This document shows positions 1 to 64,000 of a stretch of DNA of 64,000 bases, piece by piece. This DNA comes from Pseudomonadota bacterium (GTDB lineage: Bacteria; Desulfobacterota; Desulfarculia; Desulfarculales; Desulfarculaceae), in the NCBI GenBank assembly GCA_018819925.1, contig JAHJPG010000096.1, positions 207 through 64,206 on the forward strand, given 5' to 3'. The position numbers and the translations under genes were made by a program. The notes below the pieces were generated by a model. The model saw nothing but the letters and a program-made list of their open reading frames with translations, was not told the origin of the DNA and ran no database searches. Positions within the stretch are counted from its first letter, which is position 1. Every line of letters begins with the position of its first letter.

Positions 1-1
1 C

Positions 2-655
2 CACGGCAAGAGCGACGCGCCCCAGGTGGCCTACACCCAGGAGCTTTTGGCCCGGTCGGTGCTGGCGGTGATGGACCAGGCCAAGGTGAAGGATGCGGTG
101 CTCATGGGCCACAGCATGGGCGCGGCGGTGGCCCGGCGGGTGGCCCTGGAGCATCCCACGCGGGTGCGGGCCCTGGTGTCCATGGACGGGGCCTTAGCAC
201 GTCCCCCTCAGGACCAGGCTGGCCGGGAAAAGTGGCTCGCGCAAGCGGCCGGCTTTGCGGCCCAATTTCAGGGTCCGGACGGACAGCAGAAGGTGGGGCC
301 GTTTTTTGACGCCGCACAGGCCGCGACCACACCGCAGGCCCTGCGGGAGTGGGTGAAGGCCCAAGCCCTGGCTACACCCTGGCATGTGGGCCGTAGCTCC
401 ATGGCCGAGTTCGTCAGACCCGAGAACTGGGATATGCAACCGTCCAAGGTGCCCGCGTTGGCTATCTGCGCCCAGGGCCCGCATGCGCTGCCGGGTTACG
501 ATAAACAGTTGCGCATCCTGTTTCCCAACCTGAGCTACCACACCGTCAGCGGGGTGGGGCACTTCCTCATGCTGGAGAAGCCGGATAAGATCAACGCCCT
601 GCTGCTGGAGTTCGTGGACGGCAAGGCGGTGCGGGGAAGTAAGGTGGGTAAGTAG
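2..655 (+). CDS. alpha/beta-fold hydrolase (5' partial, runs off window start)
   Basis: Frame open to position 2 (HGKSDAP...); nucleophile elbow GHSMG; C-terminal GVGHFLMLEKP catalytic His motif. Confidence 0.85.
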   Translation, partial: HGKSDAPQVAYTQELLARSVLAVMDQAKVKDAVLMGHSMGAAVARRVALEHPTRVRALVSMDGALARPPQDQAGREKWLAQAAGFAAQFQGPDGQQKVGPFFDAAQAATTPQALREWVKAQALATPWHVGRSSMAEFVRPENWDMQPSKVPALAICAQGPHALPGYDKQLRILFPNLSYHTVSGVGHFLMLEKPDKINALLLEFVDGKAVRGSKVGK

Positions 656-680
656 AGGGAATTGGTTTCCGAGCCATAAT

Positions 681-712
681 GTAGGTTGGGTAGAGCGTAG
701 CGAAACCCAACA
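681..712 (+). repeat. GTAG-type REP-like palindrome
   Basis: GTAGGTTGGGTAGAGCGTAGCGAAACCCAACA: GTAG tetranucleotide followed by GTTGGG...CCCAAC stem, intergenic; matches the general form of GTAG-family REP sequences. Confidence 0.7.
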
Positions 713-735
713 AACCACATTTTGATAGAGTAACT

Positions 736-2595
736 TTGTCCACGACTCAAACCACAGACAAGCCCCGTGGCGCCGAGGTCATAAAACAGGCCCTGGCCCA
801 CGTGCCCCTGAACCCAGGCGTGTATCTCATGAAAGACGCCAGGGGCCGCATCATCTATGTGGGCAAGGCCAAGCACCTCAAGAACCGCCTGACCTCCTAC
901 ACCCGCCCTGTCTCCGGCCCCACCTGGTACGCCAACAAGGTGGCCGCCATGGTGGGGCAGGTGGCCTCGGTGGAGTTCGTGATAACCGCCAGCGAGAAGG
1001 AAGCCCTTCTGCTGGAAAACACCCTGATCAAAAAGCACCGGCCCCGCTACAACGCCGACCTGCGCGACGACAAGTCCTACCCATATTTTCGCCTGAGCCT
1101 GGAGCACGACTTCCCCCGTTTGTCCCTGGTGCGGCGGCCAAAGCTCAACGACGGGGCGCAATATTACGGGCCCTTTGGCAGCGCGGGAGCGGCGCGGCAG
1201 ACCATGTACCTGCTCCAGCGCATCTTTCCCCTGCGCCGCTGCTCGGACCACACCCTGCGCAACCGGGCCCGGCCCTGCCTGGACTATGAGACCGGCCGCT
1301 GCCCAGCCCCCTGCGCGGGCAAGATAAGCCCCCAGGACTACGCCCTGCTGGTCAAGCAGATGCAGGCCTTTTTCGCGGGCCAGGGCGAGGATCTGGCCCG
1401 GCGGCTGCAAGGGGAGATGGAGCGGGCGGCCGCAGAGGAGCGCTTCGAGGAGGCGGCCCTGCTGCGCGACCGCTGGCAGGCCCTGACCCGCACCTTGGAG
1501 CGCCAGCGGGTTTCGGCCCCCCAGGAGGAGGACATCGACGCGGTGGCCCTGCACCAGGCCGAAGACGGCATGCGCCTGGCCCAGGTTCGGGTGCGCGGCG
1601 GCCAGGTGGTGGGTGGCCGGGTGCATGATCTGAGCCGGGCGGCCCAGGAGCCGGGCGAAACCATGGCCCAGGCTCTCTTGGCCCTGTACGAGCATCACCA
1701 GCCACCGCCCTTGGTGTTGGTCTCCCAGATGCCCCAAGACCCCTCCCTGGTGGCCGAGGTGCTGGGCGAGAAGGCCGGGCGCAAGGTGGAGCTGCGCCTG
1801 CCCCAACGGGGCGAGAAGCGCAAGCTCATGGAAATGGCCCAACTCAACGCGGCCCAGCCCCGCCACGAGGGCCCCGGCCCCGGGGCGGCCCTGGATCGCC
1901 TGGCCAAAAAGTTGGGCCTGGCCGAGCCGCCCCAGACCATGGAGTGCCTGGACATCTCCCACCTGGGGGGCAGCCTCACCGTGGCCGGGCTTTCGGCCAT
2001 GCGCGAGGGGGGCGCGGACAAAAACGCCTACCGCCGCTACAAGGTGTTGGGCGGCGAGGGCGGGGGCGACGACTACGCGGCCCTGGCCCATGTCTTGGCC
2101 CGCCGCCTGAGTGGAGACGACCCGCCGCCGGATTTGCTGATCGTGGACGGCGGCAAGGGGCAATTGGCCATGGCCGTGCGGGCCCTGGCCCAGGCCGCTC
2201 CGGAGCACGCCCCGGCCCTGGCCTCCATCGCCAAGGGGCGGGCCCCCGGCGAGCCGGACCGCATCTATCTGCCCCAGCGCAAAAATCCGGTGAAACTGGG
2301 GCCCGGCGACCCGGCTTTGCTGCTGATCATGCGTTTAAGGGACGAGGCCCACCGTTTCGCGGTGAGCTACCACCGTTTACTGCGTAAGAAGGCCCTGACC
2401 CGTTCTATACTGGAGGAAGCGCCGGGCATAGGCCCCAAGAAACGCGCACGCCTGCTCAAGGCCTTCGGCTCCCTGGCGGCGGTTAAGAAGGCTGGCGCGC
2501 AAGAGCTGAGGGAGCGGGGAGGGCTGGACGAGGCCACGGCCCAGGGCCTGGCCTCCTTTTTGGCCGCCCTTGACACTGAACAGCCCCCAAAGTAG
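736..2595 (+). CDS. uvrC: excinuclease ABC subunit C
   Basis: N-terminal GIY-YIG (PGVYLMKD..IIYVGKAKHLKNRL, EALLLENTLIKKHRPRYN), UVR domain, RNase H-like DISH..DLLIVDGGKGQL, RDEAHRFA, C-terminal HhH (GIGPKKRARLL). Confidence 0.97.
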   Translation: MSTTQTTDKPRGAEVIKQALAHVPLNPGVYLMKDARGRIIYVGKAKHLKNRLTSYTRPVSGPTWYANKVAAMVGQVASVEFVITASEKEALLLENTLIKKHRPRYNADLRDDKSYPYFRLSLEHDFPRLSLVRRPKLNDGAQYYGPFGSAGAARQTMYLLQRIFPLRRCSDHTLRNRARPCLDYETGRCPAPCAGKISPQDYALLVKQMQAFFAGQGEDLARRLQGEMERAAAEERFEEAALLRDRWQALTRTLERQRVSAPQEEDIDAVALHQAEDGMRLAQVRVRGGQVVGGRVHDLSRAAQEPGETMAQALLALYEHHQPPPLVLVSQMPQDPSLVAEVLGEKAGRKVELRLPQRGEKRKLMEMAQLNAAQPRHEGPGPGAALDRLAKKLGLAEPPQTMECLDISHLGGSLTVAGLSAMREGGADKNAYRRYKVLGGEGGGDDYAALAHVLARRLSGDDPPPDLLIVDGGKGQLAMAVRALAQAAPEHAPALASIAKGRAPGEPDRIYLPQRKNPVKLGPGDPALLLIMRLRDEAHRFAVSYHRLLRKKALTRSILEEAPGIGPKKRARLLKAFGSLAAVKKAGAQELRERGGLDEATAQGLASFLAALDTEQPPK

Positions 2596-2622
2596 ACTTC
2601 GGCAGAATTATAGGAGGGTTGC

Positions 2623-3084
2623 ATGTTCGGCATCGGCATGCCCGAGCTTTTAATAATTTTGGTGGTCGCGCTGATCGTGGTGGGCCCCAAAAAGCTGCCG
2701 GATATGGCCAAGGGCCTGGGCAAGGGCCTCAGCCAATTCCGCAAGGCTGCCGACGAGATCAAGGATGAGTTCGCCGACAACGAAACCTACCAAGACCTCA
2801 AAGGGCTGAACAAATCCTTCCGCGACACCCTGGACGAGGTGAACCCCCGCAAGCTGCTGGATGAAGTCAATCCTCTGGTGGAGGCCAAGGAGCCCACCCT
2901 GGACCTTTCGGGCCGAGAAGCCCTGATGCAGGAGATCAAGCAGCAGAGCGACAAGCCCCAGGAGCAGGCCACCGTGGAAGTGGCCCAGCCCGAGGCCGAG
3001 CCGGCGCACAGCGAAACGGCGCCGGCCGAAAAAGCCAAACCCGCCCCCCCGGCCAGCACCGACCAAAGCCGCAAAGAATCCTAG
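2623..3084 (+). CDS. tatB: twin-arginine translocase TatA/TatB family subunit (TatB-like)
   Basis: MFGIGMPELLIILVVALIVVGPKKLP N-terminus, long polar C-tail, directly upstream of tatC. Confidence 0.88.
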   Translation: MFGIGMPELLIILVVALIVVGPKKLPDMAKGLGKGLSQFRKAADEIKDEFADNETYQDLKGLNKSFRDTLDEVNPRKLLDEVNPLVEAKEPTLDLSGREALMQEIKQQSDKPQEQATVEVAQPEAEPAHSETAPAEKAKPAPPASTDQSRKES

Positions 3085-3927
3085 ATGTCCGAACAGGAAA
3101 AGACCCCAAAAGCCGCGCTGCCGGAGCCGGAAGAAGATCGCCAGGAGCATCCCGGGGAGGATGAAGAATCGCGCATGCCCTTCCTGTCCCATCTGGAGGA
3201 GTTGCGCTCGCGCCTGGTGCGCTCGGCCATCGCGGTGGGGGTCTGCTTTTTGGTCACCTACCTGTTCAAGGAAGAGCTGTACCAGGGCCTGGCTCAGCCC
3301 CTCAAGGCGGTGATGCCCCCGGAAGCCAAGCTGATCTACACCGCCCCGGCCGAAGCCTTTTTCACCTACTTGAAGATCGCCCTGCTGGCGGCCATCGTGG
3401 CGGCCTCGCCGATCATCTTCTACCAGTTCTGGCGTTTCATAGCCCCGGGGCTTTACGACCACGAGCGCAAGGCGGTTTGGCCCTTCGTGCTGGTCTCCTC
3501 GGTGTTGTTCATCGCGGGCGCGGTGTTCTGCTACGTGATGGTTTTCCCCTACGCCTTCCAGTTTTTCATGAGCTTCGCCACCGACGACATTGTGCCCATG
3601 CTCAGTTTGAAGTCCTATTTGAGCTTCAGCGCCACCTTGCTCTTCGCCTTTGGGATAATCTTCGAGATGCCCCTGGTGCTGGTGTTTTTGGGCCGCATCG
3701 GGGTGGTCAGCTCCAAGGGGCTCAAGAAGAACCGCAAGTACGCCATCCTGATCATGTTCGTGGCCGGGGCCATGTTGACCCCGCCCGACGTGGTGACCCA
3801 GGTCATGATGGCCGTGCCCTTGATCATCCTCTATGAGATTTCCCTCTGGATGGTCGTGGCCACGGAAAAGAAAAAGGCCGAGCGCAAGGCGGCCGATGAA
3901 GCCGAGTTCGCCGACAGCGAGGAATAG
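3085..3927 (+). CDS. tatC: twin-arginine translocase subunit TatC
   Basis: MPFLSHLEELRSRL, PAEAFFTYLKI, FIAPGLYDHER, FGIIFEMP, TPPDVVTQVMMAVPLIILYE motifs; six hydrophobic segments. Confidence 0.97.
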   Translation: MSEQEKTPKAALPEPEEDRQEHPGEDEESRMPFLSHLEELRSRLVRSAIAVGVCFLVTYLFKEELYQGLAQPLKAVMPPEAKLIYTAPAEAFFTYLKIALLAAIVAASPIIFYQFWRFIAPGLYDHERKAVWPFVLVSSVLFIAGAVFCYVMVFPYAFQFFMSFATDDIVPMLSLKSYLSFSATLLFAFGIIFEMPLVLVFLGRIGVVSSKGLKKNRKYAILIMFVAGAMLTPPDVVTQVMMAVPLIILYEISLWMVVATEKKKAERKAADEAEFADSEE

Positions 3928-3938
3928 CCCTCCCGTCC

Positions 3939-3967
3939 TTGACCCGCTTTCGGGCCAGTCTTAGTAT
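3939..3967 (+). promoter_or_regulatory. sigma70-like promoter
   Basis: TTGACC-17bp-TAGTAT upstream of the 4007 ORF. Confidence 0.6.
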
Positions 3968-4006
3968 TCTAATAGGCAATAGATTTCCAAAGGGTGAGGT
4001 GGTGTT

Positions 4007-4621
4007 ATGCCCGCTACGGCGTGGCTGGCCCTGTTGGCGGTTCTGTGTTTCAGCCTTCCGGCGGCGGCCCAAACCGAGATCAAGACCTTTGAGGGCGTGA
4101 AACTCAGCCCTTACCACCGGGACTACGACAACTCCATCCGCGGCCCTCAAAAGGTGGAGAGCGCCTCCTACCGCCTCAAGGTGGACGGCTTGGTGGAAAA
4201 GCCCCTCAGCCTGAGCTACCAGCAGGTGTTGGCCTTGCCTTCGATCCGGGAGGTGGTCAAGATGCCCTGCGTGGAGGGCTGGACCGAGACCCTGCTCTAC
4301 CAGGGGGTGCGCCTGCGCGAGTTGTTGGCTCTGGCGGGGCCCAAGGCCCAGGCCACCTGGGTCATGTTCCACAGCGCCGAAGGCTACTCCACCGGCCTGC
4401 CCCTAAAGCGCCTGCTGGGGGACAAGGTGATGTTGGGGTATAAAATCAATGGCTTGCCCTTGGACGCCGCTCGCGGGTGGCCCTTCCAGTTGGTGGCGCC
4501 GGGCAAGCTGGGCTACAAATGGGCCAAGTGGCTCGTGCGCCTGGAACTCACCGCCGAGCCCCAAAAGGGCTACTGGGAAAAAAGGGGCTATTCCAACACC
4601 GCCGACGCGGCCGGGCGATAG
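4007..4621 (+). CDS. molybdopterin-dependent oxidoreductase domain protein (sulfite oxidase/MsrP-like Mo-binding domain)
   Basis: YRLKVDGLV, MPCVEGW (Mo-ligand Cys), GWPFQLVAPGKLGYKWAKWLVRLE; N-terminal hydrophobic signal ending AAAQ. Confidence 0.85.
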   Translation: MPATAWLALLAVLCFSLPAAAQTEIKTFEGVKLSPYHRDYDNSIRGPQKVESASYRLKVDGLVEKPLSLSYQQVLALPSIREVVKMPCVEGWTETLLYQGVRLRELLALAGPKAQATWVMFHSAEGYSTGLPLKRLLGDKVMLGYKINGLPLDAARGWPFQLVAPGKLGYKWAKWLVRLELTAEPQKGYWEKRGYSNTADAAGR

Positions 4622-4643
4622 GCCTGATATCGCCATAGAGGTT

Positions 4644-4837
4644 GTGCGTCCGGCTGCGCTCGGTCCTCGACGTAGCCCGTCAGCTACGCCTGCGTCCCTC
4701 GCTCGCCCCAGCGCGCCGCTGGGGGCAAAGCGCGTCGAGCAACAGGTTGCTTTCACCCACCTCGACTGCTCCCGGTGAAACTTGTTTGGGAGCCCAGGCC
4801 TTGGGCCGCCTTGTCTGCCGGCGGCTGGCTGTGCCGG
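4644..4837. repeat. degenerate copy of the palindromic MITE-like element core
   Basis: Shares blocks GTGCGTCCGGCTGCGC, CCTCGACGTAGC-loop-GCTACGCC and CCGCCTTGTCTGCCGGCGGCTGGCTGTGCCGG with the 18109 and 61424 elements; lacks their TIRs. Confidence 0.75.
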
Positions 4838-4956
4838 TTTTGCTTCCAAACCTCATTTAATTGTTTTTCCATAAAAATAGCATAGATACTAATGCACCGT
4901 TCGTTGGCTTCCGGCCTTAGGTGGAAAATTATGGTTGGGCCCACCGTTTTTTGCCC

Positions 4957-4984
4957 TTGACAAAAAACGGTCAGGGGCGATACT
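4957..4984 (+). promoter_or_regulatory. sigma70-like promoter of trp leader/trpE operon
   Basis: TTGACA-16bp-GATACT; -35 overlapped by an 11-bp inverted repeat. Confidence 0.6.
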
Positions 4985-5011
4985 GACACCATCAAGGGAG
5001 TTGTATACGAA

Positions 5012-5152
5012 ATGCAAAAAGTCCTAACCAACCCGGCCGACATGAGCGCCCGCCAAATGGCGAAAGGCGCTTTCGCACCGGTGTTTGGTGGCTGGCTTTA
5101 TTGGTGGCGTTCACCCATGACGGTGCGCTCCGCCGGGGAGAAGCCAACCTAG
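5012..5152 (+). CDS. trpL: Trp-rich leader peptide (46 aa, ...GAFAPVFGGWLYWWRSP...)
   Basis: AAGGGAG RBS then ATG at 5012, TAG at 5150-5152; W-L-Y-W-W-R; followed by an intrinsic terminator and trpE. Confidence 0.85.
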   Translation: MQKVLTNPADMSARQMAKGAFAPVFGGWLYWWRSPMTVRSAGEKPT

Positions 5153-5181
5153 GCCTTTAAACTCCCAAGCCAGACAGCGAG

Positions 5182-5214
5182 CCCACCGTCAAAGTGACGG
5201 TGGGTTTTTCTTTT
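5182..5214 (+). terminator. attenuator terminator before trpE
   Basis: CCCACCGTCA-AAG-TGACGGTGGG followed by TTTTTCTTTT; the 5' arm can alternatively pair with TGACGGTG at 5118-5125. Confidence 0.9.
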
Positions 5215-5230
5215 GCCGCGAAGGATAATA

Positions 5231-6619
5231 ATGGGAAGCTTGCAAGCCTACACCAAGGAGCTTTTGGCCGACGCCTACACCCCGGTATCAGCCTATGTGA
5301 AGCTGTGCCAAGGGGAGGGAACCTCCTTCTTGTTCGAGAGCGGGGAGGGAGTGGACAGCGTGGGCCGCTACTCCATCGTGGCCTGGGAGCCCATAAGCTC
5401 CCTGCGCCTGGAGCACGGCCAGACCCTGGTGGAGCACGACGGCCGGGAGCAACAGCGCCCGGAGAACGAGTTTTTCGACGCCGCCCAGGAGGTTGGCGAA
5501 TCCTTGACCGTCCAGGAGCTGCCCCCGCTGCCCTTTGTGGGCTCCTTGATGGGCTACGTGGGCTACGAGGCGGTGCGGCTCATGGAGCGCCTGCCTCCGG
5601 GCCCGGTTCATCACCTGCCCGTGGCTTGGCTTTGCTTCCCGGCTTGCTTCGTGGTGTTCGACCATCTGCACCGCAGGCTGACCCTGGTGGCCCTGGCCCA
5701 GGGGGAGGAGGGGGGCCGGGCCAAGCTGGCCGAGATGGTGGATCGGCTGCACCGCCCCGTGCGCCTGGTGTCGCCTCCGGGCACCTTCGAGGTGGTGCCT
5801 CCTCCCCGGGAGCCTTTCCTGGCGGCGGTGGAGCGGGCCAAGGAATACATCATGGCCGGCGACATCTTTCAGGTGGTGCCATCGGCCCGCTTCACCGGCT
5901 CCACCGACATCGATCCCCTGGCGGTGTACCGTTGGCTGCGGGTCAAGAGCCCCTCGCCCTACATGTTTTTCCTGCGCTTCCCGGGATTTTCCCTGGCCGG
6001 CTCCTCGCCCGAGACCCTGGTGAAGGTCAAGGACGGCATGGTGTACCTGAGGCCCATCGCCGGCACCAAGGGCCGCTCGGCCGACCCGGAAGAAGACCTG
6101 GCCCTGGAGCGGGAGATGATGGATTCGGCCAAGGAGCGGGCCGAGCACATCATGCTGGTGGACTTGGCCCGCAACGACGCCGGCCGGGTGAGCCGCTACG
6201 GCACGGTGCAGGTTTCGCCCTACATGACCGTGGAGCGCTACAGCCACGTGATGCACATCGTCTCCCAGGTGAACGGCCAGGTGGCCCCCGAGGTTTCGGT
6301 GTGGGACGCTTTCAAGGCCTGCTTCCCGGCGGGCACCCTTTCCGGCGCGCCCAAGGTCAGGGCCATGGAGATCATCAACGAGCTGGAGGGAGTGGCCCGG
6401 GGCCCCTACGGCGGGGCGGTGGGTTGCTTTGGGCCGGGGCAATACATGGACACCTGCATCGCCATCCGCATGATCCAGTTCGACCAGGGGCGTTTCACCC
6501 TGCAAGCCGGGGCGGGCATAGTGGCCGACAGCGACCCCCAGATGGAATACGAGGAAATCTGCCACAAGGCCGCGCAGGGCCTGGCCGCCCTGAAGCTGGC
6601 CTCGGAGGGTTTGGCATGA
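5231..6619 (+). CDS. trpE: anthranilate synthase component I
   Basis: LLADAYTPVSAY, FLFESGEG..GRYS, IMAGDIFQVV, SPSPYMF, GSSPETL, PIAGTKGR, KERAEHIMLVDLARND, FPAGTLSGAPKVRAMEII; start taken at ATG 5231 after AAGGA. Confidence 0.96.
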   Translation: MGSLQAYTKELLADAYTPVSAYVKLCQGEGTSFLFESGEGVDSVGRYSIVAWEPISSLRLEHGQTLVEHDGREQQRPENEFFDAAQEVGESLTVQELPPLPFVGSLMGYVGYEAVRLMERLPPGPVHHLPVAWLCFPACFVVFDHLHRRLTLVALAQGEEGGRAKLAEMVDRLHRPVRLVSPPGTFEVVPPPREPFLAAVERAKEYIMAGDIFQVVPSARFTGSTDIDPLAVYRWLRVKSPSPYMFFLRFPGFSLAGSSPETLVKVKDGMVYLRPIAGTKGRSADPEEDLALEREMMDSAKERAEHIMLVDLARNDAGRVSRYGTVQVSPYMTVERYSHVMHIVSQVNGQVAPEVSVWDAFKACFPAGTLSGAPKVRAMEIINELEGVARGPYGGAVGCFGPGQYMDTCIAIRMIQFDQGRFTLQAGAGIVADSDPQMEYEEICHKAAQGLAALKLASEGLA

Positions 6620-7248
6620 TCTTGGTAATCGACAACTACGACTCCTTCACCTATAACATCGTCCAAGCCCTGGGCAGCCTGGGGTGCGAACTAACGGTGT
6701 TGCGCAACGACGCGGTTCAGGTGGAGGCCATAGAGGAGCTGGAACCCGAGGCCATGGTCATATCCCCGGGCCCCGGTCGGCCCGAGGACTCGGGCATAAC
6801 CTGCGCGGCCATCGAGCGCTACGCCGGGAGTTTCCCCATCCTGGGGGTGTGCCTGGGCCATCAGGCCATCGCCCAGGTGTTCGGGGCCCAGGTGGTGCGC
6901 TCAAATAAGCCCATGCACGGCAAGGTGAGCGAGGTGTTCCACGACGGCAAGGGGCTGTTCAAGGGCCTGCGCAACCCCTTCGTGGCCTGCCGCTACCACT
7001 CCCTGGTGGTGCCCGAGGCCAGCGTCAGCGCCCCCCTGATGATATCGGCCTACACCATGGAGGGCGAGGTCATGGGCCTCAGGCACCGGACCTTGCCGGT
7101 GGAGGGGGTGCAGTTCCACCCCGAATCCATCGCCACCGCCCAGGGCATGACCCTGTTCCAGAACTTTTTGCGCCAGCATCTGGGCGAGGCTCCCGTCAAC
7201 GGCCGGTCCGTCCGCGAGCCGGCCCAGGCTTCGCCGCCGCGGGCATAA
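6616..7248 (+). CDS. trpG: anthranilate synthase component II (glutamine amidotransferase)
   Basis: MILVIDNYDSFTYN, ISPGPGRP, ILGVCLGHQ, RYHSL, GVQFHPES; ATGA overlap with trpE stop. Confidence 0.96.
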   Translation: MILVIDNYDSFTYNIVQALGSLGCELTVLRNDAVQVEAIEELEPEAMVISPGPGRPEDSGITCAAIERYAGSFPILGVCLGHQAIAQVFGAQVVRSNKPMHGKVSEVFHDGKGLFKGLRNPFVACRYHSLVVPEASVSAPLMISAYTMEGEVMGLRHRTLPVEGVQFHPESIATAQGMTLFQNFLRQHLGEAPVNGRSVREPAQASPPRA

Positions 7249-7260
7249 AGGAGAAACACC

Positions 7261-8301
7261 ATGGTCATCACCATGCAGCCGGGCTGCCCCAAGGGCGACG
7301 TGGCCCGGGTTATATCGGCCCTGCGCCGGGCCGGCCTGGAACCGCGCATCATCTCCTCGGACCCCCGGGTGGTCCTGGGAGTGGTGGAGGAGATCAGCCC
7401 GGCCGAGGCCGAGCGCCTGACCCAGGATGTGGGTGGCTTGGACGGGGTGGAGGAAATCACCAGTTTCGAGAAATCCTGGAAGCTGGTGTCCAAGAGCTTC
7501 AAGGCCGAAACAACCCAGGTGCAGTTGGGCTCCTTGAGCGTGGGGGGGCCGGAGGTGCTGGCGGCCGCCGGGCCCTGCGCGGTGGAGAGCCGGGAAAACT
7601 TTTTGGAAACCGCCCTCCTGCTGCACCAGGCCGGGGCCGGGGCGCTCCGGGGCGGGGCCTTCAAACCCCGCACCAGCCCATACTCCTTCCGGGGCATGGG
7701 CGAGGAGGGGCTCAAGATCATGGCCGAGGCCAGGGAGATCACCGGCCTGCCCATCATCACCGAGGTGCTCACCGCCTCGGAGGTGGATATGGTGGCCCGC
7801 TACGCCGACGTGTTGCAGATCGGCACCCGCAACATGCAGAACTTCGCCCTGTTGGAGGCGGTGGGCGAAACCGACCGTCCGGTCCTGCTCAAACGGGGCA
7901 TGATGGCCAGCATCAAGGAGCTGCTGCTCTCGGCCGAGTACATCGTGGCCCGGGGCAACTGGCAGGTGATGCTCTGCGAACGGGGCATCCGCACCTTTGA
8001 GACCGAGACCCGCAACACCCTGGACCTCAGCGCGGTGCCGCTACTCAAGCAATACACCCATTTGCCGGTGGTGGTGGACCCCAGCCACGCGGCGGGCAAG
8101 CGCGAATTAGTGCCGGCCCTGGCCCTGGCCGCGGTGGCCGCCGGGGCGGACGGCATCCTGGTGGAGGTGCACCCCCGCCCAGAGGAGGCCCTGAGCGACG
8201 GCCGCCAGAGCCTGAGGCCCGGGCAGTTCACTGACATGATGGCCGGCTTGCGGCGGGTGGCGGCGGCGGTGGGCCGCCAGTTGCGGGAGGCCGGGGCATG
8301 A
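7261..8301 (+). CDS. aroF: DAHP synthase type I-beta with N-terminal ferredoxin-like/ACT regulatory domain
   Basis: [55 protein letters not shown]; about 70-aa N-terminal extension MVITMQPG... Confidence 0.93.
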
Positions 8302-9548
8302 GCATCAAAGGCTCGGTGAACCCGCCGGGGGACAAATCCATCTCCCACCGGGCGGGGCTGTTCTCGCTGTTGGCCACGGGAACCTGCCGGGTGAGCAACT
8401 TCTCACCCTGCGCCGACTGCGCCAGCACCCTGGAGGCGGTGAGCCGCCTGGGGGGGCGGGTGGAGCGCCAAGGCGAAGAAGTGGTGCTGCACGGCGCGGC
8501 CGGCAAGCTCGTCAGCGCGGCGGTGGACTGCGGCAACTCGGGCACCACCATGCGCCTGCTCATGGGCCTGTTGGCCGGGCGGCCGGGGAGCTTCACCCTG
8601 GACGGCGACGCCTCCCTGCGGCGGCGGCCCATGTCCCGGGTGGCCGATCCTCTAATGCGCATGGGGGCCCAGGTGAGCACCACCGACGGCCGCCCGCCGG
8701 TGACCATCGAAGGCGCGGCCTTGAACGGCCAACGCCACGAACTGGCCGTGGCCAGCGCCCAGCTCAAGAGCGCCCTGCTCCTGGCCGGGTTGCAGGCCCA
8801 GGGCGAGACCGTGGTGATCGAGCCCCACCTCAGCCGGGACCACACCGAACGCCTGCTCACGGCCATGGGCGCGGACATCGCCCCGGCCGACGAGGGCGGC
8901 TGGCGGGTGCGGCCCTCGGCTCTGGTCCTCCCCCCCAGCCTGCGGGTGCCGGGCGACGTCTCCGCCGCAGCCTTCATGCTGGTGGGGGCGATAATCACCC
9001 CGGGCAGCGAGGTGACCACCCTGGGGGTGGGGCTCAATCCCGGCCGGGTGGGCCTCATCAGCGTTCTGCAACGCATGGGGGCCAAATTGACAGTGACCGA
9101 GGAAGGCCGCGATCCCGAGCCCTGGGGTAAAGTGAGCGCCGCCTACACCCCGGAGCTGAAGGCCACCGAGGTATTGCCCCAGGAAATTCCCCTGCTGGTG
9201 GACGAGGTGCCCATCCTGGCCCTGGCCGCCACCCAGGCCCAGGGCGTCACCGTGATGCGCTCCATAAACGAGCTGCGCATCAAGGAGTCTGACCGCATCG
9301 CGGCCATAGTCACCCAACTGGGAGCTTTGGGCGCGCGCCTTTGGGAAGAGGGCGAAGACCTTTTTATAGAAGGCCCCGCGCCCTTGAAACCCCAGGGGCG
9401 CTACGATTCCTATGGCGACCACCGCATCGCCATGACCCTGGCCATCGCCGGGGTGCTCTGCGGCCAAACCCTGGAGGTGGCGGACGCTGCCTGCGCCGGG
9501 GTATCCTATCCCGACTTTTACCGCGACCTGGAGGCTCTGCAACAGTGA
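8298..9548 (+). CDS. aroA: 3-phosphoshikimate 1-carboxyvinyltransferase (EPSP synthase)
   Basis: [61 protein letters not shown]. Confidence 0.96.
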
Positions 9549-10363
9549 TTCGTCTGGCGGTGATAGGCGACCAGCGGGTGATCCACTCCTTGTCGCCGCG
9601 CATGCACAACGCGGTGCTCAAAGAGGAGGGCCTGGCGGGCAGCTATGTGGCCATCCCCGTGGAGGCGGACCAGCTGGGCGCGTTTCTGGGAAGCCTGGCC
9701 GGGGGGGGCTTTGCCGGAGTGAACGTGACCGTGCCCCACAAGCAGGCGGTGCTGCCATTTTTGGACCACCTGGGCGAGGAAGCCACTACCTTGGGAGCCG
9801 TGAACACCATCGTGGTCAAGGGTGAACGCCTGGAGGGCGGCAACACCGATTGCCCCGGTTTCGCCCAGGCCTTGACCGAAACCGGCTATGCGGCCTCGGG
9901 GCGTCCCGCCCTGGTGGTGGGCGCGGGCGGGGCTGCCCGTTCGGTGGTGCTGGCCCTGGCCCGGCTGGGGGCCGCGCCCCTGTGGGTGGCCGCCCGGCGT
10001 CCCGCCCAGGCCCGGGCCCTGTGCGCCGAGCTAGGCGGCGAGGCCATAGACATGGAACAGGCCGCCCTGGCCGTGGCCGACGCCCGCTTGCTGGTAAACG
10101 CGGCTGCCGCCTCCAGCCCGAAGGAATCGCCCGAACTGGCCGCCTGGGCAGGATCTCTTAACGCGTCCCGCTTGGAGCAGGTGATGGACATCAACTATGG
10201 ACGCAACGACAACTTCTGGGCCGAACTGGCCCAAGCTCACGATGCCCGCTTTGCCGACGGCCTGGTCATGCTGGCCCATCAGGCGGCCCTGAGCTTCACC
10301 CGCTGGACCGGGCGGCCGGTGGCCGGGGCGCGCTTCCTGGCCGCCCTGGAGGGTGCGGCATGA
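9545..10363 (+). CDS. aroE: shikimate dehydrogenase
   Basis: GTG start overlapping aroA stop; HSLSPRMHN, NVTVPHK, GAVNT, NTD, GAGGAA, DGLVMLAHQA. Confidence 0.93.
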   Translation: MIRLAVIGDQRVIHSLSPRMHNAVLKEEGLAGSYVAIPVEADQLGAFLGSLAGGGFAGVNVTVPHKQAVLPFLDHLGEEATTLGAVNTIVVKGERLEGGNTDCPGFAQALTETGYAASGRPALVVGAGGAARSVVLALARLGAAPLWVAARRPAQARALCAELGGEAIDMEQAALAVADARLLVNAAAASSPKESPELAAWAGSLNASRLEQVMDINYGRNDNFWAELAQAHDARFADGLVMLAHQAALSFTRWTGRPVAGARFLAALEGAA

Positions 10364-11919
10364 GCGGCAACATCTACCTCACCGGCTTCATGGGCGCGGG
10401 CAAGAGCACCGTGGGCCGCCTGCTGGCCCAGGCCCTGGGCCGCCGCCTGGTGAGCCTGGACCAGCGCATCGTCCGCCGTTTGCGCCAGCCCGTCACCGAG
10501 GCCTTCGCCCGCCGGGGCGAGGAGGTTTTTCGCCAAGTCGAGAGCGAGGAGCTGGCTAGAGTGGCCGGGGAAAAGGGCCTGGTGGTGGACCTGGGCGGCG
10601 GAGCGGCGGTCAGCGAGCATAACCGCGAGCTGATGCACGCCAGCGGCGGCATCGTGCACCTGGCCGCCGGCCTGGACACCTGCCGCAAGCGCCTGGGGCC
10701 CCACGAGGTGTCCACCCGCCCCCTGTGGCGGGACAAGAAAGCCGTGGAGCGGCTCTTCAAGGCCCGGCAAGAGGCCTACGCCGATTGCGGCCTCAGGGTG
10801 GAGGTGGATCAGCTTGACGCCGGGCAGGCGGCCCAGGCCGTGGCCGCCGGTTTGTTGGGGGTGGAGGAGTTCACCCTGGAGATGGAGGGCAAGCCCTGCC
10901 TGGTGCATAGCTCCTGGGGAGCCCAGGCGGCCCTGGCCGAGGCCACCGAGGGCCGCCGGGTGGTGCTGCTCACCGACCGCAAGGTGGCCGCCCTGCACGG
11001 GGCCCGCTACCGCGAGGCGCTGGGCGATCATCTGCTGATAACCTTGCCGCCGGGCGAGAACAGCAAGAGCCTCAAAACCGCCGAGAAGGTGTACCAGCAG
11101 ATGCTGGCCGCGCGCATCGAGCGCGGGGACATGCTCCTGGCCCTGGGCGGCGGAGTGATGACCGACCTGGGGGCCTTTGTGGCCGCCACCTACAAGCGGG
11201 GCATGGACTTTCTGCTGGCCTCCACCACCCTGCTGGGCTGCGTGGACGCGGCGGTGGGCGGCAAGGCTGCGGTGAACCTGGGCCCGGCCAAAAACCAGGT
11301 GGGCTGTTTTACTCAGCCGCGCATGGTGCTCCTGGACCTGCAAGCCCTGGCCACCCTGCCCAAGTCCCAGCGGGTGGAGGGCCTGGCCGAGGCCTACAAG
11401 ACCGGCCTGGTGGCCGACCCCGAGCTGGCCCGTTTGTGCCAGCAGGATATGGACCTGTTCTTAAAGGGCGAGGTGCTGGGCCTGGCCCAGGTGGTGCGCC
11501 GCTCGGTGCGGGCCAAGGCCGAAGTGGTGGGCCAGGACTTTCGCGAAGGCGGCCGCAGGGCCATACTTAACTTCGGCCACACCTATGGCCACGCCCTGGA
11601 GGGCTGGCACCGCTACCGCCTGGGTCACGGCCAGGCCGTGGGCGGGGGCATGCTGGTGGCTACGGCCCTATCCGCCGGGCGCGGTATGCTGACGCAGGAG
11701 CAGGCCGAATCGATTTACCGCACGGTCAAGCCCCTGCTGCCCGCTGACCTGGCCTGGGCCCCGGCGGAAGAGGCCTGGGAGATCATGTTGGACGACAAAA
11801 AGAACATCAAGGGCAAGGTGCGTTTCGTGCTTTTGAAGGAAGTGGGCCAGCCGGTGGTGGTGGACGATGTGACCCCCCAGGAACTGGCCCAGGCCCTGGC
11901 CCAGGCGCGAGAGATATAA
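10360..11919 (+). CDS. aroKB: bifunctional shikimate kinase / 3-dehydroquinate synthase
   Basis: N-terminal TGFMGAGKS P-loop, DLGGG, RPL (AroK); C-terminal LGGGVMTDL, TTLLGCVDAAVGGK, LNFGHTYGHALE, HGQAV, DKK (AroB). Confidence 0.93.
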   Translation: MSGNIYLTGFMGAGKSTVGRLLAQALGRRLVSLDQRIVRRLRQPVTEAFARRGEEVFRQVESEELARVAGEKGLVVDLGGGAAVSEHNRELMHASGGIVHLAAGLDTCRKRLGPHEVSTRPLWRDKKAVERLFKARQEAYADCGLRVEVDQLDAGQAAQAVAAGLLGVEEFTLEMEGKPCLVHSSWGAQAALAEATEGRRVVLLTDRKVAALHGARYREALGDHLLITLPPGENSKSLKTAEKVYQQMLAARIERGDMLLALGGGVMTDLGAFVAATYKRGMDFLLASTTLLGCVDAAVGGKAAVNLGPAKNQVGCFTQPRMVLLDLQALATLPKSQRVEGLAEAYKTGLVADPELARLCQQDMDLFLKGEVLGLAQVVRRSVRAKAEVVGQDFREGGRRAILNFGHTYGHALEGWHRYRLGHGQAVGGGMLVATALSAGRGMLTQEQAESIYRTVKPLLPADLAWAPAEEAWEIMLDDKKNIKGKVRFVLLKEVGQPVVVDDVTPQELAQALAQAREI

Positions 11920-11921
11920 TC

Positions 11922-12983
11922 ATGAGCAGCTTCAGCGGCGAAATCCTCAAGGTGGCCACCTTTGGCGAGTCCCACGGCCCGGCCGTGGGGGTGGTGGTGG
12001 AGGGCGCTCCTGCCGGGATCGCCCTGGAGCGCCAGGCCATCCAGGACGAGCTGGACCGCCGCCGCCCGGGAACCACGCCCTTGGCTTCGGCCCGCCAGGA
12101 GGCCGACCAGGTGGAGATACTCTCCGGGGTGGCCGATGGCCGCACCCTGGGCAGCCCCATCGCCTTGCTGGTGCGCAACATTGACGCCCGCTCCAAGGAC
12201 TACTCGGCCCTGGCCGACAAGTTCCGCCCCGGCCACGCCGACTACACCTACTGGCGCAAGTACGGCCTGCCGCCCCAGCCCGGCGGGGGGCGCTCCTCGG
12301 GCCGCGAGACCGTGGGCCGGGTGGCCGCCGGGGCGGTGGCCCGGGCCATCTTGGCGCCTTTGGGCGTGGAGCTTGCGGCCTACACCATTCAGGTGGGGCC
12401 GATTAGGGCTGGGGCCATTGATCCGGCCTTTGCCCGTGAGCATCCCCTGCGCGCCGCAGATCCCAACCAGGCCGAGGCCATGGTGGCCGAGGTCATGGCC
12501 GCCCGCGCCGCCGGCGATTCGGTGGGCGGGGTGGTGGAGTTGGTGATAAACGGAGCGCCAGCCGGTCTGGGCGATCCGGTGTTCGGCAAGCTGGACGCCC
12601 GCCTGGGCGGGGCCATGCTCTCCATCGGCGGGGTCAAGGGGGTGGAGATCGGCGACGGCTTTGCCGCAGCCGCCCGCCGGGGCTCGGCCAACAACGACCA
12701 GATGGACGCGGACGGATTTTTGTCCAACCACTGCGGCGGCATTTTGGGGGGCATCAGCAACGGCATGCCCTTGGTGCTGCGCCTGGCCATCAAGCCCACC
12801 CCCTCCATATCCCAGGTCCAGCGCACCCAAAACCTGGCGGGCGAGGCGGTGGAGATAAGCATCGCCGGGCGGCACGACCCCTGCCTGTGCGGGCGCATCG
12901 CCCCGGTGGCCGAGGCCATGGCCGCCCTGGTGCTGGCCGACGCCTGGCTCATGCAAAAGGCCCAGGCAAGGAGCGAAAAATGA
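11922..12983 (+). CDS. aroC: chorismate synthase
   Basis: TFGESHGPAVG, RRRPG, RPGHAD, GGGRSSGRETVGRVAAGA, GDSVGG, GGILGGISNG, KPTPSI, GRHDPC. Confidence 0.97.
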   Translation: MSSFSGEILKVATFGESHGPAVGVVVEGAPAGIALERQAIQDELDRRRPGTTPLASARQEADQVEILSGVADGRTLGSPIALLVRNIDARSKDYSALADKFRPGHADYTYWRKYGLPPQPGGGRSSGRETVGRVAAGAVARAILAPLGVELAAYTIQVGPIRAGAIDPAFAREHPLRAADPNQAEAMVAEVMAARAAGDSVGGVVELVINGAPAGLGDPVFGKLDARLGGAMLSIGGVKGVEIGDGFAAAARRGSANNDQMDADGFLSNHCGGILGGISNGMPLVLRLAIKPTPSISQVQRTQNLAGEAVEISIAGRHDPCLCGRIAPVAEAMAALVLADAWLMQKAQARSEK

Positions 12984-13420
12984 AGATCCTGCTGCTCAAC
13001 GGACCCAACCTGAACATGCTGGGCCGCCGCGAGTCCGAGCACTACGGCAGCCTGACCCTTGATGAGATCAACCGGCGGATGGGTGAATTGGCCAACGTGC
13101 TGGGCCTGGAGCTGGGCTTTGCCCAATCCAACCACGAGGGCGAGCTGGTGGACATCCTGCAAGGGGCGGCCCCGGAGTACGCCGGGGTGGCGCTCAACGC
13201 CGGGGGCTACACCCACACCAGCGTGGCCATCCGCGATGCGGTGCTCTGCTGCGGGGTGCCGGTGGTGGAGGTGCATCTGAGCAACCCGGCGGCCCGCGAG
13301 GAGTTTCGCCGTTTCTCCTATTTGTCCGGGGCCTGCGCGGGATCAGTGGCCGGTTTCGGTTGGCGCTCCTACGCCTTGGCCCTGCATTGGTTCGCCATGT
13401 TACAAGGCGATGAACAATAG
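12980..13420 (+). CDS. aroQ: type II 3-dehydroquinate dehydratase
   Basis: LLNGPNLNMLGRRE..YG, QSNHEGELVD, NAGGYTHTSVAIRDA, EVHLSN..ARE.FR. Confidence 0.96.
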   Translation: MKILLLNGPNLNMLGRRESEHYGSLTLDEINRRMGELANVLGLELGFAQSNHEGELVDILQGAAPEYAGVALNAGGYTHTSVAIRDAVLCCGVPVVEVHLSNPAAREEFRRFSYLSGACAGSVAGFGWRSYALALHWFAMLQGDEQ

Positions 13421-13450
13421 GGCCGTTGGCGGGGCGTTGTTCTTTTGCCA

Positions 13451-13479
13451 TTGACAAGCCCGGCCCCGAGGGGTTTACT
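13451..13479 (+). promoter_or_regulatory. sigma70-like promoter of Phe/Tyr operon
   Basis: TTGACA-17bp-TTTACT. Confidence 0.6.
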
Positions 13480-13531
13480 TAGCACAACCCAACTCGGTCC
13501 AAAATGGACTGGCAAGGAACCTAAAGTAAAA

Positions 13532-13645
13532 ATGACGGGCAGAGCGGAAATAATGATTGACGGCCAGGGGCGATTTAGCTCCGGGGACGTCTTTTTTTAT
13601 TTTTATTATTTTACCGCCGTCTGCCCAAGGGCTGGGGAGGGTTAA
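13532..13645 (+). CDS. pheL: Phe/Tyr leader peptide (37 aa, ...DVFFYFYYFTAV...)
   Basis: AAGGA upstream of ATG 13532 (alternative ATG 13553); codons TTT TTT TAT TTT TAT TAT TTT at 13592-13612, highly anomalous in a GC3-rich genome; terminator follows. Confidence 0.88.
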   Translation: MTGRAEIMIDGQGRFSSGDVFFYFYYFTAVCPRAGEG

Positions 13646-13672
13646 CGCCGAACTAGGCTAAACCAAGCAACC

Positions 13673-13715
13673 AAGGCCATGGGCAGACTGAGAAAGTCGC
13701 CCATGGCCTTTTTTT
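13673..13715 (+). terminator. attenuator terminator before aroF2-pheA-tyrA
   Basis: AAGGCCATGGGC..GAC-TGAGAAA-GTC..GCCCATGGCCTT + TTTTT; alternative pairing of TGGGCAGAC (13680-88) with GTCTGCCCA (13619-27). Confidence 0.9.
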
Positions 13716-13772
13716 GTTTGGGGCAGGCGGGGCGACCAGAAGTTGGCTCTGGCAATAAGAGGAACGATAAAG

Positions 13773-14675
13773 ATGGCACTGGCAAGTAAAATGGAAAGTA
13801 AAGTGGCAGCGGTCGAGGCGGTGACCGCCGGGGCGGTGGCTCAACGGCTCAAACCCCAGGCGTTGCTGGTAAGCCGCGAGGCCAAATCCGAGGACACCGT
13901 GGTTCACGCCGGGGCGGTGAGCGTGGGCGGCGGCAGTTTTACGGTCATCGCCGGGCCCTGCTCGGTGGAGAACGCCGAGCAGATGCTCTGTACCGCCCAG
14001 TGGGCCAAGCGCTACGGCGCGGCCATTCTCAGGGGCGGGGCTTACAAGCCGCGCACCTCTCCTTACAGCTTCCAGGGGTTGGGCCAGGAAGGCCTGGAGC
14101 TTTTGGCCCAGGCCCGCCGGCTCACCGGCCTGCCGGTGGTCACCGAGGTGATGGACACCAGCGACATAGAGCTGGTGGCCCAATACGCCGACGTGATCCA
14201 GGTGGGGGCACGCAATGTGCAGAACTTCTCCCTGCTGCGCAAGCTGGGCCAGGTGCGCCGTCCCATCCTCATGAAGCGCGGCCTGATGACCACCATCAAG
14301 GAATTCCTCATGGCCGCCGAGTACATCCTGGCTGGGGGCAACGACCAGGTCATCCTGTGCGAGCGAGGCATCCGCACCTTCGAGACGGCCACCCGCAACA
14401 CTCTGGATCTCAGCGCGGTGTGCGTGCTCAAGGAAATGACCCACCTGCCGGTGGTGGTGGACCCCAGCCACGCGGTGGGCAACCGCCGTTACGTCAAGCC
14501 CCTGGCCCGCGCCTCCCTGGCGGTGGGCGCCGACGGCATCATGGTGGAGATGCACTGCACCCCGGAAAAAGCCCTTTGCGACGGCGATCAGTCCCTGACC
14601 CCCAAGGAATTTTCAGCCATGATGGAAGAACTTAAAGCCATGACCGCCCTGCGCCAGGGCTGGTTGGCCTGCTAA
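13773..14675 (+). CDS. aroF: DAHP synthase type I-beta lacking the N-terminal regulatory domain
   Basis: [50 protein letters not shown]; only about 30 aa before the catalytic barrel; start ATG 13773 after AGAGGA. Confidence 0.9.
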
Positions 14676-14687
14676 AGGAACACAGCC

Positions 14688-15821
14688 ATGACTACCATGC
14701 CCAGCCAAGCCATGCCCGAAACCGGCGCCGCGAAGCTTGACAACCCCGCCGCCGAGGGCATCAAGGTGCTTCGCGAAGAGATAGACAGGATCGACAGGGA
14801 GTTGCTGGGGCTGCTCAACCAGCGGGCCCGCCTGGCCTTGAAGATCGGCCGGCGCAAACAGGCCGCCGGAATGCCGGTGTTCGTGCCCGAGCGCGAGAAC
14901 GACTTGTTGGACAAGCTCGCCAAGAGCAATCGCGGCCCCTTGCCCGACGGCTACCTGCGCAACATCTTCCGCGAGGTGGTCTCCGCCTGCCGTTCGGTGC
15001 AGCAGCCCCTACGAGTGGCTTTCCTGGGACCGGAGTTCACCTTTAGCCACCAGGCCGCCTTGCAGCACTTTGGCCATAGCTGCACGCTGGCCCCCCAGAC
15101 CGGCATTGCCGAGGTTTTCCGCGAGGTGGAGGGAGGCCGTTGCCAGGTGGGCCTGGTGCCGGTGGAAAACTCCGGAGAGGGTGCGGTGGGCGCTTCCCTG
15201 GATCAGTTCATGACCACCCCGCTCAAGGTTTGCGGCGAGGTTTTCACCCCCATAAGCCACATGCTCATGTCCCGCGAGGAGGACCTGGACGCCATCGCCA
15301 CGGTCTACTCCCACCCCCAAGCCCTGGCCCAGTGCCGGGCCTGGTTGAGCCGCAATATGCCCCAGGCCCGGGTGGCCGAGGCTCCCAGCACCGCCGCCGC
15401 CGCCCGACTGGCGGCCGATAACGCCGGTTCGGCAGCGGTGGGCGCCGCCGCCGCCGCCGGGCAGCATGGTCTGAAGATTCTGGCCGAGAACATTCAGGAC
15501 TATTCCCACAACACCACCCGTTTCTTGGTGATCGGCACCCAGGATGTGCCCCCTTGCGGCCAGGACAAGACCACCTTGATGTTTTTGACCGCCCACCGCC
15601 CCGGTTCCCTGTACCAGGCACTGGGCGAGTTGGCCGAATTGGGCATAAACCTTAGCCGCATCGAGAGCCGCCCCACCAAGGACCGGCCCTGGGAATACGC
15701 CTTCTTCGTGGACCTGCACGGTCATCGGCAGGATTCGAAGGTGGCCAAGGCCCTGGCCGCCTTGGAGAGTCAGGTGGAGCGCCTAAGGGTGTTGGGATCT
15801 TTTCCCATTGGAGAGATGTAG
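14688..15821 (+). CDS. pheA: chorismate mutase / prephenate dehydratase (P-protein)
   Basis: LREEIDRIDRELLGLLNQR..IGRRK..FVPERE (AroQ CM); FLGPEFTFSHQAA, VPVENSGEG, SHPQALAQC, NTTRF, GINLSRIESRP (PDT+ACT). Confidence 0.96.
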   Translation: MTTMPSQAMPETGAAKLDNPAAEGIKVLREEIDRIDRELLGLLNQRARLALKIGRRKQAAGMPVFVPERENDLLDKLAKSNRGPLPDGYLRNIFREVVSACRSVQQPLRVAFLGPEFTFSHQAALQHFGHSCTLAPQTGIAEVFREVEGGRCQVGLVPVENSGEGAVGASLDQFMTTPLKVCGEVFTPISHMLMSREEDLDAIATVYSHPQALAQCRAWLSRNMPQARVAEAPSTAAAARLAADNAGSAAVGAAAAAGQHGLKILAENIQDYSHNTTRFLVIGTQDVPPCGQDKTTLMFLTAHRPGSLYQALGELAELGINLSRIESRPTKDRPWEYAFFVDLHGHRQDSKVAKALAALESQVERLRVLGSFPIGEM

Positions 15822-15823
15822 CC

Positions 15824-16675
15824 ATGAACTCGGAGGATGATTTTAGAGGCATTGCCTCGCCCGCCCGGCCCGGCTCCGCCGCCGAGCTGACCGTGGGCAT
15901 AATCGGGGCCCAGGGCCGCATGGGCTCGTGGATGCGCCGCCTGCTGGAGCCGGCGGTGGGCCGTCTGCTCACCGCCGACATAAAGGGCGAGCCGGTCACC
16001 CCGGAGTGGGTGGCCGGCTGCCAGGTGATCATCCTGGCCGTGCCGGTGCATGCGGTGGAAGGGGTGATGGAGGCCATCGGCCCCCACACCGACCCCGAGG
16101 GAGTGGTGGTGGATATCTCCTCGCTCAAGCAAATGCCCCTGACCAGCATGCTGGCCCATGCCCGTGGAGAGGTGGTGGGGGCCCATCCCCTGTTCGGCCC
16201 CGGCGCGCCCTCCCTGGAGGGTCAGGTGGTGTTCCTCAGTCAGGGCCGGGGCCGGCGCTGGCTGGCCTGGTTTCGCGGCTTTTTGCGCCAACAGGGAGCC
16301 CGGCCGGTGGTCATGGCCCCAGAGCGCCACGACCGGCTCATGGCCCAGGTGCAGACGCTCAGGCATCTGCTGCTCTACGCCTTTGGCTGGAGCCTGATGC
16401 GCATGGGCTACAGCCCAGAGGCCGACGGCGACATCTCCGGCCCCTGGTTCCGCGAGTTGCTGACCCTTCTGGCCCGCCAGAGCGCCCAACCCGCCGAGCT
16501 CTACGCCGATTTGGCCCTGAACAACCCCGGCGGCCTGGACGCGGCCCGCACCCTGCTGCAAGGCCTGGGCTCCATGGTCTCGGCCCTGGAAGGCAAGGAC
16601 CGGGGGGCCCTGGTGCACACCATGGACGAAGTGGGGGCTTTCATGAAAAACAGCCGAGCCGAACTCTGTGCTTGA
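15824..16675 (+). CDS. tyrA: prephenate dehydrogenase
   Basis: GIIGAQGRMG Rossmann, ILAVP, VDISSLKQ, GAHPLFGP, PERHDRLMAQVQ.L.H; follows pheA. Confidence 0.9.
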   Translation: MNSEDDFRGIASPARPGSAAELTVGIIGAQGRMGSWMRRLLEPAVGRLLTADIKGEPVTPEWVAGCQVIILAVPVHAVEGVMEAIGPHTDPEGVVVDISSLKQMPLTSMLAHARGEVVGAHPLFGPGAPSLEGQVVFLSQGRGRRWLAWFRGFLRQQGARPVVMAPERHDRLMAQVQTLRHLLLYAFGWSLMRMGYSPEADGDISGPWFRELLTLLARQSAQPAELYADLALNNPGGLDAARTLLQGLGSMVSALEGKDRGALVHTMDEVGAFMKNSRAELCA

Positions 16676-16700
16676 CCGGAGCCGAGTTTGGGGGTAATTT
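16672..16700 (+). promoter_or_regulatory. sigma70-like internal promoter for trpDCFBA leader
   Basis: TTGACC-17bp-TAATTT; -35 overlaps tyrA stop codon. Confidence 0.55.
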
Positions 16701-16731
16701 TTGTATACAGAAATTAAACGGAGATTTTGGG

Positions 16732-16803
16732 ATGTTTAACACTGCGTGGCGCTATTGGTGGCGGAACTGGAATAGGAGTGGTCCACCCGCGCCGGGGCGT
16801 TAG
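16732..16803 (+). CDS. trpL: Trp leader peptide A (MFNTAWRYWWRNWNRSGPPAPGR)
   Basis: ACGGAG RBS, ATG 16732, 4 Trp codons in 23 aa, TAG 16801-03. Confidence 0.9.
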   Translation: MFNTAWRYWWRNWNRSGPPAPGR

Positions 16804-16827
16804 GCACCAAAGCTAAAGCAGGCAATC

Positions 16828-16874
16828 ACCGGGGCCGTGGACCACAAGAGGGTTCACGGCCCCGGTTCTTTTTT
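16828..16874 (+). terminator. attenuator terminator A
   Basis: 16-bp stem ACCGGGGCCGTGGACC / GGTTCACGGCCCCGGT + TCTTTTTT; antiterminator GTGGTCCAC(16778-86):GTGGACCAC(16837-45). Confidence 0.92.
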
Positions 16875-16892
16875 GAGGCAAGGCAGGACGGC

Positions 16893-16976
16893 ATGAACAT
16901 CGAGCGGCATACATTCCAAGGCGTTTATGGGTGGCGGTGGTGGCGTTTCACCAAACGGGAGTCCGTTTTGCCCTAG
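16893..16976 (+). CDS. trpL: Trp leader peptide B (MNIERHTFQGVYGWRWWRFTKRESVLP)
   Basis: CAGGAC upstream, ATG 16893, W-R-W-W-R, TAG 16974-76. Confidence 0.88.
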   Translation: MNIERHTFQGVYGWRWWRFTKRESVLP

Positions 16977-17003
16977 ACCGCCCTCAGGCGCCGGGCCAAG
17001 CAA

Positions 17004-17044
17004 CCGCGGACTCCCAAGTGGGGAGTTCGCGGATTTTGTTTTTT
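17004..17044 (+). terminator. attenuator terminator B
   Basis: 12-bp stem CCGCGGACTCCC / GGGAGTTCGCGG + TTTTGTTTTTT; antiterminator GGGAGTCCG(16957-65):CGGACTCCC(17007-15). Confidence 0.92.
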
Positions 17045-17064
17045 AGAGGTGGGAGAAAGCAGCC

Positions 17065-18111
17065 ATGATTCAGGAGGCCATTGCCAAGGCGGTTAGCGGG
17101 CGCGACCTGAGCGAAGAAGAGATGATCGGGGCCATGGACCAGATCATGGAGGGCCGGGCCACCCCCGCCCAGATAGCGGCCCTGCTGGTGGCTCTGCGCA
17201 TCAAGGGGGAGAGCCTGGAGGAGATAAGCGGGGCGGCCCAGGTGATGCGGGCCAAGGCCACCCCGGTGATCTGCCGGGCGGCGGCACGGGGCGAGTTGCT
17301 GGTGGACACGGTGGGCACCGGAGGCGACGAAGCCGGCACCTTCAACGTATCCACCACCACCGCCTTCGTGGTGGCCGGGGCCGGGCTCAAGGTGGCCAAG
17401 CACGGCAACAGGGCCGTGAGCAGTTCCTGCGGGGCGGCGGACCTGCTGGAGAGCCTGGGGGTGCCCCTGGACCTGGACGCCGAACAGATAGCCCTGTGCG
17501 TGGACGAGGTGGGGGTGGGCTTTCTCTTTGCGCCCGCCCTGCACGGGGCCATGCGTCACGCCATCGGCCCCCGCCGCGAGATAGGCCTGCGCACCATCTT
17601 CAACCTGCTGGGCCCCCTCACCAACCCGGCCGGGGCCACGGTGCTGGTGGTGGGGGTCTACGACCCCAAGCTGGTGGAGCCCTTGGCCCACGTGTTGGGC
17701 CGCCTGGGCGCGGTCAGCGCCTTTGTGGTGCATGGCGAGGGCGGCCTGGACGAAATCACCATCACCGGCGCCACCCGCATGGCCCGGCTCAAGGACGGTG
17801 TGGTGGATTTGCTGGAGATAACCCCCGAGGAGGTGGGCTTGACCAGGGCCCGTCTGGAGGATGTGGCCGGTGGCACTGTGGAGCAGTGCCGCGCCCACAC
17901 CCTGGAGGTGCTTTCCGGCCGGCCCGGCCCACGGCGGGACATGGTGCTCATGAACGCGGCGGCGGCCCTGGTGGCCGCGAACCGTGCCCAGGACATGGCC
18001 CAAGGGGTGGCCCTGGCCGCCCAGGTCATCGACTCCGGCGCGGCCCTGGACAAGCTGGAGCATCTGATCTCCTTTGCCAAGGGCCTGCGCCTCAAGGCGG
18101 CGGAGGCCTAG
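17065..18111 (+). CDS. trpD: anthranilate phosphoribosyltransferase
   Basis: DTVGTGGD..TFNVST, KHGNRAVSS.CG.ADLLE, RTIFNLLGPLTNP, HGEGGLDEI. Confidence 0.97.
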   Translation: MIQEAIAKAVSGRDLSEEEMIGAMDQIMEGRATPAQIAALLVALRIKGESLEEISGAAQVMRAKATPVICRAAARGELLVDTVGTGGDEAGTFNVSTTTAFVVAGAGLKVAKHGNRAVSSSCGAADLLESLGVPLDLDAEQIALCVDEVGVGFLFAPALHGAMRHAIGPRREIGLRTIFNLLGPLTNPAGATVLVVGVYDPKLVEPLAHVLGRLGAVSAFVVHGEGGLDEITITGATRMARLKDGVVDLLEITPEEVGLTRARLEDVAGGTVEQCRAHTLEVLSGRPGPRRDMVLMNAAAALVAANRAQDMAQGVALAAQVIDSGAALDKLEHLISFAKGLRLKAAEA

Positions 18112-18369
18112 CCCGCATATTTCATGAGGGTTGGGTGACATTCAACAACAAATCCGTATTCAGAGGGTCGTTATGAAAAAAGTATTCACAATATCAATGT
18201 ACAGTTTGTACCCATCACCGGCACAGCCAGCAGCCGGCAGACAAGGCGTCTGGCAAGCGAGGGCCGCAGGCGTAGCTAAAGCTACGTCGAGGCCCGAGCG
18301 CGGCCAGCAACACCGTATGTCGGTGGCTGGCGCAGCCGGACACACGGCTCTCATGAAATATGCGGGCTA
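18109..18369. mobile_element. 261-bp MITE-like element with perfect 20-bp terminal inverted repeats (copy 1)
   Basis: TAGCCCGCATATTTCATGAG (18109-28) / CTCATGAAATATGCGGGCTA (18350-69); colinear second copy at 61424-61684; no transposase. Confidence 0.85.
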
Positions 18370-18371
18370 AG

Positions 18372-19169
18372 ATGGCCGCATCCGACCTGGGCGTGCTGGC
18401 CCGCATCCTGGAGGCCAAACGGGAGGAGGTGGCCGCGCTAAAGGCCGCCAGGCCCCTGGCCGGGCTGCGCCGGGAGGCCGAGGCCGCCCCGCCGGCCCGC
18501 CCCTTCCTGGGCGCCCTGCGGGGTCACCCCCGCGTGCCGGTGATCGCCGAGATAAAGCGGCGCTCGCCCTCCCGGGGAGAGTTGGCCCCCGGGGAGGGGG
18601 TTCAGGCCAGGGCCCGGGCCTACCAGGCCGGGGGCGCGGCGGCTCTGTCGGTGCTCACCGATATGCCCTTTTTCGGCGGCTCCTTGGAAGATCTGGCCGC
18701 CGCCCGCCAGGCGGTGGACCTGCCCGCCCTGCGCAAGGACTTCATCATCGACCCGGCCCAGATTTATGAGGCCCGGGCGGCCGGGGCCGATGCGGTGCTC
18801 TTGATCGCCGCCTCCCTGGAAGCTCCCTTGCTGGCCGAGTTGTACCACCTTGCCAAGGGCCTGGGCTTGGATGTGCTCATTGAGGTGCATAAGGCCGAAG
18901 AACTGGAGCCGGTGCTGGCCCTGGACCCGCCCCTGGTGGGCATCAACAATCGCGACCTCAAGACCCTGGCCGTGCGCCTGGACACCAGCCTGGAGCTGCG
19001 CCGACTCATCCCGGCGGGCATTACCGTGGTGGCCGAGAGCGGCATTGATGGGCCGGAGCAGGTGAGGGGGCTGCGCGCCGCCGGATTGGACGCCTTTTTG
19101 GTGGGCACCAGCCTCATGCTGGCCCCGGACCCCGCAGCCACCCTGCGCGGCCTGGTGGAGACGGCATGA
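18372..19169 (+). CDS. trpC: indole-3-glycerol phosphate synthase (alternative start 18360 inside MITE TIR)
   Basis: VIAEIKRRSPSRG, ALSVLTD..FFGGS, LRKDFII..QI.EAR..GADAVLLI, GINNRDL, VAESGI. Confidence 0.96.
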   Translation: MAASDLGVLARILEAKREEVAALKAARPLAGLRREAEAAPPARPFLGALRGHPRVPVIAEIKRRSPSRGELAPGEGVQARARAYQAGGAAALSVLTDMPFFGGSLEDLAAARQAVDLPALRKDFIIDPAQIYEARAAGADAVLLIAASLEAPLLAELYHLAKGLGLDVLIEVHKAEELEPVLALDPPLVGINNRDLKTLAVRLDTSLELRRLIPAGITVVAESGIDGPEQVRGLRAAGLDAFLVGTSLMLAPDPAATLRGLVETA

Positions 19170-19730
19170 TTCCCAGGATCAAGATATGCGGCATAACCAA
19201 CTTGGCCGACGCCCTGGCCGCCTGCCGGTTGGGTGCCGACGCCTTGGGCTTCGTCTTGGCCCCCAGCCCCCGCCAGGTGAGCCCGGATCAAGCCAGGGCC
19301 ATCATCGCCCAGCTTCCCCCTCTGGTGGGCACGGTGGGGGTGTTCGTGGACGCCCCGCCGGTGGAGGTGTCCGTGCTGCGGCGTTACTGCGGCCTGGACT
19401 GGGTGCAGCTCCACGGCGACGAAGACGAGGACCAGGCAGCCATGCAGTGGCCCCGGGTGATAAAGGCCCTGAGGGTGGCCCCGGGCCGGGAGCCGGACCC
19501 GGCGGCCTATCCCGGCTGCGCCCTTTTGCTGGACACCTACCACCCCCAAGAGGCCGGGGGCACGGGGCAGAGCTTCGACTGGGGCCTGGCCGTGGACATC
19601 GCCCGGCGACGCCCGATTATCCTGGCTGGGGGCCTGAACCCGGACAACGTGGCCCGGGCCATAGAGCAAGTTCAACCATATGCCGTGGACGTTTCCAGCG
19701 GCGTGGAAAAAGAGAAAGGCGTCAAAGACC

Positions 19731-20956
<1,226 letters not shown>

Positions 20957-20960
<4 letters not shown>

Positions 20961-21760
20961 ATCCCGATCTGCGCGAAAAATTCGCCGCCGCGGCCCAGCA
21001 GGGCCGGGCCGCCTTTGTGCCCTATGTCACCGGCGGCTTTCCCGACGCCGACACCTGCCTGGAGCTGATCCTGGCCCTGGATGAGTTGGGTTCCGAGGTG
21101 ATCGAGGTGGGCATACCCTTTTCCGACCCCCTGGCCGACGGCCCCACTATTCAGCTCTCCAGCCAAAAGGCCCTGGAGGCCGGAGCCACCCCCGCCAAGG
21201 TGCTGGACACCATGGCGCGGGCCGCAGCCAAGACCAAGGCCGCCCTGGTGACCATGACCTACGTCAACCCGGTGCTGGCCATGGGCTACGAGGAGTTCGC
21301 CCGCCGGGCCTCCGGGTCCGGGGTCAGCGGGGTGATAATCCCCGACCTTCCCCCCGAGGAGGCCGGCCAGTGGCTTCAGGCCTGCCAAACCCACGGCTTG
21401 GACCCGGTGTTCATGGCCGCCCCGGGCACCCCCATGGAGCGCCTGGACCGCATCTTGGCGGTGGGCGGTGGCTTTTTGTACTACGTGTCCATGGATGGCG
21501 TGACCGGCGCGGACCTGGAATTGGGCCCGGAGCGCCTGGCGGCCATGCAGCGGGTGCGCGCCCGCTCCTCTTTGCCCGTGGCGGTGGGCTTCGGGGTGGC
21601 CACCCCGGCCCAGGCCGCCGCCCTGGCCCCGGTGGCCGACGGGGTGGTGGTGGGCAGCGCTCTGGTGCGCCAGGTGCATCAAGCCAAGACGCCCCAAGAG
21701 GCGGTGGAGGCGGTGCGGGGATTGGCCGGGGAACTGCGCCAGGCCTTGTTGGTGCGCTAA
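20957..21760 (+). CDS. trpA: tryptophan synthase alpha chain
   Basis: [62 protein letters not shown]. Confidence 0.97.
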
Positions 21761-21991
21761 GGGGCGGGGCCAATGCTCTGCCTAAAACATACCTGCTTGG
21801 TAGAATTTGGGAAGGTCCTGTGATAAAACAATAAATTACATGCGCGGATATCTCTGCCGCCCGCTTTCGGGCCGGCGGATCGTTTCCCATCAAGAACCGA
21901 ACGATCACCCTGGGGCATTTACGTGACCGTCAGGCGCCCCCCTGGCGGTTTGAGGCGTGAAACAGAGGGCCAACCTGGCGCACGGTGATCC

Positions 21992-23317
21992 TTGAACTTT
22001 GAAATAATCATCTTGATGGCCGAGGCGGTGGTGGTCTACCTGCTGGTGCTGGGCACCCACTCCCTGCGCCACCGCTTTGGCTTGGCCCATTATTACGCCC
22101 TCATCGGCGGGGTCACCGCCGTGATGTCCTGGGTCACCGACGCCGGCATCGCGGTCCATGTGTGGGGCGTCACCTTCGTGGTGGGGTCCACCGTCTTTTA
22201 CACCTCGCTGCTCCTAGGCGTGTTCGTGGTCTACGTCTTTGACGGGCTCAGGGCCACGCGCATCATCATCTCCACCGTGATCGGGGTTTCCATCATGGTG
22301 CCCTTGATCGCCGTGGTGCTCAATATTCAGATGAAACTCAGTGGCGCGCCTGCATTGGGTTTCGTGCCCTCGCCCAGTTTTCGCCTGAATGCCGCCTCGG
22401 TGTTCGCCACCACCATGGACATGGTCTTTTTAGCGGTGGCTTGGGAATACATGAACAACCGCTTCCAGTGGATTCCCATGGGCATCCGCGCCTTTCTAAC
22501 CCTGTTGGGAGTGATGTGGCTGGACGTGATTCTCTTTGCCACCGGGGCCTTCGCCGGCACCGGTCAGTGGCTTTCCATAATCCAGGGGACCGCCCTGAGC
22601 CGCCTGATCGTTTCGTGCTTTGCCGCGCCCTTGCTGTGGGCATATTTGTCTTGGCAAAACCGGCGCTGGGGCACCCAGATAACCCAGCGTCCGGTGCTGG
22701 CCATACTGAAGCAGTTCGCGCAGATGAAAAGGGAGCTGACCCAAGCCCAGGAGGAAATCGAGCGCCGCAAACGGGCGGAGCGGGCCCTGCGCGAGAGCCA
22801 GGAGCGGCTGCGCACCCTGGCCTCCACCGATGCCCTAACCGGACTGGCCAACCGCCGGCGCTTCCGGGCGGTGGCCAACAACGAGATTCATCGGGCGCGG
22901 CGCTACGGCACGGAGTTGTCCATGATCCTGATGGACGTGGATAGGTTCAAGCAAGTCAACGACACTTTTGGCCACGACGTGGGGGACCAAGTCTTGCGCG
23001 AACTGGCCGCCATCGGGCTGGCCAACATCCGCACCTTCGACCTCTTGGCCCGGGTGGGCGGGGAGGAGTTCGCCATGGTCCTGCCCGAATCCGACCTGGA
23101 AACCGCCCGCCGGGCGGCCGAGCGCATGCGGCTGGCGGTGGAGGCTCAAACCATCACGGTGGAGCACCACCAGGTCCGCATGACCATAAGCCTGGGGGCC
23201 GCGTCATTCAAGCCGGACATGAAGCAAGTGGATGATCTGTACAAGGCGGCGGATCAAGCCCTTTATCAAGCCAAAAAGAAGGGGCGCAACAGCGTGCAAG
23301 TGGCCGGCGAGCACTAG
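21992..23317 (+). CDS. membrane-anchored diguanylate cyclase with N-terminal VUT/YhhQ-like multi-TM domain
   Basis: C-terminal DALTGLANRR, DVDRFKQVNDTFGHDVGD, RTFD I-site, GGEEF; coiled coil; about 230-aa N-terminal region with about 7 TM segments. Confidence 0.88.
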   Translation: MNFEIIILMAEAVVVYLLVLGTHSLRHRFGLAHYYALIGGVTAVMSWVTDAGIAVHVWGVTFVVGSTVFYTSLLLGVFVVYVFDGLRATRIIISTVIGVSIMVPLIAVVLNIQMKLSGAPALGFVPSPSFRLNAASVFATTMDMVFLAVAWEYMNNRFQWIPMGIRAFLTLLGVMWLDVILFATGAFAGTGQWLSIIQGTALSRLIVSCFAAPLLWAYLSWQNRRWGTQITQRPVLAILKQFAQMKRELTQAQEEIERRKRAERALRESQERLRTLASTDALTGLANRRRFRAVANNEIHRARRYGTELSMILMDVDRFKQVNDTFGHDVGDQVLRELAAIGLANIRTFDLLARVGGEEFAMVLPESDLETARRAAERMRLAVEAQTITVEHHQVRMTISLGAASFKPDMKQVDDLYKAADQALYQAKKKGRNSVQVAGEH

Positions 23318-23506
23318 CCTTCCGGGGGCGCGAAGCTCCTAGTCAAGTATTTGCATTAAAGCCGGCAGGCCATTAAAGCGGTGGAGCAAACGCTTCATCC
23401 GCCCAAGCAGCATGGACGCGACATAGTACGACTATCCGGCGCCCGCTAGCCGCCGGGAGGCGCGAGTCGTCATTAGAGTGTTTGCTGTAACTAGCGCAAC
23501 TAACAG

Positions 23507-25258
23507 CTATTGCGGATCTTTTACTTCAGCCAGCTTGCGCCAAAAGGTGGCGGGATGCACCCCCAGGGCCTGGGCGGCATCGGCCACTGATCCGTAACGG
23601 CCCACCGCGTTTTGAATCAGATTCAGCTCGAATTCCCGCACCGCTTGCTTGAAGCTGGTCTCCTTACCCAGGTGGTCCCGGGCGAGCCGGGCGCCTCCCC
23701 GCAGTTCACTGGGGACATCGGCCAGGGTTATGGTTTCACCCTCGCCCATCACCATCATGGATTCCAGCATGTTCTTGAGTTCGCGGATGTTGCCGGGGTA
23801 ATCGTATTTGCGCAGCACGTCCACCACCTCGGGTCCGAGCTTTTTATTGAGGTTGTGCTGCTCGCAATAGTTTTGCACCATCTGGCGGGCCAGGGCGGGT
23901 ATGTCCTCCCGGCGCTCCCGCAGGGGAGGGATGACGATGGGGATGACGTTGAGGCGGTAATAGAGGTCCTCGCGGAAACGGTCCTGCTCCATCATGGCCT
24001 TGAGGTCCTGGTTGGTGGCGGCGATGACCCGCACGTTCACCGTCTTGGGCTGGGTGGCGCCGATGCGGGTAAAGCGGTTTTCATCCATGACCTCCAAAAG
24101 CTTAACCTGCATGGAAGTGGTCAGCTCGGCCACTTCGTCCAGGAATATGGTGCCTTGGTCGGCGGTTTCGAACAGGCCGGCCTTGCCCTGGGGCAGGGCT
24201 CCGGTAAAGGAGCCCGCCTCATAGCCGAAAAGTTCGCTCTCCATGAGCGACTCGGGAATGGCCCCGCAGTTGATCTTCACGAAGGGCTTGCTCCGGCGGC
24301 GGCTCATCTCGTGGATGATGCGGGCCAACATGCTTTTCCCCACCCCTGACTCGCCGCACAGGAGCACCGAGTTGTCCACGTTGGCCGCCTTCACCGCCTT
24401 GAGCAGCAGGTTCTTCATGGCCTCGCTGCGTATGACCATGCGTTCCAGGGCGTGGTCCAGGTTTATCTGCTCGGTGAGGGACTGGTGGTACAGGCTCTCC
24501 AGCTTGCGGGTTTCCTCCAGGCTGGCCTTGAGCTGGTTGAGCACCGTGAGGTCGCGCACGTTGATGACCACCAGGGAGATTTCGTCATTTTCGTCGAATA
24601 CCGGGGTGCCGGTGACCATCATGTTCCGGTCGCCCTGGATTTTCTGCATGATGGTCACCGGGGCGCGCCGTTTGCGCACCTGCATGGTGACCGAGCGGTC
24701 GATGATCTTGTCGCGCACCAACTCCTTGACGTTGCGGCCCACGATGTCTTCCCGCCTCAAGCCGCTTATGCGTTCGTAGGCGCTGTTCAGGCGCACGGTG
24801 TCGCCCTTGCCGTCCACCACGAACAGACCGTCGAAGGATGACTCGAACACCGCCTCCACCTCTCGGTACAGCTCCTGATAGCCGCGCAGCTGGGAGATGA
24901 TGGCCTCGTAGTCGGAGATGTCCTGAAAAACGCTGATAACCCCGATGATCTTGTCGCCGTCCATGATGGGGTTGCGGTTGGCGATGATGGTGGCCTGGGG
25001 AAGCTCGATTCTCATGCCGAGCTGGGGCTGGCCGGTGCGCAGGATTTCGCGTATGTCGGGCCAGGCCTCGGGCCGCACCTGGCTTAGGTGCTTGCCCACG
25101 GGGTGGGGGTTTTGGTTGCGAAAGATGCGGTGGGCGGCCTGGTTGTAGAGCAGCACGATGCCCTGGGCGTTGGCGATGAGGATTCCGTTGTGGGTGGAGT
25201 TCAGGGCCACCAGCCATTGGAATTGATCGAGGATTTGGTGATGGTGTCTTTGCTGCAA
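23507..25258 (-). CDS. sigma54-dependent transcriptional activator (PAS-PAS-AAA+-HTH)
   Basis: Two PAS-like regions; GESGVGKS, INCGAIP, ELFGYEAGSFTGA, FLDEV, FREDLYYRLNV, GNIREL; C-terminal Fis-type HTH. Confidence 0.93.
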   Translation of the reverse strand: MQQRHHHQILDQFQWLVALNSTHNGILIANAQGIVLLYNQAAHRIFRNQNPHPVGKHLSQVRPEAWPDIREILRTGQPQLGMRIELPQATIIANRNPIMDGDKIIGVISVFQDISDYEAIISQLRGYQELYREVEAVFESSFDGLFVVDGKGDTVRLNSAYERISGLRREDIVGRNVKELVRDKIIDRSVTMQVRKRRAPVTIMQKIQGDRNMMVTGTPVFDENDEISLVVINVRDLTVLNQLKASLEETRKLESLYHQSLTEQINLDHALERMVIRSEAMKNLLLKAVKAANVDNSVLLCGESGVGKSMLARIIHEMSRRRSKPFVKINCGAIPESLMESELFGYEAGSFTGALPQGKAGLFETADQGTIFLDEVAELTTSMQVKLLEVMDENRFTRIGATQPKTVNVRVIAATNQDLKAMMEQDRFREDLYYRLNVIPIVIPPLRERREDIPALARQMVQNYCEQHNLNKKLGPEVVDVLRKYDYPGNIRELKNMLESMMVMGEGETITLADVPSELRGGARLARDHLGKETSFKQAVREFELNLIQNAVGRYGSVADAAQALGVHPATFWRKLAEVKDPQ

Positions 25259-25414
25259 CCTAAAGCTCCTTGGGTTCGGTCTCCGCGCTTAATAGCTTAA
25301 CCTCGCAAAACAGCTAGTCACTTGCATTACTGCGAGACTTACTCATTAGAGTGCAAAATGCCTGTCCGAAACAACACATAAAAGTACAAAGCCCGTAATT
25401 TAGTGTGGATTTGG

Positions 25415-25428
25415 TCGCAAAAATGCGA
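25415..25428. promoter_or_regulatory. candidate upstream activator site TCGCA-N4-TGCGA (second copy TTGCA-N4-TGCGA at 25322-25335)
   Basis: Perfect palindrome about 85-100 bp upstream of the sigma54 promoter, between it and the divergent activator. Confidence 0.55.
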
Positions 25429-25510
25429 GGGGCGGTTTCCGACCCAAACGCGTTTTAAATATATACCTAGCAATATCAATGAAATGGCCTGTTGATTTTG
25501 CCGCTGGCGC

Positions 25511-25527
25511 CTGGCACGCCTATTGCT
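25511..25527 (+). promoter_or_regulatory. sigma54 (-24/-12) promoter
   Basis: CTGGCACGCCTATTGCT = TGGCAC-N5-TTGCT consensus; divergent sigma54 activator adjacent. Confidence 0.85.
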
Positions 25528-25628
25528 CTATAAAAACGAGATCATGTTTCGCGCGCTTCACGGTACTTGGCCACGTGGAGCGACACTGCCAAAGCGGCCA
25601 GGGGGGACTAGCTGGGAAAGGGGCGCCG

Positions 25629-26435
25629 ATGCCGTTCGTGCGGCTCCACGACATTAAAATATATTACGAAACCCTGGGGGATGGGCCACCGCTATTGATG
25701 ATAATGGGCCAGCGGCGCAACCACACCTGGTTCTACCGGCAGACCCAGGAGTTGGCCAAACACTTCAAGGTGATCCTTTGGGACAACCGGGGAGCCGGAT
25801 TAAGCGGCAAGCCCGATCGGCCCTACACCATCTCCGGCATGACCGAGGACGCGGTTAATCTCATGGACGCCCTGGGCCTGAACTCGGCCCACGTGCTGGG
25901 GGTTTCCATGGGCGGCTGCATAGCCCAGGAACTGGCCTTGGAGTTTCCCCAGCGGGTGCGAAGCCTGGTGTTGGCCTGCTCCTCCTGCGGGGGCAGCGAG
26001 GCCCTGGCCACCCCCGAGCACATCATGCAGTTCTACGCCAACCCAAATGGCCTGAGCCCCGAGGAAATCCTGCACCGCAATCTGAGAATATATTTCTCCG
26101 ACCGCTACCTGCGGGAGGCGGGGCAGGAGGTGGAGGGCTTTATCCAGATGGCCCTGGAGGACCAGCAGCCGGCCTTTGCCTTTAAAAGGCAGATGGAGGC
26201 CATGCGGGATTTCGCCTCGGCCAGCCGGCTGCCGGGTTTGTCCCGCCCCACCCTGATCCTCACCGGTTCCGACGACGAATTCATCCCCGCGGAAAACTCG
26301 GTGATTCTGGCCGGGCTCATTACCGATTCTTCGCTGATGATGTTTCCCCAGGGAAGGCATTGTTTCTTTATTGAAATGGCGAATCGGTTCAACAAGGAAG
26401 TCATCTCGTTCTTGCATCAGGTTGACAGGGGCTGA
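25629..26435 (+). CDS. alpha/beta hydrolase (enol-lactonase/esterase-like)
   Basis: Start MPFVRLHDIKIYYE; DNRGAGLS, GVSMGG, GSDD, GRH triad. Confidence 0.88.
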   Translation: MPFVRLHDIKIYYETLGDGPPLLMIMGQRRNHTWFYRQTQELAKHFKVILWDNRGAGLSGKPDRPYTISGMTEDAVNLMDALGLNSAHVLGVSMGGCIAQELALEFPQRVRSLVLACSSCGGSEALATPEHIMQFYANPNGLSPEEILHRNLRIYFSDRYLREAGQEVEGFIQMALEDQQPAFAFKRQMEAMRDFASASRLPGLSRPTLILTGSDDEFIPAENSVILAGLITDSSLMMFPQGRHCFFIEMANRFNKEVISFLHQVDRG

Positions 26436-26542
26436 TTTGTAAGAGTTTTTGGCGGTTGGTTTTTTCGCCTGGACAGGGGGGCAAAACCGGGGATTTTCGC
26501 AAAGAAAAAGTGATCGAAACCCAAAGGAGGGAGGACGAGTAG

Positions 26543-27847
26543 ATGAGAAAGACAATTGCGTTGTTGGCGGTGTTGGCGGTGTTGGCCATGGGGTTGGCCG
26601 CGCCGGCGGCAGCCCAGGACAAGGACTTCAAACTTGGGGTGTTGTTTTCCCTGACCGGGCCCTTTGCCCCGGCCGGGGCCCTGGCGGGCTACCGGGGCAC
26701 CATGGTGGCCGTGGACATGATTAACGCTCGCGGCGGCATTGCCGGTAAATACAAGGTGGTGCCCGTGGTGGCCGACGCCCAGAGCAACCCCGACGTGGCC
26801 ATCCGCGAGGGCCAGCGCCTGATGACCGTGGAAAAGGTGCCGGTGGTGCTGGGCGTGTTCTCCAGCGGCATCGCGGTTCCCCTGGCCCCCATGGCCGATA
26901 GGAACAAGAAAATCTTCTGGGTCATCATCGCCATCTCCGACAAGGTGGTCAAGGACCGCAACCTGAAGTACGTCTTCCGTGTGCAGCCCATGGGCTCCCA
27001 GTGGGGCCAGAGCACGGTGAAGTTGCTCAACGACAACTTTGCCAAGTTCGGGGTCAAAAAGGTCCAGGACCTCAAGGTGGCCATCATCCACGAGGACGGC
27101 CCCTACGGCAGCTCGGTGTCCAAGGCCAACAAGGCCATGGCCGAGAAGTACGGCATGAAGGTGGTTTTGAACGAGGCCTATTCCCACAAGACCAAGGACA
27201 TGTCCTCGCTGATCCTCAAGCTCAAGAGCGCCAAGCCCGACGCCATCCTGCACACCGGCTACTTCCCGGACGTGGTGCTGTTCTTCCGCCAGGCCCGTGA
27301 GTTGGGCCTGAGGACCAAGGCCATCGAGGGCCACGGCGCGGGCCACGCCAACATGCCCAAGCTGGCCGAGGCGGCCGGCGGCGATCTGATGAACTACTGC
27401 TTCAACGTGGACCCGGCCCCGGCCCAGATGCTGGACCGCAAGAAGCTGGCCCCGGGAACCGGCGAACTCATCGGCGAGTTCCTCAAGCGCTACGATGAGA
27501 AGTTCAAGGTGAGCAATCCGCCCACCCACGCCACCCAGGGCTTCGGCCACACCTGGATTTTGCTCAACGACGTGGCCCCCTTGGCGCTCAAGAAGTACGG
27601 CGACCTGAGCCCCGAGTCCATCCGCAAGGCCTCCTTGGAGATCGACATCCCCGAGGGCGGCACCCCCTGCGGCTATGGCGTGAAGTTCGCCCAGCCGGGC
27701 ACCGCCCTGTCGGGCCAGAACCTGCGCTCCTATCCGGTGGTGGTCCAGTCCATCAACGGCAAGCTGGGCATCGCCTGGCCGGCCGGCCTGCAAACCCTGA
27801 GCCCGGTGATCCCGCTGCCTGCCGACAGCCCGTTCGCCGAGAAGTAA
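26543..27847 (+). CDS. LIV/HAAT-family ABC transporter substrate-binding protein
   Basis: Signal peptide, KLGVLFSLTGPFA, INARGGI.G, DAQSNP, YVFR. Confidence 0.88.
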   Translation: MRKTIALLAVLAVLAMGLAAPAAAQDKDFKLGVLFSLTGPFAPAGALAGYRGTMVAVDMINARGGIAGKYKVVPVVADAQSNPDVAIREGQRLMTVEKVPVVLGVFSSGIAVPLAPMADRNKKIFWVIIAISDKVVKDRNLKYVFRVQPMGSQWGQSTVKLLNDNFAKFGVKKVQDLKVAIIHEDGPYGSSVSKANKAMAEKYGMKVVLNEAYSHKTKDMSSLILKLKSAKPDAILHTGYFPDVVLFFRQARELGLRTKAIEGHGAGHANMPKLAEAAGGDLMNYCFNVDPAPAQMLDRKKLAPGTGELIGEFLKRYDEKFKVSNPPTHATQGFGHTWILLNDVAPLALKKYGDLSPESIRKASLEIDIPEGGTPCGYGVKFAQPGTALSGQNLRSYPVVVQSINGKLGIAWPAGLQTLSPVIPLPADSPFAEK

Positions 27848-27951
27848 GACGCCCGGAGCCGGGGGGGCTCTCCCCCCGGCTCCTCAGCCTGATCCCAAAT
27901 CGCGCCTGATTTGGATTGCGAGGAACGGCCAGGAGCGGCTCGGGGAGAGTC

Positions 27952-28677
27952 ATGCTTAATATAGAAAACATCAGTAAAAGTTTTGGCGGGGTCATGGCCC
28001 TGCACGATGTCTCCTTTAAGATCGAGGAGGGGAGCTTCGTGGGGCTCATCGGGCCCAACGGGTCGGGCAAGACCACCATGTTCAACGTGATTTCCGGCGC
28101 CCTCAAGCCCACCCACGGCCAGGTGGCCTACGAGGGAAAGACCATCAGCGGACAGACCCCCAACGCCATCTGCCATGCCGGCATTGCCCGCACTTTTCAG
28201 ATACCCCAGCCCATAAAGAGCCTCACCGTGGCCGAAAACGTCATGTTGGGAGTTTTGTTCGGCCGGGGCGGCAAACGCAAATACCAGGAAGATCGCATTA
28301 AAAATGATGCGATCAAGATGCTGGACTTCGTGGGGTTGAGCCTGGACCCGGATTCCTATCCCGAGAAAATGACCGCCGGCGATCTGCGCAAGCTGGAGTT
28401 GGCCCGGGCCCTGGCCACCCAGCCCAAAATATTATTGGCCGACGAAGTGTTGAGCGGCCTGAACAAGGATGAGCTTAAAGAGGCTTCCGAGATCCTCATC
28501 AAGACCAGGGATGAGCTGGGCGTCACCATCATCTGGGTGGAGCACATAATGCACGTGCTCATGAAGCTGGTCGAGAGGGTGATTGTTCTTAACCATGGCC
28601 TGTTGATAGCCGACGGCGACCCGGACTCCGTGTCCAACGACAAGCAGGTGGTCGAGGCTTATCTGGGCGTAGAGTGA
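27952..28677 (+). CDS. ABC ATPase (LivG-like)
   Basis: GPNGSGKTT, GIARTFQ, LELARALA..P. Confidence 0.9.
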   Translation: MLNIENISKSFGGVMALHDVSFKIEEGSFVGLIGPNGSGKTTMFNVISGALKPTHGQVAYEGKTISGQTPNAICHAGIARTFQIPQPIKSLTVAENVMLGVLFGRGGKRKYQEDRIKNDAIKMLDFVGLSLDPDSYPEKMTAGDLRKLELARALATQPKILLADEVLSGLNKDELKEASEILIKTRDELGVTIIWVEHIMHVLMKLVERVIVLNHGLLIADGDPDSVSNDKQVVEAYLGVE

Positions 28678-28690
28678 TACGGATATCGGC

Positions 28691-29395
28691 ATGCTCACAG
28701 TAGACGCAATCGACACCTTTTACGGCGAGTTCCAGGCCTTGGAGGGCATCTCCCTCAAGGTTGAGAAGGGGCAGACCGTAATCGTGGTGGGACCCAACGG
28801 AGCCGGCAAAAGCACCCTTTTAAAAACCATCCTGGGCCTGCAAAAGCCCCGCAAGGGGAGCATTAGGTTCCAAGGAGAGGAGATCACCGGGGCGCCTGCC
28901 CACAAGGTGGTGGAGCGGGGCATCTCCATGGTGCCCGAGGGCGGCCGGGTGTTCCCGGACCTGTCGGTGCAGGACAACCTCAGGGTAGGGTCCTACAATC
29001 CCGTGGCGCGCCCCAAGGCCCAAACCCAGATGGAGCAGATATTCGATCTGTTCCCCATTCTTTCCGATCGTAAAAAACAGGCGGCGGGCTCCCTAAGCGG
29101 CGGGGAGCGCCAGATGCTGGCCATCGCCCGCAGCCTGATGTCCTGCCCCAAGCTGATCATGCTGGACGAGCCCTCCCTGGGCCTGGCCCCCCTGGTGGTG
29201 AACATGGTCTTCGACTTCATCCAGAAGATGAAGGCCGAGGGCTATGCCATCCTCTTGGTGGAGCAGAACGCCAACAAGGCCTTGAAGGTGGCGGACTACG
29301 CCTACCTGGTGGAGTCCGGCAAGCTGATCTATGAGGGCGACCGGGACAGCTTCGACCAAAACCCCTACATCAAAACCGCTTACCTGGGGTTGTAA
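28691..29395 (+). CDS. ABC ATPase (LivF-like)
   Basis: GPNGAGKST, VPEGGRVF, LSGGERQMLAIAR, LDEPSLGLAP. Confidence 0.92.
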   Translation: MLTVDAIDTFYGEFQALEGISLKVEKGQTVIVVGPNGAGKSTLLKTILGLQKPRKGSIRFQGEEITGAPAHKVVERGISMVPEGGRVFPDLSVQDNLRVGSYNPVARPKAQTQMEQIFDLFPILSDRKKQAAGSLSGGERQMLAIARSLMSCPKLIMLDEPSLGLAPLVVNMVFDFIQKMKAEGYAILLVEQNANKALKVADYAYLVESGKLIYEGDRDSFDQNPYIKTAYLGL

Positions 29396-29397
29396 TC

Positions 29398-30258
29398 ATG
29401 CTCGAACAATTACTAATGGCCTTTATCAACGGCATCCTGCTGGGCGGGGTTTTGGCCCTCTTGGCCTTTGGGCTGAACCTGATCTTCGGGGTGGTCAAGA
29501 TCATCCACATGGCCTACGGCCAGTTCGTGATGCTGGGCTTTTACTTTATCTACTATTTCTACACCGCCTGGCATCTGCCCCTGTTGGTGGCCATGGCCGG
29601 CGGGATCATAGTAATGGGCCTGTTGGGCATGTTGGTGCAGCTGTTGATCATCAACCCACTGCTCGACGCGCCCCGCCTAAACCAGCTCCTGGCCCTGGCC
29701 AGCCTGATCATTGTCCTGGAAAACCTGGCCCAGGTGGTCTGGGGCGCCGACTACCGGGGCATCCCCATCTCCATGCCCATCATCCAGTTCGGCGACATCT
29801 TCATCCGCAGCTCTTACCTGCTGGCCTTCTTGGGGGCCATAGCCACCCTGGGCATCCTCTACCTGTTCCTGCACAAGACCTACTTTGGCCTGGCCATCCG
29901 TTCGGTGGCCCAGGACGTGGAAATGGCCCGGGGAATGGGCATCAACCCCAAGGTCATCTACTACATCACCCTGGCCGCCGGCGGCGCGCTCACCGGCGTG
30001 GTGGCCGCCTTCTTCATACCCATCTACACGGTGCATCCCCACTTCGGGGCCAGTTTTACTCTCATGGCCTTCGTGATCGTGGTCTTCGGCGGAATGGGCA
30101 ACCTGTTGGGCGGATTCATCAGCGCGTTCATCATCGGGGTGGTCACTTCCATCACCGCGGTGCTCGCCTCCACCGAGGTGGCCGACATCCTGGCCCTGGT
30201 CATGTTCATATTGATGATGATGGTGCGGCCCCAGGGCATTTTGGGAGCAAAGGCCTGA
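29398..30258 (+). CDS. ABC permease (LivH-like)
   Basis: NGILLGGVLALLAFGLNLIFGV..HMAYG, G.AIRSVAQD, GGMGN. Confidence 0.9.
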   Translation: MLEQLLMAFINGILLGGVLALLAFGLNLIFGVVKIIHMAYGQFVMLGFYFIYYFYTAWHLPLLVAMAGGIIVMGLLGMLVQLLIINPLLDAPRLNQLLALASLIIVLENLAQVVWGADYRGIPISMPIIQFGDIFIRSSYLLAFLGAIATLGILYLFLHKTYFGLAIRSVAQDVEMARGMGINPKVIYYITLAAGGALTGVVAAFFIPIYTVHPHFGASFTLMAFVIVVFGGMGNLLGGFISAFIIGVVTSITAVLASTEVADILALVMFILMMMVRPQGILGAKA

Positions 30259-30260
30259 GC

Positions 30261-31241
30261 ATGAAGCGCAATAGCACAACCTCCAAATTGATTATGGGCG
30301 GGGTGCTGCTGGTCATCGCGGCCGCGCCCCTGTTTGCCGAGTCGGAGTACCTGATCCACATCGGCACCCTGATTCTGCTCTGGGCCTTCGTGTCCACCGC
30401 CTGGGCCTACATGGCCCGCTTTGGCCTGGTGTCGCTGGGTCACGGGGTGTTTCTGGGCATCGGGGCCTACATACCCGTGCTGCTGTTCAACTACTACGGC
30501 ATCTCCCCCTGGCTGGGCATGCTGGCCGGGGTGATCGCCGCGGTTATCATCGCGGCCATATTGGGCTACGCCTGCTTCCGCTTCGGGCTAATCGGCGACT
30601 ACTTCGCCCTGGTCACCCTGGCCATGGCCGAGGTGGTCAGCCTGGCCATCGTGGCCTGCCGGGAGATTACCGGCGGCTCGTTGGGTTGCACCCTGAAGGC
30701 CTCGGAGGGCTGGGCCGATCTACAGTTCGACGACAAGCGCTATTTCTACTACATCATCTTCGCCTTCCTGCTTCTGGCCCTTTACATCTGGCGGCGCATC
30801 GACAAAAGCCGCATGCGCCTGGCCCTTACCGCCATCGAGGAGTCGGAGCTGGCTGCGGCGTCCATGGGGGTCAGCGTCATCCGCTTCAAGATGGGCATCA
30901 CCCTGCTCAGTGCGGGCCTCACCGCCATGGGCGGGGTGCTCTACGCCCAATACGTCACCTACATCAATCCCGGCACCATCAGCGGAGTGGGCGTCTCCCT
31001 GTCCACCTGCTTCAAGGCCATCCTGGGCGGCATGTTCAACATCTTCGGCCCGCTGGCCGGCAGCGCCATCATGGTTTCCCTGGAGGAGTACTTCAGGGTC
31101 AGTTTTGACACCGGCTTCCTGGGTGTGTCGGAGGTCATCTTCGGCATCGTCCTGTTGGTGATGATCATCTTCCTGCCTCGGGGCATCGTGGGGAGCATCT
31201 CCAAATGGCTGAACAAAAGATTTGACGCGGCAAGGAGTTAA
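30261..31241 (+). CDS. ABC permease (LivM-like)
   Basis: GLVSLGHGVFLGIGAY, GDYFALVTLA, AIEESELAA..MG, ILGG...GP. Confidence 0.9.
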   Translation: MKRNSTTSKLIMGGVLLVIAAAPLFAESEYLIHIGTLILLWAFVSTAWAYMARFGLVSLGHGVFLGIGAYIPVLLFNYYGISPWLGMLAGVIAAVIIAAILGYACFRFGLIGDYFALVTLAMAEVVSLAIVACREITGGSLGCTLKASEGWADLQFDDKRYFYYIIFAFLLLALYIWRRIDKSRMRLALTAIEESELAAASMGVSVIRFKMGITLLSAGLTAMGGVLYAQYVTYINPGTISGVGVSLSTCFKAILGGMFNIFGPLAGSAIMVSLEEYFRVSFDTGFLGVSEVIFGIVLLVMIIFLPRGIVGSISKWLNKRFDAARS

Positions 31242-31243
31242 GC

Positions 31244-32422
31244 GTGAAGACAACTTTTTACGACATGGAAAAACTCAGCGCCTTCTTGGCGAGCAAAAAG
31301 ACCCTGTTGGGCCGGGGGGCCATAGCCCAGGCGGGCCAGGAGGCCAAAAAGTTGGCTGCCGGCAAGGTGTTGGTGGTCACCGACGCGGGCGTGGTCAAGG
31401 CGGGGCTGGTGGCGGCGGTGGAGGAGTCTCTGCGCCGCGAGGGCCTGGAGGTGGGGGTGTTCGACGGCATCCTGCCCGAGCCCCCGGCGCGGGTCATCGA
31501 CCAATGCGCCGACGCCTTCCGCCAGGGTGGATACGACCTGTGCCTGGGCCTGGGGGGCGGCAGCTCCCTGGATTCGGCCAAGATGGTGGCGGCCTTGGCC
31601 GCCAACTCCGGCTCGGTGCTAGACTACGTGGGCCTGGACATGTTGCCCAAAAAGGGCGCGCCCCTGGTCCTGGTGCCCACCACGGCGGGCACCGGCAGCG
31701 AGGCCACCCGGGTCACCGTGCTCACCGACGAATCCGACAACACCAAGAAGGTGGTCTTCAGCGACTACCTGTTGCCGGACTTGTCAATACTGGACCCTGT
31801 CCTGACCCTGTCCATGCCCCCTTCGGTGACCGCGGACACCGGTCTGGACGCCCTGGTGCATGCCATCGAAACCTACGTTTCGGTGAACACCACCCCCTAC
31901 GCGGAGATATTGTCCCTACAAGCCATAGCCATGATCGCCCGCCACCTACCCCAGGCCTATGCCAAGGGCGGCAATCTGCTGGCCCGTTACAACATGCTTT
32001 TCGCGGCCAACATATCCGGCTCGGCCTTTGCCAGCGGCGGCCTGGGCGCGGTGCACGGCCTGGCCTACGTCTTGGGCACCGAATACCACATGGCTCACGG
32101 CCGCTCCAACGCCATCATGCTGCCCCACGTCATGGCCTTCAACCTCAGCGGCAACCTGGAAAAGTACGCCAACATCGCCGAGGCCATGGGCGAGGACACC
32201 CTGAGGCTGTCCCCCTACGAGGCCGCCGCCCAGGCGGTGAGCGCGGTGCGCTCCCTCATGGAGGCGGTGAACGTCTCCGGCCGCCTGAGCGATTACGGCG
32301 TCAGCCGCGACGACCTGCCCAAGCTGGTGCAGGGAGGGCTGGCCCAGGCCCGGTTATTCGTGCCCAATCCCAGAGACCTCAGCGAGGCCGACGTGGAGCA
32401 AATCTACGCGGGAGCCTTTTAG
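31244..32422 (+). CDS. iron-containing alcohol dehydrogenase
   Basis: GGGSSLDSAK, PTTAGTGSE, DALVHAIE, HGLAY.LG..H..HG. Confidence 0.92.
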   Translation: MKTTFYDMEKLSAFLASKKTLLGRGAIAQAGQEAKKLAAGKVLVVTDAGVVKAGLVAAVEESLRREGLEVGVFDGILPEPPARVIDQCADAFRQGGYDLCLGLGGGSSLDSAKMVAALAANSGSVLDYVGLDMLPKKGAPLVLVPTTAGTGSEATRVTVLTDESDNTKKVVFSDYLLPDLSILDPVLTLSMPPSVTADTGLDALVHAIETYVSVNTTPYAEILSLQAIAMIARHLPQAYAKGGNLLARYNMLFAANISGSAFASGGLGAVHGLAYVLGTEYHMAHGRSNAIMLPHVMAFNLSGNLEKYANIAEAMGEDTLRLSPYEAAAQAVSAVRSLMEAVNVSGRLSDYGVSRDDLPKLVQGGLAQARLFVPNPRDLSEADVEQIYAGAF

Positions 32423-32443
32423 GGCCCCAGCTTTCTTGGACCA

Positions 32444-32488
32444 ATAAAAGCGGCGCGCCGTCATCAAGTGGCGGCGCGCCGCTTTTAT
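32444..32488. terminator. bidirectional intrinsic terminator
   Basis: ATAAAAGCGGCGCGCCG / CGGCGCGCCGCTTTTAT between convergent genes. Confidence 0.85.
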
Positions 32489-32510
32489 GGTTTCAGCAAA
32501 GGCGTGGGAG

Positions 32511-33452
32511 CTAATCGGCCATCAATGACCTGAGATAATCTTGCAGGCTTTCGCGGTCCAAATATTGCTCATGCACCGCGCTCCTTATGCCCTCCAATTC
32601 GTCCTTGAAATTCTGAATGACGACTTGGTTGTCGGTGGTGAAGCCGGTGAGCTTGCCGGTGCGCATGCCCTGGAAGCGGTGCGGCGCCAGCCTGGTAATC
32701 AAAAGCTTTTCGCTCTCGCGGGTTTCGGGCGAAGGGGTCTTGAGCACGAAGCTGAAGGTAGGGCAACTGTTGGTCAGGAAAAAATGCCAGTTTTCATATT
32801 GGTCCAGGGAGGTAAGAACGTTTTGCAGATGCTTCAGGCGCCACTGTTTTTCAACGGGGTCCTCGCAGAGCAGCAGGTAATCCTCCAGGCATTTTTTGCA
32901 GATGTATTGCTCCACCGCGTGGTGGGCCAGGTTTTTGTCCATTACCTGTCGGCGCTCGTCCCCGATGGCCTCCACCAACTCGCCGTAGATGGGGTGCATT
33001 TTGGACAGGCGGCGCTCCGAATACAGCCGGTGGCCCTGGGCCCGCAGGCAAACCGTGGGTTCGGAGCTGACCACCACATGGACCCCGGGCAGGCGCTCGG
33101 CCGCCAACATCATCAGGTCCAGGGAATAGCGGTCCCGCACCGGCAACATGGCCGAGGTGATGGTCCCTTTTTCGGCGGTCTGCAAGAAAATGGGAATGTC
33201 CTGCCTAGACAGGGGGGCCCGGTCAAAGATGTTGAGCATCTGGTCGGTTTCGTTCAAATCCAGGTTCAGGGCCACGGCCAAGGCGATCAATTTCTCCCTG
33301 GCCACGTTGGCTATGATGCCCTGCTCAAGATCCCTGATGTAGGTGTTGGACAGGCCCGAAATCACGGCCACTTGGTTGCGAGGCATGGGGCTTTTCGCCA
33401 GAAGTTCCTGGATGAACTCCGCGCTTGCCTTCACCCGGTCAAATGCCTGCAA
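32511..33452 (-). CDS. XRE/Cro-like HTH transcriptional regulator with uncharacterised C-terminal domain
   Basis: N-terminal RNQVAVISGLSNTYIRDLEQG..NVAREKLIALAVAL fits the XRE HTH pattern; divergent from catabolic operon. Confidence 0.7.
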   Translation of the reverse strand: MQAFDRVKASAEFIQELLAKSPMPRNQVAVISGLSNTYIRDLEQGIIANVAREKLIALAVALNLDLNETDQMLNIFDRAPLSRQDIPIFLQTAEKGTITSAMLPVRDRYSLDLMMLAAERLPGVHVVVSSEPTVCLRAQGHRLYSERRLSKMHPIYGELVEAIGDERRQVMDKNLAHHAVEQYICKKCLEDYLLLCEDPVEKQWRLKHLQNVLTSLDQYENWHFFLTNSCPTFSFVLKTPSPETRESEKLLITRLAPHRFQGMRTGKLTGFTTDNQVVIQNFKDELEGIRSAVHEQYLDRESLQDYLRSLMAD

Positions 33453-33744
33453 TCTCGCATCTCCAGTATATGTTCATTTCGCTTCATAATATAGGGCAAG
33501 GCGGTTTTGTCAAACCCAGTGTTTGTGGCAGGCTTGCCTTCATAACAATTGGATACCGTTACGCTTATATTCTTTCATTTGCATTATACATTATATTTTA
33601 AACGTATTTGAAATAAACTGTTGACATGGTTTGAGGGTAATTGCTAACAAAGTAGTGCGGCCGCCGGAAAGCTTCCGGCATCGGCGGCAAGGCGCTGTCG
33701 CCACCATACCCGCCATAACCTTTGATGAGGGGGAGGCCTGCAAG

Positions 33745-34518
33745 ATGAAGGTGCTCTATGAGGTCAAAGACAATATAGCCTACATCACCCTTAATCGCCC
33801 CGAGGTGATGAACGCCATGGATGTTGAAACCTATCAACTGCTTTCCAAGGCCTGGTGCGAGGTGCGCGACAATCCCGAGGTATGGGCGGCCGTGGTCACC
33901 GGGGCCGGGGACAAGGCCTTCACCGCCGGGGCGGATCTTAAAACCGCCATTCCCCGCCAGCCGGAAAAATACGAGTTTTGGCAGACCCAAAAAGACCAGA
34001 TACTCAACCGGGGCCTGGAGGTGTGGAAGCCCATCGTGGCCGCGGTGAACGGCTACTGCCTGGCCGGAGGCATGACCCTGCTGTTGGCCACGGACATCAG
34101 AGTGGCCTGCGAGGACGCGGTGTTCCAGATCCCCGAGGTGAAGCGGGGCATCCTGCCAGCCAACGGCGGCACCCAGCGCATCGCCCGGCAGCTTCCCTAT
34201 GCCGTGGCCATGGAGATGGTGCTGCTGGGCCGCCGCCTTAGCGCCCAGGAGGCCCTGCAATTTGGGCTAATCAACAAGGTGGTGCCCCGGGACCAGCTCA
34301 TGGAGGCGGCCGGGGAATACGCCCTGGCCCTGGCCCAGAGCCCGCCCCTGGCCCTGCAAGCCATCAAGGAGCTGGTGGTTCGCTCCCAGAGCCTGTCCCT
34401 GGACGAGGGCATCCGTTTGGAGACCACCATCTTCGAGTTGCTCAAAACCACCGAGGACGCCAAGGAGGGCCCCCGGGCCTTTGCCGAGAAACGTCCGCCC
34501 CGGTGGCAGGGCAAGTAG
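33745..34518 (+). CDS. enoyl-CoA hydratase/isomerase (crotonase family)
   Basis: ITLNRPEVMNA, AFTAGADL, KPIVAAVNGYCLAGG, PEVKRG..GGTQR, F.EKR.P.W.G. Confidence 0.93.
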   Translation: MKVLYEVKDNIAYITLNRPEVMNAMDVETYQLLSKAWCEVRDNPEVWAAVVTGAGDKAFTAGADLKTAIPRQPEKYEFWQTQKDQILNRGLEVWKPIVAAVNGYCLAGGMTLLLATDIRVACEDAVFQIPEVKRGILPANGGTQRIARQLPYAVAMEMVLLGRRLSAQEALQFGLINKVVPRDQLMEAAGEYALALAQSPPLALQAIKELVVRSQSLSLDEGIRLETTIFELLKTTEDAKEGPRAFAEKRPPRWQGK

Positions 34519-34548
34519 CAAGATCGTCATCATGGCTGGGAGGTAGCG

Positions 34549-35733
34549 ATGAGCGTTTTGAGCCGGGTCAAGGTGTTGGACATGAGCCACGCCCTGGCCG
34601 GCCCCTTTTGCGGCATGCTTTTGGCCGACTTCGGGGCCCAAGTCATCAAGGTGGAGCATCCCCACGGCGACCATTTCCGCCCCTTGCTGGGCGGGGCCTA
34701 CCACGCCGCCGTGAACCGCAACAAGCGCGACATATCCCTGGACCTCAAACAGCCCCAAGCCGTGGAGGTGGTCGAGAAGCTCATCGCCGATTCCGACGTG
34801 CTAATCGAGAGCTTCACTCCCGGCGCCATGGAGCGGCTGGGCCTGGGCTATGAGGCGGCCCGGCAAATCAACCCCCGGATCATCTACTGCTCCATTTCGG
34901 GCTTCGGTCAAACAGGACCCTACCGAAACCTGCCCGGATACGACGTGGTGGCCCAGGCCATGTGCGGCATCATGATGTGCACCGGCCAGCCGGATTCCCC
35001 GCCGGTGCGGGTCGGCGCCTCCTGGATAGACATGGGCGCGGGCATGTACACCATGATCGGGGTGATGGCCGCCCTCATGGAGCGCGAGCAGACCGGCCAG
35101 GGCAAGCAGGTGGACGTGAGCCTCATGGACACGGCCCTGTCCTGGATGTCACCGCTCATCGCCCGCTACGCCATGAGCGGGGAGCTGCCCCAGCGGGCCG
35201 GTTCGGCCCTGGCCGCCTTCTCGCCCTACCAGGTTTTCAAGGCCAAGGACGGCTACTTGTTCATCGGCGCCAGCACCGAGAAGTTTTGGCGGGCGCTGTG
35301 CAAGATACTGGGCCTGGAGCATCTTCAGGAAGACCCTCGCTTTGCGGACAACGCAGCGAGAGTGAAAAACCGCGACGAACTCACCGGCCTCATTGAGCAT
35401 GCCCTGGCGGCCATGGACCGGGATGAGGTGGTGGGAAAACTGCGCCGGGCAGGCATGCCCTGCGGACCGGTATTGGACGTGGGCCAGGTCTTGGATGACC
35501 CCCACGTGCGGGAGCGGGGAGTTTTGCAGAACTGGGAGCACCCCCAGATGGGCACCCTGACCCAGGTGAAAACTCCCATCGCCCTCCAGGGCGAGATGCC
35601 GACGATAAAAACTCCCGCCCCCGGGGTGGGCCAGCACACCCGGGAGGTCCTGGCGGAATTGGGTTACGGCGCGGAGCGGATCGAACAACTGCTGGCAACG
35701 GGGGCGGCCGCTGCCGCGCCTTTGGCTAACTGA
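34549..35733 (+). CDS. class III CoA-transferase (CaiB/BaiF family)
   Basis: LAGPFC..LLADFGA.VIKVE, NRNKR, SISGFGQTGP, GYD, P.VGQHT.EVL. Confidence 0.93.
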   Translation: MSVLSRVKVLDMSHALAGPFCGMLLADFGAQVIKVEHPHGDHFRPLLGGAYHAAVNRNKRDISLDLKQPQAVEVVEKLIADSDVLIESFTPGAMERLGLGYEAARQINPRIIYCSISGFGQTGPYRNLPGYDVVAQAMCGIMMCTGQPDSPPVRVGASWIDMGAGMYTMIGVMAALMEREQTGQGKQVDVSLMDTALSWMSPLIARYAMSGELPQRAGSALAAFSPYQVFKAKDGYLFIGASTEKFWRALCKILGLEHLQEDPRFADNAARVKNRDELTGLIEHALAAMDRDEVVGKLRRAGMPCGPVLDVGQVLDDPHVRERGVLQNWEHPQMGTLTQVKTPIALQGEMPTIKTPAPGVGQHTREVLAELGYGAERIEQLLATGAAAAAPLAN

Positions 35734-35761
35734 CCCTGCATAGCGGAGAGGCGAAGCTAAC

Positions 35762-36643
35762 ATGAGGCCATTGCGCTCGATGTTGTTCGTGCCCGGGCAC
35801 AAGCCGTCCTGGGCGGAAAAAGCCTGGCGGGCCCAACCGGACGCCTTGATCCTGGATCTGGAAGACGCGGTGCCCCTGGCCCAAAAGGAGGAGGCCCGCC
35901 GTCTGGTTAGGCAGACCCTGGACCAGGCCCGGCCCGATCAGTTCTGCTGCGTGCGCATAAACAGCTTGGCCGCGGGCATGATGGAGGAAGACCTGGACGC
36001 GGTGGTCAGCCCCAATCTGGGGGCGGTGCTGGTGCCCAAGGTCTACAAGAGCGAGGAGGTCGCCCGGGTTTCCGAGGCCATCGCCGGGCGGGAGGCCGCC
36101 TGGGGCCTGCCCATCGGGGGCATCGCCATGCCCCTGTTGCTGGAGACCGCCCAGGGCATGCGCCACGCCTACGATATCGCCACGGCCAACCCCCGGGTCA
36201 ACGCCATCCTGATGTCCGCCGGGCCGGGAGGCGACGCGGCCCGGGCCATAGGCTACCAGTGGAGCAAGCAGGGAACCGAGACGCTCTACCTGCGCTCCAA
36301 GATCGTCCTGGACGCCCGCGCCGCCGGCGTGTCCCCCCTTATCAATTCCTGGTACGACGTGGCCGACCTGCAAGGCCTGGCCGTGGACGCGCGCCTGAAC
36401 CGCAGCCTGGGCTACCAGGGCATGGCTCTGATCCATCCCAGCCACGTTCCGGTGGTCAATGAAATCTTTACGCCCACCGAACAGGAGATGGCTTTTTACG
36501 CGGGCCTGCTGGCCGTATTCGAGGAAGCGGAGAAGAAGGGCCACGCCGCGGTGATTTACGAAGGGGACATGGTGGACTACGCCATGGCCCAGACCGCCCG
36601 AGAGTTTCTGGAGTTTGCCCGGGAATTGGGGATCACCGTCTAG
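35762..36643 (+). CDS. CitE-like CoA-ester lyase (citryl/malyl/citramalyl-CoA lyase family)
   Basis: LRSMLFVPG, DALILDLEDAV, VRIN, LLETAQG, LGYQG..IHP..V..VN..F.P. Confidence 0.92.
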   Translation: MRPLRSMLFVPGHKPSWAEKAWRAQPDALILDLEDAVPLAQKEEARRLVRQTLDQARPDQFCCVRINSLAAGMMEEDLDAVVSPNLGAVLVPKVYKSEEVARVSEAIAGREAAWGLPIGGIAMPLLLETAQGMRHAYDIATANPRVNAILMSAGPGGDAARAIGYQWSKQGTETLYLRSKIVLDARAAGVSPLINSWYDVADLQGLAVDARLNRSLGYQGMALIHPSHVPVVNEIFTPTEQEMAFYAGLLAVFEEAEKKGHAAVIYEGDMVDYAMAQTAREFLEFARELGITV

Positions 36644-36716
36644 GGCCGTCCTGACGTTCCCAACACCTTGCGGGCCTCTTCAGCATAAAACCAGTGTTCC
36701 AAGAGGGAGGGAGACA

Positions 36717-37772
36717 ATGAAAAAGTCCGTTTTGCTCATGATGGCGGCCCTTGCCGTGGCTCTGTGCTTCTCGGCGGCAGGCCCTGCCCAAGCGGCCCAG
36801 CCGGAATTCACCCTGGTGTTCGAGTCGGTGTATCCCAAGGGGCACATGCGCTTTTTGGTGGTGGACGACCTGCTGGACCGCATCGAGGCCAATTCCAAGG
36901 GACGCATCAAATTTGAACGCCACTACGGCGGCGAGCCGGTGAGTAAAAAAGAGGCCCTCAACGCCTTGAGCAAGGGGGTCATCGACCTGCTCATGGCCTA
37001 TCCCACCTATTACGACGGAAAGATCGCCATTGGCGACTGGCAGCAGCTGCCATCCAACTTCCGCGGCTGGGAAGATTGCTGGGACCTGACGGTAAACGGC
37101 CCGGTGGCCGCGATAATGGACAAGGCCTACAGCAAGGTGGCCAAGGTGAAGTACATCACCTGCACCCCCGTGGCCCCCTACAACTTCCAGGTGGCCAAGA
37201 AGGCCCACAAGATCCGCAAGGTCGAGGACTTCGAGGGCATGAAGATCCGCAGCGCCGGCGGCTCGGCCTCCATCGCCATCAAGATGCTGGGAGCCTCGCC
37301 GGTGATGACCATCGGCGGCGAGTATTACCAGGCCATGCAAAAGGGCGTGGTGGACGCCGGCCTGATGACCACCTACTCCCTTAAGCAGTACCGGCTTTGG
37401 GAAGTGGCCGACCAGGTGGTGAACCCGCCCCTCATCGGCTACGCCGCCGGCTTCCTGTGGATGAGCAACAAGGCCTGGCGCAAGCTGCCCAAGGATCTCC
37501 AGGAGATGATAATCAAGACCGCCCGGGCCAAGGACCTGTGGTCCAAGTGGGTGGGCATCTATGAAAAGGACCAGGACGGCCCCATCATCGCCGAGGCCAA
37601 GAAGCGCGGGGTTGAATTCTACACCCTGCCACCGGCCCAGGCCGAGGCCATGTACAAGAAAACCCAGCCGGTGTGGGACTGGTACGTGGAGCAATGCGAT
37701 AAGCAAGGCCTGGGCTCGGAAGCCCGCGAGGTGAGGAAGCTCATCCTGGACCGCTTCAACCAAGGCAGGTAG
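36717..37772 (+). CDS. dctP: TRAP transporter substrate-binding protein DctP
   Basis: Signal peptide, GMKIRSAG, YQAMQKGVVDA. Confidence 0.88.
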   Translation: MKKSVLLMMAALAVALCFSAAGPAQAAQPEFTLVFESVYPKGHMRFLVVDDLLDRIEANSKGRIKFERHYGGEPVSKKEALNALSKGVIDLLMAYPTYYDGKIAIGDWQQLPSNFRGWEDCWDLTVNGPVAAIMDKAYSKVAKVKYITCTPVAPYNFQVAKKAHKIRKVEDFEGMKIRSAGGSASIAIKMLGASPVMTIGGEYYQAMQKGVVDAGLMTTYSLKQYRLWEVADQVVNPPLIGYAAGFLWMSNKAWRKLPKDLQEMIIKTARAKDLWSKWVGIYEKDQDGPIIAEAKKRGVEFYTLPPAQAEAMYKKTQPVWDWYVEQCDKQGLGSEAREVRKLILDRFNQGR

Positions 37773-37853
37773 AGACACCCGGCCCCCGGGTGGAGAGGCT
37801 GGGGCTCTCCACCCGGGAGTATGGCCGGCGTGGGCATCAAAGAGGGAGCGAAA

Positions 37854-38405
37854 ATGAGTAGCGCAGTCCCAAAGGGTGGATTCGACCGCTTTGTGGGCGC
37901 CGTGACCTGGTTGTCGCTGCAAAGCGGCTGGCTGGCCGGGTCCCTGGCAGTGATCATGATGGCGGCCCTGGTCCGCGAAGTGGGCGGCCGTTATTTCTTC
38001 AACACCCCCACCGACTGGGCGGTGGACCTCAATGCCTTCCTTCTGGTGGGCATGGTCTACGTGGGCTCGGCCTACACCACCTCGATGGACGGCCACGTGC
38101 GGGCCGATTTCTTTTACGGGCGCTTCCGCAAGCGCGGCAAGGCCCGGCTGGACCTTTTCATCGACACGGTTTGCATTTATTACGCCGCTATTTTGGTCTG
38201 GGAGGGCTGGAAATTGGCCTGGGAGTCGCTGGTGTACGACGAGGTTTCTTCGGGCGGGGTGCGCTGGCCCCTGTTCCCCTTCCAGGTGCTGGTCCCCCTG
38301 GGCTCGGCCATGGTGATCCTGCTGCTGGTGGTCAGGATAATTTGCAACGCGCGCTATCTGCTGGGCAAGGGAGAGCCTTACTCGGTTGAGAAGGGCGGCC
38401 ACTGA
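37854..38405 (+). CDS. dctQ: TRAP small permease DctQ
   Basis: 4 TM, RYFFN.PTDW, HVRAD. Confidence 0.88.
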   Translation: MSSAVPKGGFDRFVGAVTWLSLQSGWLAGSLAVIMMAALVREVGGRYFFNTPTDWAVDLNAFLLVGMVYVGSAYTTSMDGHVRADFFYGRFRKRGKARLDLFIDTVCIYYAAILVWEGWKLAWESLVYDEVSSGGVRWPLFPFQVLVPLGSAMVILLLVVRIICNARYLLGKGEPYSVEKGGH

Positions 38406-39706
38406 TGGAGTGGTGGCTGCTTCTGAGCGTAATCCTGGTCAGCCTGCTGCTGCTGATCTTCATCGGGGTGCCCATCGCCTTCAGCCTGGGAGCCCTTTCC
38501 CTGACCTTGGTGCTGCTGCTGCTGGGGCCGGACAAGTTGATGCTGGCGGCCACCACCGGCTTTGGGCAGATAAACAACTTCGCCCTGGCGGCCATACCCT
38601 TATTCATATTCATGGCGGAAATTATTTTGCATTCGGGGGTGAGCACCGACGCCTTTGACATGCTCTCCAAGTGGACCGGCCGGCTCCCCGGCGGCCTGGC
38701 CGTGGCCAGCCAGCTCACCTGCACCCTGTTCGCCTCGGTGTCCGGGGCCAGCACCGCCACCGCTGCAGCGGTGGGCCGCATCGCCGTGCCGGAGATGCTC
38801 TCCCGGGGCTATGAGAAGCGCCTCTCCTGCGGTTCCATAGCCGCCGGCGGCGCCCTGGGGGCCCTCATTCCGCCGAGCATCTACATGATCATTTACGGCA
38901 CCCTGGTGGAGGAGTCCATCGGGCAGCTTTTCATGGGCGGCGTGGTTCCCGGCCTCATGCTCAGCGCCATGTTCATCGCCTACATCATCATCCGCTGCGC
39001 CATCAGCCCCCATCTGGCCCCCCGGGCCGAGGGAATCACCTGGCGCGAGCGTTGGCGCTCCCTGTACAAGGTGTGGGCCATCCTCTTTTTGGCCCTGGCC
39101 ATGCTCGTCTCCATATACCTGGGCATCGCCACCCCGGCGGAAATCGCGGGCGTGGGCTGCTTCTTGGCCATGGTCATCGGCTTCGCCTACCGCCGGCTCA
39201 CCTGGCAAGCCATCAAGGGAGCCTTTCTGAGCACCTGCCGCATCACCTGCTTCATCGGTTGGGTGTTGGTGGCCGCCTCCCTGTTCGGCTTTGTGCTCTC
39301 CTACTTGCAGCTTCCCCAGCAGCTTTCCCAATGGCTGGTGGAGCAATCGGCCTCGCCCTATCTGGTGATCGTGGGCATCAACATCATCCTCATCTTCCTG
39401 GGCTGCATCATGGACCCCGCCGGCATCCTGCTGGTCACCATCCCCATCTTCGTGCCCATTATAAAGGCCCTGGGCTTCGATCCGGTCTGGTTCGGGGTGA
39501 TGTTCGTGGTCAACACCGAGATGGCCCAGATCACCCCGCCCTTGGGGTTGAACCTCTACATCATCAAGGGAATCGCGCCCTCCAACGTCTCCCTGAAGGA
39601 CATCCTGATCGGGGCGGCTCCCTTCATGCTCCTGGATTCCGTGGGGCTGGCCCTGGTGATAATCTTCCCGCAGATAATCATGTGGCTGCCTTCAACCATG
39701 ATGTAG
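38405..39706 (+). CDS. dctM: TRAP large permease DctM
   Basis: AIPLFI.M, GGLA, SGASTATAA, LIPPSI, ITPPLGLNL. Confidence 0.93.
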   Translation: MEWWLLLSVILVSLLLLIFIGVPIAFSLGALSLTLVLLLLGPDKLMLAATTGFGQINNFALAAIPLFIFMAEIILHSGVSTDAFDMLSKWTGRLPGGLAVASQLTCTLFASVSGASTATAAAVGRIAVPEMLSRGYEKRLSCGSIAAGGALGALIPPSIYMIIYGTLVEESIGQLFMGGVVPGLMLSAMFIAYIIIRCAISPHLAPRAEGITWRERWRSLYKVWAILFLALAMLVSIYLGIATPAEIAGVGCFLAMVIGFAYRRLTWQAIKGAFLSTCRITCFIGWVLVAASLFGFVLSYLQLPQQLSQWLVEQSASPYLVIVGINIILIFLGCIMDPAGILLVTIPIFVPIIKALGFDPVWFGVMFVVNTEMAQITPPLGLNLYIIKGIAPSNVSLKDILIGAAPFMLLDSVGLALVIIFPQIIMWLPSTMM

Positions 39707-39763
39707 GCGTGTCCCGAGTTTGGGCGCGCCGTCCCGGGGTGGGCGGCGCGCAAGGATGAAACC

Positions 39764-40138
39764 ATGCGCAATGTATTCGATATAAGCGACCTCAAGGACA
39801 TCCCGGCCTTTTCGCCGCCCCACCACACCGGCACCGTGGACCGCAAACTGGTTCACGACGGGGCCGGGGCCGAGCACATGGCCATTTGGCACGGAGAGAT
39901 CGAACCCGGCGGCACCGCCGAGGAGCATGTCCACCAGGACATGGAGCAGGCCTTTTACGTCCTGGGAGGGGAGGGGCTTTTCACCCTGGAGCAGCAAGCG
40001 CACCGCCTGGCCAAGGGCGGCCTCATTTTCGTGCCCCCCAAAGTGCCCCACAGCATCGTTTCAACGGGAGAGGTGAGCTTGCAGATGCTCATCATCATGT
40101 CCCCACCTCCCGCCGGCGCCAATGTTTGGCAAGAATGA
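39764..40138 (+). CDS. cupin domain protein
   Basis: HVHQDMEQAFYVLGGEG..GGLIFVPP.VPH cupin motifs. Confidence 0.88.
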   Translation: MRNVFDISDLKDIPAFSPPHHTGTVDRKLVHDGAGAEHMAIWHGEIEPGGTAEEHVHQDMEQAFYVLGGEGLFTLEQQAHRLAKGGLIFVPPKVPHSIVSTGEVSLQMLIIMSPPPAGANVWQE

Positions 40139-40179
40139 TTGCCGTCCAACACGCCGGCAGCGACATCTAAAAATTTATC

Positions 40180-40331
40180 CGCACCCGGCGGCCTCCTTGC
40201 GGGCGGCAGGCGGCCCGGTGTCGCCTTGCGCCTGCGAGGAACACAAAAGAGACGCACTACCGTAGGGAGGCCCCGGGCAACCCGGAGGCAGCCGGACCAC
40301 GCCCGGCCGTGGTCGCGAGCCGGGGGGTGCG
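40180..40331. other. GC-rich multibranch RNA/DNA structure in intergenic region
   Basis: Closing stem 40180-89:40319-31 enclosing stems 40190-202:40260-72 (with inner 40206-12:40229-35), 40273-85 and 40295-314. Confidence 0.45.
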
Positions 40332-40577
40332 CCTGCTTGAAGGATTCGGGGCCGCGTTGCCGTGGAGCGGCGCATCCAAAAAAAGTCCTTGACATCGGCG
40401 GCCCGGCAAAAGTAATAATGTTTGCATATATCGATTATCGGTAATTAGACGTTGGGCGATATAGATTTATAAGGCAAGTAAACAAAGTAGTTACAAATAT
40501 TTTTAATCGCAAACAATGTTACTTTAATTGGGCCGCCTTTGTTTGCCGTCTTGTAGGGACCAGCGAGGGAAAGTCTT

Positions 40578-41213
40578 TTGCCAAGATTGCTTCCATCTGA
40601 TACTCCGCCTTCCCGTTCAGCGGAGTTTTTGGACCCCGAGGTGCATCGCCGCCTCGAGGCGGCGGTCCTCGATGTGTTTTCCCAGTCCGATTTTCACCGG
40701 GCCAACATCCGCACGATTGCCAAAATGGCCGGGATTAGCTTCACCACCATTTACAGGCACTACGGCAGCAAGGAAGGCCTCCTGTTCTCCTTTGTCAATG
40801 ATTGGCTCAGGGGGCTCACCGAGCGAATGGCCGACCACCTGCAGGGCATAGAGGATCTCAAGGAAAAACTGCGCAAGTTTTTCTGGGTGCAGTTGGACTA
40901 TTACGAGAGAAATCCGGGCGTGGGGCGCATCATCTTCATGACCGTGCCCATCACCACCTGGATGGGCGACAAGACTTTTGCCCAAGACAAGATGATCCAC
41001 CTGTTTTTGGATACCCTGCGCCAGGGGCAAGCCGCCGGAGTGCTCAACTCCCGGGTGCGTGCCGGGGTGTTGGTGGATATCTTCAACGGCATGGTGCAAC
41101 GCACCTTTTTTATGTGGGTGTATCGTGGCCAGAACGAGAGCCTCGCCGCCCAGGCCAACGTGCTTTTCGAGATGCTCTGGAGAGCCATAGAAAACCCGGA
41201 GCGCCCCGCCTAG
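40578..41213 (+). CDS. TetR/AcrR family regulator
   Basis: AVLDVFSQSDFHRANIRTIAKMAGISFTTIYRHYGSKEGL HTH. Confidence 0.92.
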   Translation: MPRLLPSDTPPSRSAEFLDPEVHRRLEAAVLDVFSQSDFHRANIRTIAKMAGISFTTIYRHYGSKEGLLFSFVNDWLRGLTERMADHLQGIEDLKEKLRKFFWVQLDYYERNPGVGRIIFMTVPITTWMGDKTFAQDKMIHLFLDTLRQGQAAGVLNSRVRAGVLVDIFNGMVQRTFFMWVYRGQNESLAAQANVLFEMLWRAIENPERPA

Positions 41214-41266
41214 CCGCCGGGCGTTGAGAATTGCCCCCCTGAAGGGGTATTTTGTAGGCGCTGATG

Positions 41267-41371
41267 AGTAACAAAGTTTGCATTATAGTTTAGAATTACG
41301 CTTAAAAGCGATATAAATGTACATAACTAGGCTAAATAATAGATAAAAATATGTAATAACATAGTTTGCGA
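41267..41371 (+). promoter_or_regulatory. candidate operator pair (A.TAACA..GTTTGC)
   Basis: AGTAACAAAGTTTGCAT (41267-83) and AATAACATAGTTTGCGA (41355-71); third copy on - strand at 40507-23 upstream of tetR. Confidence 0.5.
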
Positions 41372-41471
41372 AGCAAGAGGGCGATGCGCAAGGAATGGCC
41401 TGGCAAGGTGCCCGGCCTTGGCTACCAGGCGGGATTTTACGGCCTGCCGACAATTAAACAGGAGGGGTGTG

Positions 41472-42545
41472 ATGAAAAAAGTTGTTCTCATGGCGCTGCT
41501 GTCCCTGGCGATCATCAGTTTGCCCATGCTGGCCTCGGCCGGCGGCATGGGCAAACCCATCGTTCTAAAGGTGCCCAGCGCCTTTCCGGACAAACTGCCC
41601 ATGCTTAACACCATCAACTACTTTGCCAGCGTGGTGGAGAAAGCCAGCGCGGGCAACATCAAGGTCAAGGTTTACGCGCCCGGCAAGTTGGTGCCCGCTT
41701 TCGAGATCTACGGCGCGGTCAGCTCCGGGCAGGTCAACGCCGGCTACACCGCTTCCATGTATCTAGCCGGCAAGATACCGGCTGCCTCCATCTTCACGGC
41801 GGTGCCCTTCGGCCCCAACGTCACCGAGTATCTGGCTTGGTTTTACAACGGCAACGGCCTGAAGCTCGAACAGGAGATGTACGACAGCAACGGATACAAC
41901 CTCAAGGTCTTTCCCCTGGTATTCATGAGCCCCGAGAGCGGCGGATGGTTCCGCAAGCCCATCAACTCGGTGGAAGACCTCAAGGGCCTCAGGCTGCGCT
42001 TCCCCGGCCTGGCCGGCAAGGTGATGACCAAGCTGGGCGCCAGCGTGAGCGCCATTCCCGGCAAGGAGATATTCCCGGCCCTGGAGAAGGGGGCCATCGA
42101 CGGAACCGAATTCAGCCAGCCGGCCATCGACGCCAAGCTGGGCTTCTGGAAGGTGGCCAAATACAACTACTTCCCCGGTTGGCACCAGAGCGCCACCATG
42201 CTGGAGTTGGTTATCAACAAGGACACCTGGAACAAGATGTCGCCCGCCCAGCAGACCCTGATCGAAACCGCGGTCAGGGCATCCAACGCCTGGTGTATCG
42301 CCCTGAGCGAGTCGGCCCAGACGGCCGCCCTCAAGGCCAATGAAAAACACGGCGCCAAGAACATGATCTATCCGCCGGAAGTGCTCAAGGCCCTGAAAAA
42401 GACCTGGCAGGAGGTCATCAGCGAGGAGACCGCCAAGGATGCCTTTTTCCAGAAGACATGGAACGACCTGACCGCCTTCATGGCCGACTACCGCATCTGG
42501 TACTGCCACAGCGCCGGCGCGCTGCCCGGGGCCAGCTGTAAGTAG
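41472..42545 (+). CDS. dctP: TRAP substrate-binding protein (TakP/monocarboxylate-like)
   Basis: Signal peptide; VPFGP, GGWFRKPINSVEDLKGLRLR.PG, LEKGAIDGTE, YNYFPGWHQ. Confidence 0.88.
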   Translation: MKKVVLMALLSLAIISLPMLASAGGMGKPIVLKVPSAFPDKLPMLNTINYFASVVEKASAGNIKVKVYAPGKLVPAFEIYGAVSSGQVNAGYTASMYLAGKIPAASIFTAVPFGPNVTEYLAWFYNGNGLKLEQEMYDSNGYNLKVFPLVFMSPESGGWFRKPINSVEDLKGLRLRFPGLAGKVMTKLGASVSAIPGKEIFPALEKGAIDGTEFSQPAIDAKLGFWKVAKYNYFPGWHQSATMLELVINKDTWNKMSPAQQTLIETAVRASNAWCIALSESAQTAALKANEKHGAKNMIYPPEVLKALKKTWQEVISEETAKDAFFQKTWNDLTAFMADYRIWYCHSAGALPGASCK

Positions 42546-42590
42546 GCATGGCGCACCTTGAGGGCAACAACTGACAAGGAACGCAGCGGC

Positions 42591-43097
42591 ATGACCGGCG
42601 CCCTGGAGAAATTCCTCCTGGGCGTCGGCCACGCCGCTTGCTGGGCCAACGGCATTCTGGTGCTGGTGATCGTGCTACAGGTCATCCTGCGCTACGTTTT
42701 TCACAGCGGCATGGTGATGCTGGAGGAGTTGGAGTGGCACCTCTATGCCGTGGGAATCCTCTTCGGGTTGAGCTATTGCGTGACCAATGGTTCTCATGTT
42801 CGCATGGATCTCATATCCAGCCGCTTCAGCCCCCGCACCCGCGAGATAATCGAGAGCCTGGGCATCCTCATCCTGCTGTTACCCTTCGTGGTGGCCGTCT
42901 TTTTGCACGGCATGGATTTTCTGGGCCGTTCCTGGGTGCTGAACGAGCGCTCCGACGCTCCCCTGGGGCTTCCCTTTCGCTGGATCATAAAGTCGGCGAT
43001 ACCCCTGAGCTTCCTCATGTTGGGCCTTGCCGGCCTGGCCCGGCTGGTCAGAAGCTTCCAGATCATCATCAGGAGAGGCGGCCATGGAACTGACTGA
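42591..43097 (+). CDS. dctQ: TRAP small permease DctQ
   Basis: VILRY.F, ELEWHLY, HVRMD. Confidence 0.88.
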   Translation: MTGALEKFLLGVGHAACWANGILVLVIVLQVILRYVFHSGMVMLEELEWHLYAVGILFGLSYCVTNGSHVRMDLISSRFSPRTREIIESLGILILLLPFVVAVFLHGMDFLGRSWVLNERSDAPLGLPFRWIIKSAIPLSFLMLGLAGLARLVRSFQIIIRRGGHGTD

Positions 43098-44469
43098 TTA
43101 TTTCGTCATACTCATGTTCGCCAGCTTCATCTGCTTTCTCCTGCTGGGAGTGCCCATCGCCTATTGCCTGTGGGGCACGGCCATGATCTTTTCCCTGGTG
43201 GGATGGGGTTCGGATATATATCTGCACACCAACACAGGCCTGGGCTACAACTTCCTGGGCGTGGCGGTTCGGCGCATCTACAACGTGATGAGCAACTGGG
43301 TGCTGGTGGCCCTGCCCATGTTCATCTTCATGGGCCTGATGCTGGAGCGCTCCGGCGTGGCCGAGCGCCTGATGCGTTCGGCCCAAGAGCTCTTCGGCCG
43401 GGTGCGGGGGGGCTTGGCGGTCACCACCGCCCTGATCGGCGTGCTCCTGGCCGCGTCCACCGGCATCGTGGGGGCCTCGGTGGTGCTCTTGGGCATGCTC
43501 AGTCTGCCCACCATGCTGGAACAGGGCTATTCCAAGGAGCTTAGTCTGGGCACCATAGCCGGAGCCGGCACCTTGGGAATCCTCATCCCGCCCAGCATCA
43601 TGCTGGTGATGATGGCCGACCAATTGGCCCTGAGCGTGGGCGACCTCTTCCTGGGCGCCTTCATCCCCGGCTTGGCCCTGGCGGTGCTCTATATCCTCTA
43701 CATACTGGTGTTTTCCTACCTAAGGCCCAAGGCGGCCCCCCTGGCGCCGGAGCGGCACCCCTTCTCATGGCGCATCGTGGTGCGTCTGGCGCGGGACGTG
43801 CTGCCCCCGGCGGTGCTGATCCTGGCGGTGCTGGGCTCCATCTTCGCGGGCATCGCCACGGTGACCGAGGCCAGCGGGGTGGGCGCCATGGCCGCGGTTC
43901 TGCTCACCCTGACCAGCCGCAGGCTGAACTTCAGGGTGCTCAAACAGGTGCTGGTGGGGACCTTCAACACCACCGGCTACATCTTCGGCATCCTGATCGG
44001 GGCCAACGCCTTTGCCCTGGTGCCCAGGGGCCTGGGCGGAGACGAAGCAATAGAGCGCATGCTCACCGCTCTGCCCTTCGGGCCCCTCGGGGTGGTTTTC
44101 TTCCTGATTATCTGCGTTTTTCTGTTGGGCTTCTTCCTGGATTGGGTGGAGATCACCCTGATCATCCTGCCCTTGGTGGCCCCGGTGGTGGCCGGCCTGG
44201 ACCTGGACGTTCCGGGATACGGGGTGGTGGACGACCCCAAGCAGGTTTGGTTCTCCATACTCCTGGCGGTAACCCTGCAGACCTCGTTCCTCACGCCTCC
44301 GGTGGGCTTCAGTCTTTTCTATCTGAAGGGCATATGCCCGCCGGAGGTGACCTTGGGGCATCTGTACAGAGGGGTGATCCCCTTCATCATCTTGCAGATG
44401 GTGGCCCTGATGCTCACCTTCTTCTGGCCCGAGTTGGTTACCTGGCTGCCCGGCGTGGCGTACCAGTAG
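43084..44469 (+). CDS. dctM: TRAP large permease DctM
   Basis: ALPMFIFMG.MLERSG, LLAASTGIVGASV, GTLGILIPPS, QTSFLTPPVG. Confidence 0.92.
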   Translation: MELTDYFVILMFASFICFLLLGVPIAYCLWGTAMIFSLVGWGSDIYLHTNTGLGYNFLGVAVRRIYNVMSNWVLVALPMFIFMGLMLERSGVAERLMRSAQELFGRVRGGLAVTTALIGVLLAASTGIVGASVVLLGMLSLPTMLEQGYSKELSLGTIAGAGTLGILIPPSIMLVMMADQLALSVGDLFLGAFIPGLALAVLYILYILVFSYLRPKAAPLAPERHPFSWRIVVRLARDVLPPAVLILAVLGSIFAGIATVTEASGVGAMAAVLLTLTSRRLNFRVLKQVLVGTFNTTGYIFGILIGANAFALVPRGLGGDEAIERMLTALPFGPLGVVFFLIICVFLLGFFLDWVEITLIILPLVAPVVAGLDLDVPGYGVVDDPKQVWFSILLAVTLQTSFLTPPVGFSLFYLKGICPPEVTLGHLYRGVIPFIILQMVALMLTFFWPELVTWLPGVAYQ

Positions 44470-44496
44470 GACCGGCTCCGGCATGAAAGCACAACC

Positions 44497-45750
44497 ATGA
44501 GAGACATATACATTATCGGCGCGGCCAGCACCCGCTTCCAGAAATGGCCGGACAAATCATTCAAGGACCTGACCCGCGAGGCCTATCTGGAAGTGCTGGC
44601 CGACGCCGGGCTGGACGACGGAGAGGAAATCGACTTCGCCTATTTCGGCAATTGCGCCATGCACCACTGGGGCCAAGGCTTTATCAGGGGCCAGGTGTGC
44701 TTCCTGCCCCTGATCCAGGAAGGCCTCTTTCCGGAGCGCACCCCCATCGTCAACGTGGAAGGAGCTTGCGCGACCGCCTCCATGGCCCTGCACGGGGCCT
44801 GGAAAGACGTGTTGTCCGGCCAATCCCACTTGGCCCTGGCCATGGGCGTGGAGAAGATTTTCTTCCCAGACGATCCGGCCCTGACCTTCTCCCTTTTCGA
44901 CGACGGCCTGGACAATTTCGACCGTCAGGACCTTATAAAGACCTATGAGGATATCGCGGCCAAATGCGGCCGGAGCTTTCTATCCGGGCCGGACCGCACC
45001 ATTTTCATGGACACCTACGCCATGCAGGCCTGCTATCACATGTGGCGCCACGGCACCACCCAGCGCCAGATCGCGGCGGGGGCGGCCAAGAACCATCACC
45101 ACGCCACCATGAACCCCAAGGCTCAGTACCAGTTCGAGGTGCCCGTGGAAAAGGTGCTGGGCGACCGGCTAATCAGCTATCCCCTGACCCGGGCCATGTG
45201 CGCGCCCATCGGCGATGGCGCGGCCGCGGCCTTGTTGTGCTCCGCCGAGTTCCTGAGCGGTCTGCCCCCGTCAACTCGGGCGCGGGCCGTGAAGATCAAG
45301 GCCAGCGTGCTCACCAGCGGCAAGTTTCGCGGGTATGACGAGCCCAGCCTAAGCCACGTGGCCGCCCGGCGGGCCTACGCCATGGCAGGGGTGGAGCCCG
45401 GCGACATCGACGTGGCCGAGGTGCATGACGCCACCAGCTTCTGCGAGATATACCAGGCCGAGATGCTGGGTTTCTGCCCGGTGGGCCAGGGAGGGCCTTT
45501 TGTGGAATCCGGGGCCACCGCCCTGGGAGGCGGCATACCCATCAACACCTCCGGCGGGTTGGTCAGCAAGGGCCACCCCATAGGCGCCACCGGCCTATCC
45601 ATGATCTATGAACTCTGCGCCCAGCTAAGGGGCGAGGCGGGGCCGCGCCAGGTGCCCGGCGCGCGTCTGGCCCTGCAGGAAAACGGCGGCGGGGTCGTCA
45701 GCCTTGAGGAAGCGGCCTGTTCGGTGGTCATTCTGGAAAAGGATGCCTAG
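44497..45750 (+). CDS. thiolase family protein (SCP2/SCP-x-like)
   Basis: VNVEGACATAS (Cys), KNH, AEVHDA, INTSGGL.SKGHPIGATG, ENGGG. Confidence 0.88.
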   Translation: MRDIYIIGAASTRFQKWPDKSFKDLTREAYLEVLADAGLDDGEEIDFAYFGNCAMHHWGQGFIRGQVCFLPLIQEGLFPERTPIVNVEGACATASMALHGAWKDVLSGQSHLALAMGVEKIFFPDDPALTFSLFDDGLDNFDRQDLIKTYEDIAAKCGRSFLSGPDRTIFMDTYAMQACYHMWRHGTTQRQIAAGAAKNHHHATMNPKAQYQFEVPVEKVLGDRLISYPLTRAMCAPIGDGAAAALLCSAEFLSGLPPSTRARAVKIKASVLTSGKFRGYDEPSLSHVAARRAYAMAGVEPGDIDVAEVHDATSFCEIYQAEMLGFCPVGQGGPFVESGATALGGGIPINTSGGLVSKGHPIGATGLSMIYELCAQLRGEAGPRQVPGARLALQENGGGVVSLEEAACSVVILEKDA

Positions 45751-45752
45751 AT

Positions 45753-46670
45753 ATGCAGCGGATAAGATACGACGACAGGGTGGCCATCGTAACCGGGGCC
45801 GGCAGCGGCCTGGGCCGCGATTACGCCAAATTTCTAGCCTCGCGGGGGGCCAAGGTGTTGGTGAACGACCTGGGCAGCGGCTACAACGACCAGCAACGCT
45901 CGGCCTCGCCGGCCCAGCAGGTGGTGGATGAAATCCGCGCGGCCGGCGGACAGGCCGTGGCCAATCATGCCAGCGTGGCGAACTGGGATGAGGCGCAAAG
46001 CATCGTGCGGGACTGCCTCGACGCCTTCGGCACGGTGGACATCGTGGTCAACAACGCCGGCATCCTGCGCGACAAGTCCTTCTGCAAGATGTCCGTGGAC
46101 GACTTTCTATTGGTGCATCAGGTGCACCTAATGGGCGCTTACTACGTGACCCGGGCCGCGTTCCCCACTTTAAGGGACAAGGCCTATGGCCGGGTGGTGC
46201 TCACCACGTCCACCAGCGGGCTGTTCGGGGTGTTCGGCCAGACCAACTATTCGGCGGCCAAGCTGGGGTTGGTGGGCTTCATGAACGCGCTGAAACAAGA
46301 GGGGCAACGCCACAACATTCTGGTCAATGCGGTGGCGCCCTTGGCCTTCACCCGCATGAGCGAACTTACAGGCTTCTTTTCAGAAGAGGCCGGCGCCTTT
46401 CTCAAGCCTGAGTTGGTCACCCCCTTGGTGGCTTTTTTTTGCAGTGAACAATGCGACCGCAATGGGGATATCATAGCTGCTGGTGGCGGCTATTTCGCCA
46501 AGGTTGAGATAATGGAAGGGCATGGGTTGCGCTTTGACCCTAACAGCGAGTTAAGCCCGGAGATGATCGCCGAGCGCTACAACCAAATAAGCGATATGAG
46601 CCGAGGCCGCTCCTTTGCATCAGCCAACCAACACATCCAGGCGGCCCTGGGGCCGCAAGCGCCGCGTTAG
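45753..46670 (+). CDS. SDR 3-hydroxyacyl-CoA dehydrogenase (MFE-2/FOX2-like)
   Basis: TGAGSGLGR, VNDLG, NNAGILRD, SGLFG.FGQTNYSAAK, VNAVAP. Confidence 0.9.
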   Translation: MQRIRYDDRVAIVTGAGSGLGRDYAKFLASRGAKVLVNDLGSGYNDQQRSASPAQQVVDEIRAAGGQAVANHASVANWDEAQSIVRDCLDAFGTVDIVVNNAGILRDKSFCKMSVDDFLLVHQVHLMGAYYVTRAAFPTLRDKAYGRVVLTTSTSGLFGVFGQTNYSAAKLGLVGFMNALKQEGQRHNILVNAVAPLAFTRMSELTGFFSEEAGAFLKPELVTPLVAFFCSEQCDRNGDIIAAGGGYFAKVEIMEGHGLRFDPNSELSPEMIAERYNQISDMSRGRSFASANQHIQAALGPQAPR

Positions 46671-46681
46671 GGGGTGAAATT

Positions 46682-48271
46682 ATGCGACGTTTCGACAATC
46701 CCGATGTGACCATCACTGATGTAATGGCAAGTTACGGCAAGTGGCGGGCGTCCAAGACGGCGGTGGTTTGCGGCCCGGAGGCGATCACTTGGAGGGAGTT
46801 CAACAACCGCATCAACCAGGTGGCCAACCGGCTCATGGCCCTGGGCCTGAGCAAGGGCGACAAGGTCAGTCTGCTGTCGGGCAATTGCATCGAGGTGCTC
46901 ATCGTCCTGTTCGGGATCATCAAGGCCGGCGGGGTGGCGGTCCCCCTGAGCGTCATGGTCCAGGGCGATTCCCTGGCCCGCATGGTGATCGACTCGGACA
47001 GCAGGTTTTTATTCGTCCACTCCTCAATGGCCCCGGTCATGGATCCATTTCGGGATGACTTCAACCGCATAGCGCCCGATGGCTACGTGGTCATCGGCGA
47101 CGGGGCTTCCGGTTGGACTCCGTTGGAAGATTTCCTGGAGGGGGCCTCGCGGCAGGAGCCGGGGGTGCGCTTGGCTTATGAGGACCCCATCAACATCATG
47201 TACACCTCGGGCACCACCGGCGTGCCCAAGGGCATCGTGCATACCCACCACAACCGCCTTCACTTCGCCATGTCCTTTGCCACGGAGTTTCGTTGCGACT
47301 CCAGCGCGGTGAACATCGTCGCCACCGCCCTCTACGCCAACGGCACCTGGCTGACCATGCTGCCCACCATGCTCAACGGTGGGACTCTGGTCATAATGCC
47401 CAAGTTCGACCCGCAGGAGTTTTTGGGCTTGGTCCAGAAGCACCGCTGCACCAACACCTTCATGGTGCCCACCCAGTTCACCATCCTGCTGGAGCAGGAA
47501 AATTTCGAAGAGTATGACCTGAGCTCCATGCGGGTGTGGCTCTCGGCCGGCAGCCCCTTCCGTCCGGCGGTGAAGCGCCAGGTGCTGGAGCGATTCCCCG
47601 GCGACCTCATGGAGCTATGGGGGCTCACCGAAGGGGTGGGCACCATCCTGCGCCCCGAGGAAATGGCGGAAAAAACGGAATCGGTGGGCATCCCGCGCCT
47701 GGGCTGGGAGGTGGGAATCATAGACGAGCAGGGCAACGAGCTGCCCCACGGCGAGATCGGCGAGATCGTGGCCTATAGTTCCTGGCTCATGCCCCAATAT
47801 TACAAGCTCCCCGAAAAAACCGAGGAGGCCATCTGGTTGGACCGGCACGGCAGGACCTACCTGCGCACCGGGGACATGGGAAAGCTGGACCGGGACGGCT
47901 TCCTCTACATCCTGGACCGCAAGAAAGACATGATAATCAGCGGGGGCATCAACATCTTTGCCAGCGACATCGAGGAGGTGGCCTGCCGGCTTCCGGAGGT
48001 GGCCGACGTGGTGGTGATCGGGGTGCCCCACCCCAAATGGGGCGAAACCCCGGTCGCCCTGGTGGTCCCCAAGACCGGGGCCGCCGCCGACCTGGAGGCC
48101 ATAAAGCAACGCCTCAATAATAATCTCGCTAAATACCAGCGGGTTAGCCAGGTCATCCTTCGTGAGGATTTCCCCCGCAATGTTTTGGGCAAGGTGCTCA
48201 AGCGGGAGTTGCGCGATGAGTACCGGGACCTAAACAGTGAGGTGGCCCCCAGGGATCGAACGGTCGTGTGA
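46682..48271 (+). CDS. AMP-dependent acyl-CoA synthetase
   Basis: YTSGTTGVPKG, WGLTEG, RTGD, DRKKD.IISGG.NI, GK..KR. Confidence 0.93.
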   Translation: MRRFDNPDVTITDVMASYGKWRASKTAVVCGPEAITWREFNNRINQVANRLMALGLSKGDKVSLLSGNCIEVLIVLFGIIKAGGVAVPLSVMVQGDSLARMVIDSDSRFLFVHSSMAPVMDPFRDDFNRIAPDGYVVIGDGASGWTPLEDFLEGASRQEPGVRLAYEDPINIMYTSGTTGVPKGIVHTHHNRLHFAMSFATEFRCDSSAVNIVATALYANGTWLTMLPTMLNGGTLVIMPKFDPQEFLGLVQKHRCTNTFMVPTQFTILLEQENFEEYDLSSMRVWLSAGSPFRPAVKRQVLERFPGDLMELWGLTEGVGTILRPEEMAEKTESVGIPRLGWEVGIIDEQGNELPHGEIGEIVAYSSWLMPQYYKLPEKTEEAIWLDRHGRTYLRTGDMGKLDRDGFLYILDRKKDMIISGGINIFASDIEEVACRLPEVADVVVIGVPHPKWGETPVALVVPKTGAAADLEAIKQRLNNNLAKYQRVSQVILREDFPRNVLGKVLKRELRDEYRDLNSEVAPRDRTVV

Positions 48272-48422
48272 GGTGGCCGGCACTATGAGGGCGCTGAAGT
48301 AACCACGAATGGGAGGGCAGGGCGGCCCATGCGCCAGATGGGGCCGGCTTCTTACATCATCATGAGAATTAAGATTTCATTTTAGTTGTGTTATAAGGAG
48401 CAAACTTCTAACGAGGAAAAAG

Positions 48423-48791
48423 ATGATGCGCCCCGCCACGTTGGTTTGCCTGCTGACTCTGCTGGCAGCTCTGCTGGTGGCCACGGCCCAACCCGCCCAG
48501 GCCCAGACGAGCGGTCAGACCACCATGGAGTGCCTGACCCTCAAATGGCAGGTGGTGGGTGACAACGTGGAAGTTGAAGTGATTCTCAATGGTGAGAAGG
48601 TGGACAGCATCACCCTGACCGCCAACGACCCCATCAAGCAGTTCGACCGCCCGGTGAGCGGCTGCTCGGCCCAGGGGCGCCTGACTCTCTTCGCCAAGTC
48701 GACCTGGGGATCGGGCAAGCTCAACGTCGACGTGACCATCAAGAAGGGCTCGGACACCTTCCGCCACTCGGGCACCCTGGCCACCTGGTAG
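48423..48791 (+). CDS. small secreted hypothetical protein
   Basis: GAGGA RBS, signal peptide ending AQA, beta-rich mature part with two Cys, own terminator. Confidence 0.7.
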   Translation: MMRPATLVCLLTLLAALLVATAQPAQAQTSGQTTMECLTLKWQVVGDNVEVEVILNGEKVDSITLTANDPIKQFDRPVSGCSAQGRLTLFAKSTWGSGKLNVDVTIKKGSDTFRHSGTLATW

Positions 48792-48815
48792 CCGGGGCCC
48801 ATACGCCTTAAGCCA

Positions 48816-48860
48816 AAAAAGCCCCGCATCGCAGGCTTACAACGCGATGCGGGGCTTTTT
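48816..48860. terminator. bidirectional intrinsic terminator
   Basis: AAAAAGCCCCGCATCGC / GCGATGCGGGGCTTTTT between convergent genes. Confidence 0.85.
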
Positions 48861-48950
48861 ATGCTCCAACAATGGCCTTGAAAAAATTGATTTAACGCTT
48901 TCCCGCCCCAAGCTGGGTCACGAGCTTCTTCCTCATCCCGGCGGCTGAAG

Positions 48951-49289
48951 CTAATCGCACTTGTAGGCCTTGCCGATGGCCACGGCCCGGCGGTTACCCA
49001 CGTATTCCGCCAGCACCACATGGGTGGCGCCCATGTTTCCGGCACGGCGCAGCATATCGTCCCGCGCGGTCATGCGGGCCAGGGGGGCGTTGCCCGATTT
49101 GGTGGGCTCGGCGTAGCCCCGAACCTCGCCCAGGAGCCGGCAGCCGGTCACCTCTGATGCCTCGGCCAGGCGGGCGGGCGCGGTAATTTCGGTGCTGAAC
49201 ACCTTTTGGGCCGTGGAGTTGCCGCAGGCGGCCAGGCCAATGAATGCGGCGGCCGCGATAATGATTGTCCAAATTTTACGCCTCACCAT
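48951..49289 (-). CDS. lipoprotein, DUF4156-like
   Basis: Lipobox LAAC; C.LLGEV...R.A..MGA.HV...G.AYKC pattern. Confidence 0.7.
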   Translation of the reverse strand: MVRRKIWTIIIAAAAFIGLAACGNSTAQKVFSTEITAPARLAEASEVTGCRLLGEVRGYAEPTKSGNAPLARMTARDDMLRRAGNMGATHVVLAEYVGNRRAVAIGKAYKCD

Positions 49290-49401
49290 TATTGCCTTCC
49301 GTGAAATAATTCCCGGCCAACTCGATCATCTTTTAGCATGGCGCGCGGTGCGAGGCCCAGAGCCGGTTTTTCCGGCTCCGGGCCTCGCGGTTGGGGGATG
49401 C

Positions 49402-50640
49402 CTAGAAGGCCACCGCCAGTTGGGTGGTCACCAGGTCGCGCTCGTCGTCGTTGGCATAATCGCCGCGCAGATACTCCAGGCTCAACCTGGTGTCGGGCAG
49501 CAAGTTCCAGGACACGTTGAAGCCGTATTGACGCTCGGGCTCGAAATCGCCCAAGTCGCCGCTGCCCTCATAGCGCACGGCAAAGGTCCATTTGTCCAAG
49601 GGCATGAAGGCCAACTCAAGATTGTAGGCGTAAGGCTTGGCCTTGCCGCTGGCAAAGGAAAGCTCGCCGGCCTGGAAGTCATCCAAGGCGGTGATGTATT
49701 CGGCGTTGAAAACGGCCCACTTGTATTGGACGTTGAGCATGAAGGACAGGCCGGCCACCAAGTCCTTGAGCTGGTCGTCCACCACCTCGTCGCCCAGGTT
49801 GCCTCCGGCGATGTTGTTGGTGTAGGCAACGCCCGCGTTGATATCCAGGCCATTGGCGATCGCGTCTTGCACCGCGTCGAACTGGGCCCGCACATAGTAG
49901 GTGTTGATGGTGTTGTCCGGGGAGTCGCTGGCCTGGTGCACCGAGGAATTGTAGGTGCCGGCGCCCACGTTGAACCAGTCTTGGGCCCAGCCGATTTCCA
50001 CGGCGGTGGCCTGGGTCTCGAAAACGTTCTTGGTGATGGGGTCGCTGACCATGTAGGTCTCGAACAGGCCTATGGCCGGATACATGCGGCCGCCAAGGAA
50101 GTAGAAGGGCATGTCATCGGTCTGGCCGATCAGGATGAAAGCCTCGTCGATGTTGATGGGATCGGTGTCGCCCTGCTCATAGAGCAGATGCAAGATGCCC
50201 TTGGTGTATTTGTTGATGGTGGCGTCGAAGAATATCTCGGCCGTGGAAAGGGTGAAGTCGCTGTCGGTGACGGACTTGCCGTTGTTGGGCTTGCGGTTGG
50301 AGTAGGAGCCCTCCAGCTCAATGGCGCCGTACACCTTCAACCGCTTGCCGGCCTCGGTCAATAAGCCCTCGGGCTGCTGGGATTTGGTCTTGGCCACCTC
50401 CTGGGACATTTTAAGGGAGCGGCCGGAGGTCGCGTATGCCTCGGCGGCCGCTTTTTGGGCGTCTTGAGCCGACTTTTGCGCCAATTGCAGCTTGTTTTCC
50501 AGTTCGCCCACCCGCATCTTCAGGGCTTGCAGCTCCCGCAGTATGGCCTCCTGGGTTGGGTCGGCGGCAAAGCTCTGCATTGGGCCCAGCAGCAACAGAC
50601 ACAACGCCAGCAAGGCGATTTTGTCCACAGCTCCTTTCAT
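49402..50640 (-). CDS. outer-membrane beta-barrel porin (LbtU-like)
   Basis: Signal peptide, N-terminal coiled coil, G.IELE, LLYEQ..DEAFI..G, C-terminal QLAVAF; last gene of Ni/Co operon; family assignment from recollection of the motif pattern. Confidence 0.7.
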   Translation of the reverse strand: MKGAVDKIALLALCLLLLGPMQSFAADPTQEAILRELQALKMRVGELENKLQLAQKSAQDAQKAAAEAYATSGRSLKMSQEVAKTKSQQPEGLLTEAGKRLKVYGAIELEGSYSNRKPNNGKSVTDSDFTLSTAEIFFDATINKYTKGILHLLYEQGDTDPINIDEAFILIGQTDDMPFYFLGGRMYPAIGLFETYMVSDPITKNVFETQATAVEIGWAQDWFNVGAGTYNSSVHQASDSPDNTINTYYVRAQFDAVQDAIANGLDINAGVAYTNNIAGGNLGDEVVDDQLKDLVAGLSFMLNVQYKWAVFNAEYITALDDFQAGELSFASGKAKPYAYNLELAFMPLDKWTFAVRYEGSGDLGDFEPERQYGFNVSWNLLPDTRLSLEYLRGDYANDDERDLVTTQLAVAF

Positions 50641-50757
50641 TACCAATCTCCTTTCGATGTTTTCATTGCGTCCGCGCCGGTTTTGGGCGCAAACCTCCCC
50701 CTGCCGGGCCATACAGCCCGGATCACGCTGAACGAAAATGGGGGCGTAATTGTTAGA

Positions 50758-51399
50758 TCAGGTCTTCAGGTTTCCATTCTCCAAGCGAAGGATGGTGTGA
50801 CAGGTTCGCTCCAATAGGCCAAGGTCGTGCGAAACCATTGCCCAGGACAGGCTGGAGCGATCCAGCATCTCTTCCATGATCGCGGCCCGCTCTGAATCCA
50901 GACCGGTGCTCGGCTCGTCCAAAAGAAGGGCCTTGGGCTCCATGGCCAGCACCGTGGCCAACGAGACAAGGCGCTTCTCGCCGCCGGAAAGCTGGTAGGT
51001 CAGGCGGCCGCCATAATCGGCCATCCCCAGGCTGGCCAGGGTCTGGGCCACCAGCCGCTGCGCCTCCTGCCGGCCCTTTCCCAGATTCAAGGGACCAAAA
51101 GCCACGTCCTCGGCCACGGTGAGGCAGAACAGTTGATCGTCCGGGTCCTGAAACAGATAGCCCAGCTCCCGGCGCAGGGGGCGAAAATCCTTTTCCCCTT
51201 GGCACAGGCGGCCCCTGGCGTACACCTTGCCCTCCTGGGGATGAAGCAGGCCCAGGCAAAGCTGAAAAAGGGTGGACTTGCCAGCGCCATTGGGGCCCAG
51301 AATGCCCAGCCGCTGCCCCTCGGACAGGGAGAAATCAATGGCGTTGAAAACCGGCGGCCTCCCCGGATAGGCATAGGTCACGCCCTCGAGACGGATCAT
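50758..51399 (-). CDS. cbiO: ECF transporter ATPase CbiO/NikO
   Basis: GPNGAGKST, LFQDPDDQLF..TVAEDVAFGPLNLG, LSGGEKR, LLDEP; ATGA overlap with cbiQ. Confidence 0.92.
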   Translation of the reverse strand: MIRLEGVTYAYPGRPPVFNAIDFSLSEGQRLGILGPNGAGKSTLFQLCLGLLHPQEGKVYARGRLCQGEKDFRPLRRELGYLFQDPDDQLFCLTVAEDVAFGPLNLGKGRQEAQRLVAQTLASLGMADYGGRLTYQLSGGEKRLVSLATVLAMEPKALLLDEPSTGLDSERAAIMEEMLDRSSLSWAMVSHDLGLLERTCHTILRLENGNLKT

Positions 51400-52199
51400 C
51401 TCCACGAAATTCCACTCCATTGCAACAGTGCCAAGGCGATGAGCACACCGCCCGAAATCAGACAAAACCACGTGTCGGCCCGCCGCCAAGTGAAGTGGTC
51501 CAGCAACCAGAAGGTGCCGCTGAACCCCCGGCAGAGCATGGCCTGGTAAACCCGCTCCGAGCGATCCAGGCTGCGTATCAGCAAGATGCCCGTGAGTTGC
51601 GCATAGGTGCGATAGGTGTGCATGTTGCTGGCGGGCTGGAAGCAGCGCACCTGCATCGCTTGGCGCAACCGCAGGTATTCCTGGCGCATCACATGCAGGT
51701 AGCGGTAGAACAACAGGAACATGGTGACCAGCTTGGACGGCACCCGCAGATGGGCCATGGCATGAAAGATGTCCTTGACCGGACTGCTCCCCAACAGGGC
51801 CAGCAGGGCCAAAAATATGGCGTTGGCCTTTAGGGTGATGAGAAAGGCCAAGGAGAGGCCGGATGGATTGTAGGTCAGGCTCAAACCCAGGAAGCCATGG
51901 CCCAAGGACAGTTGCCAAGGCATGAACAGCCATAAAAAGGCGGTGAACAGGTTCACCGCCACTAGGCGGCTTAGAAACAACCTCCAGCCAAGCCGCGCCC
52001 AACCAACCAGGGCCAAGCCCAACAGCACGCCCAGGGCGGGCATCAGGGGCGAGTGGGCCAAGGCCATCTGCAAGCTGTAGATGAACACCACCACCACCTT
52101 GGCTCTGGGATCCAACCTGCCCACCGGACCCGGGGACAAGGCGTTGTCCAGGGAAGGCAGGAGGCCGCGGCTGGGGGCCTTGGAGTTGGCGTTGCTCAT
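51396..52199 (-). CDS. cbiQ: ECF transporter T component CbiQ/NikQ
   Basis: LDPRAK, LRVPSKL, YRY, RSLDRSERVYQAMLCRGF. Confidence 0.92.
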   Translation of the reverse strand: MSNANSKAPSRGLLPSLDNALSPGPVGRLDPRAKVVVVFIYSLQMALAHSPLMPALGVLLGLALVGWARLGWRLFLSRLVAVNLFTAFLWLFMPWQLSLGHGFLGLSLTYNPSGLSLAFLITLKANAIFLALLALLGSSPVKDIFHAMAHLRVPSKLVTMFLLFYRYLHVMRQEYLRLRQAMQVRCFQPASNMHTYRTYAQLTGILLIRSLDRSERVYQAMLCRGFSGTFWLLDHFTWRRADTWFCLISGGVLIALALLQWSGISWR

Positions 52200-52786
52200 C
52201 TAGCGCCCTTGGCCATTTTGCGAGCCTTCAAGTAAGCGGCCAGGCCCAGAAGCCCAGCGATCCAGCCCAGGCCGCCGATGATGTCCTTAAGGCTCGCCTT
52301 CTCCGAACGAGCCGTCATCTCCGCCAACTGGGCGCGCATGGGGGCCAGGCTTTTTTCGACGGCTTGCTGGACGAGCACGCATAGCTCCGGGGCGCTGACT
52401 CCGGCCATGGGGGCCTGTTTGGCCGCCGGCGCGGGCTTTTGCGCCGCGGCCGGTTTCTCGGGGACGCCGAAATCAGCCGGTTTCAGATCGAAAGTAGCCC
52501 GGTGACCGGCGCCGGCATTCAGCACCAGTTGAAATGGCGGCTGCCCATTGGGCACTGGCAGGGAAAAGCTTCCGTCTTGGGCGGTCTTGGTTTCGGCCAG
52601 AACCTTGCCGCCGGCATCCAGCAACTGCACCGGCTGGTTGCTGACCTTGCCGCCGCCCGGCATATAGCCCTCGCCCTTGATCCACCCGCCCTCCACATAG
52701 GCGTACACGCTGGTGCGATGGGCTTGGGCCAGGCCGGCAACCGCCATGATCAGGCAGAAAAAAATCACCGAGGTAGCTTGACGCAT
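52196..52786 (-). CDS. Ni/Co transport accessory protein (CbiL/NikL-like)
   Basis: Signal peptide then AH.., GEG, T..DG.F, GH, C-terminal DIIGGLGWI.GL TM; between cbiM and cbiQ. Confidence 0.75.
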   Translation of the reverse strand: MRQATSVIFFCLIMAVAGLAQAHRTSVYAYVEGGWIKGEGYMPGGGKVSNQPVQLLDAGGKVLAETKTAQDGSFSLPVPNGQPPFQLVLNAGAGHRATFDLKPADFGVPEKPAAAQKPAPAAKQAPMAGVSAPELCVLVQQAVEKSLAPMRAQLAEMTARSEKASLKDIIGGLGWIAGLLGLAAYLKARKMAKGAR

Positions 52787-52793
52787 ATTCGCC

Positions 52794-53408
52794 TCATTTC
52801 AGGGTGGGCCCCTTGCCGAAAAGCTCCGGCCTCACCTTTTTGAGAAACACCACCGCCAGGGAAGTGATAACCCCTTCCAGAACCATGCCGGGCAGGTTCG
52901 CCGCCAGAATGGCCCAGGCCGCCCCCAGGAATTCTTCCCCGCTGCAATAGAGGCTTACGGCGGTGAGAATGGCGGAGATGAGAATGGCGCAAAAGCCAGC
53001 CGCGAAGGCGGCCAGCAGAGGGGCGAGCTTTCCGCTTCGGCGCAGGAACGGGCCGAACAGGTAGTAGCAAAGCACCGCAGGCAAGGCCATGGCGGCGGTG
53101 TTGACCCCCAGCACGGTGAGGCCGCCGAATTGGAACAGCACGGCCTGCAACACCAAGCCCACGAACAGGGCCGGGAAAGCCGACCATCCCAGAATGACCC
53201 CCACCAGGCCGTTGAGGACCAGGTGAATCGACGAAGGCCCCACCGGCAGGTGAATCAGGCTGGCCACGAAAAACACCGCCGACAAGAGGGCCACCCTCGG
53301 CAGGCTTTCGTAATCGATTTTTTTGAGCCCCAGGGCCAGGCCGGCGGCGCTGATAATGGCGCCGCCGGCCAGTACCGGCCCTGAAAGCACGCCTTCGGAA
53401 ATATGCAC
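52794..53408 (-). CDS. cbiM: ECF S component CbiM/NikM
   Basis: MHISEG metal-binding N-terminus, SIHL, LQAVLFQFGGLTVLGVN. Confidence 0.92.
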   Translation of the reverse strand: MHISEGVLSGPVLAGGAIISAAGLALGLKKIDYESLPRVALLSAVFFVASLIHLPVGPSSIHLVLNGLVGVILGWSAFPALFVGLVLQAVLFQFGGLTVLGVNTAAMALPAVLCYYLFGPFLRRSGKLAPLLAAFAAGFCAILISAILTAVSLYCSGEEFLGAAWAILAANLPGMVLEGVITSLAVVFLKKVRPELFGKGPTLK

Positions 53409-53410
53409 CG

Positions 53411-54199
53411 TTAGCGGCCCGTTTCCGAGGACAGGGCGGGATGCGCGTATATCCAGAATACGCCGCCCAACTCAACGTCCTTGTCCTTGCCCTGATGCTT
53501 CAGCTTGAAGTCCTCGGCGGTGTGCAGGGCCGCGAAACCCCACCATCCCGGCCAGGGCATGCTCCAGTTGAAGACGCCGTTGGCATCGGTTTTAACCAGC
53601 TGGGCCACATAAGCGCCCGCCGGGGCCTTGAGTTTGCCGTCGGCGTTATAGAACTCCACCTCCACAGTGGCGTTGGCCAAGGGCTTGCCCTTGTAGAGGA
53701 CCTGACCGCAGAAATTGTTGCCGGCGTAGACCCCAAACGGCCTGGTGAGAGGCACGATCTCCATGGGCAGGCCCACGGGCTCGTCCCAGCCCTCCTCCGC
53801 CTCCAAGGCATCAACCACCGTTTTGGTGTAGTGGATTATGAAGCAATCTTCGGAAGGCTCCCAATACGGCTGGGGAATCATGTAGAAGATGTAATCGCCG
53901 GGGGCCTTGACCCTGTACTGGCCTTGCCAAGTGGTGAAGCCGTTCACCTTTTTTTCTTTGAGGGCGGTCAGCAGGCTGGTTTTCTTGCCCTTTGTAAACA
54001 CCCCCGCCTCGGCCGGCTTGACCAGGTTCATGCCTTGGCCTTCCATGGGGTGCCAAAAGCGAAAATCAAGATTGACCACCCCGGGGCGCCCCAAAAGATT
54101 GCTGTCGGGGATAACCATTCCAAAATGGGCCAGCGCCGGCGTGGCCAGCAGCAAACAAAGCGAAAATACCGCCATCAAGATTCGCCCGATCATTCTCAC
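53411..54199 (-). CDS. periplasmic DUF4198/NikK-like protein
   Basis: Signal peptide then HFGM, HPMEG, PQPYWEP.ED..I.HY.K, EIVPLTRP, KTDANG.F, WWGFAAL. Confidence 0.82.
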   Translation of the reverse strand: MRMIGRILMAVFSLCLLLATPALAHFGMVIPDSNLLGRPGVVNLDFRFWHPMEGQGMNLVKPAEAGVFTKGKKTSLLTALKEKKVNGFTTWQGQYRVKAPGDYIFYMIPQPYWEPSEDCFIIHYTKTVVDALEAEEGWDEPVGLPMEIVPLTRPFGVYAGNNFCGQVLYKGKPLANATVEVEFYNADGKLKAPAGAYVAQLVKTDANGVFNWSMPWPGWWGFAALHTAEDFKLKHQGKDKDVELGGVFWIYAHPALSSETGR

Positions 54200-54291
54200 G
54201 CTCCTTTAACTAATGTTTTTGCTTCGTGTTTGAACGGCACTTCCGTGACCGTTAATGTGTAAAATTCGTCTTTCAATAGTCGTGATCCGTG

Positions 54292-54337
54292 AAAACAAAA
54301 AGCCCGGAAGTCTGCGGCCAGCAGACTTCCGGGCTTT
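54292..54337 (-). terminator. strong intrinsic terminator within the 5' region of the Ni/Co operon
   Basis: Minus strand AGCCCGGAAGTCTGC-TGGCC-GCAGACTTCCGGGCT-TTTTGTTTT. Confidence 0.85.
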
Positions 54338-54425
54338 CTTAACCCAATTTTTCCGAAGCTTACGTCTTAGGTCAAAGAGGCTTCTGCCTCTTTATTTGGC
54401 AAAAACGACGCTCTATGCGTATGGA

Positions 54426-54454
54426 CTGATAACTCATCGAATCGGTCCTGTCAA
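54426..54454 (-). promoter_or_regulatory. sigma70-like promoter
   Basis: Minus strand TTGACA-17bp-TATCAG. Confidence 0.45.
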
Positions 54455-54560
54455 CATTTTTTGGCCAAGGGAGGCGGCTAGGCCGCGCCCACGACCTTGG
54501 ATTGACAAATACAACTGGTGAGATGGCTGCGGTAAGGATTTGCTAAGGCGTCAAAAACAC

Positions 54561-54595
54561 AACAGGCGGTTAGCGTGACCCGCTAACCGCCTGTT
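54561..54595 (-). terminator. terminator downstream of tRNA-Val
   Basis: AACAGGCGGTTAGCG / CGCTAACCGCCTGTT followed by GTGTTTTT on the minus strand. Confidence 0.8.
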
Positions 54596-54602
54596 ATCGT
54601 TT

Positions 54603-54677
54603 TGGTAGGCCAGAGGGGATTTGAACCCCTGACTTCCACCGTGTGAGGATGGCACTCTCCCGCTGAGTTACTGGCCT
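54603..54677 (-). tRNA. tRNA-Val (anticodon CAC), CCA encoded
   Basis: AGGCCAG acceptor stem, D arm ACTC/GAGT, anticodon arm CCATC-CTCACAC-GGTGG, T arm AGGGG-TTCAAAT-CCCCT, ends ACCA; 75 nt. Confidence 0.96.
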
Positions 54678-55516
54678 TTAATCTCTCTTATGCGGCGGGG
54701 GCTTTGCCTACGCTTGCGGCCCCTAGCTTGTTCAGCTTTGCCTTGCGGAGTTTTTTTTACACCATCGCCGCTAGGTTTGCAAGCGTCCTTAAGGCCCAAC
54801 GCTTCTTTAAGGGCGGCAATTTCGCCTCCGCTAAGGCGCCGGGCCTGCCCCAGGGGCAGGTCGCCCAGGCGCAGGGGGCCGATCCCCACCCTGACCAGGC
54901 GCTGCACCCGGTGGCCCACCTCGGCGCACATTCGCCTGATTTCGCGTTTTCTGCCCTCGATTAGCATGAAACTCAGCTTGCTGGTGGTCTTGCCCGAGGC
55001 CTTGATCCCCACCTTGGCCGGGGCGGTGACGCCGCCCTCGATCTCCACCCCATTGCGCAAGCGACTGAGCACCACCGGGCCCGGCCGGCCGTCCACCCAC
55101 ACCAGGTAGCGCTTGGGCACCTGATGGCTGGGGTGGGTGAGCCGCTGGGCCAACTCGCCATCGTTGGTGAGCAGCAGGAGGCCCTCGCTGTCATAGTCAA
55201 GGCGCCCCACCGGGTAGAAGCGGCCGGTGGCTTCGGGGGGCAGCAGGCTCATCACCGTGGGGCGGCCCTGGGGGTCGCTCACCGTGCTCACATACCCCGC
55301 CGGCTTGTTGAGCAGCCAGTATTCCTTGGCCGTCGGGGAGGGCAGGGGCTTGCCGTCGATGGTGATCTCTTGGCGGCTGGGGTCGGCGGAGGCCCCGGGT
55401 TGGCGAACCACCACCCCGTTCACCGCCACCCGTCCGGCGGCGATCATGTCCTCTGCCGCCCGGCGGCTGGCCACCCCGGCCTGGGCCAGGATTTTGTGTA
55501 GGCGTTCAGCGGTCAT
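54668..55516 (-). CDS. rluB: 23S rRNA pseudouridine synthase (RluB family)
   Basis: ERLHKILAQAGVASRR S4 domain, LNKPAG, VGRLDYDSEGLLLLTNDG, EGRKREIRRM, RVGIGPL.L. Confidence 0.92.
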   Translation of the reverse strand: MTAERLHKILAQAGVASRRAAEDMIAAGRVAVNGVVVRQPGASADPSRQEITIDGKPLPSPTAKEYWLLNKPAGYVSTVSDPQGRPTVMSLLPPEATGRFYPVGRLDYDSEGLLLLTNDGELAQRLTHPSHQVPKRYLVWVDGRPGPVVLSRLRNGVEIEGGVTAPAKVGIKASGKTTSKLSFMLIEGRKREIRRMCAEVGHRVQRLVRVGIGPLRLGDLPLGQARRLSGGEIAALKEALGLKDACKPSGDGVKKTPQGKAEQARGRKRRQSPRRIREIKGQ

Positions 55517-55522
55517 GGCATC

Positions 55523-56377
55523 CTAGGTTGGTTCCGGTTCGGGTTTGATGGGCATGGCCCCCGGCTCCTGGCCGCCGCCCTCTGGCTTCGGTTCCGGGGC
55601 CGGGGCGTTTTGCTCCTCTTGGGCCGCCTGTTCATCCTCGGCGGCAGGCTGGCTCGCCTGGGACGGAGCGGGCTCACCCTCCGGGGCCTCGCCAGCCGAC
55701 TCGGGCGGCTGGTCCCACCCGTCGTCTTCGCCGTCCTCGGCCTCCACCAGGGGAGGCAGGCCGCCCTCCACGGGGATCAGGTCGTCCAGGGTGGGCGCGG
55801 ACGGGTTGCCCAGGGGTAGCTCGTCGTCCTGGTAGGAGGGGCCCCCCTGGGAGACCCCGGCCAAGTTCTCGATCTCCTCCACGGTGGGCAAGTCCTTGAG
55901 GTCTTTCAGGTCAAAGACCTCCAAAAAGCGGCGGGTGGTGGCGTAGATCAAGGGGCGGCCGGGAAGGTCTTGGCGGCCGGCCACCCGCACCAGGTTTTTT
56001 TCCATGAGGGTGCGCAGGATGCCTCCCACCTCCACCCCCCGGATGCGCTCTATCTCGGCCTTGAGCACCGGCTGCTTATAGGCCACCACCGCCAGAGTTT
56101 CCAGAGCGGCCTTGGACAGGCGGGTGACCTGCTGCTTCTTGAGCTTGCGCAGCCAAAAGGCCATCTCCTTGCGGGTGCGAAATATCCAACCCCCGGCCAC
56201 TTGCACCACCTCGAAGGCCCGCTCGGACTGCTGGTATTCCTGGGCCAACTCTTCCAGCGCCCGCACCAGCGCGTCTCGATCGCTGGTCTCCAGCACCTGA
56301 TTGAACTGGGCCAAGCTCAGGGGGGTCTCCGCGACGAACAACAGGGCCTCGATTATCCTTTTAAGGTCGCGGCTCAA
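55523..56377 (-). CDS. scpB: SMC-Scp complex subunit ScpB
   Basis: IEALLFV, VAGGW..RT, LSKAALETLA.VAYKQP, GRP..Y.TT..FL..F.L..L..LP; acidic tail. Confidence 0.95.
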   Translation of the reverse strand: MSRDLKRIIEALLFVAETPLSLAQFNQVLETSDRDALVRALEELAQEYQQSERAFEVVQVAGGWIFRTRKEMAFWLRKLKKQQVTRLSKAALETLAVVAYKQPVLKAEIERIRGVEVGGILRTLMEKNLVRVAGRQDLPGRPLIYATTRRFLEVFDLKDLKDLPTVEEIENLAGVSQGGPSYQDDELPLGNPSAPTLDDLIPVEGGLPPLVEAEDGEDDGWDQPPESAGEAPEGEPAPSQASQPAAEDEQAAQEEQNAPAPEPKPEGGGQEPGAMPIKPEPEPT

Positions 56378-57147
56378 GCCTCGTCCTCCTCACGCCGATC
56401 CGAAGCCTGGAAATAGATGCGCATGACTCCCCATTGGGTCGGCTCTCCCGGGGCCGCGGCCAGGCGCTCCTGGTAGAGTTTTATGAGCCCCACCCGGGTA
56501 AGCTCCAGCAGGGCCAAAAAGGTGACCACCAACTGGGGCCGGGTGTGCGCGTCCGTAAAAAATTCCTCGAAAGTCATGGTCTGGCAGCTTCGCAGCTTGT
56601 CCAGCACTTCGCCGATGCGATCATCCAGGGACACCCGGTCCCGGGGAAGCTCCAACACCATCTGCTCGTGGCGGCGGGTCATGAGGCGGCGGAAGGATTC
56701 GATGAGCTCGAATACCCCGGCCTCGATCACCTCCTCTTCCCCGGCGCGCACCTTGTCCAGTTCGCGGCGGCCGCCCCCCCTGGAAAATACGTCGCGGTCC
56801 AGCAGGTCGCGCTCCCCCAGCTTATCAGCCGCCGCCTTTATGCGCATATGCTCCTTCAGCCGCTCCACCAGGTCCTGGCGGGGGTCCTCGCCCTCGTCCT
56901 GGTCCTCGGAGGAGTCGTAGGAGGGCAGCAGCTGGCGGCTTTTGATGTGCAAAAGGGTGGCGGCCATCAGCAGGAATTCACCGGCCACGCCGATGGACAA
57001 GTCCTGCATCAGGTCCAGGTATTCCAGATATTGCTTGGTTATCAAGGCCACCGGGATGTCGTATATGTCCACCTCGTTTTTACGGATGAGGTGCAACAAC
57101 AAATCCAGGGGGCCTTCGAATATCTCCAGCTTTACCGCTACGTCCAT
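56374..57147 (-). CDS. scpA: segregation/condensation protein ScpA
   Basis: FEGPLDLLLHLI, IT.QYL.Y, EFL.MAATLL.IKSR.LLP, FLALLEL. Confidence 0.95.
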   Translation of the reverse strand: MDVAVKLEIFEGPLDLLLHLIRKNEVDIYDIPVALITKQYLEYLDLMQDLSIGVAGEFLLMAATLLHIKSRQLLPSYDSSEDQDEGEDPRQDLVERLKEHMRIKAAADKLGERDLLDRDVFSRGGGRRELDKVRAGEEEVIEAGVFELIESFRRLMTRRHEQMVLELPRDRVSLDDRIGEVLDKLRSCQTMTFEEFFTDAHTRPQLVVTFLALLELTRVGLIKLYQERLAAAPGEPTQWGVMRIYFQASDRREEDEA

Positions 57148-57158
57148 GCGGCCACCAT

Positions 57159-57830
57159 CTAATAGGGTAACAATAGGTTTAGCACGGATTGGGCCGGTAA
57201 TAGAACCAGGTAGCTCACCACGTTGGGCATGCCCGGCAGCCAGCGGGGCAAAAAGATCAGGGCCAGGAGGATGACAAACCCGTATCGGTTGAGCTGCTGG
57301 TAGCGCCAGGCCGCCTTTGGGGGCAAAAGGCCGGTGAGGATGCCCGAGCCGTCCAGGGGAGGCAGGGGGATCAGGTTGAAAAAGGCCAGGATCACGTTCA
57401 CCGTGACCCCCACTATCATCATTTGCCCGAAGTACCATTTCCATTGGGCGTAGCCGGCGAAAACCCCAGCCTGGACCAGCAGATAGAGCGCAGCGGCAAT
57501 GATGATGGCGAACAGGATGTTGCTCAGGGGGCCGGCGGCGGAGATCCACACCATGTCCCAGCGGGGGTCGCGCAGGCGGCGCGCGTCGATGGGCACCGGC
57601 TTGGCCCAGCCGAAGCCCGACCCGAACCAGGCGGTGACGAAAAACACCAAGGTGCCGGCCATATCCAGGTGGCGGATGGGGTTCAGGCTCATGCGCCCCC
57701 GCTGCTTGGCCGTGGGGTCGCCCCGCAGCCAGGCCACCAGGGCGTGGGAGGCCTCGTGCACGGTCAGGGCCATGAGGATGGGCGGGGCCAGCATGACCAG
57801 TTTGAGCAGAAAATCGGTCAGCCAGCCCAT
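57159..57830 (-). CDS. site-2 protease (M50 family)
   Basis: HEASH, GDPT, GWAKPVP, AGP.SN, FNLIPLPPLDG. Confidence 0.93.
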   Translation of the reverse strand: MGWLTDFLLKLVMLAPPILMALTVHEASHALVAWLRGDPTAKQRGRMSLNPIRHLDMAGTLVFFVTAWFGSGFGWAKPVPIDARRLRDPRWDMVWISAAGPLSNILFAIIIAAALYLLVQAGVFAGYAQWKWYFGQMMIVGVTVNVILAFFNLIPLPPLDGSGILTGLLPPKAAWRYQQLNRYGFVILLALIFLPRWLPGMPNVVSYLVLLPAQSVLNLLLPY

Positions 57831-60511
57831 CAGGCGCGCTCTCCGGGGATTTTGAATTCTTTCATCACCAATTGCTCCTCTTGTTCCCGGGTAAGCACCT
57901 CGCCGTCCAGGCGGGCGGCCATCAGCCGATCCAGGATGCGCTTGAACAATGGCCCCGGGGCAAAGCCCAGGGCCTTGAGAGCCTCGCCGTCCACCTCGGG
58001 CCGCACCCGGGAAAGACTGAGCATGTACTGGCTCACCGCCCGTTTGGCCCATTGCCGAGTGGCCTTGGCCATGATGTAGAGTTGGAACTCGGGCCTCTGG
58101 GAGTGCAGCAGGAAATATATCTCCGAAGCGGCCGGTTTCTTGCGCTGCATATGGTTCATGGCCTTCAGGGCCCGCTGCCGCTCGCCCTCCAACTCATCGC
58201 GTTGTTTGGGCGACATGCCCAGGCGGCGGCCCAGGGCCTGGCGATCCTTGGGCGGCAAGGGGTCGCTGAGGCCCAGGTAGTATACCAGCCACTGCTGCAC
58301 CGGGTGGTCCAGAAAGGACAGGCGGTGCCAGGCCAGGGCCTCATCCAAGTCTTCCAGAAGCTCCTCGTCCTTGGGCTCCAGCTTCAACTCGGGGTGGAAG
58401 ACGTAGAGCAGCTTCAAGTCCCTTAGACGTTGCAGGCAGGCCACGGCCCGCTCCTCCTCCAGCATCTGGCGGAATTCCCCAAATAGCCGGCGGGGGGACA
58501 GCCGCTTGAAGGCGTCTATTTTAATGGCGTTTTTCACCAGGCCCTCGGTGAGCTTGCCGATGCGGAAACCGAAGCGCTGCTCAAAGCGCACAGCCCGAAA
58601 CACCCGGGTGGGGTCCTCCACGAAGGAAAGGTTGTGCAGCACGCGCACGGCCTTTTCCTTGATGTCGCGCAGGCCGTCGAAGAAGTCGATGAGTAGGCCG
58701 AAGCCGGGTGGATTGAGCTGCACCGCCAAGGTGTTGATGGTGAAGTCGCGGCGGTATAGGTCCAACTTGAGGCTGGAAAGCTCCACCACCGGCAGGGCGG
58801 CCGGGGAATCGTAGTACTCCAGGCGGGCGGTGGCCACGTCCAAGCTCAGGCCGCTTTGTTCAAAAACTATTTTGGCGGTGCTGAATTTTTTGTGGGTGCG
58901 CACCCTCACCTCCGGGTGCATCTCCCCGAAGCGGCGGGCCAAGGCCATGCCGTCGCCCTCCACCACCACGTCCAGGTCCAGGTTTTCCCGTCTGAGGAAC
59001 AAATCGCGCACCGAACCGCCCACCAAAAAGACCTTGAAACCCAACTCCTGGGCCACTTGGCCCATCTCCTTGAGAATGGCCATGACTCGCCGGGGCAGGC
59101 GCTCGGCCATGATGCTCTTGACGTTTTTGTGGCGCACCGGGCGGGGGCCTTCGTAGCGGTCCACCAGGCGCTCGGTGACCAGGGGATTTTCGATAAGGGT
59201 GTTCAAGAGGTCGGTGCGGGTGATGACCCCCAGCAGTTGGCCGTCCTCCATCACCGGAACCAGGCGCTGACGGCGCTCCACCACCGCCCGTTCCACCTCC
59301 AGCAAGCTGGCCATGGGCGAGAGCATCTCCACGTGGGGGGTCATGTACTCCACCACGCTCAAATGGCCCAAGCCGTGGTACACCGCCTTCTCCACGGTCT
59401 GGCGGGTGATAATTCCTTTCACATTGCCGTCCTGGCTCACCGGCATCACGTTGACGTTGTAGCGGGTGAGCACCTGCTCCGCCTCCTTGAGGGTGGTTTC
59501 GGCAGGCACGGTAATCACCGGGCTGGTCATCAAGTCGCGGGCCAGGATGGTGGGATTGATGGAGGATCGCAGCACGTTTTTCAGACGCTCGCTGGCCTCG
59601 ACCAGGGTCATGTCCTTGAGGGTGGCGCTGGCCGCGGTGGGGTGGCCCCCGCCGCCCAGGGACTGGGCGATGGCTCCCGCGTCCACCTCCGGCAGGCGGG
59701 AGCGGGCCACCAGATAGATGCGCCCCTCCATGCGGGCCAGGGCGAACAGGGCGTCCAGGTTCTCCATGTCCATGAACTTATGCACCAGCACCGCGAATTC
59801 CGGTACGTAGAAGTCGCGGCTCACCTGGCTAACCACCAAAGAGGTGCCGCCCACGTTGAGGGTTTCGGCCGAGCTTATCAGGTCGTTCAAGAGGCCCACT
59901 TCCTCGGCGCTGAGTTCGCGGGTGATGAGGTTGGCGACCACGCCGAGCATGGCCCCTTGACTGAGCAGCCAGGCGGCGGCCTCGTAGTCGGCCGGGGTGG
60001 TGGAACTGAAGGTGAAGCTGCCGGTGTCCTCGTAGATGCCCAGGGCCAACAGGGTGGCTTCGTCATCGTTGAGGGTGATCCCCTGGTTGCGCAGCAGTTG
60101 GCTGAGCACGGTAACCGTGGCGCCCACCGGCTCCACGATCTGGTAGCTGGTCTTTACGTCGTTGCCGCTGTCCGGGTGGTGGTCAAAGGCATGCACCTCC
60201 ACCTCGGGGTCCTCGGCCAGGGGGCCCAAGGGGCCGATGCGCTCCTTTTGGCGGGTGTCCACCAGGATCAGGCGGCGCACCCGCTCAAAGGGCACCTGCT
60301 TGACCTTTACGAAGTTATAAAGAAAACACACCGAATCCACGAAGAAGTTGCGCAGGTTGCGCTCCTGGGACCCGGGCAGCACCAACATGGCCTCGGGGTA
60401 GAGCTTGGCCGCGGCCAGCATGGAGGCCAGGGCGTCGTAGTCGGCGTTGACGTGGGTGGTTATGACCTCCACGTCCCGGACGGGGCCTTTTTTGCTGGGA
60501 GCCGGGTTCAT
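57830..60511 (-). CDS. DHH-DHHA1-CBS-tRNA nucleotidyltransferase (CCA/A-adding class II)
   Basis: THVNADYDA, DHH, DTG.F, GGGGH..AASA (DHH/DHHA1); two CBS; GGSVRD..DLD, RRDFTIN, EDPTR. Confidence 0.9.
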   Translation of the reverse strand: MNPAPSKKGPVRDVEVITTHVNADYDALASMLAAAKLYPEAMLVLPGSQERNLRNFFVDSVCFLYNFVKVKQVPFERVRRLILVDTRQKERIGPLGPLAEDPEVEVHAFDHHPDSGNDVKTSYQIVEPVGATVTVLSQLLRNQGITLNDDEATLLALGIYEDTGSFTFSSTTPADYEAAAWLLSQGAMLGVVANLITRELSAEEVGLLNDLISSAETLNVGGTSLVVSQVSRDFYVPEFAVLVHKFMDMENLDALFALARMEGRIYLVARSRLPEVDAGAIAQSLGGGGHPTAASATLKDMTLVEASERLKNVLRSSINPTILARDLMTSPVITVPAETTLKEAEQVLTRYNVNVMPVSQDGNVKGIITRQTVEKAVYHGLGHLSVVEYMTPHVEMLSPMASLLEVERAVVERRQRLVPVMEDGQLLGVITRTDLLNTLIENPLVTERLVDRYEGPRPVRHKNVKSIMAERLPRRVMAILKEMGQVAQELGFKVFLVGGSVRDLFLRRENLDLDVVVEGDGMALARRFGEMHPEVRVRTHKKFSTAKIVFEQSGLSLDVATARLEYYDSPAALPVVELSSLKLDLYRRDFTINTLAVQLNPPGFGLLIDFFDGLRDIKEKAVRVLHNLSFVEDPTRVFRAVRFEQRFGFRIGKLTEGLVKNAIKIDAFKRLSPRRLFGEFRQMLEEERAVACLQRLRDLKLLYVFHPELKLEPKDEELLEDLDEALAWHRLSFLDHPVQQWLVYYLGLSDPLPPKDRQALGRRLGMSPKQRDELEGERQRALKAMNHMQRKKPAASEIYFLLHSQRPEFQLYIMAKATRQWAKRAVSQYMLSLSRVRPEVDGEALKALGFAPGPLFKRILDRLMAARLDGEVLTREQEEQLVMKEFKIPGERA

Positions 60512-60518
60512 GTTCTGC

Positions 60519-61433
60519 CTAGCCTCGGGGGTGGTGGCGGCGATGCACCTGCACCAGCCGCTGGCGGGTGACGTGGGTGTAGACCTGGGTGGTGCCGATG
60601 TCGCTGTGCCCCAGCATGAGCTGCACGCTCCTGAGGTCGGCCCCGCCCTCCAAAAGATGGGTGGCGAAGGTGTGGCGCAGGGTGTGGGGGGTGACCGGCC
60701 CGTTTATGCCCGCCTTTTGCAGATATTTGTGGATGATTTTCCAAAGACCCATGCGGCTCAGGGAGTCGCCCCGGTTGTTCAGAAAAACCTCCTCGCGCCG
60801 CTTGCCCTTGAGCAGGCGGCTCCGGGGGCCTTCCAGATAGGCGGTCAGGACCTTGATGGCGGTTTCATGCACCGGCACCAGGCGCTGTTTGTCGCCTTTG
60901 CCATGCACCAAGAGGCAACCCACCTGGAACTGCACGTCGCCCACTCCCAGGCTGATGACCTCGCTCACCCGAAGCCCGGCGGCGTACATCAGCTCCAAAA
61001 TGGTCCGGTCCCTTTGCCCCAGATCGGTCAGTGGGTCCGGAGCGTCCAAGAGGCGTTCCACCTCGTCGCGGCTGAGGAAATAGGGCAGGCCGCCGGGCAG
61101 GCGGGGACCCACCAGGCCGGCCAGGGGGTCGGCGCCCAACTCGCCCCGGCGCAGCAGCCAGGCCACCAGGCCCCGGGCGGCGGACAGGCGCCGGGCCCGG
61201 GTGCGGGGCGAGAGCCCATTTTGCGCCGCCCGGGCCAAAAAGGCCACCATGTGCACCGATTCCACCTGTTCCCAGCCAGCCACCCCCTCCTTGAGCAAGA
61301 AGCCGGTGAGGTCGGCCAGGTCCTCGGCATAGGAGGCCACCGAGTTGGCGGCCAGGCCCCGCTCGGCGGCCAGGTGGGCCAGATAGCTGTCCACCGCCTG
61401 GTGCAAGGCCGGGGCCTGGGGATCAGCCCGCAT
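60519..61433 (-). CDS. xerD: site-specific tyrosine recombinase XerD (alternative start TTG 61406)
   Basis: ERGLA.NS..SY..DL, RDR.ILELMYAAGLRVSE, GKGDKQRLVP, PHTLRHTFATHLL.GGADLRSVQ.MLGH.DI.TTQ.YTHV. Confidence 0.95.
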   Translation of the reverse strand: MRADPQAPALHQAVDSYLAHLAAERGLAANSVASYAEDLADLTGFLLKEGVAGWEQVESVHMVAFLARAAQNGLSPRTRARRLSAARGLVAWLLRRGELGADPLAGLVGPRLPGGLPYFLSRDEVERLLDAPDPLTDLGQRDRTILELMYAAGLRVSEVISLGVGDVQFQVGCLLVHGKGDKQRLVPVHETAIKVLTAYLEGPRSRLLKGKRREEVFLNNRGDSLSRMGLWKIIHKYLQKAGINGPVTPHTLRHTFATHLLEGGADLRSVQLMLGHSDIGTTQVYTHVTRQRLVQVHRRHHPRG

Positions 61434-61684
61434 ATTTCATGAAGGCCGTGTGTCCGGCTGCGCCAGCCACCGGCATATGGTGTTGCCGGCTGCGCCCGGG
61501 CCTCGACGTAGCTATGGCTACGCCATCAGCCCTCGCTTGCCGGCCGCCTTGTCTGCCGGCGGCTGGCTGTGCCGGCGATGGGTACAAACTGTACCTCGAT
61601 AATGCGAACACTTGCTTCATAATGGCCCCATGAATACTGATCCGTTGCTAATTGCCACCCATCCCTCATGAAATATGCGGGCTA
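61424..61684. mobile_element. 261-bp MITE-like element (copy 2, inverted relative to copy 1)
   Basis: CAGCCCGCATATTTCATGAA (61424-43) / CTCATGAAATATGCGGGCTA (61665-84); colinear with copy 1, about 86% identical by manual alignment. Confidence 0.85.
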
Positions 61685-62782
61685 GGGGAGGTCATAAAAG
61701 CGGTCCAGGCTCCCCAGGCGGCGGCATCCCTGGCTGGTGAGCAGCACCATGTCCTCCAGGCGCACCCCGCCCCAGCCGGGCAGATATATGCCCGGCTCGA
61801 TGGTGAAAACCATGCCCGGCATCAGTTCGTCGCCGGAGCGGGGGCCCACCCGGGGGTCCTCGTGGGTGGCCAGGCCCACCCCGTGGCCCAGGGAATGGCC
61901 GAAGCGGGGTCCGAAGCCGCCTTCCTCGATGACTTCCCGGGCGATGGCGTCGGCCTCCTCCCCCAGCATGCCCGGCATTATCTCGGCCATGGCCTTTAGC
62001 TGGGCCTTGCGGGTGAGGCCGTATATCTGGGCGAATCGCTCGTCGGCCGCCTCCAGGCCGCCGGCCACCACGGTGCGCGATATGTCCGAGCAGTAACCGC
62101 CCAACTTGGCCCCCACGTCGAACACCACGGGGTCGCCCCGCTTGATGATGCGCGAGCCGCTTTCGGCGTGGGGTTCGGCCCCGTTGGGTCCGCTGGCCAC
62201 CAGGGGAGGGAAGGAGACCCCCTCGGCACCGGCGTCCTCCACCGCCCGGGCGATGGAAAGCGCCACCTCCCGTTCACTCTTGCCCACGATATCTCCGGCC
62301 AGGGTATCGTCCAGCACCTTTTCCATTAGGGCCAGGCTGGCGGTCAAGGCCTTTATTTCCGCTGAGTTTTTCATCACCCGCAGCTTGGAGGCCAGGCCCA
62401 GGGTGGGCTTGAGCTCCACTTCGGGCAGATTTTCCTCCAGGCGCTGGCGCCAAATGTCCAGCATGGCCTCCGACTCGTAAGCCAGGGTATTGATCCCCAG
62501 CTCCGGGGCGATCATGCCCATCAGGGTGGCCAGGCCCTGGTGGTAGATCAGGGTTTCGAAATAGGGGGCCTGGGAGCGGGCCGTGAGTTCGTAGCGGAAG
62601 TCTGTTAGCAGTAACGCCGCGTTTTGGCTTACGAAAATGGCACCGGAGCTTTCGCCCCACTGGCCGTCGTCCGGGGAGAACCCGCTGAGGTATCGCCGGT
62701 TGGCGGGCAGGGTGACCAAAATAGCGTCCAGCCCCTGTTTTTTGAGCAGTCTGCGCAGCGCGGCGATACGGGATTTTATCAT
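61682..62782 (-). CDS. pepP: Xaa-Pro aminopeptidase (M24B)
   Basis: Creatinase N-domain, TDFRY, PH, DVG....YCSDISRT, HSLGHGVGL.THE.P, TIEPGIY..GGVRLED. Confidence 0.92.
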   Translation of the reverse strand: MIKSRIAALRRLLKKQGLDAILVTLPANRRYLSGFSPDDGQWGESSGAIFVSQNAALLLTDFRYELTARSQAPYFETLIYHQGLATLMGMIAPELGINTLAYESEAMLDIWRQRLEENLPEVELKPTLGLASKLRVMKNSAEIKALTASLALMEKVLDDTLAGDIVGKSEREVALSIARAVEDAGAEGVSFPPLVASGPNGAEPHAESGSRIIKRGDPVVFDVGAKLGGYCSDISRTVVAGGLEAADERFAQIYGLTRKAQLKAMAEIMPGMLGEEADAIAREVIEEGGFGPRFGHSLGHGVGLATHEDPRVGPRSGDELMPGMVFTIEPGIYLPGWGGVRLEDMVLLTSQGCRRLGSLDRFYDLP

Positions 62783-62930
62783 GGCGGCCTCCTGGGCCCT
62801 GTTGGGAATTTCTCCAGCATGCATAAGATTTTATAGCATTGGGCCCCTTGCGTGGCAAGGCCGGGAGCGGCTGCTTGCGCGGGAGCCGGGGCCTGGGGTA
62901 TGTAGTAGGGACTCTTGAGGAGGGGCAGCA

Positions 62931-64000
62931 TTGCAAGCATCCCAGCGCGTGATCTTGGCCGCCGCCGCCAACCTGGCATCCCGCCTGGCCGGGGATGGGG
63001 CCAGCCCCCGTCCCGTGGTGGCCGAAAGGGCCCACACCCAGGCTCCGCCCCAGGGGTTGGACCCGCTGGGCCGCCAGGCGGTGGAAAAGCTGGCCCGCCA
63101 GTTGGTGGAGACGGTTTTGACCCTGATGGGCCGGAATTATGGCTCGGATCAGATCAGGGAGGCCGTGCGCCGGGAGGTTCACAAGCGGCTCATGGGCCGG
63201 CCTGAGCTGGAGCGGGCCGTGGCCGCCCGCCTGGAGGGAGCCCTGCCCCAGCTGCTTGATTTGGAGCGCCTGGCGGATCTGGCCGGGCGGGGGGTCAGCC
63301 TTCCGCCGGCGGTGGCCGCCCTGGAAGAGCAAGAGCTGGTGGCCGGGCCTTCGCCCGCCTTCCGCCGGGTGCTGAAGGACCTGGGCGAGGTGGCGGTCAG
63401 CGATTTTCCGGTGCTGCTGGTGGGCGAGAGCGGTACGGGCAAGGAGCTTTTGGCCCGCCGCCTGCACCGGCTCTCTCCCCGGCGTGAAGGGCCCCTGGTC
63501 ACCGTGAACTGCGCGGCCATGCCCCCCAGCCTGTTGGAGAGCGAGCTGTTCGGCCACGACAAAGGGGCCTTCACCGGGGCCGAGACCGCCCGGCCGGGCT
63601 ATTTCCGCCAGGCGGGCGGCGGCACCCTGTTCCTGGACGAGATCGGCGAGGCCCCGCCGGAGTTGCAGGTGCGCCTGCTCAGGGTGTTGGAGAGCCGCCG
63701 GGTGGCTCCGGTGGGGGGCGGGGGCGAGGTGCCGGTGGACTTCCGCCTGGTGGCGGCCACCCACCGCGACCTGGCCCAGGCTGCGGCCCGGGGCGAGTTC
63801 AACCAGGCCCTGCTCTACCGCCTCCAGGTGGTGCCTCTGTATCTGCCCCCCTTGCGCGAGAGGCGCGAGGACCTGGACCTGCTCCTGGACCACTTCATGG
63901 CCCAGGCGGGGCTTTTGGCCAAGAAGACCCGCCGCCTGGCCCCGGAAACCAGGCAGCGGCTAAAGGCATATGCCTGGCCGGGCAACGTGCGCGAGTTGCG
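62931..64000 (+). CDS. sigma54-dependent transcriptional activator (3' partial)
   Basis: GAGGAG RBS then TTG 62931; [41 protein letters not shown]; not in ORF track because it runs off the window. Confidence 0.88.

Follow-up and report, generated by a model that had tools for sequence, protein, structure and literature searches.

In the E. coli trp attenuator, trpL (RF00513), a short leader ORF carries tandem Trp codons followed by Arg, four RNA segments form mutually exclusive 1:2, 2:3 and 3:4 pairings, an intrinsic terminator lies just before trpE, and a stalled ribosome covers segment 1. Multivalent attenuators precede the E. coli ilvGMEDA (Leu/Val/Ile) and thr (Thr/Ile) operons and open when any one of the amino acids is short, and the aro supraoperon of Bacillus subtilis, aroFBH-trpEDCFBA-hisC-tyrA-aroE, is under TRAP control. 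In Corynebacterium glutamicum the aroR leader lies upstream of the DAHP synthase operon, aroF (Neshat et al. 2014, cited in PMC11802643), and an aromatic supraoperon with a predicted attenuator is described for Desulfovibrio vulgaris in PMC1173090.

Here we describe a leader that is predicted to share the trpL features listed above. It lies before trpE in the window, by which we mean the whole 64,000-nucleotide stretch of Desulfarculaceae DNA that was analysed. Positions 4957-5214 probably constitute a ribosome-mediated, translation-read Trp attenuator governing an operon that runs from trpE to aroQ, a reading to which we assign a probability of roughly 80%.

Architecture of the trpE leader

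The leader begins with a promoter-like site at 4957-4984 on the plus strand, with TTGACA at 4957, 16 nt, and GATACT ending at 4984. It scores 10 of 12 matches, the best between positions 4000 and 14000 in a promoter scan, and a transcript start is predicted from it at about 4990-4992. Comparison of upstream DNA shows that relatives keep TTGACA at the same spacing. A Shine-Dalgarno sequence, GGGAG, is read at 4996-5000 (plus strand), 11 nt before the leader ATG, and across the genus GGGAG or GGAG is kept, followed by TTGTATAC(G/A)AAATG. The promoter-like site, Shine-Dalgarno sequence and short ORF all precede trpE, and all are kept in relatives.

Between the Shine-Dalgarno sequence and the start codon lies a palindrome, GTATAC (5003-5008, plus strand). 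The same box is found before trpD leader A (window position 16702) and before the aroF3 leader on another contig (C145:47891), and a third further box lies about 400 nt upstream of a trpB paralogue on contig C125. In other genera the box sits just upstream of the -35 element. We regard it as a candidate operator common to several aromatic loci, albeit with a function that is putative.

The leader ORF occupies 5012-5152 on the plus strand and comprises 46 codons plus a TAG stop at 5150-5152, encoding MQKVLTNPADMSARQMAKGAFAPVFGGWLYWWRSPMTVRSAGEKPT*. Its aromatic codons are F21 (5072), F25 (5084), W28 (5093), Y30 (5099), W31 (5102) and W32 (5105), so that the two Phe codons and one Tyr codon of the original prediction are present, and W31/W32 form the WW codons at 5102-5107. 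These six codons span 12 codons, and the remainder of the peptide contains no aromatic codons. The predicted length of 46 residues is right, although the peptide does not end at WWR as had been proposed: WWR corresponds to residues 31-33, and 13 further codons follow before the TAG.

Four RNA segments can be assigned. Segment 1, the 5' strand of the anti-antiterminator, lies at 5090-5116 (plus strand), holds Trp and Tyr codons, and is taken from the minimum free energy (MFE) fold; the MFE of 5085-5152 is -29.7 kcal/mol, with 5090-5115 paired with 5122-5149, and the UUU/UAU stretch of the leader pairs with the purine-rich 3' strand of this 1:2 helix. The core of segment 2 is the antiterminator arm UGACGGUGCGCUC at 5118-5130 (plus strand), which is complementary to 5179-5191. 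The latter is segment 3, the terminator 5' arm GAGCCCACCGUCA. The intrinsic terminator itself (5179-5214, plus strand) consists of a 13-bp stem at 5179-5207 with an AAG loop, followed by TTTTTCTTTT; with its U tract it is the best in 10 kb in a terminator scan, and it ends 17 nt before trpE. The octamer TGACGGTG at 5118-5125, exactly 10 nt past the WW codons, had been proposed to sequester CACCGTCA at 5184-5191 in the terminator arm, and the two are indeed complementary. The pairing is longer than these octamers, and extends to 12 of 13 positions between 5118-5130 and 5179-5191. The antiterminator duplex has an energy of -16.5 kcal/mol, compared to -9.2 +/- 2.1 kcal/mol in shuffled sequences, whole-leader folding gives z = -4.7, and the elements recur in about 25 genomes; the architecture of antiterminator, terminator and ORF is therefore more than chance.

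The placement of the control codons was examined with the toeprint rule, by which the leading edge of a ribosome lies at +15 or +16 relative to the codon in its P site. A ribosome with W32 in its A site should have this edge at about 5117, one base before the antiterminator. Equilibrium folding of the full transcript with a ribosome mask gave the terminator under every mask and was discarded as uninformative, because the perfect hairpin always wins; stalls were therefore modelled at equilibrium with the transcript truncated before the terminator 3' arm and the ribosome masked. In these folds none of the 13 antiterminator base pairs forms in the absence of a ribosome or with the ribosome at the stop codon, and 12 of 13 form with the ribosome stalled at either W32 or Y30. 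When every codon was simulated as a stall site, the antitermination-competent positions formed a continuous run from codon 21 to codon 33, which contains all six aromatic codons of the leader and leaves none outside. Codons 19 and 46 were isolated positives beyond this run. Stalls at Y30, F25 and F21 are predicted to be as effective as those at the Trp codons. In E. coli trpL, stalling at a neighbouring codon also relieves termination, as seen in arginine-starvation experiments.

The off state is less straightforward. The ORF runs through the antiterminator and its stop codon lies 20 nt beyond, so that a ribosome at the stop leaves segment 2 unmasked; the off state would thus most likely rest on re-formation of the 1:2 structure once the ribosome has passed, to which a ribosome placed in the 48-nt loop might contribute. 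In about half of the relatives the truncated-transcript equilibrium fold forms the antiterminator even without a stalled ribosome. As these have no off state at the MFE, it would have to rest on kinetics.

We infer the following course of events, along with in vivo termination and the effect of each amino acid. Transcription would start near 4990, followed by translation of the 46 leader codons. Under a shortage of charged tRNA-Trp the ribosome would stall with W31 or W32 in its A site and its edge at about 5117, masking segment 1 (5090-5116), so that the arm at 5118-5130 could pair with 5179-5191 once that stretch is transcribed. With the antiterminator formed there would be no terminator hairpin, and RNA polymerase would enter trpE-trpG-DAHPS-aroA-aroE-aroKB-aroC-aroQ. 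When aromatic amino acids are plentiful, the ribosome would continue to the stop codon at 5150, segments 1 and 2 would re-pair behind it, the terminator would form, and transcription would end at about 5210-5214. Because F21, F25 and Y30 share the stall-sensitive stretch with the Trp codons, the switch is probably multivalent, opened by a shortage of Trp and, more weakly, by a shortage of Tyr or Phe.

Conservation, covariation and a candidate family of leaders

Relatives were collected by a TrpE search over 40 relatives, followed by inspection of the DNA upstream. The closest public TrpE loci are 77-89% identical, and the same leader precedes trpE in about 25 related genomes of the Desulfarculaceae and sister families; the arrangement is found in nearly every genome of the Desulfarculaceae and also in four sister families. 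The conserved parts are TTGACA, the leader ORF, a GRCGGTG motif, and a CCCACCGYC...GRCGGTGGG hairpin with its T run. Orthologous leader ORFs in about 25 genomes follow the pattern (F/Y)(F/Y)WW(W)R(S/T)P..(T/A)V with a stop at a fixed distance, and WW or WWW is kept; the ORF frame, WW codons, stop position and Shine-Dalgarno sequence are kept while the N-terminal peptide sequence drifts. Spacing is also preserved: in most genomes of families f1 and f2 the antiterminator core follows the last Trp codon by 16 nt, and 29 nt separate that core from the stop codon. The sequence that pairs best with the terminator 5' arm is located 9-16 nt past the last Trp codon in about 22 genomes, and the antiterminator energies of these relatives range from -12.5 to -21 kcal/mol, compared to about -9 +/- 2 kcal/mol for shuffled sequences.

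Covariation was assessed in an alignment of 25 trpE leaders. Pairing amounts to 92% in the terminator and 83% in the antiterminator. Seven terminator pairs have changed on both sides, a level reached by none of 500 shuffles. An A/G position in the antiterminator covaries with a U/C position of the terminator 5' arm (columns 65/146: AU 12, GC 10, GU 3), and this same 5'-arm position covaries with the terminator 3' arm (UA 13, CG 10). Such retention of two alternative pairing partners by one nucleotide characterizes a switch, and at the level of sequence the hallmarks of the predicted Trp attenuator are present and conserved, with an antiterminator that covaries with the terminator. The inner helices of the 1:2 structure are 73-84% paired across relatives. 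On the fixed alignment the outer part of this helix is not significantly conserved, at 65.6% paired compared to 63.2% when shuffled. As the whole helix does no better than shuffles on fixed columns, we dropped the long 1:2 helix as a conserved feature and retain it for the window only.

No Rfam family matches anywhere in the window at gathering thresholds, in line with the original description of the element as unannotated. The one relevant match below threshold is to the Trp_leader family, RF00513, with 19.7 bits (E = 0.29) against a gathering score of 41, and the leader is thus not a member. Weak matches to ctRNA_p42d, suhB and Qrr were dismissed, since the terminator hairpin alone was matched.

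These searches bear on whether the short ORF is translated at all. We consider it very improbable that the region is an ordinary terminator, or an element responding to a protein or RNA ligand (TRAP-like, T-box or riboswitch), in which the ORF goes unread. The rather long distance of 11 nt from Shine-Dalgarno sequence to ATG would suit such an element. However, no T-box or riboswitch family matches the leader even at E <= 10, and no (G/U)AG triplet array of the TRAP type, for which the class criterion is 9-11 repeats, is seen in the leader sequence. Furthermore, there is no gene between promoter and terminator to be terminated, and the ORF keeps its reading frame, WW codons, stop position and Shine-Dalgarno sequence while its N-terminus drifts. 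The same scaffold also carries W, F/Y or mixed codons matching the genes downstream (see below), and a translation-read mechanism alone explains why the codons track those genes.

A covariance model, R1, was built from the trpE leaders only. It nonetheless matches the F/Y leader of the genome's third DAHP synthase (contig C145) with 55.7 bits (E = 4e-10), indicating one scaffold with different control codons, and by this model most relatives have a second or third copy of full length. The extra copies are located upstream of DAHP synthase, aroA, trpD or a trpB paralogue, with F/Y, mixed or W codons accordingly. Over 201 genomes sampled across the phylum, R1 was confined to the class of the window but for one weak 40-bit match, to a Trp leader (..NFWWCWWWC..) that precedes a DAHP synthase gene paired with trpE. 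Weak matches with E of about 2e-6 or weaker (G000:C51, G010, G012:1289985, G040 and G021) are gene-end terminators with no leader ORFs and were rejected. The leaders form a class-wide candidate RNA family that is absent from current RNA libraries, which is why annotation pipelines skip it. A literature search found no publication on these leaders in the Desulfarculaceae; Rodionov et al. 2004 (PMC545781) was considered as a source on delta-proteobacterial Trp attenuators and dropped, as the word 'tryptophan' does not occur in it.

The aromatic operon and its control codons

The regulated operon spans 5231-13420 on the plus strand and contains eight genes, for which Pfam and NCBIfam agree with the predicted order: trpE (5231-6619), trpG (6616-7248), a class I-beta DAHP synthase with an N-terminal ferredoxin-like domain (7261-8301), aroA (8298-9548), aroE (ending at 10363), an aroK-aroB fusion (10360-11919), aroC (11922-12983) and aroQ (ending at 13420). 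Neighbours overlap by 4 nt or lie no more than 12 nt apart, as had been noted. By tblastn against the whole assembly, which is 96% complete, aroE, aroKB, aroC and aroQ are single-copy, and the sole second match to aroA is a 30% identical paralogue. The gene order from trpE to aroQ is kept through the family, and sister families have trpE-DCFBA-trpG-aro.

Two further DAHP synthases are encoded elsewhere in the assembly (tblastn), and their own Phe/Tyr attenuators precede them, such that DAHP synthase is not solely under the trpE switch. The claim that the whole shikimate pathway is controlled from this leader is supported by the tightly packed operon with its single-copy aroE, aroKB, aroC and aroQ, with the caveat of the two other DAHP synthase isozymes. 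The trpE leader is one of at least five aromatic attenuators in the genome, several of them within a 17-kb aromatic cluster. After aroQ, a leader at 13532-13645 encoding MTGRAEIMIDGQGRFSSGDVFFYFYYFTAVCPRAGEG*, with a terminator at about 13676-13720, precedes the second DAHP synthase, pheA and tyrA. Before trpD-C-F-B-A lie two Trp leaders in tandem, at 16733-16804 and 16894-16977, each having its own terminator. The leader of the third DAHP synthase, on C145, ends in AAFFYFYYYAPATETVSLPGVRKV*, and its antiterminator and terminator are near-copies of their trpE-leader counterparts. The second DAHP_synth_1 gene, at 13773-14675, was also considered as a KDO8P synthase, but this was rejected on NCBIfam scores of 450 bits for DAHP synthase against 129 for KdsA.

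Shutting off five single-copy shikimate genes whenever Trp is plentiful would be risky, and one could suppose that the attenuator in practice governs only trpE-trpG, with internal promoters, in trpG or further downstream, giving the shikimate genes constitutive expression. There is a weak promoter-like match inside trpE (6447-6474), and 100-158 nt separate trpG from the DAHP synthase gene in genomes G011, G012, G039, G024 and G017. We nevertheless think this unlikely. The operon genes in the window lie only -4 to 12 nt apart, and their start/stop overlaps are of the kind usual in translational coupling, the linkage of trp to aroF1-aroA..aroQ is kept across families in two gene orders, and the larger trpG-aroF1 gaps of relatives contain no aromatic leader ORF. 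Basal read-through together with the Phe and Tyr codons would offer another answer to the risk of shut-off.

To assess the Phe and Tyr codons, F+Y occurrences were tallied over the six codons that precede WW, leaving out two leaders with non-adjacent Trp codons (G012, with 0, and G018, with 1). Leaders of operons joining trp to aroA..aroQ average 2.76 (n = 21), compared to 0.62 for leaders of Trp-only operons (n = 29) and about 0.29 per six codons (4.9% per codon) in the remainder of the leaders, taken as background. Genus means differ between the first two groups with p = 0.005 in a one-sided Mann-Whitney test, a statistic that ignores phylogeny. Three lineages in which aro genes have been split off have a W-only trpE leader and an F/Y aro leader. 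In G013, trpE-trpG-aroF1-trpDCFBA has the leader NWWWW, and a separate aroA-aroE-aroKB-aroC-aroQ operon has CFFYFYYW; in G028, trpE-DCFBA-trpG-aroF1 has GLNWWW and the separate aroA..aroQ has RFRGYYYYF; and in G032, trpEGDCFBA has NNWWW and the separate aroF-aroB-aroA-aroC has GFGFFFYFYFF.

From the codon counts, the split operons and the stall geometry we lean slightly towards multivalent sensing of Phe and Tyr by the leader, as had been suggested from the codons of the window leader. Such sensing fits an operon that holds the only copies of five shikimate-pathway genes. The expectation that the F/Y codons would be conserved in relatives is borne out for most trp-plus-aro leaders, although G012, G031 and G035 lack F/Y before the Trp run.

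A simpler view is that the attenuator responds to Trp only and that its Phe and Tyr codons are passengers, Phe or Tyr limitation having no physiological effect on the operon. The passengers would have been kept through pairing of U-rich codons in the anti-antiterminator, or inherited from an ancestral leader. There are just one Tyr and two Phe codons against three for Trp, and the UUU/UAU stretch does serve pairing in the 1:2 helix. Tyr or Phe often lies beside WW in Trp-only trpD leaders of this genus as well, some of which read WRYWW or SFYWWRW, and the three exceptions just named control aro genes with no F/Y before WW. Moreover, all of the trpE leaders are orthologous, and their enrichment could be a single inherited state. 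We find this view rather doubtful, albeit worth serious consideration. Synonymous changes leave the amino acid as it is, with both UAU and UAC in use (G014 has TTTTAC and G004 TACTAC). F/Y codons are enriched nine-fold relative to background and four-fold relative to Trp-only leaders, and in three independent lineages the trpE operon lost its aro genes and its leader lost the F/Y codons with them, the aro genes now lying behind F/Y leaders of their own. In the simulated stalls, Y30 also does as well as W32.

A broader proposal, which we put forward tentatively and regard as evenly balanced, is that a paralogous attenuator scaffold acts as a codon-programmable sensor in the Desulfarculaceae and sister families, probably corresponding to the class Desulfarculia, giving rise to the three-amino-acid leader (Trp > Tyr > Phe) of the window. 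WW(W) would be placed before Trp-only genes, runs of F/Y before operons of DAHP synthase or aroA, and hybrid F/Y+WW stretches before operons joining trp to single-copy shikimate genes, with the control codons presumably re-written at each operon fusion or split. The scaffold comprises the GRCGGUG antiterminator, the CCCACCGYC terminator arm and a stop codon at a fixed position.

Relationship to known systems

In this group of organisms leader-peptide attenuators appear to wire the whole aromatic network, from the three DAHP synthase isozymes through the common pathway to the Phe/Tyr and Trp branches. In E. coli the repressors TrpR and TyrR do the equivalent job. The match between codons and operon content over fused and split operons constitutes a natural experiment on how specificity can evolve by codon replacement on a fixed scaffold, and could serve as a design principle. 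Nothing known about attenuation is overturned.

The attenuation mechanism itself is not new, and works like that of the E. coli trp attenuator. The window leader differs from trpL in having 46 codons rather than 14, and its ORF extends 13 codons beyond the control codons, running across the antiterminator. A ribosome at its stop codon consequently does not mask segment 2. Its sensitive stretch includes Tyr and Phe codons as well as three Trp codons, and its operon carries the shikimate pathway in place of trpDCBA. It resembles the ilvGMEDA and thr attenuators in placing codons for several end-products of a branched pathway in one leader; however, those contain many codons of each kind, whereas the window leader is dominated by Trp, and a Phe/Tyr response is suggested by comparison among relatives.

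The B. subtilis supraoperon is similar in that trp lies among common-pathway genes and is controlled by an internal terminator/antiterminator switch, although sensing is by TRAP on (G/U)AG repeats and not by a translating ribosome (PMC3064811). The aroR leader of C. glutamicum is likewise a leader-peptide attenuator before a DAHP synthase operon, with mixed aromatic codons (Phe-Tyr-Phe); according to PMC11802643 it lacks Trp codons, and its reported response is to Phe and not to Tyr. The aroR operon does not join trpEG to a complete common pathway, and the RNA is unrelated. The D. vulgaris cluster belongs to another sulfate reducer of the former Deltaproteobacteria and, as described in PMC1173090, groups common-pathway, Phe/Tyr and Trp genes behind a predicted attenuator. 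It differs in gene content and order and uses an alternative aroA'/aroB' route, and that account places one predicted attenuator at the head of the cluster, in contrast to the window cluster with its three to four internal ones. Compared with these systems, what is new here is the RNA family, its placement before trpEG and a complete common pathway, its reuse with other control codons, and the correspondence between leader control codons and operon content.

Leader peptides and predicted attenuators of the aromatic genes

Between aroQ and the second DAHP synthase gene (aroF2) lies a predicted Phe/Tyr leader-peptide attenuator (13451–13720). A TTGACA at ∼13451 is followed by a leader ORF (13532–13645) encoding the peptide MTGRAEIMIDGQGRFSSGDVFFYFYYFTAVCPRAGEG and its stop codon, an antiterminator GUCUGCCCA at 13618–13626 whose partner is at 13681–13689, and a terminator (GGCCATGGGC..GCCCATGGCC) with a T run. 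The genes behind it are aroF2 (13773–14675), pheA (14688–15821) and tyrA (15824–16675), and orthologues of the leader are present in nearly all relatives.

The third DAHP synthase gene of the source assembly, aroF3, lies outside the window on contig C145 (48173–49243) and is preceded by an F/Y leader (C145:47926–48125; peptide MNHQRGQFKSQDATAGVLPRSAAFFYFYYYAPATETVSLPGVRKV, then a stop). Its antiterminator and terminator are near-copies of those in the trpE leader, and it scores 55.7 bits with R1, the covariance model built from trpE leaders only. This brings the DAHP synthase isozymes of the genome to three, and each has a predicted attenuator of its own.

Upstream of trpD, two complete predicted Trp attenuators are arranged in tandem (16733–17045). 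Leader A has its ORF at 16733–16804 (peptide MFNTAWRYWWRNWNRSGPPAPGR and stop) and a terminator at ∼16828–16875; leader B has its ORF at 16894–16977 (peptide MNIERHTFQGVYGWRWWRFTKRESVLP and stop) and a terminator at ∼17004–17045. Among relatives, many carry the tandem pair and others a single leader, and in one (G039) tandem leaders precede trpE instead of trpD.

A palindrome and a hairpin near the leaders

The palindrome (T)GTATAC(A) recurs beside the promoter or leader at trpE (window 5003–5008), at trpD (window 16702–16709), at aroF3 (C145:47891) and, on a further contig of the assembly, at a trpB paralogue (C125:6474). In other genera it immediately precedes the −35 element of the trpE promoter, as TGTATACAAA..TTGACA. 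The sequence TGTATACA occurs only six times in the 4.03-Mb assembly, two of them at aromatic leaders. The palindrome may be the operator for a putative aromatic-pathway repressor, layered over attenuation.

Within the trpE leader ORF, 5′ of the control codons, there is a strong hairpin (5043–5072), with the minimum free energy fold GAGCGCCCGCC AAAU GGCG AAA GGCGCUUUC. This could be the RNA polymerase pause hairpin, synchronising transcription with leader translation. A tRNA gene at 54606–54677 (minus strand) is the sole Rfam match at the gathering threshold in the whole window.

A MITE-like repeat in the trp operon

The 250-nt trpD-trpC spacer (18112–18360) consists of a MITE-like repeat. In the source assembly blastn gives more than 100 matches to it, and full-length copies are 77–86% identical. 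Other sites in the window are at ∼61428–61686 (minus strand), 4652–4707 and 4807–4851, the last two being fragments of the repeat directly upstream of the trpE promoter. Because trpD and trpC are adjacent without a spacer in four relatives (G003, G006, G008 and G009), the repeat is an insertion within the trpDCFBA operon.

A DAHP synthase behind a Trp leader in another family

In a genome from the wider phylum sample, belonging to a different family of the same phylum, a Trp leader with five Trp codons (MKNINQENRNFWWCWWWCDPDGCADGIVSG; G213:C51:108366–108505) and a terminator lie upstream of two genes, the first for a DAHP synthase and the second trpE. The placement of a Trp leader before a DAHP synthase gene is thus not limited to the class represented by the window.

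Follow-up and report, generated by a model that had tools for sequence, protein, structure and literature searches.

The window analysed here is a stretch of 64,000 nucleotides from a Desulfarculaceae bacterium, and all positions are those of its forward strand. The genes aroK/aroB (10360-11919), aroC (11922-12983) and aroQ (12887-13420) are followed by a short open reading frame (ORF) rich in aromatic codons, and then by a gene for DAHP synthase (DAHPS), pheA and tyrA. The features are collected in Table 1. Identification of the three genes rests on NCBIfam matches, which bear out the claim of the initial annotation that the leader precedes DAHPS-pheA-tyrA; the match of tyrA has an E value of 2.6e-45, yet it lies under the curated cut-offs. 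The sequence AAGAGGAA is found 8 nt upstream of the DAHPS ATG at 13773. Downstream of tyrA lie trpD, trpC, trpF and trpB. Between tyrA and trpD, 16733-17046 is occupied by two leaders with Trp codons, both having a terminator of their own, and the unit belonging to the Phe/Tyr leader is therefore taken to be DAHPS-pheA-tyrA.

Table 1. Features of the leader region and of the genes downstream, in window coordinates
Feature	Position	Strand	Basis and remarks
TTGACA, candidate -35 hexamer of a promoter for the leader transcript	13451..13456	+	sequence; weak evidence
5' stem-loop CGGUCCA AAA UGGACUG	13494..13512	+	MFE fold; immediately 5' of the Shine-Dalgarno-like motif
Shine-Dalgarno-like AAGGAA	13514..13519	+	sequence; 13 nt before AUG, unusually distant
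Leader peptide ORF	13532..13645	+	translation MTGRAEIMIDGQGRFSSGDVFFYFYYFTAVCPRAGEG, then stop; open frame kept in 27-28 relatives
Segment 1, 5' arm of the 1:2 anti-antiterminator	13537..13556	+	leader codons 2-9; MFE folds
Regulatory run, 4 Phe (TTT) and 3 Tyr (TAT)	13592..13612	+	sequence, translation
Segment 2	13603..13630	+	folds, helix search, covariation
Segment 3, terminator 5' arm	13673..13688	+	13680-13688 (plus 13677-78) doubles as antiterminator 3' arm
Segment 4 (terminator 3' arm, 13696-13710) and T7 tract (13709-13715)	13696..13715	+	fold, covariation
DAHP synthase type I-beta, second of three paralogs	13773..14675	+	NCBIfam NF006421, TIGR01361; probable ATG 13773
pheA, chorismate mutase/prephenate dehydratase	14688..15821	+	NCBIfam NF008865 and chorismate mutase domain models
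tyrA, prephenate dehydrogenase, last gene of the controlled unit	15824..16675	+	best NCBIfam models are prephenate dehydrogenase

The leader ORF has 38 codons, from the ATG at 13532 to the TAA at 13643-13645. Leader codons 21-27 read TTT TTT TAT TTT TAT TAT TTT, an uninterrupted FFYFYYF. The initial annotation had described seven consecutive aromatic codons, four for Phe and three for Tyr, all T-ending and set in a GC3-rich genome, and this description holds in each respect. A crude count over the 1640 long ORFs of the assembly puts TTT at about 29% of Phe codons, TAT at about 31% of Tyr codons, and GC3 at about 0.78. Given these values, the use of T in the third position of all seven run codons is a marked bias. 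In a six-frame scan of the assembly (4.03 Mb, 8.06 million codon positions), only two F/Y/W runs of at least seven codons were found, the present one and one at C145:47995, and each lies just upstream of a DAHPS paralog. A chance origin of the run is thus excluded.

The Shine-Dalgarno-like motif is found at a comparable position in relatives, which have GAGG or AAGG 13-18 nt 5' of the conserved AUG. The stem-loop on its 5' side shows compensatory variants, GGUC/GACC and GGCCC/GGGCC, in close relatives (alignment A1, described below). The TTGACA stretch is retained in the nearest relatives, within a conserved upstream translation context. No good -10 box lies near it, and a simple promoter scan gave no promoter for the leader. 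A second in-frame ATG, at 13553, was considered as the leader start and rejected: it is not conserved in relatives and sits within the 1:2 stem.

Three mutually exclusive helices overlap the leader ORF or lie 3' of it: 1:2, the antiterminator 2:3, and the terminator 3:4, which ends in the T7 tract. The coordinates first given for segment 1:2, the antiterminator and the terminator are all correct. GGGCAGA(G)CGG (13537-47), the core of segment 1, is complementary to CCG/UCUGCCC. The MFE fold extends the 1:2 hairpin further, joining 13537-13556 with 13603-13626 (-39.7 kcal/mol, z -4.0). Segment 2 is divided in its partners. Its 5' half (13603-13617), which includes codons Y25-F27, has segment 1 as its sole partner, and its 3' half (13619-13630) may pair with either segment 1 or segment 3. 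The antiterminator is an exact match of GUCUGCCCA (13619-27) with UGGGCAGAC (13680-88), the latter overlapping the 5' arm of the terminator. This 2:3 helix is the MFE structure of 13612-13695, at -35.6 kcal/mol, with GG:CC added past one A-A mismatch. In the terminator, AAGGCCAUGGGC (13673-84) pairs with GCCCAUGGCCUU (13699-13710), with an inner GAC:GUC (-29.7 kcal/mol, z -5.6). A simple terminator scan missed 13673-13715, as the loop limit of that scan is 8 nt and the outer loop here is longer. The MFE structure of the full leader, 13500-13725, combines 1:2 and 3:4 (-89.3 kcal/mol, z -5.6). Segments 1 and 3 have the GGGCAGA core in common, and both vie for segment 2. The locus thus has the elements by which leader-peptide attenuators are recognized: a short ORF, a codon cluster, a terminator, an antiterminator and a default 1:2 helix.

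The region 13490-13716 was also folded with the nucleotides beneath a ribosome held single-stranded. With no ribosome, 1:2 and the terminator form; the terminator also results when the stop codon or run codons 6-7 are occupied. Occupation of run codons 2-5 (F, Y, F, Y) gives the antiterminator, but only when segment 1 is masked too. If segment 1 is left free during the stall, the outer 7 bp of 1:2 close around the ribosome and the terminator stays. Since a single stalled ribosome still gives the terminator, antitermination needs segment 1 to be occupied, or to be excluded sterically or kinetically. The geometry of the leader leads to the same point. The codon run falls within the loop and 3' arm of 1:2, outside segment 1, which begins 5 nt past the A of the AUG; for such a design to work, segment 1 must be prevented from pairing. 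The spacer from segment 1 and the AUG region to the run is conserved at about 20 codons, approximately two ribosome footprints.

An orthologous DAHPS gene was present in each of the 40 relatives searched, and 30 relative loci, from seven families, were examined. A short F/Y-rich ORF and a terminator precede the orthologous DAHPS-pheA-tyrA in about 28 of the 30. The leader is clearly orthologous in 27 loci, with runs such as FFYFYYF, FYFYFYYF, YFYFSFYYF, FFFNYYYFYF and YYYFYFY, and one further locus (L026) has a degenerate version. Two loci of another family, L029 and L030, have non-homologous F/Y-rich ORFs, each with a terminator of its own. All 30 loci have pheA 3' of the DAHPS gene, and tyrA comes next in every locus of sufficient length. 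A survey of homologs had been proposed as a check in the initial annotation; its outcome is that the ORF with its mixed F/Y run, segment 2, the terminator and the gene order are conserved across the class. T-tracts are weak or interrupted in a few relatives.

Together the 27 orthologous leaders contain 98 Phe codons (86% TTT), 97 Tyr codons (86% TAT) and no Trp codon. Both residues occur in every one of them, with at least three Tyr in each. The AUG is conserved, standing 19-21 codons ahead of the run in most of them, and the stop lies 9-14 codons past it. At some run positions the relatives show synonymous TTC and TAC as well as F/Y exchanges. The synonymous variants fit selection on the reading frame, beyond U/A-richness alone.

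Covariation was assessed in an alignment of 28 sequences (A1). In the terminator, 98.5% of cells are paired and six of the 12 pairs have changed on both sides; none of 500 shuffles was as good, and slid controls gave 21-58% paired. The antiterminator is paired in 92.9% of cells, versus 31-41% when slid. At its central pair, 202:276, 20 sequences have UA and seven have CG, the latter from at least three lineages. As the seven CG covariants come from related genomes, the separate events are fewer than the cells.

For helix 1:2, only 69% of the cells in A1 pair, a value that reflects the poor alignment of the 5' part. The helix was judged sequence by sequence with a contiguous-helix search, which replaced an unconstrained RNAduplex of whole flanks that returned long spurious interactions. 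The longest helix formed by segment 2 has its partner strand starting between -3 and +11 nt of the AUG in 14 of the 28 sequences. GGGCAGA recurs at +5 in A1 in the six nearest relatives, for which the search gave a spurious 8-mer as the longest helix. Compensatory variants of segment 1:2 include GAGCAGA:UCUGCUC, ACAGGCAGA:UCUGCCUGU and GGCGGA:UCCGCC. Segments 1, 2 and 3 vary in concert, as CAGA/UCUG/CAGA versus CGGA/UCCG/CGGA, and in most relatives segment 2 starts 0-3 nt past the trailing Thr or Ser codon of the run. The peptide ends MTGR... and ...AVCPRAGE are conserved, and this conservation is explained by the RNA: segment 1 is complementary to segment 2, and both change in step with segment 3.

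The genome has two other DAHPS paralogs. The first (7261-8301) is in the trpE...aroQ operon, which is preceded by a Trp-type leader (5013-5215, ATG 5013, ...GGWLYWWR...) and a terminator. The third (C145:48173-49243) lies 178 nt downstream of the second long aromatic run. That run, FFYFYYY at C145:47995, belongs to a 45-codon ORF (MNHQRGQFKSQDATAGVLPRSAAFFYFYYYAPATETVSLPGVRKV, then stop) with a terminator of its own at 48090-48121. In relatives, the leaders of the third paralog are dominated by Tyr, with runs such as YYYYY (G003), YLYYYYY (G007), YVFGYYYYY (G006) and YYYYYF (G019). Tyr-only leaders of this kind would be hard to explain unless Tyr codons are regulatory in this lineage, a view that these sequences support.

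An even sample of 401 genomes of the phylum gave matches in 186, and in 120 of 254 genera, to a covariance model (R1) of 136 positions that extends from the aromatic run through the terminator. All 17 of the out-of-family loci inspected (L124-L140) have aromatic leaders, with the same ...VCP... (GUCUGCCC) segment after them. A DAHPS gene lies downstream in 14 of these 17 and also in L123, which carries only a short YYYFS run. Where pheA follows the DAHPS gene, 15 of 16 leaders are without Trp codons and one has them; without pheA behind the DAHPS gene, all 11 leaders include one or two Trp codons in addition (e.g., YSYNFWYYFYYYFPPVCPSLWRT, then stop). Comparison of these phylogenetically related loci suggests that the codon content of the leader tracks the content of the operon: F and Y before DAHPS-pheA-tyrA; F, Y and W where pheA is not attached; and a Tyr-rich leader for the stand-alone paralog.

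The element is thus very probably a classical ribosome-mediated leader-peptide transcription attenuator controlling DAHPS-pheA-tyrA. The conserved ORF, F/Y run, segment 2, terminator and gene order, along with the compensatory changes, strongly support the attenuator interpretation first made from the sequence. The following working is proposed. With ample Phe-tRNA and Tyr-tRNA, the ribosome would pass the run and segment 2 and reach the stop codon; 1:2 would then re-form, 3:4 would fold, and transcription would stop at 13715. When Phe-tRNA or Tyr-tRNA is scarce, the ribosome would stall in the first five run codons, covering the 5' half of segment 2 and leaving GUCUGCCCA free. The freed GUCUGCCCA would pair with UGGGCAGAC, blocking the terminator, and RNA polymerase would enter the operon. 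The model assumes that segment 1 is occupied or excluded during the stall. Abutting the start codon, segment 1 is probably held off by the next initiating ribosome or by a queued one; steric or kinetic exclusion would be an alternative.

As Phe codons (run positions 1, 2 and 4) and Tyr codons (positions 3 and 5) both lie within the productive stalling window, the attenuator is expected to react to a shortage of either one. Dual Phe-or-Tyr sensing is plausible, and the evidence leans towards it, given the 98 Phe and 97 Tyr codons of the orthologous leaders, the Tyr-dominated leaders of the third paralog, and Trp codons that, among family members, track the absence of pheA. It may be countered that the attenuator senses Phe only, with UAU tolerated for the sake of a U/A-rich run and its pairing to segment 1 (AAAUAAUGA), and with Tyr-tRNA never limiting enough to cause a stall. 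UUU and UAU are indeed one base apart, the run does pair with the A-rich part of segment 1, and in Corynebacterium glutamicum the F-Y-F leader aroR has been reported to respond to Phe limitation, with Tyr having no effect (PMC11802643). A leader that ignores Tyr is hard to square with the equal frequency of Tyr and Phe and the minimum of three Tyr in each orthologous leader. Nor does it fit Tyr-dominated members such as YYYFYFY and YYGYFY, leaders of the third paralog that are Tyr-only in some relatives, or the presence of tyrA within the controlled operon. Sensing of Phe alone is therefore considered improbable.

Two further readings dispense with attenuation by the leader. In the first, the hairpin and T-tract would end transcription of the upstream trpE...aroQ operon constitutively, and the aromatic ORF would be unrelated or fortuitous. 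In its favour, the interval from the aroQ stop (13420) to the leader contains no other terminator, and the promoter scan gave no clear promoter for the leader. It is nevertheless very unlikely: the hairpin is positioned 250 nt past aroQ and 3' of the ORF. Moreover, nearly all relatives have a segment 2 complementary to the terminator 5' arm, and the two covary. Conservation of the ORF with its F/Y run extends through the phylum, including loci that lack aroQ on the upstream side. The second F/Y leader of the same genome, non-homologous and likewise with a terminator, stands before another DAHPS paralog. The conserved amino acids of the ends MTG... and ...AVCPRAGE could instead be those of a functional aromatic-rich micropeptide. 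These ends, however, coincide with RNA segments 1 and 2, which covary and show complementarity between themselves and with segment 3, and the middle of the peptide is not conserved. An action of the element on translation of DAHPS, not on transcription, meets the difficulty that the terminator is about 60 nt upstream of the DAHPS Shine-Dalgarno sequence, which is not sequestered, and that the U-tract is typical of transcription termination. A micropeptide or a translational element is likewise very unlikely. Transcription attenuation by the leader peptide remains the preferred reading.

The mechanism is not new; it is of a known kind. The present system shares with E. coli pheL-pheA a run of Phe codons, alternative 1:2, 2:3 and 3:4 helices, control of pheA and an intrinsic terminator. 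In pheL, the regulatory codons are all for Phe and are placed in segment 1, as are those of the trp and his leaders; the present ones occupy the loop and 3' arm of 1:2, and segment 1 is at the start codon. Multivalent leaders are found in E. coli at thr (Thr/Ile) and ilvGMEDA (Leu/Val/Ile). These resemble the present leader in that one leader has codons for several amino acids, matched to the controlled pathway; they differ in the amino acids and pathways concerned, and there is no sequence relationship. The position of segment 1 and the layout of three paralogs with three leaders are mildly unusual traits.

That layout has a parallel in E. coli AroF, AroG and AroH, likewise three DAHPS paralogs, every one linked to its own aromatic end product. 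The specificity of the E. coli enzymes arises from allosteric feedback and the TyrR and TrpR repressors (PMC11802643), whereas here each paralog has its own leader: Trp (5013-5215), Phe and Tyr (13532), and Tyr-rich (C145). A more ambitious model can be put forward, in which the leader is a two-ribosome sensor, antitermination requiring both a lead ribosome stalled at Phe or Tyr codons and a queued or initiating one sitting on segment 1. In this model, the leader and the Trp-type and Tyr-rich (in relatives Tyr-only) leaders of the other paralogs would make up a version of the E. coli three-isozyme system built on attenuation alone, including the first truly Tyr-responsive leader peptides. This extended model is speculative and, taken as a whole, rather unlikely.

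The closest precedent is in C. glutamicum, where a Phe-Tyr-Phe leader was detected upstream of aroF and named aroR (Mentz et al. 2013, PMC4046766). Novelty, as implied by the initial annotation, was overstated, since this leader had been published (PMC4046766, PMC11802643). At aroR, transcription reportedly rises on Phe limitation and Tyr availability is without effect (Neshat et al. 2014, as summarised in PMC11802643). As at aroR, a mixed Phe/Tyr leader lies directly upstream of a DAHPS gene: the two systems share a short mixed leader ORF and ribosome-stalling attenuation of the first common step. The differences are several. aroR has F-Y-F only, whereas the present leader has seven contiguous codons (4 F, 3 Y). 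The phylum is another one, and the operon here adds pheA and tyrA; the two were compared by their descriptions, as a functional analogy, with no homology claimed. Furthermore, the present genome has separate Trp-type and Tyr-rich leaders for its two other DAHPS paralogs. The comparative data lend support to leader peptides that sense Tyr, a property not seen in the one experimental precedent, aroR. In a 2005 survey, Tyr genes were listed under T-boxes, not attenuators (PMC1262725).

The leader does not match the covariance models of the Rfam Phe_leader/Trp, His, Leu or Thr leader families. A search of Rfam with positions 12500-14500, at E values up to 10, returned only chance miRNA and snoRNA models and no leader family, and nine related loci gave nothing at the gathering score. 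No Phe/Tyr leader for Geobacter or delta-proteobacteria, and no description of a Desulfobacterota F/Y leader family, was found in the literature searched. Rodionov et al. 2004 (PMC545781) mention no attenuator or aromatic leader, and Korolev et al. 2016 (PMC4833913) contain nothing on such a leader. Leader-peptide attenuation of aromatic amino-acid synthesis would accordingly extend to Desulfobacterota, as a large uncatalogued family without an Rfam model, and the covariance model offers a ready aid for annotating these operons. Phe/Tyr(/Trp) leader ORFs were also seen in loci of Leptospira, of Clostridia and of archaeal-labelled MAGs.

The genome carries a Phe/Tyr leader on contig C145 that is not homologous to the main Phe/Tyr leader (window 13532-13645). 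The gene downstream of it is the third DAHP synthase paralog (C145:48173-49243), which stands alone. Because the aromatic run in its relatives' counterparts is Tyr-dominated or Tyr-only (YYYYY, YLYYYYY), the C145-type leader is a candidate Tyr-specific attenuator. The trpE…aroQ operon, which contains the first DAHP synthase paralog, is preceded by a Trp-type leader whose terminator stem, CCCACCGUC/GACGGUGGG, is identical to that of the Tyr-rich C145 leader, and the two likewise have segment 2, GACGGUG, in common. These identities suggest that the two attenuators share an ancestor and would differ mainly in their regulatory codons. Each leader of the tandem Trp-codon pair has its own hairpin and T-tract.

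Leader features of the window and of contig C145
Feature	Location	Remarks
Trp-type leader (…FGGWLYWWR…) and terminator	window 5013-5215	upstream of trpE…aroQ
Stem-loop CGGUCCA-AAA-UGGACUG	window 13494-13512	directly 5′ of the main leader's SD-like motif
Sole SD-like motif of the main leader, AAGGAA (GAGG in relatives)	within window 13514-13534	
Tandem Trp-codon leaders, …AWRYWWRNWN… and …YGWRWWRF…	window 16733-17046	between tyrA and trpD
Second F/Y leader, MNHQRGQFKSQDATAGVLPRSAAFFYFYYYAPATETVSLPGVRKV then stop, with own terminator	C145:47926-48121	outside the window, same genome

In the 5′ region of the main leader, the small stem-loop shows compensatory variants in close relatives (GGUC/GACC and GGCCC/GGGCC), and it may serve as a 5′-end stabiliser. 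The SD-like motif is separated from the conserved leader AUG by A-rich sequence, and the spacing, 13-18 nt in the window and in relatives, is unusually long.

Leaders of the main leader's RNA family occur in other families of the phylum (L124-L135, L140). These include one or two Trp codons, the DAHP synthase gene starts approximately 380-445 nt downstream of the aromatic run, and no pheA follows it.

An aromatic leader ORF ahead of DAHP synthase is a widespread theme. In unrelated phyla, DAHP synthase genes were seen to be preceded by short ORFs in which Phe, Tyr and Trp codons form mixed runs, such as …SKSFYFWFYYFYSRARL then stop: Leptospira/Spirochaetota (L043, L048, L051, L055), Clostridia/Bacillota (L084, L085, L094) and Sutterella (L099).

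Aromatic-ended ORFs of about 25 codons were also seen at loci with archaeal labels, namely L056, L068, L082 and L100, from MAGs labelled Methanosarcinales, and L108 (Woesearchaeota). None of these loci had a match in Rfam. The ORFs lie approximately 130-330 nt upstream of the DAHP synthase gene, their aromatic run abuts the stop codon (…FKLDVFPYFFFYFG and …FKLDFFSFYFFYFK, each then stop), and they are possibly leader-peptide sensors in archaea. On their 3′ side are a conserved inverted repeat, UCCUGGGA…UCCCAGGA, and the sequence GGUUUAGUUAAA.

Follow-up and report, generated by a model that had tools for sequence, protein, structure and literature searches.

Organization of the tyrA–trpD interval

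In an uncultured Desulfarculaceae bacterium, the gap between tyrA and the trpDCFBA genes consists, as read from the sequence, of two complete Trp attenuators placed one behind the other, termed modules A and B (Table 1; positions are those of the window, the whole 64,000-nucleotide stretch of DNA that was analysed). The start of trpD, which was identified by its match to TIGR01245 (5e-119), lies at position 17065. An earlier note on this DNA had described such a tandem before trpDCFBA, with four Trp codons and a 16-bp terminator in module A and three Trp codons and a 12-bp terminator in module B, and each of these elements was found. The transcript of the leader is predicted to be ~350 nt in length and to carry both modules, so that two apparently complete sensing units, each equipped with its own terminator, would share one leader and one signal. 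No terminator-like site was detected by the terminator scan in the interval between tyrA and leader A, in agreement with the earlier reading that tyrA is not followed by a clear terminator, and the stop codon of tyrA (16673-75) falls within the putative -35 element.

Table 1. Features of the tyrA–trpDCFBA region (positions in the window)
Feature	Position	Strand	Basis
tyrA (prephenate dehydrogenase), end gene of the upstream Phe/Tyr-attenuated unit	15824..16675	+	terminator scan, NCBIfam matches
Putative sigma-70 promoter of the trpD leader: -35 TTGACC 16672-77, spacer 17 nt, -10 TAATTT 16695-16700	16672..16700	+	sequence reading
Near-perfect 22-bp palindrome TAATTTTTGTATACAGAAATTA, GTATAC box at centre (16703-08); candidate operator or start-site element	16695..16716	.	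sequence reading
Shine-Dalgarno GGAG of leader A, 8 nt 5′ of ATG	16720..16723	+	sequence reading, Shine-Dalgarno energies
Leader peptide A ORF MFNTAWRYWWRNWNRSGPPAPGR; ATG 16732, stop TAG 16801-03	16732..16803	+	sequence reading, orthologues
Segment 1A, Trp-codon region; pairs with segment 2A if ribosome-free	16747..16763	+	MFE fold, untranslated leader
Segment 2A, antiterminator 5′ strand; core GTGGTCCAC 16778-86, extension CCGCGCCGGGG	16778..16797	+	complementarity, folds
Intrinsic terminator A: stem 16828-16866 (16 pairs, 12 G-C, loop ACAAGAG), U tract TCTTTTTT 16867-74	16828..16874	+	terminator scan
Shine-Dalgarno-like AAGGCAGGA of leader B	16880..16888	+	Shine-Dalgarno energy -7.6 kcal/mol
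Leader peptide B ORF MNIERHTFQGVYGWRWWRFTKRESVLP; stop TAG 16974-76	16893..16976	+	ORF reading, orthologues
Segment 2B, antiterminator 5′ strand GGGAGTCCG	16957..16965	+	complementarity, folds
Intrinsic terminator B: stem 17004-17032 (12 pairs, loop AAGTG), U tract ATTTTGTTTTTT to 17044	17004..17044	+	terminator scan, hairpin energy
trpD, trpC, trpF, trpB and trpA (regulated genes)	17065..21760	+	NCBIfam matches

Both leader ORFs are predicted to be translated. Leader A contains four Trp codons among 23 (at 16747, 16756, 16759, and 16768), and leader B contains three among 27 (at 16932, 16938, and 16941). The Shine-Dalgarno sequences of A-type leaders are strong (mean -7.0 kcal/mol). The ribosome binding site that had been ascribed to leader B is recognizable in this genome (Table 1), but its counterparts are weak in many relatives and on average no better than shuffled sequences (mean -5.2 kcal/mol vs. 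-4.6 kcal/mol); translation of leader B is therefore a prediction only. The terminator A hairpin has an energy of -34.4 kcal/mol, and folding is much better than that of shuffled sequences for module A (z -4.2) and moderately better for module B (z -2.4). The main ground for excluding a chance origin is conservation: the arrangement of two modules, each with Trp codons clustered in frame, is seen again and again across 16 genomes.

Predicted alternative pairings within the modules

In each module the antiterminator 5′ strand lies 10–15 nt past the last Trp codon, and the antiterminator overlaps the 5′ arm of the module's own terminator. The perfect 9-bp complementarity claimed previously holds in both cases: the core of segment 2A is the exact reverse complement of GTGGACCAC at 16837-45, and segment 2B is that of CGGACTCCC at 17007-15. 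The segment 2A duplex (-25.3 kcal/mol) was equalled by 2 of 300 shuffles and the extended segment 2B duplex (-23.8 kcal/mol) by none of 300. Pairing between the Trp-codon region and the antiterminator strand (1:2) was seen in the minimum free energy (MFE) folds of both modules of this genome.

Equilibrium folds of the full leader selected the terminators every time; the switch must therefore be kinetic, and only folds of the nascent transcript are informative. In such folds, the segment 2A antiterminator formed when a ribosome was parked on W9/W10, and the module B antiterminator formed with the ribosome on the Trp codons and was lost with the ribosome at the stop codon. The stop codon of module A sits downstream of the antiterminator core, and a ribosome positioned there left the 9-bp core uncovered, which implies that termination in module A under Trp excess needs either 1:2 pairing or appropriate timing.

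Comparative evidence supports the antiterminators in both types of module. The core pairs are kept at 93% in the A type, with one compensatory column in which A-U and G-C switch cleanly, and at ~95% in the B type, where three changes are compensatory and the pairing register has a clear optimum. Compensatory changes are few overall in both types, and the antiterminator duplex of several individual modules is no better than that of shuffled GC-rich sequence. Because the antiterminator strands of one genus (g1) were out of register with the rest in a MAFFT alignment of all B modules, the evidence for the B type was drawn from covariation in a subset and from an alignment-free swap test. Cognate antiterminator–terminator pairs were better than swapped pairs (permutation p = 1e-4), and the module's own terminator arm was preferred over that of the other module in 9 of 12 within-genome comparisons from six genomes, including both of those possible in the present genome (2/2). 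A relay between the modules, in which the 3′ arm of terminator A (4A), once freed, would pair with the 5′ arm of terminator B (3B), was rejected: this duplex has an energy of -9.8 kcal/mol here, and the cognate mean (-15.1 kcal/mol) is no better than the value reached when 4A is taken from another genome (-14.8 kcal/mol), so that the complementarity reflects a shared CCGYGGAC motif only.

Serial attenuation as the favored reading

We consider it probable, at roughly 70%, that the trpDCFBA leader comprises two autonomous, classical ribosome-mediated Trp attenuators in series, which act as independent checkpoints. Transcripts would start at the putative promoter whose -35 element contains the tyrA stop codon; read-through from the terminator-less DAHPS-pheA-tyrA unit is probably a second source. 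With Trp-tRNA in good supply, the ribosome would move past the Trp codons, the antiterminator strand would be taken up by segment 1 or by the ribosome, and formation of the terminator hairpin would stop the polymerase at ~16874 (A) or ~17044 (B). If, instead, little tRNA-Trp is charged, the ribosome would presumably stall at the Trp cluster and leave the downstream antiterminator strand free to pair with the terminator 5′ arm ahead of synthesis of the 3′ arm, allowing the polymerase to continue. As the polymerase must pass both modules, read-through into trpD would be the product of two probabilities. If both terminators are used in vivo, as this reading supposes, the response may start from a reduced basal level, have its threshold moved toward deeper starvation, and rise more steeply, and transcripts coming from the Phe/Tyr unit would also be filtered.

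Distribution and history of the modules

The trpD leader could be read in 28 Desulfarculales genomes, and the suggested check of these orthologous leaders found two modules in 16 of them, representing six genera and two families, and a single module in the other 12. The culturable relative Desulfocarbo indianensis SCBM also carries the tandem. The anatomy read in the present genome is conserved throughout the tandem genomes: in both modules the leader ORF still has its start codon, carries Trp codons clustered in frame, and stops close to the antiterminator strand; the antiterminator complementarity and the hairpin are likewise retained, and a clear U tract is kept by all modules except module A of one genome (G020) and module B of another (G018, in which the terminator is poor). 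The two types can be told apart across genera. A-type modules are marked by the terminator arm GGCCGTGGACC and by peptide tails such as GPPAP and PRAAVV, and B-type modules by the arm CCGCGGRCAGAC or ACTCC and by tails such as ESVLP and RSVPP. A-type leaders occur in the 16 tandem genomes and in 9–10 single-module genomes, whereas the B type is the sole module in two (G049 and G013). The loss of modules requires at least four changes of state along the trpD tree. The predominance of A, with two cases of B, among the single-module genomes points to an old duplication that was followed by repeated losses. Trp codons number 2–4 in A modules and 3–4 in B modules with no consistent difference between the types across the relatives, which gives no support to the earlier proposal that four and three Trp codons set two thresholds.

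This history raises the question of whether the tandem is a redundant relic of the duplication, in which only one module has kept a regulatory role, the other being neutral or serving as a back-up terminator. The repeated losses are what a relic would show, as are the weak Shine-Dalgarno sequences of many B leaders and the defects in G018 and G020, and the loss of one module from 12 relatives indicates that the second checkpoint is dispensable. On the other hand, the non-Trp codons of the leaders have diverged almost completely among the tandem genomes, while the antiterminator pairs covary in both types and the whole set of features listed above persists in both modules across 16 genomes and two families. 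Such retention over large distances is not expected of neutral sequence, and a relic is accordingly unlikely.

Outside the Desulfarculaceae, no tandem was found among 80 trpD loci of other taxa, one of which has a single Trp leader. A pattern scan of genome contigs for a T run flanked by two TGGTGGCG boxes gave, among the matches listed, no case in which those that passed the small-ORF filter had paired terminators; two matches from that list were inspected, and both lie inside coding regions. The scan carries no weight as evidence of absence.

A single putative promoter upstream of module A

The leader is laid out with one promoter, itself putative. Its TTGAC box, and the spacing of this box to the first leader ATG, are kept in most of 22 relatives, although the box is not evident in two of the 22 leaders compared (G012 and G013). 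A strict-consensus promoter scan did not call this site, owing to its weak -10 element. The GTATAC box accompanies the first-leader promoter in 16 of the 22 leaders and, in the present genome, also marks the leaders of trpE and trpB2. No homologue of TrpR (PF01371) is present in the genome, so the box is not the classical trp operator, a candidate role that was rejected, and attenuation is the recognizable form of Trp control here.

A division of labor between the modules was also considered, in which A is a Trp-conditional end, or insulator, of DAHPS-pheA-tyrA, and B attenuates transcripts from a separate promoter located within module A or behind it. The lack of a tyrA terminator and the position of the tyrA stop codon within the -35 box fit such an insulator, as does the separate Phe/Tyr attenuation of the upstream unit, whose read-through would otherwise reach trpD irrespective of Trp. 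However, only 18 nt separate the terminator A U tract from the leader B ATG, and the promoter scan, which had also missed the putative leader A promoter, found no promoter-like site in this gap. In the 22 leaders, moreover, the conserved -35 box, and the GTATAC box where present, are confined to the region upstream of the first leader, with no GTATAC box between A and B; a promoter between the modules, which the earlier note had named as a circumstance speaking against its proposal, is thus not indicated. Single-module relatives also share the same tyrA–trpD adjacency. Taken together, a division of labor appears quite improbable. That terminated leader RNAs (roughly 160-nt) and/or the leader peptides act in trans, with two modules yielding two products, would be compatible with serial attenuation and has a precedent in Sinorhizobium rnTrpL and peTrpL, whose functions in trans are reported in two papers (PMC6614838, PMC7298713), but it is very improbable, given that one module is repeatedly lost and that the peptide tails conserved within the A and B types are encoded by the antiterminator strands, such that RNA pairing explains them.

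Comparison with known attenuators

Leader-peptide attenuation is a textbook mechanism that is usually described as involving one attenuator per operon. Like Escherichia coli trpL, each module here opens with a short ORF in which Trp codons are clustered and closes with an intrinsic terminator, and its 1:2, 2:3, and 3:4 pairings are predicted to exclude one another; the leader as a whole lies just 5′ of the regulated genes. Unlike trpL, two complete units lie serially in one leader, and this leader precedes trpD rather than trpE. There are three to four Trp codons per module instead of two, the genome is without TrpR, and the stop codon of module A is downstream of the antiterminator core. No Rfam family matched the leader, and Trp_leader (RF00513) gave no hit even at E <= 10; as this model is enterobacterial, the missing match has no bearing on the mechanism.

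A literature search found no description of tandem leader-peptide attenuators that respond to the same amino acid, which agrees with the impression stated in the earlier note; the published tandems that were found respond to different signals (mgtCBR) or to antibiotics (erm), or are synthetic. The nearest parallels in layout are found among RNA sensors. Tandem T-box leaders were reportedly described by Gutierrez-Preciado, Jensen, Yanofsky and Merino in 2005 for the trp operons of some Firmicutes. These are likewise two serial antitermination units for the same signal (tRNA-Trp charging), with their own terminators, before Trp biosynthesis genes. They read uncharged tRNA by RNA-RNA contact, however, whereas a translating ribosome on a leader ORF would be the reader here; no T-box or riboswitch model in Rfam matched the trpD leader, and its sensing element is an ORF with Trp codons. 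The Desulfovibrio thiSGHFE leader has two THI elements with a terminator each (PMC545781). Such tandem THI riboswitches similarly place two complete units for the same ligand and two terminators in one leader, and they raise the same question of a threshold shift, cooperativity, or a recombination remnant, but their ligand binds the RNA directly, without translation. If the pair in the trpD leader operates as proposed, it would be a conserved, ribosome-based counterpart of tandem T-boxes and riboswitches for a single amino acid.

Among leaders with two peptides, that of Salmonella mgtCBR has tandem attenuators, mgtM for ATP and mgtP for proline (PMC3641672). Its two short ORFs, which act independently, each steer alternative RNA structures, an organization resembling that of the trpD leader. 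By contrast, the two mgtCBR signals differ, whereas both ORFs are Trp-rich here, and neither a Pro run nor an A-rich tract is a conserved feature of either ORF in these leaders and their orthologues. The authors of the mgtCBR study contrast that leader with one having two intrinsic terminators, and note that biosynthetic genes are controlled by “normally, a single attenuator” (PMC3641672). The erm resistance leaders also encode two leader peptides (ermBL and ermBL2; PMC8274638), which share one cue and act by ribosome stalling, as is supposed here; in that case, however, stalling is drug-induced and the resistance gene is controlled translationally, with neither amino-acid sensing nor two terminators. 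An engineered tandem of pT181 antisense attenuators altered both the input sensitivity and the response time, and was built together with a single-attenuator gene into a single-input module (bioRxiv 10.1101/003335). It resembles the trpD leader in having two transcription attenuators, in this case identical ones, in series, but it is synthetic and senses antisense RNA rather than a ribosome.

Attenuators in the wider Trp and aromatic regulon

In each of the 26 genomes whose region upstream of trpE could be read, that gene is preceded by a single Trp attenuator. In the present genome, trpDCFBA has two attenuators, trpB2 has one, and so does trpE-trpG (with shikimate genes), and DAHPS-pheA-tyrA is preceded by a Phe/Tyr leader (FFYFYYF). 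Leader-peptide attenuation therefore appears to be the standard device of this regulon. Natural controls are built into this system, namely, sister genomes that retain only A or only B, and the single attenuators of trpE and trpB2 in the same genome; hence it is testable whether stacking independent switches shifts the threshold only or also sharpens and delays the response. Since the large cluster of aromatic amino-acid genes has no terminators between its units, it might be partitioned purely by conditional terminators.

It is tempting to speculate, although this is less likely than not, that the Trp regulon forms a natural RNA-level “single-input module,” in which one signal, ribosome stalling for want of Trp-tRNA, is read through differing numbers of attenuators per unit. 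If so, the entry step would turn on at mild Trp shortage, whereas the five later steps would await a deeper or more prolonged one or would follow at a later time, and lineages without module A or B would have a retuned order. Such behavior would match that engineered with single and tandem attenuators in synthetic circuits. A Trp-Trp-Arg motif, TGGTGGCG, is common to all four Trp leaders of this genome. A genome-wide scan for small Trp-rich ORFs before terminators returned 1793 ORFs, 65 of which were followed by a hairpin and a T run; the scan is unspecific in a genome of 63.5% G+C, yet it exposed the trpB2 leader.

Anatomy of the tyrA-trpD Spacer

Two predicted Trp leader-peptide attenuators (modules A and B) stand in series before trpDCFBA, as an earlier note had proposed from the sequence alone, and a re-reading of the sequence showed that description to be accurate overall. 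In both modules the antiterminator is built from 9-mers that are exact reverse complements, each overlapping the 5′ arm of the cognate terminator. trpC, trpF, trpB, and trpA follow trpD, all with strong NCBIfam matches. The suspicion that tyrA lacks a clear terminator was likewise borne out, inasmuch as no terminator-like site was found between tyrA and leader A; an Rfam search of the tandem leader gave no match. The tandem observation is confirmed, and its interpretation is supported as regards the anatomy.

Features of the tandem leader and of the associated aromatic units (window positions unless a contig is named)
Feature	Position	Description
tyrA	15824-16675	strong NCBIfam match
tyrA-trpD spacer	16672-17064
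Putative -35 box	16672-16677	TTGACC, includes tyrA stop codon; followed by 17 nt and TAATTT
22-bp palindrome, trpD	16703-16708 (centre)	single GTATAC at centre
Shine-Dalgarno of leader A		GGAG, 8 nt before leader A
Leader A	16732-16803	MFNTAWRYWWRNWNRSGPPAPGR
Terminator A	16828-16866	16-pair G+C-rich hairpin, then TCTTTTTT
Interval before leader B	16867-16892	its U-rich tract a possible ribosome standby or S1 site
Leader B	16893-16976	MNIERHTFQGVYGWRWWRFTKRESVLP; begins 18 nt past U tract of terminator A
Terminator B	17004-17032	12-pair hairpin, then ATTTTGTTTTTT, then trpD ribosome site
trpD	17065-18111	strong NCBIfam match
GTATAC box, trpE	5003-5008	single
trpE attenuator leader	5012-5152	W..WW; ...GGWLYWWRSPMTVRSAGEKPT
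trpE attenuator terminator	5182-5205	CCCACCGTC/GACGGTGGG; attenuator spans 5012-5215
DAHP synthase paralogues	7261-8301; 13743-14675	different amino-acid controls
Phe/Tyr leader peptide	13532-13645	FFYFYYF; MTGRAEIMIDGQGRFSSGDVFFYFYYFTAVCPRAGEG
Phe/Tyr leader, antiterminator, and terminator	13532-13718	terminator arm GGGCAGAC
GTATAC box, trpB2	contig C125, minus strand, near 6476	GTATACGGTATAC
trpB2 Trp leader	contig C125, minus strand, about 10148-10330 (reverse-complement coordinates)	peptide MHKTHPGLMNLAWWRWRPPGRGPSAL
trpB2 leader terminator	contig C125	GCCGCGGGCCCCAGGGCCCGCGGC and U tract
MITE-like element, 257 bp	18111-18367; 61425-61681	18-bp terminal inverted repeats GCCCGCATATTTCATGAG

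Distribution and Conservation of the Two Modules

Related trpD loci belong to Desulfarculaceae, including Desulfocarbo indianensis, Dethiosulfatarculus sandiegensis, and several MAGs. Among the 37 species genomes of the order Desulfarculales, the region upstream of trpD could be read in 28 (minus-strand loci being reverse-complemented beforehand), and the comparison of orthologous leaders that the earlier note had suggested revealed two Trp leader-terminator modules in series in 16 genomes and one module in 12. The tandem genomes comprise eight of genus g1, two each of g2, g5, and g8, one of g6, and one of a second family; when 80 trpD loci from other taxa were compared, the tandem was found only in Desulfarculaceae. 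Two types of module are recognizable across genera: the A-type, with terminator arm GGCCGTGGACC, antiterminator GGTCCRC, and peptide tails GPPAP or PRAAVV, and the B-type, with arm CCGCGG followed by ACTCC or RCAGAC, antiterminator GAGTCCG or GGTCTGYCC, and tails ESVLP or RSVPP. Single modules are A-type in nine or ten genomes and B-type in two (G049 and G013). The tandem state is scattered over the trpD tree, whose well-supported branches cannot be reconciled with fewer than four changes; the simplest history would be an old duplication preceding the split of the genera, after which one module or the other was lost repeatedly.

Apart from the Trp codons and the tail encoded by the antiterminator, the leader peptides retain almost no similarity. 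All modules nevertheless keep an ATG and a reading frame that stays open for 20-29 codons, with 2-4 clustered in-frame Trp codons, as well as a hairpin and, beginning 10-15 nt past the last Trp codon, an antiterminator strand; a clear U tract is kept in all except module A of G020 and module B of G018. In the B-type, the antiterminator core of nine pairs is about 95% intact and shows three compensatory changes, and pairing is 73% in register vs. 31-44% when the partner is shifted by 1-3 columns. In the A-type, seven core pairs are 93% kept, with one clean A-U to G-C switch that tracks a T/C difference in the terminator arm. In an alignment-free test, the antiterminator region of each module formed a more favorable duplex with the cognate terminator arm than with arms taken from different modules (mean -15.9 vs. 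-13.9 kcal/mol; permutation p = 1e-4). When A and B of one genome were set against each other, the antiterminator favored the arm of its own module in 9 of 12 comparisons, including both in this genome. These pairing statistics are modest figures from related sequences, and in several individual modules the antiterminator duplex has no advantage over shuffled G+C-rich sequence; covariation and cognate pairing are therefore supportive of, but not conclusive for, selection on both modules. Translation of leader B is the point in main doubt, because its Shine-Dalgarno sequence, adequate here, is weak in many relatives.

Folding and Mechanism

When modules A and B are folded as untranslated RNA, the region of the Trp codons is base-paired to the antiterminator strand (1:2 pairing) and the terminator forms; module A is far more stable than shuffled sequences (z -4.2) and module B moderately so (z -2.4). 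Since terminators were chosen in every equilibrium fold of the complete leader, the decision must be kinetic, as in the classical system. In nascent-RNA folds, with the transcript cut before the 3′ arm of the terminator and a ribosome placed at a set position, both modules formed the antiterminator when the ribosome stood on the Trp codons. Moving the ribosome to the stop codon abolished the antiterminator in module B, whereas the 9-bp core of module A sat just behind the ribosome, so that termination there in Trp excess must use 1:2 pairing or timing; this slightly weakens the fit of module A to the mechanism. The antiterminator strand of module A (16783-16797) codes for Gly-Pro-Pro-Ala-Pro, which is kept within genus g1. 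A slow Pro-Pro stretch could hold the ribosome longer on this strand, but the conservation may be just a consequence of RNA pairing.

The best-supported reading of the sequence is that modules A and B act as two independent checkpoints in series; a specific relay between them was not supported. Read-through into trpD would then be the product of the read-through probabilities of both modules, which would lower the basal level and move the threshold to stronger starvation. The same argument was made for tandem THI riboswitches by Rodionov et al. (PMC545781), and the same effect was demonstrated with engineered tandem attenuators (bioRxiv 10.1101/003335). With no terminator seen behind tyrA, the tandem would also act as a gate for transcripts that start at the Phe/Tyr-controlled promoter. 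An internal promoter, which the earlier note had considered as a way of making A and B separate units, is not seen as far as the sequence tells: a promoter scan detected nothing in the 18 nt that separate the terminator A U tract from the ATG of leader B, and no GTATAC box stands between the two modules.

The full-text literature, in which subscription journals are thinly covered and an older mention is possible, yielded no description of two leader-peptide attenuators for the same amino acid in series, in keeping with the earlier note, to which such tandems were unfamiliar, and nothing on Desulfarculaceae. The only related systems found were mgtCBR, erm leaders with two peptides (PMC8274638), and synthetic tandem attenuators. 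The Salmonella mgtCBR leader senses two different signals, whereas both modules here are for Trp; its authors regard a single attenuator as normal for biosynthetic genes and contrast their leader with one carrying two intrinsic terminators (PMC3641672). The components are textbook ones, but their arrangement in series for one signal is conserved and old, and apparently has not been described before. Its interest lies chiefly in a module series that already exists in nature: relatives that carry A alone, B alone, or the pair, together with single-module trpE and trpB2 in one cell, provide a ready-made experimental series.

Neighboring Aromatic Units and Promoter Elements

The window carries a three-unit aromatic cluster: the trpE unit, the DAHP synthase-pheA-tyrA unit, and the tandem with trpDCFBA. 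Exactly one Trp attenuator precedes trpE in each of the 26 genomes whose upstream region could be read. Here it is followed by trpE, trpG, DAHP synthase, aroA, aroE, aroK-aroB, aroC, and aroQ. The whole shikimate pathway thus lies downstream of trpEG, and these common-pathway genes would be subject to Trp control in the absence of internal promoters. The Phe/Tyr attenuator precedes the second DAHP synthase, pheA, and tyrA, and its terminator arm resembles those of B-type Trp modules of relatives. A fourth Trp leader lies directly upstream of trpB2, which encodes a TrpB-like PLP enzyme (NF009057, 1e-220).

The -35 box TTGAC is conserved upstream of the first trpD leader, and 16 of 22 genomes carry one or two GTATAC boxes in the stretch from the -10 region to that leader. 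In this genome all three Trp-unit promoters have GTATAC past the -10 region and ahead of the leader ATG, the GTATACGGTATAC of trpB2 being a single occurrence genome-wide; the box is absent from the Phe/Tyr-leader promoter. As the hexamer is under-represented in the genome (154 sites vs. about 450 expected), additional control at the promoter level may exist. No TrpR homolog was found in the genome; the box may therefore be the operator of some other Trp-responsive factor.

The MITE-like element, for which BLAST gave 97 matches in the genome (about two dozen full-length copies among the matches listed, 74-86% identity), sits exactly between trpD and trpC, genes that abut or overlap in relatives. 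Fragments of it also occur upstream of the trpE promoter, at about 4650-4850.

Follow-up and report, generated by a model that had tools for sequence, protein, structure and literature searches.

An IS1380-type MITE at the trpD/trpC junction of a Desulfarculaceae genome, with an internal frame kept open mainly ahead of co-directional genes

MITEs found within operons are commonly regarded as harmless scars. The Correia/NEMIS elements of Neisseria and the ERIC/IRU elements of enterobacteria are small, have terminal inverted repeats and TA flanks, and are co-transcribed within operons, often beside stop or start codons; their orientation-dependent effects on flanking gene expression are known to involve promoters, IHF sites, and RNase III/E processing, with no relay ORF. 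Chen et al. reportedly found in 2008 that the Chunjie MITE of Geobacter uraniireducens sits inside an operon with the operon structure intact, and we know of no report of selection on an internal frame in that element. MIRU repeats carry a short ORF that is co-oriented with its neighbors and coupled to the downstream gene, and this ORF is thought to deliver ribosomes rather than to make protein, giving a low-cost insertion (review of translational coupling, 2025, PMC12548453).

We analyzed a 64,000-nt stretch of a Desulfarculaceae genome (the window, to which all coordinates refer unless stated otherwise), in which a 257-nt element lies between trpD and trpC. The element occupies 18111-18367 on the plus strand, reads GCCCGCAT...ATGCGGGC, and is bordered by TA at 18109-18110 and at 18368-18369, one at each end, as the two copies of a presumed target duplication. 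With these flanks included, its terminal inverted repeat arms, reported as a pair by the repeat finder (18109-18137 and 18341-18369, both plus strand), are 29 nt long and 86% complementary, and their outermost 20 nt (TAGCCCGCATATTTCATGAG) are perfect. The element is non-coding, with no transposase gene and a sole ORF that has no Pfam match. As an earlier note on this DNA had claimed, it is a MITE inserted in the trpD stop codon ahead of trpC: trpD, for anthranilate phosphoribosyltransferase (17065-18111, plus strand; PF00591 and PF02885), ends in TAG at 18109-18111, composed of the TA flank and the first base of the MITE, G (18111), and the stop is thereby contained in the left repeat. Downstream, trpC, for indole-3-glycerol phosphate synthase (18372-19169, plus strand; PF00218), is intact and 83% identical to its nearest relatives, and its ATG at 18372 lies 2 nt beyond the MITE end. 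The note had also seen an in-frame trpC ATG within the right repeat; the ATG at 18360 does share the trpC frame (ORF 18360-19169), but relatives start trpC at the position of 18372, not 18360. What the insertion has changed is the distance to the ancestral trpC Shine-Dalgarno (SD) sequence, GGAGG, within the 3′ end of trpD (18102-18106, plus strand). It precedes the MITE and is now ∼260 nt away from the trpC ATG, compared with 6 nt ahead of the start codon in relatives with an empty site.

Within the element we identified a 65-codon ORF on the plus strand (18173-18370), referred to here as the relay ORF, which runs from ATG-AAA-AAA through a hairpin module and the right repeat, whose arm supplies the final five codons (MKYAG). 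Its TAA stop (18368-18370) falls 1 nt upstream of the trpC ATG, and an SD-like motif, GAGGG (18163-18167, plus strand), is located 5 nt upstream of its own ATG.

With ∼31 repeat-bounded copies in its own genome, the MITE is repeated far beyond chance; the family was also found in 10/10 congeners, many full-length copies being among those listed, and the exact terminal 19-mer is present in at least 119 stretches from many phyla. The trpD/trpC site is empty in all 10 same-genus genomes, where it reads GCC TAG G ATG or similar, and the genome analyzed has empty sites matching five copies of its relatives (L175, L187, L190, L197, and L200). Excision of the element plus one TA was predicted in the earlier note to restore GCC TAA G ATG, with the same junction expected in relatives. 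The excised sequence does read this way and the empty sites exist, but the closest relatives have TAG-G-ATG in place of TAA-G-ATG, a single-base difference from the TAA of the right flank. Judged from these sites, the trp insertion occurred solely in the lineage of this genome, at a CTAG/CTAA site.

A search for an IS with matching termini identified a Kordiimonas element (locus L061, 5060-6646; 1587 bp) that has the same 19- to 20-nt ends and CTAG at both sides, and whose 448-aa transposase matches PF13701 (E = 1e-157) and the IS1380 equivalog NF033539 (391 bits). Transposase fragments adjoin the same terminus in three more MAG loci (L122, L112, and L134); the MAGs bearing them belong to Planctomycetota, Phycisphaerales, and Desulfovibrionaceae. 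An origin from IS630/Tc1-mariner elements, the usual suspects at TA targets, is not supported: no IS630-type partner was seen, and the one full-length element found to share the termini is of the IS1380 family. No intact IS1380 transposase was found in the 11 genomes of the genus. The genome analyzed has only a ∼98-aa PF13701 remnant (G000:C5:46935-47228) and, as far as autonomous copies are concerned, no IS-sized terminal-repeat pair; its congeners gave no PF13701 match at E ≤ 1e-20, and PF13701 genes from two other genera of Desulfarculaceae have different termini. By its ends, the MITE is a non-autonomous element, apparently mobilized at one time by a transposase of the IS1380 family. The literature searched contained no account of IS1380-derived MITEs.

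The flanks of the copies read N-TA...TA-N, with TA on both sides in most of them; the bases outside the TA vary independently of one another, but the inner G...C pair shows covariation and behaves as part of the element. These statistics favor a 2-bp TA duplication, in line with the TA target proposed in the earlier note, although a 4-bp CTAG/TTAA duplication would look identical at palindromic sites. We considered the 4-bp model (YTAR) because of the kinship between IS1380 and piggyBac and because the Kordiimonas IS is flanked by CTAG; GTAG...CTAA and ATAG...CTAA pairs speak against this model, but at palindromic sites the two models look alike. piggyBac elements have CCC ends and a TTAA target, and the MITE resembles them in that its ends start CCC beside a TA-containing palindromic target. 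The IS1380 family has been used as the prokaryotic outgroup of piggyBac (PMC10813416). The 5-bp duplication of IS1247, a listed IS1380 member (PMC3281130), differs from the MITE flanks, which fit a TA duplication within YTAR.

In the predicted RNA fold (−143 kcal/mol, z = −9), the terminal repeats pair, positions 18218-18339 form one long hairpin, and the ATG-AAA-AAA block is left unpaired. The long hairpin corresponds to a 122-nt GC-rich imperfect palindrome on the plus strand (the module) with the tip CGTAGC-TAAA-GCTACG at 18271-18286, and the nested stems that the note had read around this tip are seen in the fold. The AT-rich left half contains a small conserved hairpin, GTACA-GTT-TGTAC (18199-18211, plus strand), apparent in both the alignment and the fold, whose pairing is kept in GTGCA/TGCAC variants in the family alignment. 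Conservation within the MITE is highest in the module, which also occurs alone, as a separate repeat; the genome analyzed has 66 near-full copies of it, 36 of them without either terminal repeat. Rfam gave no match at E ≤ 1 across 17800-18700, nor at E ≤ 0.1 in three partial-copy loci that include the module (L020, L027, and L030). A REP/BIME repeat with a RAYT was tried as an identity for the module and rejected, with no PF01797 match in the genome analyzed and matches in the control genomes.

The terminal stem is present in the minimum-energy and centroid predictions alike, and GGAGG lies 2 nt before it and the trpC ATG 2 nt after it. With this geometry, the 29-bp stem could loop the MITE out and join GGAGG and the trpC ATG as a split ribosome-binding site, much as small hairpins join the SD sequence and start codon in phage T4 genes. 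We consider such bridging improbable: a 257-nt looped-out structure at the site of ribosome entry far exceeds the known cases, and the stem forms either way round, so that neither the orientation bias nor the context-dependent ORF integrity described below is predicted.

We next considered a census of 114 non-redundant copies from 11 Desulfarculaceae genomes, with strands called by a codon log-odds model trained on 559 long ORFs. Orientation was far from random, 66 copies being co-oriented with both neighboring genes and 13 opposed (p = 1e-9); the bias had the same direction in 10/11 genomes and stood at 1:1 in G014. Copies abut stop codons in 73/114 cases. The left flank is the stop of the upstream gene in 57/114 copies (50%). 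Within 30 nt of the right end, 68/114 (60%) have a co-directional start, but only 7/114 have a divergent start that close to the left end; 39/114 are wedged from stop to start like the trp copy. The window itself holds a second full copy (61425-61684, minus strand), 87% identical to the trp copy, which is co-oriented with both flanking genes and has an intact internal ORF with a TGA stop. Together, the empty sites, the abundance, the orientation bias, and the matching IS support the operon-compatible MITE family that the earlier note had envisaged.

An outward promoter in the left half, re-driving trpCFBA and the genes that follow other copies, might explain the orientation bias; that half is rich in AT although the genome has 63.5% GC, and the MITE usually faces a gene start. 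This explanation seems to us very improbable. The interval 17900-18600, scanned on both strands with the sigma-70 consensus only, has no sigma-70-like hexamer pair, and a terminator consensus was absent from either strand of the same interval; an internal sigma-70 promoter or a reverse-orientation terminator is therefore unsupported. In addition, a promoter would not require an open ORF.

Across the family, the relay ORF starts ∼62 nt inside the MITE, usually stops 1 to 25 nt short of the next start, and is intact in 58/114 copies. Its integrity differed with context: the ORF was intact in 54/81 copies with a co-directional downstream gene versus 4/25 with a downstream gene on the opposite strand (odds ratio, 10.5; p = 9e-6), and the association was seen in a first set (p = 0.002) and in a second, separate set (p = 0.026), although these Fisher tests overstate independence since copies share descent and lesions recur, one example being the stop at −91 in 254-nt variants. 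The two groups were equally diverged from the consensus (14.4% and 14.7%). Premature in-frame stops were present in 4/62 copies with a co-directional gene downstream versus 9/13 otherwise, and length variants of ±3 nt were confined to copies with a co-directional downstream gene. A third of the copies with such a gene have a broken ORF, yet they persist. Conservation in the left half is highest at the ATG-AAA-AAA block, where the frame starts. Copies with an intact ORF have stronger predicted anti-SD pairing than the others (−4.05 versus −2.78 kcal/mol; p = 0.001). The SD-like motif is missing from the GCGATCC subfamily, which keeps intact ORFs at operon junctions. The pattern suggests that the internal frame is kept open mainly ahead of a same-strand gene and that ribosomes may be passed to that gene.

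A functional small protein encoded by the 65 codons is hardly credible, and a protein-coding role was rejected. The frame is intact in about half of the copies, and its start codon and first two Lys codons are conserved, but codon periodicity is absent (the module lacks a third-position excess and the part before it has only a slight one), the peptide is unconserved and varies widely among copies, no Pfam family is matched, and the palindrome dictates most of the frame.

In another explanation, a plain selfish MITE is simply tolerated by its host, and the open frame is a by-product of GC-rich sequence. Any action would then take place at the RNA level, by a structured intercistronic element with orientation-dependent effects on mRNA stability or processing; orientation-specific effects of this kind have been reported for ERIC, REP, and Correia elements. 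The very stable fold and the strong conservation of the module are in line with this explanation, as are orthologous copies that exceed their flanks in conservation: identities of 99.2% and 92.9% were found for copies whose flanking coding DNA is at 83-87% and at 84% and 73%, respectively. Conserved equally to or more than flanking coding DNA, the copies are, by this measure, under constraint, which fits the relay account given below as well. The ratio of G:U to A:C pairs is 352:236 in co-oriented copies and 61:58 in opposed copies, which is a trend only (p = 0.08). Moreover, stop codons show only a mild family-wide depletion in the ORF frame (13 observed versus 19.4 expected) and one reverse frame is about equally open; GC-rich composition therefore accounts for much of the openness of the ORF. 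However, an RNA-level action leaves unexplained the excess of nonsense and frameshift lesions in copies without a co-directional downstream gene at equal divergence, as well as the placement of the right end, and not the identical left end, near starts. We regard this explanation as rather unlikely.

The account that we favor, and think somewhat likely to be correct, is that a selfish MITE persists at operon junctions because its relay ORF re-establishes translational coupling, in the manner proposed for MIRUs. We infer both that the ORF is translated and that its translation drives expression of the downstream gene. In the trp operon, the insertion hit the TA of the stop codon of trpD, which is retained as TA plus G, and shifted the ribosome-binding site of trpC ∼260 nt away. 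Ribosomes would load at the accessible AT-rich start region, with its SD-like G-run and ATG-AAA-AAA, follow the 65-codon frame through the hairpin module and on through the right repeat, opening the terminal stem, and then terminate 1 nt short of the trpC ATG and re-initiate there; the same ribosomes may shield the transcript against polarity. The trp operon would thereby stay functional, and inverted or frame-broken insertions would be purged from operon junctions. Translation of the relay ORF must pass a very stable hairpin, which is a difficulty for this model.

More tentatively, and as a possibility that we would not yet bank on, the Desulfarculaceae branch of a pan-bacterial, apparently undescribed superfamily of IS1380-type MITEs may have gained a built-in ribosome relay in which the frame, and not the peptide, is selected. 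If true, an AT-rich start module and a frame reading out through the terminal repeat would have allowed colonization of stop-start junctions in essential operons, with the frame selected to stay open only while a downstream gene exists; such MITEs would be natural plug-in intercistronic adaptors, and some copies, 99% conserved between species whose adjacent genes are 83-87% identical, may be fixed parts of operon expression. The census offers population-level evidence that insertion direction and a peptide-free internal frame may decide whether an insertion survives, and a simple rule for how essential operons of the trpDCFBA type could accommodate 260 nt of strong hairpin placed between coupled genes. 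The 19-nt termini, identical over many phyla, are also useful in the annotation of MAGs, in which such repeats interrupt assemblies and disturb gene calling.

Compared with known systems, the MITE has termini identical to those of a full IS of the IS1380 family and, unlike that IS, carries no transposase. Chunjie has another parent IS and other termini. Correia and ERIC elements are unrelated to it in sequence and transposase partner, and the parallel with them drawn in the earlier note is best read as one of behavior and not of membership. MIRUs are short, lack long terminal inverted repeats, and have no known transposase partner, whereas the MITE is 257 nt long, has 20- to 29-nt terminal repeats, and is tied to IS1380. 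MIRUs insert at start codons with −4 overlaps, the MITE at the TA of stop codons, and −4 overlaps of the MIRU type, between ORF start and upstream stop or between ORF stop and downstream start, are absent from it. With MIRUs it shares the character of a repeated, apparently mobile intergenic operon element with a co-oriented internal ORF that ends near the downstream start, and the MIRU idea, in which a repeat itself supplies the coupled ORF, would extend to a true MITE with terminal inverted repeats and an identified transposase family.

Direct reading of positions 17900-18600 gave the junction sequence gaggcc-TAG-CCCGCATATTTCATGAG ... CTCATGAAATATGCGGG-CTA-AG-ATG-GCC, with the MITE copy that separates trpD from trpC (the trp copy) at 18111-18367. 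As proposed in the earlier note, the trpD stop is formed at the left terminal inverted repeat, where TAG 18109-18111 ends the TrpD ORF (17065-18111), and an ATG in the right repeat (18360) lies in the same frame as trpC, whose ORF spans 18372-19169. A repeat finder placed the terminal arms at 18109-18137 and 18341-18369 (29 nt, 86%, the first 20 nt perfect). In the predicted RNA fold the two arms pair with each other, and the nested interior stems described around CGTAGC-TAAA-GCTACG were recovered as one long hairpin with that tip at 18218-18339 (-143 kcal/mol, z = -9). All elements of the sequence-only observation were confirmed.

The host genome is a 63.5% GC draft of 4.03 Mb. We located trpC in 10 same-genus genomes and compared their trpD/trpC junctions. 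The element was absent from this junction in all 10, the empty sites that had been predicted in close relatives, and the insertion is therefore specific to the lineage of the host genome. Removing the element plus one TA restores C-TA-A as claimed, but the nearest genomes (TrpC 83% identical) differ from this by one base, their junction reading ...GCGGCGGAGGCC TAG G ATG G... (C-TA-G); either the ancestor had TAA or a G changed later to A. In farther congeners the junction reads ...GCC TGA G.... A GGAGG at 18102-18106, which in relatives lies 6 nt 5′ of the trpC start codon, is now parted from trpC by the insertion.

Flank statistics across the family fit duplication of the proposed TA target, with G and C as the first and last bases of the element. 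The outer base of the left flank is variable (C more often than T, A, or G), that of the right flank is A or G, and the inner G (left) and C (right) are nearly constant and co-vary (A with T). Flank pairs of the GTAG...CTAA type do not fit a 4-bp duplication, but at palindromic CTAG or TTAA sites that model predicts the same sequence as the TA model. Empty sites in the host genome for relatives' copies read N-TA-N in five clean cases (L175, L187, L190, L197, and L200); others differ by one or two bases, as expected between species. In many copies CCAG (left) or CTGG (right) appears in place of a flanking CTAG, as very-short-patch-type repair of CTAG would be expected to produce. Sense triplets are far less common in the right flank than TAA, TAG, or TGA, and the base after the right TA shows an excess of A in this genus, whereas G predominates in other phyla.

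BLAST and a fuzzy terminal-repeat search found about 31 repeat-bounded copies in the host genome, none of them IS sized; a typical copy has 255 nt between flanking tetramers and is 75-87% identical to the trp copy. The family is present in all 10 congeners and in some neighboring genera. At least 119 stretches of public genomes contain the exact 19-mer TAGCCCGCATATTTCATGA, and the matches listed include Gamma- and Alphaproteobacteria, Thermodesulfobacteriota, Planctomycetota, Verrucomicrobiota, Nitrospinota, Cloacimonadota, Bdellovibrionota, and others. Many listed matches lie at contig ends, as for multicopy repeats, and most flank MITE-sized elements (70-405 bp) whose interiors are unrelated between lineages. 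One full element was among them, in a Kordiimonas MAG (L061, 5060-6646; 1587 bp, CTAG on both sides), and it encodes a 448-aa transposase matching PF13701 (E = 1e-157) and the NCBIfam IS1380 equivalog NF033539. The suggested search for an IS with matching terminal repeats thus yielded an IS1380-family element, and three further MAG loci (L122, L112, and L134) have the terminus together with a fragment of a transposase that shares 52-57% identity with that of L061. We regard the identification of the element as an IS1380-type MITE insertion as nearly certain. A different IS1380-family IS of ∼1.64 kb in a neighboring genus (L215, G018:C1:5455900-5457162 region) has related yet distinct termini (CCCGGATCCTGCATGG), sharing the CCCGG start. 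The host genome retains an IS1380-family transposase remnant of ∼98 aa with one internal TGA (G000:C5:46935-47228, outside the window), the only trace there of a possible mobilizing enzyme, and the congeners gave no match to PF13701 at E ≤ 1e-20, so that in this genus the family is an orphaned fossil population. Copies diverge from the consensus by 8-29% (median, 14%), the trp copy being among the least diverged (9.9%).

For a placement census we took 114 nonredundant full-length copies from 11 genomes and called gene direction with a codon log-odds model trained on 559 long ORFs, since a GC3 caller was unreliable. The census speaks against random orientation and position, with 66 copies co-oriented with both neighboring genes versus 13 opposed (binomial p = 1e-9), a bias in the same direction in 10 of 11 genomes and 1:1 in the other (G014). 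Left-flank TA plus the first element base forms the stop of an upstream co-directional gene in 57 copies, and an opposite-strand gene terminates in the right flank in 18; the suggested tally of copies abutting stop codons gives 73/114 in which the element supplies a gene's stop. In 68 copies the right end is followed within 30 nt by a co-directional start, mostly 1-4 nt past the flank, whereas only 7 have a divergent start within 30 nt of the left end, despite the same sequence at both ends. Thirty-nine copies are wedged stop to start just as in trpD/trpC, and the single trpD/trpC insertion is an ordinary kind of event. The stop-codon association can be attributed to a TA-containing target and purging of insertions inside genes, but this does not explain the orientation bias. 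The earlier reading of an operon-compatible MITE is supported. Separately, in two species (L186, G005:C29; L196, G009:C23) the element occupies the same intergenic locus in opposite orientations, and this locus is an empty 48-nt spacer in the host genome (G000:C81:15486-15535); the element could have inserted twice independently or been inverted between its terminal repeats.

The trp copy contains a 65-codon ORF from ATG 18173, preceded by GAGGG and followed by AAA AAA, through the hairpin and right arm to TAA 18368-18370, which ends 1 nt before the trpC ATG. We rejected this ORF as a conserved protein, as peptides differ widely between copies; codon periodicity was absent across copies and no Pfam match was found. 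Stops in this frame are only slightly depleted over the whole set of copies relative to the number predicted from column frequencies (13 versus 19.4), and a reverse frame shows similar openness. The integrity of the ORF depends on genomic context. It was intact in 22/34 copies that had a co-directional start nearby versus 4/21 others (p = 0.002), in 26/34 versus 11/24 in a second, separate set of 58 copies (p = 0.026), and, pooled, in 54/81 with a co-directional downstream gene versus 4/25 (odds ratio 10.5, p = 9e-6), p values that overstate independence because copies are related by descent and some lesions are recurrent. Divergence from the consensus was equal in the pooled groups (14.4% versus 14.7%, p = 0.5). 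Among copies keeping frame length and start codon, 4/62 with a co-directional downstream gene had premature stops versus 9/13, and all six length variants of ±3 nt fell in the co-directional group. Predicted pairing of the pre-ATG region with the 16S 3′ end was stronger for intact than for broken ORFs (-4.05 versus -2.78 kcal/mol, p = 0.001); the left half is otherwise variable, its best-conserved block being TTATGAAAAAAG, and the A-rich stretch 3′ of the internal ATG is unpaired in the predicted fold. One subfamily lacks an SD-like motif, and the ORF is broken in one third of copies with a co-directional downstream gene. In the reverse orientation, inspected by hand in the trp copy only, the frame leading to the flank stop extends back only ∼21 codons before it is closed, so an equivalent relay is lacking at least there. 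The window contains a second full copy (61425-61684, - strand), which shares 87% identity with the trp copy and runs in the same direction as the two genes flanking it. Its left flank supplies the upstream stop, and its internal ORF is intact, stopping now at TGA.

These patterns suggest an account in which insertion would be random in orientation at the outset, and retention of copies at tight operon junctions would require that ribosomes can run from the interior to the right edge. There they would open the terminal stem, stop beside the downstream start, and reinitiate; translating ribosomes may also shield the RNA from polarity. In copies elsewhere the frame would decay. This three-step ribosome relay is the simplest account of placement and frame integrity, and we hold the mechanism with slightly better than even confidence.

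The 122-nt hairpin module (18218-18339) is the most conserved part of the element and also an independent repeat (also at G000:C34:7305-7545 and G000:C108:6305-6541). The genome has 66 near-full copies, of which 36 lack both terminal repeats, and tandem pairs occur among the copies. The host genome has no RAYT transposase gene, and no Rfam family matches the module or element. The tip motif, GGCGTAS-loop-STACGTCG, is shared by 182-184-bp MITEs from gammaproteobacterial, deltaproteobacterial, and Syntrophobacteria MAGs (L050, L060, L093, L098, and L104) whose termini are the same but whose interiors otherwise differ, and it is found in 11/47 elements versus 0.25 expected from shuffling. The pattern suggests that one superfamily branch has a conserved core structure, so that the module is probably its old core and the AT-rich start region was probably added in this lineage. 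Orthologous copies are conserved as much as, or more than, surrounding coding DNA, which is indicative of constraint or of gene conversion between copies. One pair is 99.2% identical versus 83-87% for flanking coding DNA (G000:C142:7940-8194 and L173 of G003:C24, two species), indicating either strong constraint or recent conversion or transfer; two others show 92.9% versus 84% and 73%, and 92.6% versus 93-94%. G:U and A:C pairs number 352:236 in co-oriented and 61:58 in opposed copies, a trend only (p = 0.08). Two short partial module matches (45-56 nt, 86-87% identical) at about 4652-4851 on the - strand lie near the start of the aromatic amino acid gene cluster and may be a decayed copy.

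IS1380 transposases have been used as the prokaryotic outgroup of piggyBac (PMC10813416). Our search on IS1380 and MITEs returned no title or abstract describing IS1380-derived MITEs, and a literature search found no paper combining MITEs with translational coupling. The family census adds evidence on orientation and frame integrity for this genus. By origin the element belongs to the MITEs of the IS1380 family, and by function the nearest described case is MIRU. ERIC and Correia elements show comparable behavior within operons but have no relationship to the present element in sequence or partner.
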